24,000 nt of DNA from an uncultured Gammaproteobacteria bacterium (lineage in GTDB: Bacteria; Pseudomonadota; Gammaproteobacteria; GCA-001735895): the NCBI GenBank assembly GCA_947259305.1, contig CAMYML010000017.1:77-24076 (forward strand), given 5' to 3'. Positions within the stretch are counted from its first letter, which is position 1, and every line of letters starts with the position of its first letter. A model generated the notes under the pieces. That model made no database searches and had not been told where the DNA came from. It saw only the letters and a program-made list of their open reading frames with translations. The position numbers and the translations under genes were made by a program. This document shows positions 1-24,000 of this stretch, one piece after another.

Positions 1-68
1 GACCGCGGGATTCCTTTTGTCAAGACTGGCTGTCCAAAACCGCTGCAAACGGAAACGCGGGAGAATAT

Positions 69-1034
69 ATGCGTGCCTGGAAATGTGTGACATGGGGTGG
101 GCCCAGCCAACTGGAACTCGGCAATATGCCGGATCCGGAACCTGGTGAGGGTCAGGTAGAAATTACAGTCAAAGCCTGCGGGGTGAATTTTGCCGACTTG
201 CTGTTGATTTCGGGTCGCTACACGGTGCGTCCCGAGCTTCCCTTTGTGCCGGGCACGGAAGTCGCCGGCCGAATCACCCGGGTCGGCCCGGGCGTCGAGG
301 CATTCAAAGTCGGTGCCAAGGTAGCCGCTTTTGTGAAACACGGCGGATATGCCGACAAGGTGGTTGCCCCACTTCCCCAGGTCATCTCCATTGCGGAATC
401 GATCCCGGCCCCGGAAGCTGCCGCCTTCCCGGTTTCTTACGGGTCGGCCGAACTGGCGCTAGAGCGGGCGGGGCTGGCCGCGGGCGAAGTCGTTGTCATC
501 GGTGGTGCTGCCGGGGCAGTGGGCACCGCCTGTATAGAACTGGCCAAGCAACGCGATGCGATCGTGGTTGCCTGTGTCGGCGATAGCGCCAAGGAGAAGG
601 TTGCACTCGCCTGTGGCGCGGATCATATCGTTTCATCGCGCTCGCGCCATCTTCACAGAGATATTCAAGATGTGGTCACGGCAGGGGTCGATGTGATTAT
701 CGATCCGATTGGTGGCGGCTTTTTCGAAGAGTCGCTGCGTGTCCTGCGTTATGCTGGTCGGGTAGTCGTGCTCGGGTTCGCCTCCGGAAAAATCCCCTCG
801 TTGCGACTGAACCAGCTACTCGTCAAACACCAGAGCATCATCGGTTCGTCCCTCGGGCTCACCTGCGTCAAAAATCCAGAACTGATGTCTACAAAATGGT
901 CGCGGCTGGCTGAGATGCTGGAGGCGGGGCAGATTCGCCCCAGGATCAGTCATACCCGGCCGTTTACCGACCTGCCGGCGGCCTTACAGATGCTCAAGGA
1001 CCGCAAGGTAGCGGGGCGAATTGTATTGAGCTGA
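69..1034 (+). CDS. NADPH:quinone oxidoreductase-like, zinc-type alcohol dehydrogenase (MDR) superfamily
   Basis: 321-aa ORF with a GroES-like N-terminal domain (GVNFADLL, PFVPGTEVAGRI) and a Rossmann-type GGAAGAVG motif. GGGAGA RBS lies upstream of the ATG. Confidence 0.85.
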   Translation: MRAWKCVTWGGPSQLELGNMPDPEPGEGQVEITVKACGVNFADLLLISGRYTVRPELPFVPGTEVAGRITRVGPGVEAFKVGAKVAAFVKHGGYADKVVAPLPQVISIAESIPAPEAAAFPVSYGSAELALERAGLAAGEVVVIGGAAGAVGTACIELAKQRDAIVVACVGDSAKEKVALACGADHIVSSRSRHLHRDIQDVVTAGVDVIIDPIGGGFFEESLRVLRYAGRVVVLGFASGKIPSLRLNQLLVKHQSIIGSSLGLTCVKNPELMSTKWSRLAEMLEAGQIRPRISHTRPFTDLPAALQMLKDRKVAGRIVLS

Positions 1035-1091
1035 CCGGCGGGCTCGAAACGAGCTGCAGCGACAAGGCATAGTTAGAATTCGTCCGCGGCG

Positions 1092-2177
1092 TTACTTGAT
1101 CGGCATATACAATGCGGTGACGATCTGGTTGCTGTTCCTCACATCGCCGGGAGCGGTATGGTAAATCTCGAGCGCAGGGCGTGATTTGTCGAGTTTGATC
1201 CGCTGCATGCGACAGTGACAGGACAGCGCGTACCAGCCGAGGGGAATAAAGCCGTGGTCACCCTGCAGTGTCATGTGGAAGTAAGACCCGCCTTTAAACC
1301 CGCGTCGCGTGTAATTCGATTGCGGTGCGCTGTCGCTGATCGGGATGGCGATTTCTGTCTGGTAATCCGATGCCAGCGGGTCGAACTGGTGATATAGCGT
1401 TAGCGCCAGCCCGGTGTTGCCAGCCGCGGCCGCGGTCAGGGTTTCGATGGCCGGCTGGCGGGCAGCTTCGAGCTGCCGCAGGTTGCCATTGCAGGGAATC
1501 GACCAGTAGCTGAAATCCTCCAGCAGCTGTGCGCCGACGAAGCTAATCGCCGGGTGCGCCGCCGCATTGTTCATGTAACCGTTGAACAGCGCCAGTCCAA
1601 GTTCATAATCGCGTCCGATCGTCGGTTCCATGCGCCGGGCCATGAAACGAAACAAAAACGGCATACTGCCCGCCATTTCCCAGCTCACCAGCGTCCGTTC
1701 CCCACGGTTTTCGAATTTCCAGCTGATTTGATTGACGGACTTAAACGGCCGCTTGAACTCGATCTGCTGGTCGATACTGCTGTGTGGCGTTATCTTGACG
1801 TGGCTCACCTTGCCGGCGCCGACCGTCTTGCCATCCCAGGTATAGTATCCCTCCTCCTGCTGATAATCGTTGCTGTAGACAATAGCGGTATCCGGCTCGT
1901 GTATTAACCAGGGGCTCCACTGCGGCCAGGATTTGAAATCGACGATTGCGGCAAACACGGCCTCTGCCGGCGCCTCGATTTCAAGGCTGCGGCTGACGCG
2001 AAAACGCCCGTCCAGGGTGGCCAGATAAATCGCCAGGGCCAGCGGTATCGCTATAACCAAAAGAAGAATTACCCAGATGACTCGGCACCTCTTTTTTCGA
2101 TTTGTTGCACGCTGCGCGAATGTATCAACCACAGGAACAGGGCAGCCGAAATTCCGCCCGAACTGAACACCATGCAC
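1092..2177 (-). CDS. Membrane-anchored SRPBCC (START/polyketide-cyclase-like) domain fused to a GyrI-like small-molecule-binding domain
   Basis: 361-aa ORF. A basic stretch plus TM helix (RKKRCRVIWVILLLVIAIPLALAIYL) is followed by an SRPBCC-like region (FKSWPQWSPW) and a C-terminal GyrI-like region (ALEIYHTAPGD...). Start is uncertain: GTG at 2177 or GTG at 2132, neither with an SD. Either start overlaps the upstream gene by at least 64 nt. Confidence 0.6.
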   Translation of the reverse strand: MHGVQFGRNFGCPVPVVDTFAQRATNRKKRCRVIWVILLLVIAIPLALAIYLATLDGRFRVSRSLEIEAPAEAVFAAIVDFKSWPQWSPWLIHEPDTAIVYSNDYQQEEGYYTWDGKTVGAGKVSHVKITPHSSIDQQIEFKRPFKSVNQISWKFENRGERTLVSWEMAGSMPFLFRFMARRMEPTIGRDYELGLALFNGYMNNAAAHPAISFVGAQLLEDFSYWSIPCNGNLRQLEAARQPAIETLTAAAAGNTGLALTLYHQFDPLASDYQTEIAIPISDSAPQSNYTRRGFKGGSYFHMTLQGDHGFIPLGWYALSCHCRMQRIKLDKSRPALEIYHTAPGDVRNSNQIVTALYMPIK

Positions 2178-2800
2178 ATGACAATTATCTGGTAGCGCGC
2201 GGCGATCAGGGGCGAGGTGCCGGCCAGGATTTGACCCGTCATCATGCCGGGCAGCGATACCAGGCCTACCGCGAGCAGCGAATTTATCAGCGGGATCATG
2301 GCCGCCTGTAAAGCCGTATTCCTGGCGCGCGCGAAATCGTTATGGTGACCTAGCTCGCTGTAGAGTCGCTCACCCGCCAGGCTGACGCTGTTCATCGCGT
2401 TGGAGAAGATCATGCCGGCAAGGGGAATCATAATGGCCGGTTGATACCAGGGATCGGCATGCAATACGCCCTGGGTAATCAGCACCAGATTGAAGATGCC
2501 GCCGCCGGCGATGGCGATCAAACTGTAACTCAGCAAAGTAGAACGTTTCACCGGCAAGGCACCGAGCGCGATCCAGCTGGCCGCAATCAGCATGAAACTC
2601 AGGACTGCGAGAATGATCCATTGGCTATTCGCGTTGAAAATGTAATTCAGCGCGTAACCGATCAGCAACAGCTGGATCAGCATGCGCAGCATGCCAATGC
2701 TTGCCTGTTTAATGCTGTCGGACCAGAAAAAAATGATGACCAGGGTTACCAGCACTGGAATGAATGCCACCGCGATATCAACCAGCGTTATCGCGTACAT
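2069..2800 (-). CDS. UPF0014 / FetB (YbbM)-like ABC-type permease
   Basis: 243-aa polytopic membrane ORF resembling the FetB/YbbM family (PLINSLLAVGLVSLPGMMTGQILAG, RYQIIVMCMVF). No cognate FetA-like ATPase gene is adjacent. Confidence 0.75.
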   Translation of the reverse strand: MYAITLVDIAVAFIPVLVTLVIIFFWSDSIKQASIGMLRMLIQLLLIGYALNYIFNANSQWIILAVLSFMLIAASWIALGALPVKRSTLLSYSLIAIAGGGIFNLVLITQGVLHADPWYQPAIMIPLAGMIFSNAMNSVSLAGERLYSELGHHNDFARARNTALQAAMIPLINSLLAVGLVSLPGMMTGQILAGTSPLIAARYQIIVMCMVFSSGGISAALFLWLIHSRSVQQIEKRGAESSG

Positions 2801-3184
2801 CTAGTGGTAGTCTTCCCAGTACTGGTCGTTGTTCCGATGCGGAATTTCGGGATTCTCACCGTCTTCCCGATGATCGTCGGGATGTTCGATTTGCATATGA
2901 TCGCGTGCATTGTCTTCCAGGTAACAAAAAATGGTGTTGCGTAGCGACATCAGGAATGAATTATCCATCTCGAAATCGAGTTCGCCGAGTAGTTCGATCA
3001 CAAGTTCGAAGGAAAGTACATCCAGTGAGTAGATGATATGCACGCTGTATTCGCTATGCGGGGCGGCCAGCACAATGCCCTCCAGATTGTTGAGTGCTGC
3101 GCAGGCGGCATGTGCCTGCAGGGCCGGGTCGTCGCTCTGCTTGAGATAGATGTGGCGACAACGATAGCGGTCGGCGTCTTCCAT
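2801..3184 (-). CDS. Hypothetical small acidic protein with a His-rich C-terminus
   Basis: 127-aa ORF whose stop codon (2801-2803) directly abuts the permease start codon (2798-2800). The tail HMQIEHPDDHREDGENPEIPHRNNDQYWEDYH is His/Asp/Glu rich. I do not recognise a family. Confidence 0.45.
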   Translation of the reverse strand: MEDADRYRCRHIYLKQSDDPALQAHAACAALNNLEGIVLAAPHSEYSVHIIYSLDVLSFELVIELLGELDFEMDNSFLMSLRNTIFCYLEDNARDHMQIEHPDDHREDGENPEIPHRNNDQYWEDYH

Positions 3185-3271
3185 GCAGAAAGCCTACGCC
3201 CACCCCCCCTGATTATCAAATCTTTCTGGCTGCTGCGCGTCCCGATAGCGGCGTTGGATTTATGCGCGCGA

Positions 3272-3352
3272 CGCTCGCGTACTTGATGTACGCTCACGCC
3301 ATCGCGCATTAATTCGCCTTGCTCTCGGGCCGCTCGAGTACATGGATGTACG
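3272..3352. promoter_or_regulatory. Two ~21-nt direct repeats, each with an internal GTAC-N5/6-GTAC palindrome, upstream of the 3184 operon
   Basis: cgctcgcGTACttgatGTACg (3272-3292) and cgctcgaGTACatggatGTACg (3331-3352). They match at 18 of 21 positions plus one indel. Confidence 0.35.
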
Positions 3353-3604
3353 AGTGCCGGTCGCGCCGGAAGCGCGAACCGGCCTCCGACGCCAGAAAGC
3401 TCCTAGTTAAAGGGTAAAAACGCTTGTATCGGCAAAACTTCCGACGGCAAGGGTGATCCCAGAGTTGCAGAAAATCTGACGTAGCAATTTTTAGGCATCC
3501 CGATGCCTGAGCTGGAATCCTACAATCAGCGTATGATTTCATGGCCCCAGAAAAGCCGGACAGGGTTAGCGCTTATACGGTTTCCTGGGTGACGCTTAAC
3601 GGCG

Positions 3605-4453
3605 TTACTTGCTGATGAGACGGGCGATGGTGGTGCGCGGCAGGTTGTTATGGTCGGATTCGCAGCGAATTTCGGTGAAGCCGTGGGATTGAAGCAGGTC
3701 GGCCACCGCGGCTTCCTGGTCGTAACCGTGTTCCAGGATCAGGATGCCACCCGTTGTCAGGTGGTCCGGCGCCTTAGCGATGATTACCTCGAGCGCTTCC
3801 AGGCCGCTGCTGCCGGGTGTTAACGCTATCGCCGGTTCGGCTGGGAGATCGCCCTGCAAGAGAAACGGGTGATCGCCGGCAATGTAAGGCGGGTTCGAGA
3901 CGATCAGGTCGAAATTTGAATCGGAGGGAAGATTTTCATACCAGTCGGATTCGATGAAATTGATGTCAACCTGGTGCAGCTGCGCGTTGTCGCGCGCCAG
4001 CGCGAGGCAGCCCGGGTCGACATCGGTTGCGCAAACGGTTGTCAGTGGCCGTTGTTTCTTCAAGGTGATGGCAATGATTCCGCTACCCGTGCCGAGATCG
4101 CATACGCGCAGCGGCCGATCGATGGGTATTTGCCGTAATGCGAGTTCAACCAGTAACTCGGTTTCGGGTCTTGGCACCAGTGCCGCCGACGTTGTTGCAT
4201 ATTCCATCGAAAAGAATTCGCGCTTCCCCAGCAGGTAGGCAATCGGCATCGGCTGCAAACGTTGTCGCACCAGGCTCTGGAAGCGTTGCCAGCAGGATTC
4301 GCTGAGCTCCTGTTCGGGCCAGCTGTAAAGATAACTGCGCGGTTTGTCGAGGCAGTGGGACAGCAGCAGTTCGGCATCGAGGCGCGCGCTTTCGCTACAG
4401 GTCTCGATACGCTGCGTAGCCCAGCGGATCGCGCTGTCGATTTGTTCACACAT
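3605..4453 (-). CDS. prmC: Release-factor glutamine N5-methyltransferase
   Basis: 282-aa ORF with an SAM-binding DLGTGSG motif and the NPPY catalytic motif (VSNPPYI). Located downstream of prfA. Confidence 0.92.
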   Translation of the reverse strand: MCEQIDSAIRWATQRIETCSESARLDAELLLSHCLDKPRSYLYSWPEQELSESCWQRFQSLVRQRLQPMPIAYLLGKREFFSMEYATTSAALVPRPETELLVELALRQIPIDRPLRVCDLGTGSGIIAITLKKQRPLTTVCATDVDPGCLALARDNAQLHQVDINFIESDWYENLPSDSNFDLIVSNPPYIAGDHPFLLQGDLPAEPAIALTPGSSGLEALEVIIAKAPDHLTTGGILILEHGYDQEAAVADLLQSHGFTEIRCESDHNNLPRTTIARLISK

Positions 4454-4513
4454 ACACTATGAACTGGTTCACTATGGAAATACGGGATCTCGCCTATATA
4501 TAGCTATTGTGTA

Positions 4514-4577
4514 CATCAATACCTCCTCCCCCCGAAATATTGATGATATCACGTGGCCAGGGACGGCCTCTTTTTTT
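4514..4577 (+). ncRNA. Candidate small RNA: C-rich-loop hairpin plus a weak hairpin with a U7 tract
   Basis: 8-bp stem CATCAATA/TATTGATG (4514-4521 / 4538-4545) with the 16-nt loop CCTCCTCCCCCCGAAA. It is followed by GGCC-agggac-GGCC (4555-4568) and TCTTTTTTT (4569-4577). I could not identify a promoter. Confidence 0.3.
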
Positions 4578-4608
4578 CTGCACTCACCGCACAGCAATAG
4601 CCGCGTTG

Positions 4609-4667
4609 AAAATTTATCGAAAGCGCTCGCATACGTTATGTATTGCTCACGCTATTCGATAAATTTT
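4609..4667. repeat. Perfect 13-bp inverted repeat with a 33-nt spacer
   Basis: AAAATTTATCGAA (4609-4621) and TTCGATAAATTTT (4655-4667). Confidence 0.5.
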
Positions 4668-4716
4668 GCCTTGCACTTGCCCCGCTGGTGGGCGCAGAAA
4701 CCTCCCGCCCCAAGTC

Positions 4717-4736
4717 ATTCCCGCGAAAGCGGGAAT
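4717..4736. repeat. REP/dRS3-like palindrome ATTCCCGC-GAAA-GCGGGAAT
   Basis: 8-bp perfect stem with a GAAA loop. It matches the ATTCCC-N8-GGGAAT pattern known from Neisseria dRS3-type repeats. Only one copy occurs in this window. Confidence 0.5.
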
Positions 4737-4826
4737 CTTGTAATGGGGTTGCTGTCGCAGGATACCTGTTATACCCGGCAGCGAAGGTCGCGTGGTTTCC
4801 GTTTCGGCCTGCGGTTAATATTTTCG

Positions 4827-5279
4827 TTATTCGGGCGCCATGCCCTTGTCGGCCAGCTCTGTGATCGCGTCGGTGGTTTTTTCCAGCCCGCCGAGACCCA
4901 TCCCACGCAGTACGTGGGGGGCCTTGGTAAACTGTATTGACTCATAGTCAATAATTTCGATTCGATTTCCCCAGGGGTCGAGAAAATCCATGAATGGACC
5001 TGGCAGCAGGGAGACGCCCATGGAATCCAGGGACTGGGCCACCAGCTCGCGGTCAGTAACGACCAGTCCGAAATGGCGCGCGTCGTCTGCGGCCTGCTTT
5101 CGACCCGTGGAAAAGTTCATGAACTGATCGCCCAGATCGATAAACGCCATGTCTTCGCTGCGTCCGCGCAATTCAAACTCGATAAAGCCAGCGTAAAACT
5201 CGAGCGCCTGGTCGATATTGCCGACTTCCAGAGCCACGTGATTGATGCCGATAGCGCGCGCTTTTTGTGATCCTGACAT
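4827..5279 (-). CDS. VOC family (glyoxalase / bleomycin-resistance / dioxygenase fold) protein
   Basis: 150-aa ORF with INHVALEVGNIDQALEFY and DPWGNRIEI, typical of VOC-fold proteins. Confidence 0.8.
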   Translation of the reverse strand: MSGSQKARAIGINHVALEVGNIDQALEFYAGFIEFELRGRSEDMAFIDLGDQFMNFSTGRKQAADDARHFGLVVTDRELVAQSLDSMGVSLLPGPFMDFLDPWGNRIEIIDYESIQFTKAPHVLRGMGLGGLEKTTDAITELADKGMAPE

Positions 5280-5296
5280 GTGCTTTAGCCTCCGGG

Positions 5297-6397
5297 TTAG
5301 TTCAGTCCGCGATCGTCTTCACTCAGGCTGGCGAGTAGTTCGGCCTGGTATTCATGCATTAGCGGGTCGACCACCTGGGCGAGGTTGCCCTGCATGATTT
5401 CATCGAGTTTATACAGGGTCAGATTGATACGGTGGTCGGTCATTCGTCCCTGCGGAAAGTTATAGGTGCGGATGCGTTCCGACCGGTCGCCACCACCCAC
5501 CAACGATTTGCGCTCGGCGGCCTGCTCGGCGTCCTGCTTCTGTTTCTCGGCGTCGTAAATCCGTGCCTGCAGTAGCGACATCGCACGCGCCTTGTTTTTA
5601 TGCTGCGAGCGTTCGTCCTGGCATTCGACCACGGTGCCGGTCGGCAGGTGCGTCAAGCGGATCGCCGAGTCGGTCTTGTTGACATGCTGGCCGCCGGCGC
5701 CGGAGGCGCGAAAGGTGTCGATACGCAAATCGGCCGGATTGATTTCGATCATCTGCACTTCCTCGCTTTCCGGAATGATCGCCACGGTTGCGGCCGAGGT
5801 ATGCACACGACCCTGCGATTCGGTTTCCGGCACGCGCTGCACGCGGTGGGCGCCGGATTCGAATTTCAGCTGCGAATAAGCGCCATTGCCGATGATGCGA
5901 GCGATGATTTCCTTGTATCCGCCATGTTCACCCTCGCTACTGTTGAGTACCTCGAGTTGCCACTTTTTTGCTTCCGCGTAACGGCTGTACATGCGGAACA
6001 GATCGCCGGCGAAAATAGCGGCTTCGTCGCCACCGGTGCCGGCACGAATCTCGAGGAAAACGTTCGCGCTGTCGTTCGGATCCTTCGGCAGCAACAATTT
6101 CTGCAACTCGATTTCGAGTGCTTCGATCTTTGCGCTGTTGTCGGCAATTTCCTCCTCGGCCAGCTCGCGCATTTCGGCGTCGTCCTCGTCGAGCATTTCA
6201 CGCGCGGATTCGAGCGCCTGATGCGCCTGCCGAAATGCGCTGAAGTTTCTCACCAGGTCCTCGAGCTGCGCGTATTCCACCGACAGGTTGCGAAAACGAT
6301 CCTGGTCATTGATCACCTCGATATCGGACAGCAATCCGGCAATTTCTTCGTGGCGTGCGCACAGCGCTTCCAGCTTGTTAAGCAGTGATTCTTTCAT
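5297..6397 (-). CDS. prfA: Peptide chain release factor 1
   Basis: 366-aa ORF with the GGQ motif ([14 protein letters not shown]) and a PxT-type region ([11 protein letters not shown]). Confidence 0.97.
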
Positions 6398-6400
6398 AGG

Positions 6401-7657
6401 TTAATGCGAGTCAGGGGTGATCAGCGACTTGAGTAAGCGGACGCGTTCTTCATCTTCGCTTTGCAGCGCCTTGCGCATTTCAATCGTGGGTTTGTGCATG
6501 AGTTTGTTGGTGATTTCGTTAGCGAGGCGAGTCATCGCCTGTTCCGGATCGGAGTTGTTTTTAATCTGTGCCAGCGCTTTTTCCAGCGCCTGCTGTTTGA
6601 TCAATTCGGCGCCGTCCCGTAGCTGGCGAATCTGATCGGCCGACTGGTGGGTGCGCAACCACTGGTCAAAGGCGGTGACTTCGAGGTTAATAATTTCCTG
6701 GGCCGCTTCGGCGGCAAGTTCGCGCCCGCGCAGATTTTCATCGACCACGGATTTCAGGTCGTCGACGGTATAAAGATAAATATCCTGCAGGTCGCCGACC
6801 TCGGATTCGATGTCGCGCGGCACCGCCAGATCGACCATAAAAATGGGTCGGTGCCTGCGTTGCTTCAATGCCGATTCCGTTGCGCCCTTGCCGAGAATCG
6901 GCAGTTGGCTCGCGGTCGACGAAATTACGATATCGGCGCGCGCCAGTTGTTCCGGCACGGCATTGATCTGCACCGCATCGGCGCCGATCTGATCGGCTAG
7001 CAACCTGGCTCGATCGATGCTGCGATTGGCGATTGTCATCGAGCCGATTTGCTGGCTCTTCAAATGCCGCGATACCAGCTCGATGGTTTCTCCGGCGCCA
7101 ATTAAAAGCGCGTGCAGTTGATTGAGATTGCCGAAAATCTGCTTCGACAGGTTGACCGCGGCAAAGGCGACCGAAACCGGATTGGAACCGATCTCGGTAT
7201 CGGTGCGTACCCGCTTGGCGACGCTGAAGGAGTGTTGAAACAATCGATCGAGAATCGAATTGACGGTATTGCCACCCCGCGCCTGATCGTAGGAATCCTT
7301 CAGCTGACCGAGAATCTGCGGTTCGCCGAGCACCATCGAATCGAGTCCGGACGCCACGCGGAACAGGTGGCGCGCGACTTCCTGGTCGCTGTGCTGGTAG
7401 ATATAGGGGGACAAACCGTTATCGTTAATGCCGTGATGCGAGGTTAACCAGTGGGTAATGACTTCGCTGCAATCCGACGAGGCGTCGCAATATATCTCGG
7501 TGCGGTTGCAGGTCGAGACGATAACTGATTCGTTGATCGCCGGGATATCCTGCAGCTCATGCAACGCCCGGCTCATCTGCTCGGGCGCGAACGCGACTTT
7601 TTCGCGAATATCGACCGGAGCGGTTAAATGATTGATGCCAAGGGACAATAAGGCCAT
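6401..7657 (-). CDS. hemA: Glutamyl-tRNA reductase
   Basis: 418-aa ORF. The N-terminus MALLSLGINHLTAPVDIREKVAF and the STCNRTEIY active-site region match HemA. Located directly upstream of prfA. Confidence 0.96.
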   Translation of the reverse strand: MALLSLGINHLTAPVDIREKVAFAPEQMSRALHELQDIPAINESVIVSTCNRTEIYCDASSDCSEVITHWLTSHHGINDNGLSPYIYQHSDQEVARHLFRVASGLDSMVLGEPQILGQLKDSYDQARGGNTVNSILDRLFQHSFSVAKRVRTDTEIGSNPVSVAFAAVNLSKQIFGNLNQLHALLIGAGETIELVSRHLKSQQIGSMTIANRSIDRARLLADQIGADAVQINAVPEQLARADIVISSTASQLPILGKGATESALKQRRHRPIFMVDLAVPRDIESEVGDLQDIYLYTVDDLKSVVDENLRGRELAAEAAQEIINLEVTAFDQWLRTHQSADQIRQLRDGAELIKQQALEKALAQIKNNSDPEQAMTRLANEITNKLMHKPTIEMRKALQSEDEERVRLLKSLITPDSH

Positions 7658-7796
7658 GATTCAGGGAAGGTGTGGTGCCAACCGGAGATTTTCGGGTATA
7701 AACCTGCCAAATACAACATCCATGGAACAAATCAGGCTAAATACAATCCTACATCGAGATGCTACACTCTATAAATTCAGTATTACGGAGACGATC

Positions 7797-9533
7797 TTGA
7801 GCTCTGTCAGCCAAAACTTCCGCTTTACCCTGCTCGCGGCCTTGCTGCTGTTGGCGGGCTGTGCCAGTCTGCAGCAGGCATCGTCGCAGGATAAATCCCT
7901 GCTCGGGCGACTGTTGCCGCAGGTAACTCCGCTTGCCTCGCAGCAGGATCCGGTCGCTGACGCGGCCTACGCCCTGGTGGTCGCCGAAATAGCCCTCAAC
8001 CAGGGCGATACCGCGCTTGCGGTGCAGCACTATCTCGAGGTCGCGCGCTCACAGGATAATCCCGAAATTGCCGAACGCGCGGTGCGCGTTGCGGTTTACG
8101 GGCAAAACCTGGAGGCAGCGATCGAAGCGGCGCGACGCTGGATCGAGCTGGATCCGACCCGGGTCGAAGCGCGCCAGGTAATTGCCGCGATTTATGTGCG
8201 CCAGGACAAGATCCAGGAAGCGTTCACCTATCTCGATGGGCTGATCCGAACCAGCGTACTGGATGACGCCGAGTTGTTCCCGCCGTTGCTGGGGATTCTG
8301 GCGCGTGAGAAAAATGCCAATACCGTGCTCGCGGTTTCGCAGCGCATCGCTTTCGAGTACCCCGAAAGGGCTTATGCCCAGTATCTGCACGGCATGCTGG
8401 CCGCGCAAAACGGTCGCTCGGAAGAAGCGCTCAGGTTTCTCAACCGCTCGCTAGCCATCATCGAGATCGACGGTGTGCATTCGGCGCGCGCCAAAGTGTT
8501 GTTACGGCTGGGTCGCCCCGGCGAAGCGGTTGTCAGCCTGCGCAAGGCGGTGGAGAGCAATCCCGACGACAAGAACCTGCGCCTGACCTATGCGCGCCTG
8601 TTGGTTGACGTTAAGCAGTATGAAGCTGCCCGGGTCGAGTTTGAAAAGCTGCACCAGGCATCCCCCGACGATGCCGAACTGCTCTATACGCTCGGCCTGT
8701 TGTCGCTTGAATCGCAGCGCCTGGACGATGCCGAAAAATACATGATGATGTTAGTCAGGCTTAAGCAGCGCGAGGGCGAGGCGCAATACTACCTCGGCCG
8801 CATCAACGAGAATCGCAAGCTGTACGAGGATGCGATCGAGTGGTATGAGAAGGTGTTTGTCGGCGAGTATAAGTTCGATGCGCGCCTGCGTGTTGCCGAT
8901 ATGCTCGGCCTGCTGGGACGTACCGACGAGGCGCTCGGGCATCTGGATGGGATGCTCAAGGGCAGTCAATCGGACGGATCCCTGGTGCGAATCTACATTA
9001 GCAAGGGCGAACTGTTGCGCAGCGCTCGGCGTTATCCGCAGGCGATGGAGGTGTTCGATACCGCGCTCGGCATCGTTCCCGGTAACAGCGATCTGCTTTA
9101 TGCGCGCGCGCTGGTGGCCGAGAAGCTCGGGCGTATCGATATACTCGAAGCGGACATCGGCGCCATCCTCAAAACCGAACCCGACAATGCGCATGCGCTC
9201 AATGCACTCGGATTTACCCTGGCAGATCAAACCGATCGTTACGAGGAAGCCTACACTTATCTCAAACGCGCAATCGAGATAATGCCCGACGACGCGGCTA
9301 TCATCGATAGCTGGGGTTGGGTGCATTACCGCCTGGGCGACTACGACAAAGCCATTAGCCTGTTGCGCAAGGCCTTGTCGCAATTCGATGATGCCGAGAT
9401 CTCGGCCCATCTGGGCGAAGTCCTGTGGGTTAGCGGCAATCAGCAGGAAGCCAAACAAATCTGGCAAAGGGCGCTAAAAAAATCGCCTGATGATCCCGCG
9501 CTGGAAAACGTGATGCAGCGCTTTATCCCCTGA
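7797..9533 (+). CDS. TPR-repeat lipoprotein (conserved partner upstream of lolB)
   Basis: Long TPR-rich ORF. I place the start at TTG 7797, which has GGAG 6 nt upstream and gives a lipoprotein signal ...FTLLAALLLLAGC. ATG 7722 is an in-frame alternative. The ORF-track start at 7632 overlaps hemA. Confidence 0.8.
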   Translation: MSSVSQNFRFTLLAALLLLAGCASLQQASSQDKSLLGRLLPQVTPLASQQDPVADAAYALVVAEIALNQGDTALAVQHYLEVARSQDNPEIAERAVRVAVYGQNLEAAIEAARRWIELDPTRVEARQVIAAIYVRQDKIQEAFTYLDGLIRTSVLDDAELFPPLLGILAREKNANTVLAVSQRIAFEYPERAYAQYLHGMLAAQNGRSEEALRFLNRSLAIIEIDGVHSARAKVLLRLGRPGEAVVSLRKAVESNPDDKNLRLTYARLLVDVKQYEAARVEFEKLHQASPDDAELLYTLGLLSLESQRLDDAEKYMMMLVRLKQREGEAQYYLGRINENRKLYEDAIEWYEKVFVGEYKFDARLRVADMLGLLGRTDEALGHLDGMLKGSQSDGSLVRIYISKGELLRSARRYPQAMEVFDTALGIVPGNSDLLYARALVAEKLGRIDILEADIGAILKTEPDNAHALNALGFTLADQTDRYEEAYTYLKRAIEIMPDDAAIIDSWGWVHYRLGDYDKAISLLRKALSQFDDAEISAHLGEVLWVSGNQQEAKQIWQRALKKSPDDPALENVMQRFIP

Positions 9534-9547
9534 AGTATCTGCCACGC

Positions 9548-10192
9548 TTGTTACGTTCCAGTTTCCTCGTCGCCGTGATGTTGGCGGTTACCGGCTGCAG
9601 TCAACTCCACGGCCCGTCCAATAGCGCGCAGAAGCAGCAGCTCTGGTCCCGCCAGCAGCAGGCAATGGGCGCGGTGAATAGCTGGAATATCCATGCACGG
9701 GCGGCGCTGAAGCTGAAAGGTGGGGTTTATAACATCGGCCTGAGCTGGCAGCGCGACGCTGATCGGTTCATGTTGCTGCTGGAAGCGCCCTTTGGGCAGG
9801 GCGTATTCCGTATCGATGGTAGCGTCCGCGACAAATACCGATTGCGCTTGCCTGACGGACAGGTTTTTAGCAATGCGACGCCGGAGGCGCTGCTCGAGGA
9901 TGTCATCGGCTGGTCGTTGCCGATTAGCGGCCTCGAGTACTGGATCCGCGGCATGCCGCAACCCGACGCTGATTTCAGCCGTCGTATTGATTCGCGCGGC
10001 CGGGCACGCTCGATCAGTCAGGCCCGCTGGACAATCGTTTATCTCGACTACTTTGACGCGCCGCTGGAACCGCAGTATCCGCGTAGAATAAAATTGAGTC
10101 GCGATGATTTAACCCTGAAGCTTGTGATCGAACGCTGGCAGCAATCCGAAGCCGGGCAGGACCCGCCTGACCTTTTTCCCGAGTTCAACTGA
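9548..10192 (+). CDS. lolB: Outer-membrane lipoprotein LolB
   Basis: 214-aa ORF with a TTG start and lipobox AVTGC. LolB-like length, and positioned between the TPR gene and ispE. Confidence 0.85.
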   Translation: MLRSSFLVAVMLAVTGCSQLHGPSNSAQKQQLWSRQQQAMGAVNSWNIHARAALKLKGGVYNIGLSWQRDADRFMLLLEAPFGQGVFRIDGSVRDKYRLRLPDGQVFSNATPEALLEDVIGWSLPISGLEYWIRGMPQPDADFSRRIDSRGRARSISQARWTIVYLDYFDAPLEPQYPRRIKLSRDDLTLKLVIERWQQSEAGQDPPDLFPEFN

Positions 10193-10193
10193 C

Positions 10194-11042
10194 ATGGCGC
10201 AGATTTTACGCTTGCCCGCTCCGGCAAAACTCAACCTGATGTTGCATATCACCGGGCGCCGCGACGATGGCTATCATCTGCTCGAAACCGTGTTCCAGTT
10301 TATCGATCTCAGCGACCGGCTCGAATTCGAGCTCAACCTGAGCGGTCGCATCGAGCGCCGCGCGGGTAACTCGCCGGTGGCCGCGACGGACGATATCCTG
10401 CTCAAGACTGCGACTATACTGCAGACGCGCTACCAGGTTAGAGCGGGGGTCAGCATTGCGATCGACAAGAAGATCCCGATCGGCGGTGGGCTAGGCGGTG
10501 GCAGTTCGAATGCGGCTACCTGTCTGCTGGCGCTGAATCAGCTCTGGCAACTGGGCCTGTCACTGGATCGACTGGCCCGAATCGGTCTCGAAATCGGGGC
10601 CGACGTACCGGTTTTCGTCGCCGGCCGGGCGGCCTGGGCGAGCGGTATCGGCGAGCAACTGCAGCCGATCGAGCTGGAGCAGCCGATTTACCTCGTAATC
10701 GACCCGAAAATCGAGGTTTCCACCGCGCAAATATTTGCCGCGCAAGAATTGACACGCAACTGCGATCCCCTCACAATACGCGCCTTTCTGCGCGGCTCGG
10801 GCACTAATGTATGTGAACCGGTGGTACGCAAGCTGTATCCACAGGTAGCTGCCGCGCTCGACTGGTTAGGTCAGTATGCGCCAACCAGAATGAGTGGTAC
10901 CGGCGCCTGCGTATTTGCCGCCTTCGATAGCCTTGAGCAGGCAGAAGGGGTAAAATTGCGGGTTCCGAAAAACTGGACCGCGTTTGTCGCCAGGGCATTG
11001 AACGTGAACCCGGTACACCAGCAACTCGGGTTACTGGTTTGA
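10194..11042 (+). CDS. ispE: 4-diphosphocytidyl-2-C-methyl-D-erythritol kinase
   Basis: 282-aa ORF with PAPAKLNLMLHITGRRDDGYH and the GHMP-kinase motif PIGGGLGGGSSNAA. Confidence 0.93.
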   Translation: MAQILRLPAPAKLNLMLHITGRRDDGYHLLETVFQFIDLSDRLEFELNLSGRIERRAGNSPVAATDDILLKTATILQTRYQVRAGVSIAIDKKIPIGGGLGGGSSNAATCLLALNQLWQLGLSLDRLARIGLEIGADVPVFVAGRAAWASGIGEQLQPIELEQPIYLVIDPKIEVSTAQIFAAQELTRNCDPLTIRAFLRGSGTNVCEPVVRKLYPQVAAALDWLGQYAPTRMSGTGACVFAAFDSLEQAEGVKLRVPKNWTAFVARALNVNPVHQQLGLLV

Positions 11043-11052
11043 ATAGTATTAT

Positions 11053-11219
11053 TGGGCCGTCGCCAAGTGGTAAGGCACCAGGTTTTGATCCTGGCATTCG
11101 TTGGTTCGACAAAATCGCCGGGAGCGATTTTGGACGCGCGAAGCGCGGCCCTGCAGGATGGCCGAAGGCCGTCCGGAAGGGCGAAATACAGGATGTATTT
11201 CGCAATCCAGCCGGCGCGG
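11053..11219 (+). pseudogene. tRNA-Gln(UUG) copy interrupted in the T-loop, with a degenerate 3' acceptor strand
   Basis: 11053-11109 is identical to the first 57 nt of the intact tRNA-Gln. A ~95-nt insert follows, then ATCCAGCCGGC and GCGG in place of CCAGCCA. This gives a G3:G70 mismatch and no CCA. Confidence 0.6.
11110..11204 (+). repeat. Multi-hairpin insert, copy A (~95 nt)
   Basis: H1 is 11110-11132 (9 bp). M1 is 11135-11147 (CGCGC-gaa-GCGCG). M2 is 11148-11182 (GCCC...GGGC with inner GGCC-gaa-GGCC). H4 is 11183-11201 (GAAATACA-gga-TGTATTTC). Confidence 0.65.
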
Positions 11220-11281
11220 ATTGACAATCCGTTGGGGAAACTGGAGACAAAGTCAGCAGGAATGCCGGCGTAAAAGTATAT

Positions 11282-11356
11282 TGGGCCGTCGCCAAGTGGT
11301 AAGGCACCAGGTTTTGATCCTGGCATTCGTTGGTTCGAATCCAGCCGGCCCAGCCA
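11282..11356 (+). tRNA. tRNA-Gln (anticodon UUG), intact, with encoded CCA
   Basis: Cloverleaf readable by eye: acceptor TGGGCCG/CGGCCCA, D-arm GCC-AAGTGGTAA-GGC, anticodon arm CCAGG-TTTTGAT-CCTGG, T-arm GTTGG-TTCGAAT-CCAGC, G73, CCA. Closely parallels E. coli tRNA-Gln. Confidence 0.93.
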
Positions 11357-11416
11357 AATTTATCGGACGCAAGCCGAGGTAGCGCAGAAAGTGCAACCTG
11401 GCTGGATGAGAACCCA

Positions 11417-11512
11417 GGTTCGACAAAATCGCCGGGAGCGATTTTGGACGTCCGCAGGACGGCCCGCAGGGCGAAATACAGGATGTATTTCGCAATCCAG
11501 CCGGCCCAGCCA
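11417..11512 (+). repeat. 3' tRNA-Gln fragment (T-loop to CCA) carrying insert copy C (~71 nt, 11424-11494)
   Basis: GGTTCGA, then the insert, then ATCCAGCCGGCCCAGCCA (a perfect tRNA-Gln 3' end). H1 is 11425-11445, M1 is 11449-11461 (CGTCC-gca-GGACG), M2 is 11462-11472 (GCCC-gca-GGGC), H4 is 11473-11491. No tRNA 5' half lies upstream. Confidence 0.6.
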
Positions 11513-11524
11513 TACAAAGGCTAC

Positions 11525-11558
11525 TTGCCGGGACAGTGCAGAGCGTACTGTCCGGCAA
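11525..11558 (+). other. Strong hairpin between the tRNA-Gln cluster and prs
   Basis: TTGCCGGGACAGT / ACTGTCCGGCAA forms 12 bp with one bulged G and a 9-nt loop. No U-tract follows, so it is not a canonical intrinsic terminator. Confidence 0.45.
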
Positions 11559-11593
11559 ATAGCCTAAAGAGTTTTTGCAGACGAGAGAGCCCG

Positions 11594-12559
11594 ATGGCTG
11601 GCAGTGTAACCTCGAATGACTTGATGGTTTTCACCGGGAATGCCAACCCTGAGTTGGCCCGCACGATAGTACGGCACCTGGATATTCCCCTCGGCATCGC
11701 TTCGGTGAGCAACTTCAGCGATGGTGAAACCTCGGTTGAAATTGGCGAAAACGTGCGTGGTAAGGATGTCTTCGTCGTCCAGCCGACCTGCGCGCCGACC
11801 AACGACAACCTGATGGAATTGCTGGTGATGATCGACGCGATCAAGCGCTCATCGTCGGACCGGGTAACCGCGGTAATTCCTTACTTTGGTTACGCCCGCC
11901 AGGACCGGCGGGTGCGTTCGCAGCGAGTGCCGATTACCGCTAAGGTGATCGCCAACATGCTGACCGGCGTCGGCGTGGACCGGGTGCTGACGATTGATCT
12001 GCACGCGGACCAGATCCAGGGATTTTTCGAATGCCCGGTGGATAACGTTTACGCCTCGCCGATTTTAATGGGCGATATCTGGAAACAGAAGTATCCGGAT
12101 ATGATCGTGGTATCCCCCGATGTCGGGGGCGTGGTGCGCGCCCGGGCGATCGCAAAACAGCTCGATGATTCCGAACTCGCAATCATCGACAAGCGGCGAC
12201 CGCAGCCGAACATGGCCCAGGTGATGAATATCATTGGTGAGGTTAAGGGTCATACCTGCATCATCGTCGACGATATGGTCGATACTGCCGGCACGCTGTG
12301 CCAGGCGGCGACCGCGCTCAAGGAGCATGGCGCCAAGGGCGTATTCGCCTACTGTACCCACCCGGTGTTGTCGGGTAAGGCGATTGAAAATATAGAGAAT
12401 TCTGCCATGGATGAAATGGTGGTCACCGATACGATACCGCTGTCGGAAGAAGCGATGCACTGCACGCGCATCCGCCAGGTTTCGGTAGCGGGTATGCTCG
12501 CGGAGACGATCCGCCGCATCCATTACGAAGAATCGGTCAGTTCGCTTTACATGGACTGA
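11594..12559 (+). CDS. prs: Ribose-phosphate pyrophosphokinase (PRPP synthetase)
   Basis: Strong similarity to E. coli Prs throughout ([45 protein letters not shown]). Start placed at ATG 11594 after GAGAGAG; ATG 11624 is an alternative. The ORF-track extension back to 11330 runs through the tRNA locus and is spurious. Confidence 0.95.
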
Positions 12560-12625
12560 CGATAGCCGCGAAAGTGGCTGTCTGGATTATGCTCTGCATA
12601 GGTCAACCTGACTTAGTGGAGCACG

Positions 12626-12665
12626 AAAACCGTAAAATGCTATTTTACGGTTTTCTTCATTTTTC
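12626..12665 (+). terminator. Intrinsic terminator after prs
   Basis: 13-bp perfect stem AAAACCGTAAAAT / ATTTTACGGTTTT (12626-12638 / 12642-12654) with a 3-nt loop, followed by CTTCATTTTT. Confidence 0.7.
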
Positions 12666-12690
12666 AATCACCCGCGTGATCGGAAAATGC

Positions 12691-12795
12691 TGGCACATCC
12701 GTGTGCCACGGAAATCTCGGCTGTAAGCCGAAATTCGTTGATCCTGTCTGGTCGCAAGACAGGCCTCCGTCTGCGGACGGGTTTTATTTTTGGAG
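12691..12795 (+). promoter_or_regulatory. Structured rplY leader: four hairpins, the last terminator-like and abutting the RBS
   Basis: Hairpins at 12691-12708 (7 bp), 12717-12731 (5 bp) and 12743-12763 (7 bp). A fourth at 12766-12781 (6 bp including one G-U pair) is followed by TTTTATTTTT (12782-12791). GGAG lies at 12792-12795. Confidence 0.45.
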
Positions 12796-12802
12796 TACAG
12801 CA

Positions 12803-13147
12803 ATGTCAGACGTTATACATTTGAAAGCTGCACTACGCTCTGACTCAGGGAAAGGTGCGAGCCGCCGCCTGAGACACCAGGGCCTGGTGCCAGCAATCGT
12901 TTACGGTGGCGAGAGAGATCCCGCCATGATCACTATTCCGCAAAACGAGTTCATTCATGAACTCGAAAACGAAACGATTTATACGCAGGTTATCGAACTG
13001 CGTGTTGGCGATAAGAAGCAGGAAGTTATCCTGCGCGATCTGCAGCGTCATCCCTACAAGAACAAGGTGCTGCACGCCGATTTTTTCCGCATCGACCAGA
13101 ATACGCCGATCAAAGTCGTGGTCCCGATCCATGTCAACAATGCCTAA
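12803..13147 (+). CDS. rplY: 50S ribosomal protein L25, N-terminal 5S-rRNA-binding domain (reading frame ends at an in-frame TAA)
   Basis: 114 codons. MSDVIHLKAALRSDSGKGASRRLRHQGLVPAIVYGG... matches the L25/Ctc N-domain. GGAG lies 7 nt upstream of ATG 12803. Confidence 0.85.
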   Translation: MSDVIHLKAALRSDSGKGASRRLRHQGLVPAIVYGGERDPAMITIPQNEFIHELENETIYTQVIELRVGDKKQEVILRDLQRHPYKNKVLHADFFRIDQNTPIKVVVPIHVNNA

Positions 13148-13522
13148 AACTGCGTTGGCGTGAAACTGGACGGCGGCATGATGACGCAGCTGGTAAACGA
13201 GGTCGAGATTATCGCATTGCCGAAAAATCTGCCGGAATATCTCGAAATCGATGCCGAGAATCTGCACCTGGGCGAGATCCTGCACCTGACCGATATTCAA
13301 ATGCCTGAAGGCGTTGAGATCGTTTCGCTGACCCACCTCGAAGATGTCGAAGACATCTAGCATGACGACCATAACTTCGGCGTGCTGTCGGTGGTCAAGA
13401 CCCGTGAAGAAGTGATCGAGGAAGAGGCGCCTGAAGCGCCCGAAACCGAGGTTGGCGAAGAGGGTGAAGTCGCTGAAGACGGTGCCGAAAAGTCTGAAGG
13501 CGAAGCCAGCGACGAAGACTAA
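13148..13522 (+). pseudogene. rplY: Ctc-type C-terminal domain and acidic tail of L25, in frame with rplY but cut off by TAA (13145) and interrupted by TAG (13358)
   Basis: The same frame as 12803 continues as NCVGVKLDGGMMTQLVNEVEIIALPKNLPEYLEIDAENLHLGEILHLTDIQMPEGVEI...I*HDDHNFGVLSVVKTREEVIEEEAPE...SDED, ending at TAA 13520-13522. It aligns with the C-domain of Pseudomonas-type Ctc. Confidence 0.7.
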
Positions 13523-13530
13523 CCCGCTCG

Positions 13531-14115
13531 ATGGCTGCGCTAACCGCAGATATTCGTTTGATAGTCGGCCTCGGTAATCCCGGGGCCGATTACGTTGATA
13601 CGCGCCATAACGCCGGCTTCTGGTTGATCGATTTGCTGGCGCAGGACCGCTCGCTCAACTTCCGTTTTGAAAAGCGCTACAACGCGGACGAATGCAAGCT
13701 CAAGGTGGAAGGCAAGGACGTCTACCTGCTCAAACCGCAAACTTTCATGAACCGTAGCGGTCAGGCGGTCGCCGCGCTGGCGCGTTACTACAAGATAAAA
13801 CCGGAACAGATGCTGGTGCTTCACGACGAGCTCGATTTGCCACCCGGCAGCAATCGCATCAAGCAGGCCGGCGGTCACGGTGGCCACAATGGTTTGCGCG
13901 ATATCATCAGTCATCTCGGCAGCCGTGATTTTTTTCGTATTCGCGTCGGTATCGGCCACCCGGGAGACAGCAAGCAGGTGATCAACTACGTTTTACACAA
14001 ACCATCGGCGGTGGATCTTAGCGCTATCGACACCGCCAACCGCGATACGCTTGCGGTCATGCCGCTGGTTTTCGAGGGGCGCATCGACAAGGCGATGCAG
14101 GCCCTGCATACCTGA
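13531..14115 (+). CDS. pth: Peptidyl-tRNA hydrolase
   Basis: 194-aa ORF with [21 protein letters not shown] and [12 protein letters not shown] signature regions. Confidence 0.95.
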
Positions 14116-14125
14116 GAGATTTGTT

Positions 14126-15217
14126 ATGGGATTCAAATGTGGCATCGTCGGCTTGCCCAATGTCGGTAAATCGACTCTTTTCAACTCGTTGACGAAGGCC
14201 GGCATCGCCGCCGAAAACTATCCGTTTTGCACCATCGACCCGAACGTCGGCGTGGTGGAAGTGCCCGATCCGCGCCTGCAGCAACTCGGGGATATCGTGC
14301 AACCGAAAAAAGTCATTCCGACGACGATGGAGTTCGTCGATATCGCCGGGCTGGTCGCGGGTGCCTCGAAGGGTGAGGGACTCGGCAACCAGTTTCTCGG
14401 GCATATCCGCGAAACCGACGCAATCGCCCAGGTGGTGCGCTGCTTCGAAGACGAGGATATCGCGCATGTCAGTAACCGGATTCATCCGCTTAGCGATATC
14501 GAAACCATCAACACCGAATTGTTACTCGCCGACATGGAGTCGATCGCGCGCCAGACCGAGCGCGCCGCCAAGCAGGCAAAATCGAACGACAAGGAGGCGA
14601 AGGCCAAATACGAGTTCATGCTGGCGGTGCAGGCCCACGTCGAGAGCGGTACCAGTGCGCGCAGCTTCGAGCCAAGCGATCAGCAACGACCCTGGATGAA
14701 AGATCTGCACCTGATTACTGCGAAGCCGGTGTTGTATATCGCCAATGTTTCCGAAGACGGGTTCAAAAACAACCCGCACCTCGATGCCGTCGCCGAGTTT
14801 GCGGCCAGCGAGGGCGCCGAAGTAGTCGCGGTCTGCGCAGCAATAGAGGCAGACATCGCAGAACTCGACGCTGAAGAGGCGTCGGAGTTTTTGCAGGAAA
14901 TGGGTCTCGACGAACCGGGCCTGAATCGCGTCATCCATGCCGGTTACAAGCTGCTGCACCTGCAAACCTATTTCACCGCCGGTCCGCAGGAAGTACGTGC
15001 CTGGACTATCCGCGTCGGTGATACCGCCCCCAGGGCGGCCGGGGTAATCCATACCGATTTTGAAAAGGGCTTTATCCGCGCCGAAGTGGTCGCTTTCGAC
15101 GACTTTATCGCCGGAAACGGCGAGCAAGGCGCCAAGGATGCCGGCAAATGGCGCCTCGAGGGTAAGGATTACGTCATGCATGAGGGTGATGTCGTGCACT
15201 TCCGCTTTAACGTCTGA
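14126..15217 (+). CDS. ychF: Ribosome-binding ATPase YchF (Obg-family GTPase fold)
   Basis: Begins [20 protein letters not shown] (P-loop) at ATG 14126. C-terminal TGS-like region ends ...[12 protein letters not shown]. The ORF-track start at 14051 overlaps pth and is rejected. Confidence 0.95.
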
Positions 15218-15219
15218 CC

Positions 15220-15248
15220 TTGACAGCGCGCGGTCTTCAGGCGAAAAT
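15220..15248 (+). promoter_or_regulatory. Putative sigma70 promoter for tRNA-Met
   Basis: TTGACA (15220-15225), 17-nt spacer, GAAAAT (15243-15248), followed by a GC-rich discriminator CGCGCGC. It lies about 45 nt upstream of the tRNA. Confidence 0.4.
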
Positions 15249-15293
15249 CGCGCGCTCTCCACGACCGGGCAACCCGGTCAGCAAAAAAACAAT

Positions 15294-15370
15294 GGCTACG
15301 TAGCTCAGTTGGTTAGAGCACATCACTCATAATGATGGGGTCCCCTGTTCAAATCAGGGCGTAGCCACCA
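15294..15370 (+). tRNA. tRNA-Met (anticodon CAU, elongator type), with encoded CCA
   Basis: GGCTACGTAGCTCAGTTGGTTAGAGCACATCACTCATAATGATGGGGTC... is nearly identical to E. coli elongator tRNA-Met through the variable loop. The T-arm CCTGT-TCAAATC-AGGG is less regular. A T7 run follows the CCA. A lysidine-modified tRNA-Ile2 cannot be fully excluded from sequence alone. Confidence 0.9.
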
Positions 15371-15397
15371 TTTTTTTCAATGACTTAGCGCACTTTC

Positions 15398-16480
15398 CTA
15401 AACTCCGACTGCTCTCAATGTAGGAGTTTTGTAGGAGATTGGCTTCGTAATCGATGCCACGACTTCACGTAAATGGTCGATTTCGACCCGGCTGTAGTGG
15501 GTCGTGATGTCGCCATTCTTGTGCCCCAACAAGTCTTTTCGGTCTTCGTTGCTCCAACCCGCCGCGCGCACCCGGCGCCCGAAGGTGTGCCGGAGATCGT
15601 GAACCCGCAGGTTGCGGAACTCCCATGGACAAGGTGCGCCGAGCTCGTCCTCGTATCGGTTCGCGGCCCGTTCCCGGCCGTGCTTCCAGCCCTTGCTGTA
15701 GACCCGGGTGCGCGGGAACACGAGATGCTCGTGCCTGCCAACCTGCTGGCGTAACACCGACTGCGCGATCGCATTCAATACCACGAAACGCTCCTGGCCA
15801 TTCTTTGAGCAATGCCCGGGCAGAATGAACAGGTCGTCGGCCTGTTGCCAGCTCCAGCGTAGCGAACACAGCTCCTGATCGCGCGCCCCGGTGTTGATCA
15901 GGAATAGAGCCATCCTGGCCAACGTGTGCGTGAGCTCCGACAGCAACAGGCGTTGTTCCTCCCAGCTGATCGGATAGGGTTTGCGCTGCGGGCCTTTTTC
16001 GAGCCGGAACAGCGGCGCCGTTTCGAGCCAGCTCAAGCCCGTATCCGCATCTCGCCAGTAGCGCGCGGCGAGGTTCAGGATGCGCCGCACGACCGCGATG
16101 TAGCGATTGATCGTGGCGGCCCTGCGACCCTTTCCGCGCATGTACTTGACGAAGGGTTCCAGCGTGCCGCTGTGCACCTGCTCCAGGTAAAGATCCCCGA
16201 TAAAGGGGTCGAGCGCGCGCAGGGCCTGGGCGTCATTGTGCAACGATTTCTTGGTTTCCTCCTCCAGGTACTTGGTTGCTGCTTCCCGGAACAGCCGACG
16301 GGGACGGATCCCGTAGAACTTGGCCCGGTGGTGCGTTGCCAGAATATGACTTAAGACCGCTTCCGCTTCTTCGAGGTCGCGCGTGCCAGTGCTGCCTTGA
16401 AGGCGTCGTCCGCCAATCCTTTTGTCGATATGCCAGATTCGGCCTCGTCGCTTGAGGCCAGGTGTCGTCTTTCTTGCCAT
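15398..16480 (-). CDS. int: Tyrosine-type site-specific integrase (P4-like genomic-island integrase)
   Basis: 360-aa ORF with catalytic-domain motifs ...INTGARDQEL..., HDLRHTFGRRVRAAG and LLGHKNGDITTHYSR. Adjacent to the tRNA. Confidence 0.92.
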   Translation of the reverse strand: MARKTTPGLKRRGRIWHIDKRIGGRRLQGSTGTRDLEEAEAVLSHILATHHRAKFYGIRPRRLFREAATKYLEEETKKSLHNDAQALRALDPFIGDLYLEQVHSGTLEPFVKYMRGKGRRAATINRYIAVVRRILNLAARYWRDADTGLSWLETAPLFRLEKGPQRKPYPISWEEQRLLLSELTHTLARMALFLINTGARDQELCSLRWSWQQADDLFILPGHCSKNGQERFVVLNAIAQSVLRQQVGRHEHLVFPRTRVYSKGWKHGRERAANRYEDELGAPCPWEFRNLRVHDLRHTFGRRVRAAGWSNEDRKDLLGHKNGDITTHYSRVEIDHLREVVASITKPISYKTPTLRAVGV

Positions 16481-16728
16481 GCTAATTCTCCGCTTGGCTT
16501 AGCCGGACACCCGTTGCGGGAGATATATTGATCTACCCAGGCGTCCAGTTCAAGTCGGTCGAAGGCGATGCCCTGCTTGCCGATGCGAATTTCAGTCAAA
16601 TACGGCCGTACCACGGCGTTGAAGCGATTGCGATCCATGCCGAGGTAGCGCGGCGCATCGCGGAAGCGGAGCAGCCTCGGTGTGATGGGTGGCGAGTGTT
16701 TCATTTGTGCGGACCGTGAATCGGGCAT
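16351..16728 (-). CDS. Excisionase/AlpA-like HTH DNA-binding protein
   Basis: 125-aa ORF with LLRFRDAPRYLGMDRNRFNAVVRPYLTEIRIGKQGIAFDRLELDAWVDQY, a MerR-type excisionase-like HTH. The last 130 nt overlap the integrase start out of frame. Start may instead be the Met at 16704. Confidence 0.65.
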   Translation of the reverse strand: MPDSRSAQMKHSPPITPRLLRFRDAPRYLGMDRNRFNAVVRPYLTEIRIGKQGIAFDRLELDAWVDQYISRNGCPAKPSGELAWQERRHLASSDEAESGISTKGLADDAFKAALARATSKKRKRS

Positions 16729-16871
16729 CTACAGATGGGTCAAGGTAGCATCAAGGTGGCACGAAAACTTGTTCGAAAGCTCACCTCTGGAGGGGGTTTT
16801 TCGAGCAAGTTAACGGGACTTAACGGTGACAAACTGGTGGTTTCGCGAACGAACCCCGGGGAGCACCACTA

Positions 16872-17123
16872 ATGGTAGAAACGACGAGTTCCTGCGCAAC
16901 GCCGCTGGCGCAGCAAATTACCGAACGCTACGGCCTGTTGCTTTCGCAGGCCCAGCTGGCGGAACTGCTGGGCCGATCGGCCGACGGCCTGCGTTACAGC
17001 CTCAAATGCCCGAGCGATTCGAGCACGCGCGCGCTGAAGGCCTGCGGACGCAAGGTCGGGCGCCGGGTCTATTACCCGGCCGCCGAGGTCGCCCGGATCA
17101 TAATCGGTGGCGGCGAGTCATGA
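16872..17123 (+). CDS. Small HTH regulator, PrtN-like (pyocin-activator family)
   Basis: 83-aa ORF with LSQAQLAELLGRSADGLRYSL...RKVGRRVYYPAAEVARII. GGGGAG RBS. Its stop overlaps the next ATG (ATGA at 17120-17123). Confidence 0.6.
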   Translation: MVETTSSCATPLAQQITERYGLLLSQAQLAELLGRSADGLRYSLKCPSDSSTRALKACGRKVGRRVYYPAAEVARIIIGGGES

Positions 17124-17833
17124 GCAATACGATCATCCGCGCCCCGCGCCGTCACCGCTTCGTCGTCATGGACCAGCGCGCGGTCGAGGACGATCGCCTG
17201 TCCTGGGCGGCCAGGGGGCTGCTGTGCTACCTGCTGTCCCGCCCGGATGACTGGAAGGTGCTGGTCAATGATCTGCGCAAGCGCGGCAACCTGGGGCGTG
17301 ACGGGATTTACCGGCTGCTCAGGGAACTCCGCGAGCACGGCTATGCGCGCTTCCAGCGCTTGCGCGACAAGCATGGCCGCATCCGCGGCGGCATTTACTT
17401 TATTCGCGAGATCGCCGATTCACCATATCCGGATTTGCCGGATACGGTTTCGCCAGATACGGCTGCACCGGGTCCGGCAAACCCGGGAGCATTACCTAAT
17501 ACGGACTTAAACCTAAAAAGAACTACTACTACAACACCCACTACTACCAAAGGGGGTAGTAGTAGTGGTGAAAATGAAAACCCTGCCGTGTTGTTCGCCC
17601 CGTGGGTCCCCGCCGAACTCCAGGATGCGGCTCGGACCATGGTAGCCGAGCTCGATCCGGCCGAGGCACAGACCGTGATCGACGAATGGGCATGCTGCAT
17701 GGCGCTGGAGAAGATCGATATATCACCGCTCGGCTATCTGCAAGCCATGGTCAGGCGATATCAGGAAGGCAATTTCGGATCGAACCTGGCAAAGGCCATG
17801 GCTGACATTCGAGTGAAGCAGTTGGACGAGTAG
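17120..17833 (+). CDS. Winged-helix replication-initiator-like protein (HTH_36 type)
   Basis: Starts MSNTIIRAPRRHRFVVMDQRAVEDDRLSWAARGLLCYLLSRPDDWKV..., has a low-complexity linker TTTTTPTTTKGGSSSGE, and is translationally coupled to the upstream ORF. The ORF-track N-extension (16826-17119) overlaps the PrtN-like gene in another frame and is rejected. Confidence 0.65.
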   Translation: MSNTIIRAPRRHRFVVMDQRAVEDDRLSWAARGLLCYLLSRPDDWKVLVNDLRKRGNLGRDGIYRLLRELREHGYARFQRLRDKHGRIRGGIYFIREIADSPYPDLPDTVSPDTAAPGPANPGALPNTDLNLKRTTTTTPTTTKGGSSSGENENPAVLFAPWVPAELQDAARTMVAELDPAEAQTVIDEWACCMALEKIDISPLGYLQAMVRRYQEGNFGSNLAKAMADIRVKQLDE

Positions 17834-17871
17834 TGCACAGTGCAGCGATTTAGCGTCTAAATCGGCAGGGG

Positions 17872-17913
17872 TGTCGAATTTCGACAGTCTGATTGCCGCT
17901 TGAACGGTTCAAG
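17872..17913. promoter_or_regulatory. Two perfect 7-1-7 palindromes, candidate protein-binding sites
   Basis: TGTCGAAtTTCGACA (17872-17886) and CTTGAACgGTTCAAG (17899-17913), 12 nt apart, just downstream of the Rep-like gene. Confidence 0.4.
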
Positions 17914-18017
17914 TTCCCAACATTGCGCCCGACGATCAAATAACCTGTGAACGTCGATGATAACGAAAGATCGGTGAAAGCAGCGTGGCGGTCGAAAGCC
18001 TGGCCTGATCCGAAGGT

Positions 18018-18058
18018 GGCCGCGTCACTACAGAGCGCAGCGCGGTAGTGACGCGGCC
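18018..18058. repeat. 14-bp perfect GC-rich inverted repeat (hairpin/cruciform)
   Basis: GGCCGCGTCACTAC (18018-18031) and GTAGTGACGCGGCC (18045-18058), with a 13-nt loop. Confidence 0.55.
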
Positions 18059-18699
18059 ATAATCGTGACCTAAGTGCGAGCCGTGCCTGGATATTCCGGA
18101 AATTCGCGCGGATGCCGGCTGGATTATGGCGTGAAAAATCGCAGGCCGGACGATATACTACAGGCAGCTTTTGAATTCATCCGCGGCCACTGCGGCAAAG
18201 TGGCAACCAAGGCACCGCCGGATCGTGAGACCGGTGCCACGGCGCAAGCCGCGATCCATCTTCGATATCGGGTAGTAGAAGTATTGGTGCTACCCAACTT
18301 CAATCCCGGACAGCTTCGATAACGCTGTCCATCCAAACAGGCATCCGCCTGTTCTTTAACGCGAGCCGCACCAGGCGACGGTCTTTGACCGATCGGCTAC
18401 CGCGCTCATTTTCCAAACCCGCAGGCCTCGCCTGCATCTTTCAAAGGAGGTGTAACCACACTCGAAAACCGCCCGTACGGGCATGTTGGATGGCGCTGGA
18501 TTCTTCCCGTACCGGGAACATCAGCGTTGCCTCGGACCAGGCATTATCAGGTCGTTTTGGGGGTCGTGCCCCGTGACCGTATCGCGCGCCCTGAGCGTTG
18601 TTGAAAACAACGCGAGGAAGTGCCCTTGGGGTGCAAGCGGGTCCGTCAGCTCCGGCTGCCGGACAGGTCGGAAACACTAACCTGAAAGGAAAGTACACG

Positions 18700-19567
18700 A
18701 TGAGAGACCTGAACTACCAACTGAAACAACTCTGCCGACACTGCCGGGAGGGCAGCTACGCCACCCAGGCCAAGCGCGAGCGGATGCTGACCCTGATCGC
18801 CAACCAGCTGCACGAGCTGGGCTATCGGGGCATGCGCGCAAGATCGCTCAAGCCGAAACACATCGAGGCCCTGCTCGAGCGCTGGCGCGAGCAGGAGCTC
18901 TCGATCGGCACGATCAAGAACCGCATGGCCGCAATCCGATGGTGGGTAAATAAGGTGGACAAGCGCAACGTAGTGGCGCGATCGAACGAACACTACGGCA
19001 TCCCGGACCGGCGCTTCGTCACCAACGAATCGAAATCGAAGACCGTGACCCAGGAGCAACTGGAGAAAGTCAAAGACGAGCACGTACGCATGAGCCTGGA
19101 ACTGCAGCAGGCCTTCGGCCTGCGCCGCGAAGAGGCGATGAAATTCCAGCCAAGCTTCGCTGACCGGGGTGACCACCTCGTGCTCAAAGCGAGCTGGACC
19201 AAGGGTGGCAAGGAACGAGTCATACCGGTCCGGACCCAGGAACAACGCGACGTGCTCAACCGGGCGCGTCGGCTGGCCGGTTTCGGCTCCCTGATCCCGA
19301 GCAACCGCAATTACGTGCATCAGATGCGCGTCTACGAGGGCAACACCCTGCGCGCCGGACTCTCCCATATGCACGGGCTGCGCCATGCTTATGCCCAGAA
19401 TCGCTACGAGAATCTGACCGGCTGGCCATCACCGGCTGCGGGTGGCCCTGCATCCAAGACATTCACCCCCGAAACAACGCGAGGCCGACCGTCAGGCACG
19501 GCTCACCATCAGCCGCGAGCTTGGTCATGAGCGCGAAGCCGTCACCACCGCCTACTTAGGAAGATGA
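18700..19567 (+). pseudogene. Second tyrosine-recombinase-family gene (Integrase_1-like), frameshifted before the catalytic Tyr
   Basis: ATG 18700 follows AAGGA. Contains FGLRREEA and HGLRHAYA motifs. After the C5 run at 19466-19470 the conserved tail PKQREADRQARLTISRELGHEREAVTTAYLGR* continues in the +1 frame to TGA 19565-19567. The annotated frame instead ends at 19530. Confidence 0.8.
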
Positions 19568-19676
19568 GGATCCATTCGTGCACATGCCGCAATATCCTGT
19601 CTGAGAAGTCCCAGCTCCGATTTATCGCCCCAAAAATACCAAGCGTACTTATGATTTGTTGGTGTAAGGTTACCTC

Positions 19677-20420
19677 ATGAAGATTCATGTTCTGAACGAC
19701 CTGCATATCGAATTCGGCGCATTCGAACCGCCATCCACCACCGCCGATGTCGTGGTGCTGGCGGGAGATATTGGCGTGGGCCTAGAAGGTATGCGCTGGG
19801 CGCGGTCCTGTTTTGCAGACAGGCCCGTCATCTATGTGCCCGGTAATCACGAGTTCTATCATCATGACATTGCCTTGATTGATGAGCTTAAGGCATGCAC
19901 GCCAGCCCACATCCATGTGCTCAACGACAACGAGGTCGAAATCGACGGTGTGCGTTTTCTTGGCAGCATACTGTGGACCGACTTCGCCTTGTTTGGTGAG
20001 GCGGAAAAATGGTTCTCCATGCAACAGGCGCGGCAGGGGATGAATGACTTTGCGATTATTCAGAATAACGGCCGGCCCTTCACCCCGGAAGATGCCATGC
20101 AACTGCACACAGCCAGCCGGGACTGGCTGACGAACAGGCTGGCGGAACCCTTTGCCGGCAAGACAGTCGTTGTCACTCACCACTGTCCCTCATCAAGATC
20201 GGTACCCCCACGCTTTGCCAATGACCTCCTGAGCCCGGCCTTCGCCAGCAATCTTGAGGGCTTGATGGGCGGCGACCGGGTGGTGCTGTGGATTCATGGT
20301 CATACTCATGATCCATTCGATTATGAGGTAGACGGTACCCGGGTGGTGTGCAACCCACGCGGCTATGCGCCCCATGACCTGACGCCGGGATTCAGGCCCG
20401 ACCTGGTCGTGGAGATCTAA
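19677..20420 (+). CDS. Calcineurin-like metallophosphoesterase
   Basis: 247-aa ORF with the ordered motifs DLH, AGD, GNHE, THH and GHTH. Confidence 0.85.
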   Translation: MKIHVLNDLHIEFGAFEPPSTTADVVVLAGDIGVGLEGMRWARSCFADRPVIYVPGNHEFYHHDIALIDELKACTPAHIHVLNDNEVEIDGVRFLGSILWTDFALFGEAEKWFSMQQARQGMNDFAIIQNNGRPFTPEDAMQLHTASRDWLTNRLAEPFAGKTVVVTHHCPSSRSVPPRFANDLLSPAFASNLEGLMGGDRVVLWIHGHTHDPFDYEVDGTRVVCNPRGYAPHDLTPGFRPDLVVEI

Positions 20421-20450
20421 ACGACAGCTAAAACCTTAGACTGAATGTTT

Positions 20451-20496
20451 GTGTATAAGTATTGACATATAATAATAAATGTCGATACTTATACAC
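20451..20496. promoter_or_regulatory. abiE promoter/operator: 18-bp imperfect palindrome containing TTGACA
   Basis: GTGTATAAGTATTGACAT (20451-20468) and ATGTCGATACTTATACAC (20479-20496), with one mismatch, flank ATAATAATAA. TTGACA is at 20462-20467 and a GATACT -10 candidate at 20484-20489 (16-nt spacer). Confidence 0.5.
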
Positions 20497-21102
20497 ATGA
20501 CCAAAGAGACTACGACAGAACAGGTGCTGGAACTCGCAAGGCGAATGGGTGTGCTGCGGGTGCGTGACCTGACATCACGGGGGATTCACCCGGAATATGT
20601 GCGACGTCTATGCAAAAAAGGCCTGCTTGTGCGTACCGGCCGAGGGCTCTATGTAGTGGCGGACGCCGAGATTTCGGTCCATCACGGCCTGGCGGAGGCG
20701 TGTAAGCGGGCGCCTCATGGGGTGGTCTGCCTACTGTCCGCGCTCCAGTTTTATGAGCTTGGTACACAGAGCCCCTTTGAAGTATGGATGGCGCTGGATC
20801 GTAGAGCGGCACGGCCGCGTATTGACTACCCACCGCTGCGCATTATGCGCTTTTCCGGTGAGGCACTAACGGAAGGCGTGGAAGAACATTCGATCGAAGG
20901 TGTTAAGGTCAGGCTCTACAATCCGGCAAAGACCGTGGCGGATTGTTTCAAGTACCGCAACAAAATCGGACTTGATGTTGCACTGGAGGCGCTGCGCGAT
21001 TGTCGTGAACAGAAGAAATGCAGCAATGATGATCTCTGGCGCTATGCAAAGATCTGTCGCGTGGCGAATGTCATGCGCCCTTATCTGGAGGCAACCGCAT
21101 GA
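20497..21102 (+). CDS. abiEi: Type IV toxin-antitoxin system antitoxin AbiEi
   Basis: AbiEi_4-like N-terminal wHTH (VLRVRDLTSRGIHPEYVRRLCKKGLLVRTGRGLY) and C-terminal domain. Start is ATG 20497, or ATG 20479 inside the operator arm. Its stop overlaps the abiEii ATG. Confidence 0.85.
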   Translation: MTKETTTEQVLELARRMGVLRVRDLTSRGIHPEYVRRLCKKGLLVRTGRGLYVVADAEISVHHGLAEACKRAPHGVVCLLSALQFYELGTQSPFEVWMALDRRAARPRIDYPPLRIMRFSGEALTEGVEEHSIEGVKVRLYNPAKTVADCFKYRNKIGLDVALEALRDCREQKKCSNDDLWRYAKICRVANVMRPYLEATA

Positions 21103-22025
21103 CCAAGGACCGGCCTGCCAACCTCCCGGCATCTATTCGTCAGCGGCTGCTGAATCTGAGTATCAGTCGTAACGAAGACCCAAACCTAACCCTCACGCGC
21201 TATGCCCTGGAACGGCTGTTGTACCGGCTTGCGCATTCTGAGTACGCAGGGCAATTCATACTCAAGGGCGCCATGTTGTTCGCGATATGGATGGAATCGG
21301 CGCATCGGCCGACGCGTGATCTGGACCTGCTAGGCTTTGGTGATGCCACCAGCGAAAGGTTGACTGAGATTTTCCAGCGGCTTTGCAGTGTGGAAGTCGA
21401 GCCTGATGGACTGACATTCGACGCCCAAAGCGTGCGCATCTCCGAGATACGAGAAGGGCAAGGGTATCCGGGGCAACGTGTGAAATTTGTTGGACTGCTG
21501 GGTACCGCCAGGATCCCGGTGCAGATCGATGTGGGTTTCGGCGACGCGGTCACGCCAGAAGCGATAAAGATCAACTACCCAACGCTGCTCGATCTGCCGG
21601 CACCCCAAATGCGCGCCTATCCACCTGAGACAGTTGTTGCCGAGAAACTTCAGGCAATGGTGACCCTGGGTATGCAGAATAGCCGTATGAAGGATTTCTA
21701 CGATCTTTGGATCATTGCCAGACAGTTTTCCTTCGACGGTGTATCACTGGCGGCGGCTGTCCAGGCGACCTTCAATCGCCGCCAGACAGCTATTCCCAAC
21801 TCCATTCCGATCGCATTAAGTGAAGAGTTTTCAACGGATGAGCACAAGGCCAGGCAATGGAAAGCCTTTCTCGCACGCAGCCAACTGGAAGGGCCAGATA
21901 TCGGGCTCTCACACGTAGTTAACGAACTTCGTACTTTCCTCATGCCCATACTTGATTCACTTGTAAATGCTGAAGATTTCAATCACTCGTGGGAGAATGG
22001 TGGGCCTTGGGAAGCCAAAGGATAA
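21099..22025 (+). CDS. abiEii: Nucleotidyltransferase toxin AbiEii (DUF1814)
   Basis: 308-aa ORF with FILKGAMLF...RPTRDLDLLGFGD and later VAEKLQAM, matching the AbiEii/AbiGii family. ATGA overlap with abiEi. Confidence 0.88.
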   Translation: MTKDRPANLPASIRQRLLNLSISRNEDPNLTLTRYALERLLYRLAHSEYAGQFILKGAMLFAIWMESAHRPTRDLDLLGFGDATSERLTEIFQRLCSVEVEPDGLTFDAQSVRISEIREGQGYPGQRVKFVGLLGTARIPVQIDVGFGDAVTPEAIKINYPTLLDLPAPQMRAYPPETVVAEKLQAMVTLGMQNSRMKDFYDLWIIARQFSFDGVSLAAAVQATFNRRQTAIPNSIPIALSEEFSTDEHKARQWKAFLARSQLEGPDIGLSHVVNELRTFLMPILDSLVNAEDFNHSWENGGPWEAKG

Positions 22026-22126
22026 AGCGTCATGATTAACAGTTAAAAGCTGTCAGACTGGAAAGATCAGAAAAAGAGACCAGATTTAGGTCTGTTTAGT
22101 AAAAGAAAGGAAATTACATAAAACAT

Positions 22127-22228
22127 ATGTCCCGGTTTGTTGAAAAGGAAGCCCTCTCCCGTGTCGTGATTGATGCACAGCTCAAGGACGTCGGCTGGAA
22201 TCTCACCGATGGTCAGCGTGCGTTATGA
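22127..22228 (+). CDS. 33-aa ORF resembling the extreme N-terminus of restriction-endonuclease R subunits; possible gene remnant
   Basis: MSRFVEKEALSRVVIDAQLKDVGWNLTDGQRAL*. The E..(S/T)R..ID..L...GW pattern is typical of HsdR_N-type N-termini. Its stop (22226-22228) overlaps the methylase ATG (22225-22227). Confidence 0.35.
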   Translation: MSRFVEKEALSRVVIDAQLKDVGWNLTDGQRAL

Positions 22229-24000
22229 GTACACCAACTAAACCTAGTTTTTCGTTGCATATCAGAGAACTTCGAGATGTTCTCAAAAGGCGAAATGCAA
22301 GTCCGGCTGCCATGGTCGGAACGATTTTGCATGCATGGTGTACGCAAGCGTATCCAGGATTAACGTCAGCAGAGCTGCCGGTTAAGAGAGGATTGTTGGT
22401 TGATGTCCACGTAAAAACATTTCTGTCCATGCTTAGAGAACAATCACTTTTAGATGCGGCATACTGGTTGAGTTCCGCTTATGCGCTGCTCAGAGAGGAT
22501 GTATACAGAAAGACACTTGCTATGTATTTCACACCACCTTCTCTCACAGAACGACTTCTCGGCGATCTAGAGATGCAAGGCGTGAGTTTCGATAACGGTA
22601 GTTTTTTCGACCCTGCCTGTGGAGGCGCAGCCTTCTTGGCACCTATCGCGCATCGAATGCAGGTGGCGCTAAAAGCTCAGGGTGCCTCACCGAGGAAGAT
22701 TCTCACGTATGTTGAAAAGAACCTGTTTGGAATGGATGTCGATAGTGCTCTGTGTGCTTTGTCGCATCAATTTTTGAAGATGGCCTTATATGAAGAAATT
22801 AGGGCAGCTAGGCGGGAACCCACCTTTCGTATCATGCCAGGCAATTCTCTTTGTGACCTAGATGTTTTTTTCGGATCCATTGATGTGTTGGTTTGCAACC
22901 CTCCATATCGAAAGACGAATAAAAAAGAGATAGAAAAGTATCGAGATAATTTTGACGAGGTCATCGAAGGGCAGCCCAATATTTACGGATTGTTCATTGC
23001 CTTGAGTATAAAGCTGCTCAAACAAAACGGTGTTTGTGGGCTTGTCACGCCAACCAGCTTTTTATCGGAACAGTATTTTTCTAAGTTGCGTGGTCTTTTG
23101 ATGAAAGAAGCACAGGTTTTAAGTATCGGTATGGTGAGTGACCGGTCAGGCGTGTTCATCGACGTTTTACAAGAAACGGCACTGACCTTGTTGCGACGCA
23201 AGAGCAGAACACGTACATCACAAACGAAAGCCTTCGTGTCGGTGGTGTCTCGTGATGGTAGCTACCTAAATGTTGGTTCCTGCGTGCTCCCTAATTCAGG
23301 ATCCTCATGGCCCATCCCCAGGACAGAGACCGATGTATTCTTGCTCAAGAATGCGGCCACTTCGAAGTTTCGGATCAAAGACTATGGTTACGCAGTACGT
23401 ATCGGTACCTTTGTCTGGAATCGTGATAAGCGGCCGGTATACATGTCAGCCGCTGAAGTAAAACGTCGTAAGGCTAGAACTGCAGTTCCACTTCTTTGGT
23501 CTAGTGATATAAAGAGTGGTGGCATCCTACGTTTTGACGGTGCAAAGAAGGAAAATGGTGAGCCATGTTTTGTGGATTTCGGTGACATGGCGCATCGTTC
23601 GATTATTAGACGAGCCAGTGTAATACTTCAACGTGTCACGTCCAACGATCAATCATGTAGGCTTATTCCATCAGTTGTTTCTAAAACATTTTTAAAAAAA
23701 TATGGGGGATTCGTTGGCGAGAATCACACGGTAATCCTAGAGCAAGTAGTGGCTAAGCCAGCATTGATGCCTAAGCAAATGGCAGAATTGCTGGGTTGCT
23801 ATGTTATCGACCGGTATTTCCGCTGTATTTCTGGTGCCACCAATGTCTCTGCATTCGAGTTGAGTCAACTTTCTCTTCCTGATCCAGCGCAGTTGAAACA
23901 TTTTTTGGCTAGGGGGGTGTCGATCGAAGTCGCCTCGCGAATGGCTGTCTTTGAGTGTAGTAATATACCTGTCAAGGCGCGAAGCGAGTTGCGTATTTAG
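22225..24000 (+). CDS. Gamma-class N6-adenine DNA methyltransferase with a TaqI/Eco57I-like C-terminal target-recognition domain
   Basis: 591-aa ORF ending at TAG 23998-24000. Contains YFTPPSL, motif I FFDPACGGAAFL and motif IV VLVCNPPY. Markedly low GC relative to the rest of the window. Confidence 0.88.
   Translation: MSTPTKPSFSLHIRELRDVLKRRNASPAAMVGTILHAWCTQAYPGLTSAELPVKRGLLVDVHVKTFLSMLREQSLLDAAYWLSSAYALLREDVYRKTLAMYFTPPSLTERLLGDLEMQGVSFDNGSFFDPACGGAAFLAPIAHRMQVALKAQGASPRKILTYVEKNLFGMDVDSALCALSHQFLKMALYEEIRAARREPTFRIMPGNSLCDLDVFFGSIDVLVCNPPYRKTNKKEIEKYRDNFDEVIEGQPNIYGLFIALSIKLLKQNGVCGLVTPTSFLSEQYFSKLRGLLMKEAQVLSIGMVSDRSGVFIDVLQETALTLLRRKSRTRTSQTKAFVSVVSRDGSYLNVGSCVLPNSGSSWPIPRTETDVFLLKNAATSKFRIKDYGYAVRIGTFVWNRDKRPVYMSAAEVKRRKARTAVPLLWSSDIKSGGILRFDGAKKENGEPCFVDFGDMAHRSIIRRASVILQRVTSNDQSCRLIPSVVSKTFLKKYGGFVGENHTVILEQVVAKPALMPKQMAELLGCYVIDRYFRCISGATNVSAFELSQLSLPDPAQLKHFLARGVSIEVASRMAVFECSNIPVKARSELRI

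Follow-up and report, generated by a model that had tools for sequence, protein, structure and literature searches.

Diverged RtT-type repeats with a portable four-hairpin core beside a gammaproteobacterial tRNA-Gln gene

Two partial copies of tRNA-Gln, each followed at the T-loop sequence GGTTCGA by the same chain of hairpins, flank an intact tRNA-Gln gene between ispE and prs in the 24,000-nucleotide stretch of gammaproteobacterial DNA analyzed here (the window). What are these hairpin modules, and what keeps them beside the tRNA? We find that the locus is a diverged relative of RtT (Rfam RF00391), an old family whose first known members were the 178-bp repeats 3' of E. coli tyrT; what is new is its spread in Gammaproteobacteria and its modular four-hairpin core. 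RtT has been annotated for decades, under the NCBI label 'RtT sRNA', without a function, a structure or an evolutionary picture.

Two interrupted copies around an intact tRNA-Gln

The intact gene, a canonical tRNA-Gln(UUG) with encoded CCA, occupies 11282–11356 (62.2 bits) and is the single tRNA called in the region, by ARAGORN and Rfam alike; it and all features described below lie on the + strand. Upstream, copy A begins with tRNA positions 1–57, duplicated exactly at 11053–11109 and ending with GGTTCGA in the T loop (partial tRNA match, 24.3 bits; 5' side 30/30 identical). With three leader nucleotides the repeat spans 60 nt (11050–11109 = 11279–11338). The 95-nt module A (11110–11204) follows, consisting of H1 (11110–11132), M1 (CGCGC/GCGCG), M2 with an extra nested hairpin and H4 (11181–11203), with GGA present in the loops of both H1 and H4. 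In the predicted fold this insert falls exactly within the T loop, with the T stem closing it. After it comes ATCCAGCCGGCGCGG (11205–11222), a damaged acceptor strand that is identical to the tRNA 3' part at 13 of 18 positions (repeat D4, 74%), has a G3:G70 mismatch, lacks CCA and continues into a small hairpin (CGGATT/AATCCG). The spacer from there to the intact gene (11223–11281), which ends in the duplicated leader (..AGTATAT), is fast-evolving, with 69% identity to the related locus L129 versus 98% for the module.

Downstream of the tRNA, the spacer (11357–11397) is a second, diverged version (DH1) of the hairpin natively found 3' of the same tRNA in relatives (L124, L129, L130 and L131 compared). 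Copy C then opens with the 5' arm of an RtT-type unit (11398–11423), in which CTGGCTGGAT pairs with ATCCAGCCGG (10/10 complementary) ahead of the conserved GAGAACC..GGTTCGA, a GAACC/GGTTC hairpin; the arm aligns to RtT model positions 15–46. GGTTCGA (11417–11423) is followed by the 71-nt module C (11424–11494), with H1 at 11424–11446, M1 GTCC/GGAC, M2 GCCC-GCA-GGGC and H4 at 11471–11493, and then by ATCCAGCCGGCCCAGCCA (11495–11512), which reproduces the final 18 nt of tRNA-Gln with their CCA and is identical to 11339–11356 (18/18, 100%). A tRNA 5' half is absent upstream of this unit. Outside the repeat, an inverted repeat at 11518–11565, before prs, is the native downstream hairpin (DH2) that follows the single tRNA in L122 and L126.

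The first-pass annotation had read from the letters the canonical gene, the exact 57-nt duplication and the 95- and 71-nt inserts with their unlike 3' ends, and this layout stands. The hairpin chain it drew, with the M2 extension confined to copy A, was reproduced by folding, as was the closing helix of copy C (CUGGCUGG/CCAGCCGG); the two copies have folding Z-scores of -4.1 and -5.1. H1 (CAAAATCGC/GCGATTTTG) and H4 (GAAATACA/TGTATTTC) do not differ between the copies, and patterns for H1 and H4 each occur twice in the 24 kb, with chance expectations of 0.04 and 0.08.

One element had been overlooked: 11400–11414 (GGCTGGATGAGAACC) repeats the T arm imperfectly in inverted orientation, and the GGAUGAGAAC motif within it is conserved in E. 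coli RtT too. Other structures were considered and set aside. CUGGAUGAGAAC..GGUUCGAC was weighed as a hammerhead-like core, but it does not match the conserved hammerhead core and Rfam gives no match; an integron attC was rejected; and a pseudoknot between the H4 loop and AUCC has too short a linker and a flank that is missing from non-tRNA copies.

Relationship to RtT

At gathering thresholds, Rfam finds only tRNAs in the whole window. Searched at an E-value threshold, it aligns the RtT model over its full length (model 1–130) to 11385–11512 at 23.5 bits (E = 0.034), below the 45-bit gathering threshold of RF00391, with GGAUGAGAA, GGUUCGA, CCCGNAGGG, GUAAUCC and the tRNA 3' end common to both. 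The same model leaves copy A unmatched, brings none of 18 related loci to its gathering threshold, and scores 133–137 bits on four E. coli units. Covariance models built from the new copies alone, R1 and R2, were run in the opposite direction. R1 matches E. coli RtT cores in register (22.8, 21.2 and 17.3 bits), and R2 recovers each of the four, at 27.7 to 17.5 bits and with E-values of 4e-4 to 0.056; modules A and C themselves score 80.1 and 93.8 bits with R1, and 77.8 and 91.7 bits with R2. Copy C yields only chance-level blastn matches in E. coli genomes: primary-sequence similarity to E. coli RtT is too low for BLAST. Because the cross-family E-values are modest, the link to RtT rests on collinear architecture together with weak reciprocal matches.

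That architecture (5' arm, GGAUGAGAA, GGUUCGA, hairpins, CCCGNAGGG and GUAAUCC) is present in 11385–11512, and setting the sequence against the E. coli units shows it as well. Copies A and C stand on either side of tRNA-Gln and share its + strand, the placement expected of RtT, and the exact 3'-terminal ~19 nt of a tRNA including CCA, which ends RtT units, is found in copy C and missing from copy A. A tRNA-linked repeat comparable to those after E. coli tyrT had been among the candidates of the first-pass annotation; the model alignment and reciprocal matches make it the correct one, as homology and not analogy.

Spread and conservation of the module

The family extends far past the enterobacteria, and the subfamily found there is missed by the Rfam model. 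The H1 pattern alone marks at least 120 loci, mostly in diverse Gammaproteobacteria, and 129 to 136 modules are confirmed, 129 of them with E ≤ 1e-5. Carriers include Steroidobacteraceae, Chromatiales, Methylococcales, Lysobacterales, Woeseiaceae, Microbulbifer, Arenicella and others. Cultured strains with H1-pattern matches include Methylotuvimicrobium sp. KM1, Microbulbifer marinus CGMCC 1.10657, Rheinheimera sp. YQF-1, Pseudoteredinibacter isoporae LMG 25246, Thioalkalivibrio sulfidiphilus ALJ17, Ectothiorhodospira shaposhnikovii DSM 243 and Sodalis sp. RH13. The first-pass annotation had named absence of the module elsewhere and from the syntenic ispE–prs spacers of relatives as refuting it; the module does occur at other loci and in such spacers. 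Plasmid and phage collections held no module copies, and a full-text literature search found no paper with the H1 sequence.

Partial tRNA copies carry modules in their T, D or anticodon loops, and further modules lie in mimics of 5S rRNA, in group II introns or in hairpins of other kinds; the core occupies loops in copies of whichever stable RNA adjoins. Of 67 modules lying ≤300 nt from a tRNA, 66 share its strand, and orientation is likewise sense with 5S rRNA, 23S–5S spacer and group II intron hosts. Many copies are not next to any tRNA, and non-tRNA copies are oriented about 50/50 to neighbouring genes in an ORF-based test that is crude and unreliable in GC-rich MAGs. At least two modules occur in 28 of 97 loci; head-to-tail tandems exist, and arrays reach four units. 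An A stands directly 5' of 131 of 136 modules, and the preceding dinucleotide is GA for 101 of the 136. Whether copies always follow GTTCGA had been raised as a question: both window copies do follow GGTTCGA, but the rule is not general, since TCGA directly precedes 42 of 86 exact-H1 copies and GA 63 of the 86. Across all copies, a closing helix between the immediate flanks averages 4.25 bp versus 4.06 in the control, which is no signal; among T-loop units, flank pairing is enriched in the downstream type alone (at least 9/10 paired in 24% versus 5%).

The core is a ~72-nt RNA of four successive hairpins: H1 (loop CNGGA), M1 (variable sequence, loop GNA), M2 (CCC-GNA-GGG) and H4 (apex CA(N)GGAUG). 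Double-sided changes occur at 26 of 26 base pairs, with 581 compensatory cells among 145 distinct modules, counts that come from a model-fitted alignment and are biased towards the structure. Paired cells make up 90.6%, versus 71% in shuffles and 33–46% with slid partners, and G.U pairs exceed A.C pairs by 52 to 36, which, like the strand bias, is a signal at the level of RNA. The compensatory swaps first noticed in M1 are thus genuine and general, all 26 pairs covarying family-wide and each M1 variant being kept in the orthologous copies of relatives. The loop GGA nucleotides are 95–100% conserved (G 99%, G 96% and A 99% in H1), and the H4 apex C-A-(N)-G-G-A-U-G is conserved at 96, 86, 97, 95, 100, 65 and 98%. 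Conservation of the loop nucleotides equals that of the stems, and the two GGA loops are the most conserved unpaired bases.

Orthologous modules are 98–99% identical in comparisons where ispE DNA is 81–94% and the adjacent spacers 69–95% identical; module A shares 98.9% with L122 and 97.9% with L129, and module C 98.6% with L130. The module evolves about as slowly as the tRNA itself, and orthologous module copies are under purifying selection.

The tRNA-derived parts of the units behave differently from the core. Wherever flanks were available, tRNA-linked copies have an intact gene for the same tRNA beside them, and in the units the outer tRNA half is perfect and the inner half degenerate: copy A keeps the 5' part, copy C the 3' end with CCA. 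All seven upstream-type copies have a degenerate 3' acceptor strand (8–14 of 18 nt identical, CCA absent), and 22 of 34 downstream units have an 18/18 tRNA 3' end. Relatives show every loss combination (none, A only, C only), and units are probably gained and lost by recombination between tRNA-derived direct repeats.

Origin, possible role and known systems

Such direct repeats, one of 60 nt and one of 18 nt, bound the units here, and together with the relatives that carry none, A only or C only they fit an inert scar, left when the tRNA gene was duplicated in tandem and recombined, and serving no selected role. The earlier phrase 'left by recombination' nevertheless fails as a full account of modules with a tRNA-like evolutionary rate. 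The modules are far better conserved than adjacent spacers and protein-coding DNA, and the same module stands at more than 100 unrelated loci across orders; with covariation throughout the family, ortholog conservation and family spread largely refute the scar, which we regard as very unlikely. Copy A might instead be expressed and its insert removed from the T loop, giving a functional tRNA-Gln. The insert's exact position within the closed T arm suits a true intervening sequence, and its deletion in silico restores an ARAGORN-accepted tRNA-Gln here and accepted tRNAs in L041, L087, L108 and L110. Yet in every restorable case an intact gene of the same identity lies 106–192 nt further on, whereas with a tRNA intron the interrupted gene should itself be the working copy, its tRNA body whole apart from the insert. 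Copy A has its acceptor mismatch and no CCA, the degenerate acceptor strand recurs in 7/7 upstream-type copies, and copy C lacks a 5' half altogether. We know of no bacterial enzyme system that splices T-loop inserts, and consider this reading extremely unlikely. The first-pass annotation had paired it with a processed small RNA; that half of the candidate remains plausible, by analogy with E. coli RtT.

Mobile DNA is the other account to be weighed. Here a hairpin-recognizing transposase acting on single-stranded DNA would insert a non-autonomous element (PATE-, MITE- or REP-like) after (TC)GA in hairpin loops, and covariation would reflect a need for DNA hairpins. Like PATEs and REP/RAYT elements, the module is small, hairpin-rich, present in multiple copies per genome and per locus, preceded by a short motif, and devoid of terminal inverted repeats and obvious target duplication; its settings are unrelated to one another (tRNA T, D or anticodon loops, mimics of 5S rRNA, intergenic hairpins, group II introns), it can stand in tandem, it shows the A or GA preference already described, and close relatives differ in its presence. 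Unlike them, it has no associated transposase, Y1 or other, among the window ORFs scanned, where recombinases lie solely in a separate island at tRNA-Met, and none of its copies came from plasmid or phage collections. PATEs follow one fixed tetra- or pentanucleotide and have subterminal hairpins set back from their ends; here TCGA precedes about half of the exact-H1 copies, and H1 begins at the junction itself. IS200/IS605 ends need a guide sequence, for which a flush H1 leaves no room. The units also carry host-specific tRNA halves and, wherever flanks were available, spare an intact gene, their strand is tied almost totally to the host RNA gene, their loops are conserved like stems, and ortholog identity amid diverging flanks is not what dead insertions would show. 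The IS200/IS605-PATE-like element proposed at first is not supported, and mobile DNA in general appears unlikely.

Homology to RtT, structure, purifying selection, strand bias and gain and loss among relatives we count as shown. We think it probable that the two units belong to a diverged subfamily of RtT tRNA-linked repeats and give rise to a co-transcribed, processed structured RNA. They would be transcribed on the tRNA strand within an ispE–tRNA–prs transcript and freed by tRNA-maturation nucleases, with selection acting on the resulting folded RNA. RtT RNAs are freed from tRNA operon transcripts; E. coli and Actinobacillus are two sources in which such RNAs have been observed (PMC4986893), and, according to the account of Bosl and Kersten (1991) given there, processing of a tRNA precursor in E. 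coli yields a discrete, stable RtT RNA. RtT RNAs were also detected in Thioalkalivibrio (PMC8092127), and RtT copy number differs among strains (PMC7542023).

The conserved GGA loops suggest a protein-binding role for the RNA. With GGA in both conserved loops and CA(N)GGAUG at the H4 apex, CsrA/Rsm is the candidate partner; the CsrB repeat consensus is CAGGA(U/A/C)G and the RsmE site is (A/U)CANGGANG(U/A), and the module has the multiple GGA motifs in hairpin loops that mark sponge RNAs. Judged from its motifs, the module may be a putative CsrA/RsmA-binding domain carried on stable-RNA precursors (tRNA, 5S rRNA, group II introns), an idea we offer tentatively and consider rather unlikely. Each unit would present a canonical candidate site at the H4 apex, C[A(N)GGAU]G, and a near-canonical one in the H1 loop, C[CNGGA]G; the ~45 nt between them would suit one CsrA dimer, and arrays of two to four units would serve as a sponge. 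If so, sponge abundance would follow stable-RNA transcription, coupling growth-rate or stringent control to the Csr/Rsm regulon, and RtT, with no function assigned since 1978–1991, could gain a definite biochemical task, at least in the present subfamily. Our literature search found no paper tying CsrA to RtT function; two papers name both in passing. The notion of a 'missing Rsm sponge of Xanthomonadales' was dropped, RsmU having already been described in Xanthomonas (PMC7694677).

If the module is a tolerated passenger, the result is a useful but ordinary annotation correction. What the analysis provides is a four-hairpin core that is portable, covaries clearly and is conserved almost like a tRNA, and with it a defined annotation model, culturable carriers and a specific binding hypothesis.

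Among known RNAs, CsrB, CsrC and RsmX, Y and Z share with the module GGA at hairpin apices (CAGGAUG equals the CsrB consensus, and CA(N)GGAUG fits the RsmE site); the units here form arrays of up to four. They differ in that the module has no sequence or Rfam similarity to them and is part of stable-RNA precursors, not of a GacA-controlled gene of its own. Functional or tolerated segments released by maturation nucleases are familiar from 3'ETS-leuZ-type tRNA 3' external transcribed spacers and rRNA intervening sequences, which the units would resemble as segments freed from stable-RNA precursors; unlike the module, these form no repeated family and have no conserved multi-hairpin core. The 5S-linked units of Sodalis L113 have a layout identical to that of the tRNA-linked units, with the strands of 5S helix I replacing the tRNA ends. 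They score 42–48 bits with R2 and weakly match AaHKsRNA22 (RF02902, Aggregatibacter sRNA 22; 28.5 bits versus a gathering threshold of 39.8), a model with no match in the window.

The closest comparison is with RtT itself. Here H1 has nine base pairs (CAAAAUCGC) and a CNGGA loop; in E. coli it is a short CUCG/CGAG stem, and E. coli RtT is without these GGA loops and without the H4 apex CA(N)GGAUG. Modules of the present subfamily also lie within full-length 5' tRNA copies (as in copy A), in the D or anticodon loop, and at non-tRNA loci, placements that to our knowledge are undescribed for RtT. Like the RtT/rttR units after tyrT-tyrV in E. coli K-12, however, the units adjoin a tRNA gene on its strand, open with a 5' arm complementary to the tRNA-like end and then GGAUGAGAA..GGUUCGA, continue through a hairpin chain that includes CCCGNAGGG to GUAAUCC, terminate in an exact copy of the last 18–19 nt of the tRNA with CCA, and can stand in tandem in strain-variable number.

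Two module copies flank an intact tRNA-Gln

The sole tRNA call at the locus is an intact tRNA-Gln(UUG) at 11282-11356, flanked on both sides by a chain of hairpins (H1-M1-M2-H4, hereafter the module) set in tRNA-derived sequence. Upstream lies copy A, whose first 60 nt (11050-11109) perfectly repeat 11279-11338: three leader bases and tRNA positions 1-57, ending in GGTTCGA. A 95-nt insert follows in the T loop (11110-11204), and then ATCCAGCCGGCGCGG, a damaged acceptor strand without CCA. Downstream, a 67-nt spacer 3' of the intact tRNA also ends in GGTTCGA and leads into copy C, a 71-nt version of the insert (11424-11494) followed by a perfect copy of the tRNA's last 18 nt, CCA included (11495-11512). 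The terminal hairpins H1 and H4 are identical in the two copies. The first-pass annotation had described this arrangement, and every coordinate, the makeup of both copies and the H1/H4 identity were confirmed; it had overlooked 11400-11414 (GGCTGGATGAGAACC), an inverted and imperfect version of the T arm that pairs, through its first part, with ATCCAGCC. The H1 and H4 patterns each occur just two times in the 24 kb, where chance predicts 0.04-0.08 occurrences, and both regions fold as hairpin chains with z = -4.1 and -5.1 relative to shuffled sequence.

A hairpin native after tRNA-Gln is also present in two diverged forms (11372-11405 and 11518-11565). Both are present in the window and in L130, a relative's ispE-prs locus, with copy C lying between them; in comparisons among L124, L129, L130 and L131, a single form or an intermediate is found where copy C is missing.

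A covarying family in diverse contexts

A search of species-representative genomes for nothing but the H1 pattern (CAAAATCGC-N5-GCGATTTTG) returned at least 120 loci. The matches listed are mostly from Gammaproteobacteria of many orders, with a few chance matches in Firmicutes or Archaea. Gammaproteobacterial matches carry the complete module with its elements in the same order: (G)A, H1 with a CNGGA loop, and RAC; the variable hairpin M1, then (G)CCC-GNA-GGG(C); and H4, likewise a variable hairpin, with GGA at its apex, then G(U/C)AA. A covariance model was built from ten equal-length copies; it identified 129 modules (E <= 1e-5) spread over about 100 loci, revealing a large family rather than a local oddity. 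Some modules differ in H1 stem sequence while keeping the loop, and two to four copies occur together at 28 of 97 loci. In the window the model matches exactly the two known copies and finds no further module, even with filters off.

Pairing is maintained throughout the family. Across 145 distinct modules, in a model-fitted alignment that inflates the figures, standard pairs fill 90.6% of cells (71% with shuffled partners, 33-46% with slid partners) and two-sided changes occur at 26 of 26 pairs, with 581 compensatory cells; despite the fitting, the margin over controls is very large. M1 and upper H4 swap freely among GC, CG, AU and UA, and at lower H4 positions tandem G.A/A.G alternate with Watson-Crick pairs. 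Because all 26 pairs covary, the two compensatory M1 swaps first noticed between copies A and C are typical of the family. On the module strand G.U pairs outnumber A.C pairs (52 vs 36), a weak hint that this is the folding strand.

Contexts were analyzed in 136 matches of this first model. The preceding base is A in 131 and the preceding dinucleotide GA in 101, and in 52 the module comes after a T-loop TTC(G/A)A. Sixty-seven modules have a tRNA called by ARAGORN (Ser, Gln, Tyr, Arg, Pro, Asp, Thr, Lys, Met, Val or Gly) no more than 300 nt away, and all but one of them are on that tRNA's strand. Partial tRNA-Ser copies hold the module in the D loop at loci L004, L033, L043, L052, L088 and L104 of other genomes, and anticodon-loop modules occur at L047 and L101. 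The latter (L047 1444-1522 and 1604-1682; L101 3881-3953) sit right after CUUGA in partial tRNA-Ser(UGA), and the L101 pseudo-tRNA has a second module in its T loop.

Other stable RNAs also host the module. In an rrn operon of Sodalis sp. RH13 (L113), minus-strand modules at 1603-1672, 1767-1836, 2216-2285 and 2488-2563 are bracketed by both strands of 5S helix I in units that end with the 5S 3' end and weakly match Rfam AaHKsRNA22 (28.5 bits; gathering 39.8); one further module lies in the 23S-5S spacer directly before the 5S gene. Modules also occur just after 5S at L019 and L109. Three group II intron copies carry sense-strand modules (L086 5646-5720 and 6934-7008; L021 7368-7444) within a peripheral hairpin of domains I-IV, appearing in the Rfam D1D4-3 alignment as a ~70-nt insertion after UCUGAAGGA. 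Other modules are in assorted intergenic hairpins. L067/L018 (Methylococcales) and L069/L089 (Thioalkalivibrio), from two orders, share a non-tRNA context with a similar upstream flank, ..CTTTTGG(A/T)TACTTTTCTT(T)GGACAAGCAA(A)GA; L018 and L067 have a second module ~30 nt away in opposite orientation.

Conservation and competing explanations

The window comes from an uncultured gammaproteobacterium. Its nearest named ispE homologs carry the label of Gammaproteobacteria MAGs, and every module state is represented in the relatives' syntenic lolB-ispE-(tRNA-Gln)-prs spacers. The module is missing from L124 and L126 (ispE protein identity 88% and 84%); L122 and L129 (93% and 89%) have copy A only, L130 (81%) has copy C only, and L131 (76%) keeps a duplicated leader and a relic of the copy A spacer. 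Orthologous copies keep the M2 extension and their own M1 type, CGCGC for A and GTCC for C, so A and C are old paralogs that were repeatedly lost, the direct repeats of 60 and 18 nt being the probable route of loss.

Module A shares 98.9% and 97.9% identity with its orthologs in L122 and L129, and module C 98.6% with its ortholog in L130, against 94%, 86% and 81% for ispE DNA and 95%, 69% and 80-84% for adjoining spacers in the same comparisons. Nothing argues more strongly than this ortholog identity for functional constraint on the whole module sequence, including its loops, and against a decaying insertion. An inert recombination scar, the deflationary reading in the first-pass annotation, is effectively excluded by modules that persist in syntenic spacers at 98-99% identity while ispE DNA drifts to 81-94%.

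Excision in silico restores a tRNA in the window, where ARAGORN accepts copy A without its insert, and at L041 and L087 (Ser), L108 (Arg) and L110 (Pro). All of these cases have an intact gene 106-192 nt downstream, and wherever flanks are available the tRNA-linked copy adjoins an intact tRNA of matching identity. Upstream units match their own tRNA at 30/30 positions on the 5' side and at only 8-14/18 on the 3' side. This adjacency and 3' degeneracy effectively exclude an intron of a working tRNA, which the first pass had entertained as a T-loop intervening sequence. Downstream units have no tRNA 5' part, and in 22 of 34 the tRNA's last 18 nt are perfect (18/18). Host-specific flanks, spared intact genes, the strand rule (66/67 on the tRNA's strand) and conserved orthologs sit badly with a mobile DNA element, the rival that copy number, diverse contexts and the A or GA preference would suit; plasmid and phage collections yielded no copy, and the window holds no transposase, its only recombinases belonging to an integrase island linked to tRNA-Met, 4 kb away. 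An IS200/IS605-PATE or REP-type element is thus a poor fit. Covariation and ortholog conservation together bear out selection on structure: the element is a folded nucleic acid under purifying selection, on the sense strand of stable-RNA genes.

Upstream and downstream units sandwich an intact tRNA in the window (11053-11512) and at L101, L114, L004 and L005. In these sandwiches the outer tRNA halves are perfect and the inner halves degenerate, the picture expected had a module/intact tRNA/module cassette split a single tRNA in its T loop. Decay or gene conversion alone does not seem to account for this asymmetry.

The apparent genomic island (15294-22025) seems to be integrated at tRNA-Met(CAT) (15294-15370), with a tyrosine integrase gene 3' of it (15398-16480, minus strand). 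Beyond that lie a second integrase-like ORF (18598-19530), a metallophosphoesterase and then the AbiEi/AbiEii pair (20479-22025), a type IV toxin-antitoxin system.

Kinship with RtT RNAs

At Rfam's E-value threshold, 11385-11512 aligned over the whole model to RtT RNA (RF00391), the repeats after E. coli tyrT, with 23.5 bits (E = 0.034), below the gathering score of 45. None of 18 module-bearing loci reached the RF00391 threshold, and the subfamily is therefore missed by current annotation. The E. coli K-12 tyrT-tyrV locus holds four RtT units (133-137 bits to the RtT model), one annotated rttR, and their architecture matches the copy C unit piece by piece. Both have a 5' arm (GGGGAAGG in E. 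coli and CTGGCTGG in copy C) that complements the T-stem and acceptor 3' strand of the tRNA, then AUGAGAA, GGUUCGA, H1, M1, CCCGAAGGG and H4, and end with GUAAUCC and the tRNA 3' end with CCA. The first covariance model found three E. coli cores in register (22.8, 21.2 and 17.3 bits). A second, built from 129 modules with E. coli sequence excluded, found all four (27.7, 25.9, 21.7 and 17.5 bits; E = 4e-4 to 0.056) and nothing else in the tyrT-tyrV locus. On this shared order and these scores, the module is homologous to RtT, an RNA freed from the tRNA precursor in E. coli. By that homology the first-pass candidate of a tRNA-linked repeat like those after tyrT was right, and its selected structure also stood; its intron and mobile-element candidates were not supported.

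Copies A and C would be transcribed together with ispE, tRNA-Gln and prs, and tRNA-maturation nucleases would excise the units via their tRNA-derived ends. A sigma-70-like promoter match, TTGACA-17-CACAAT (10/12; 10749-10777), lies in the 3' part of ispE ~275 nt before copy A and could serve the tRNA cluster; up to prs, the + strand showed no intrinsic terminator-like site. Among unpaired bases, conservation is highest for GGA in the H1 loop (99, 96 and 99%) and, at the H4 apex, for C-A-(N)-G-G-A-U-G. The H4 apex matches both the CAGGA(U/A/C)G repeat of CsrB and the (A/U)CANGGANG(U/A) site of RsmE. CsrA/Rsm binding by the module loops is hence a specific, testable hypothesis. We consider it improbable, because our literature search found no paper linking CsrA to RtT function, though both names appear incidentally in two, and E. 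coli RtT lacks these loops.

RtT RNAs are freed from the transcripts of tRNA operons (PMC4986893) and lie next to various tRNAs in Enterobacteria and Pasteurellaceae (PMC4986893, PMC8092127, PMC7542023, 2024 bioRxiv mobilome preprint). They are annotated and expressed in Thioalkalivibrio (PMC8092127), and vary from strain to strain without an established function (PMC7542023). The modules are a widespread, previously unmodelled subfamily of this known, functionally unexplained kind of RNA; they overturn nothing, and make an old orphan RNA a tractable problem.
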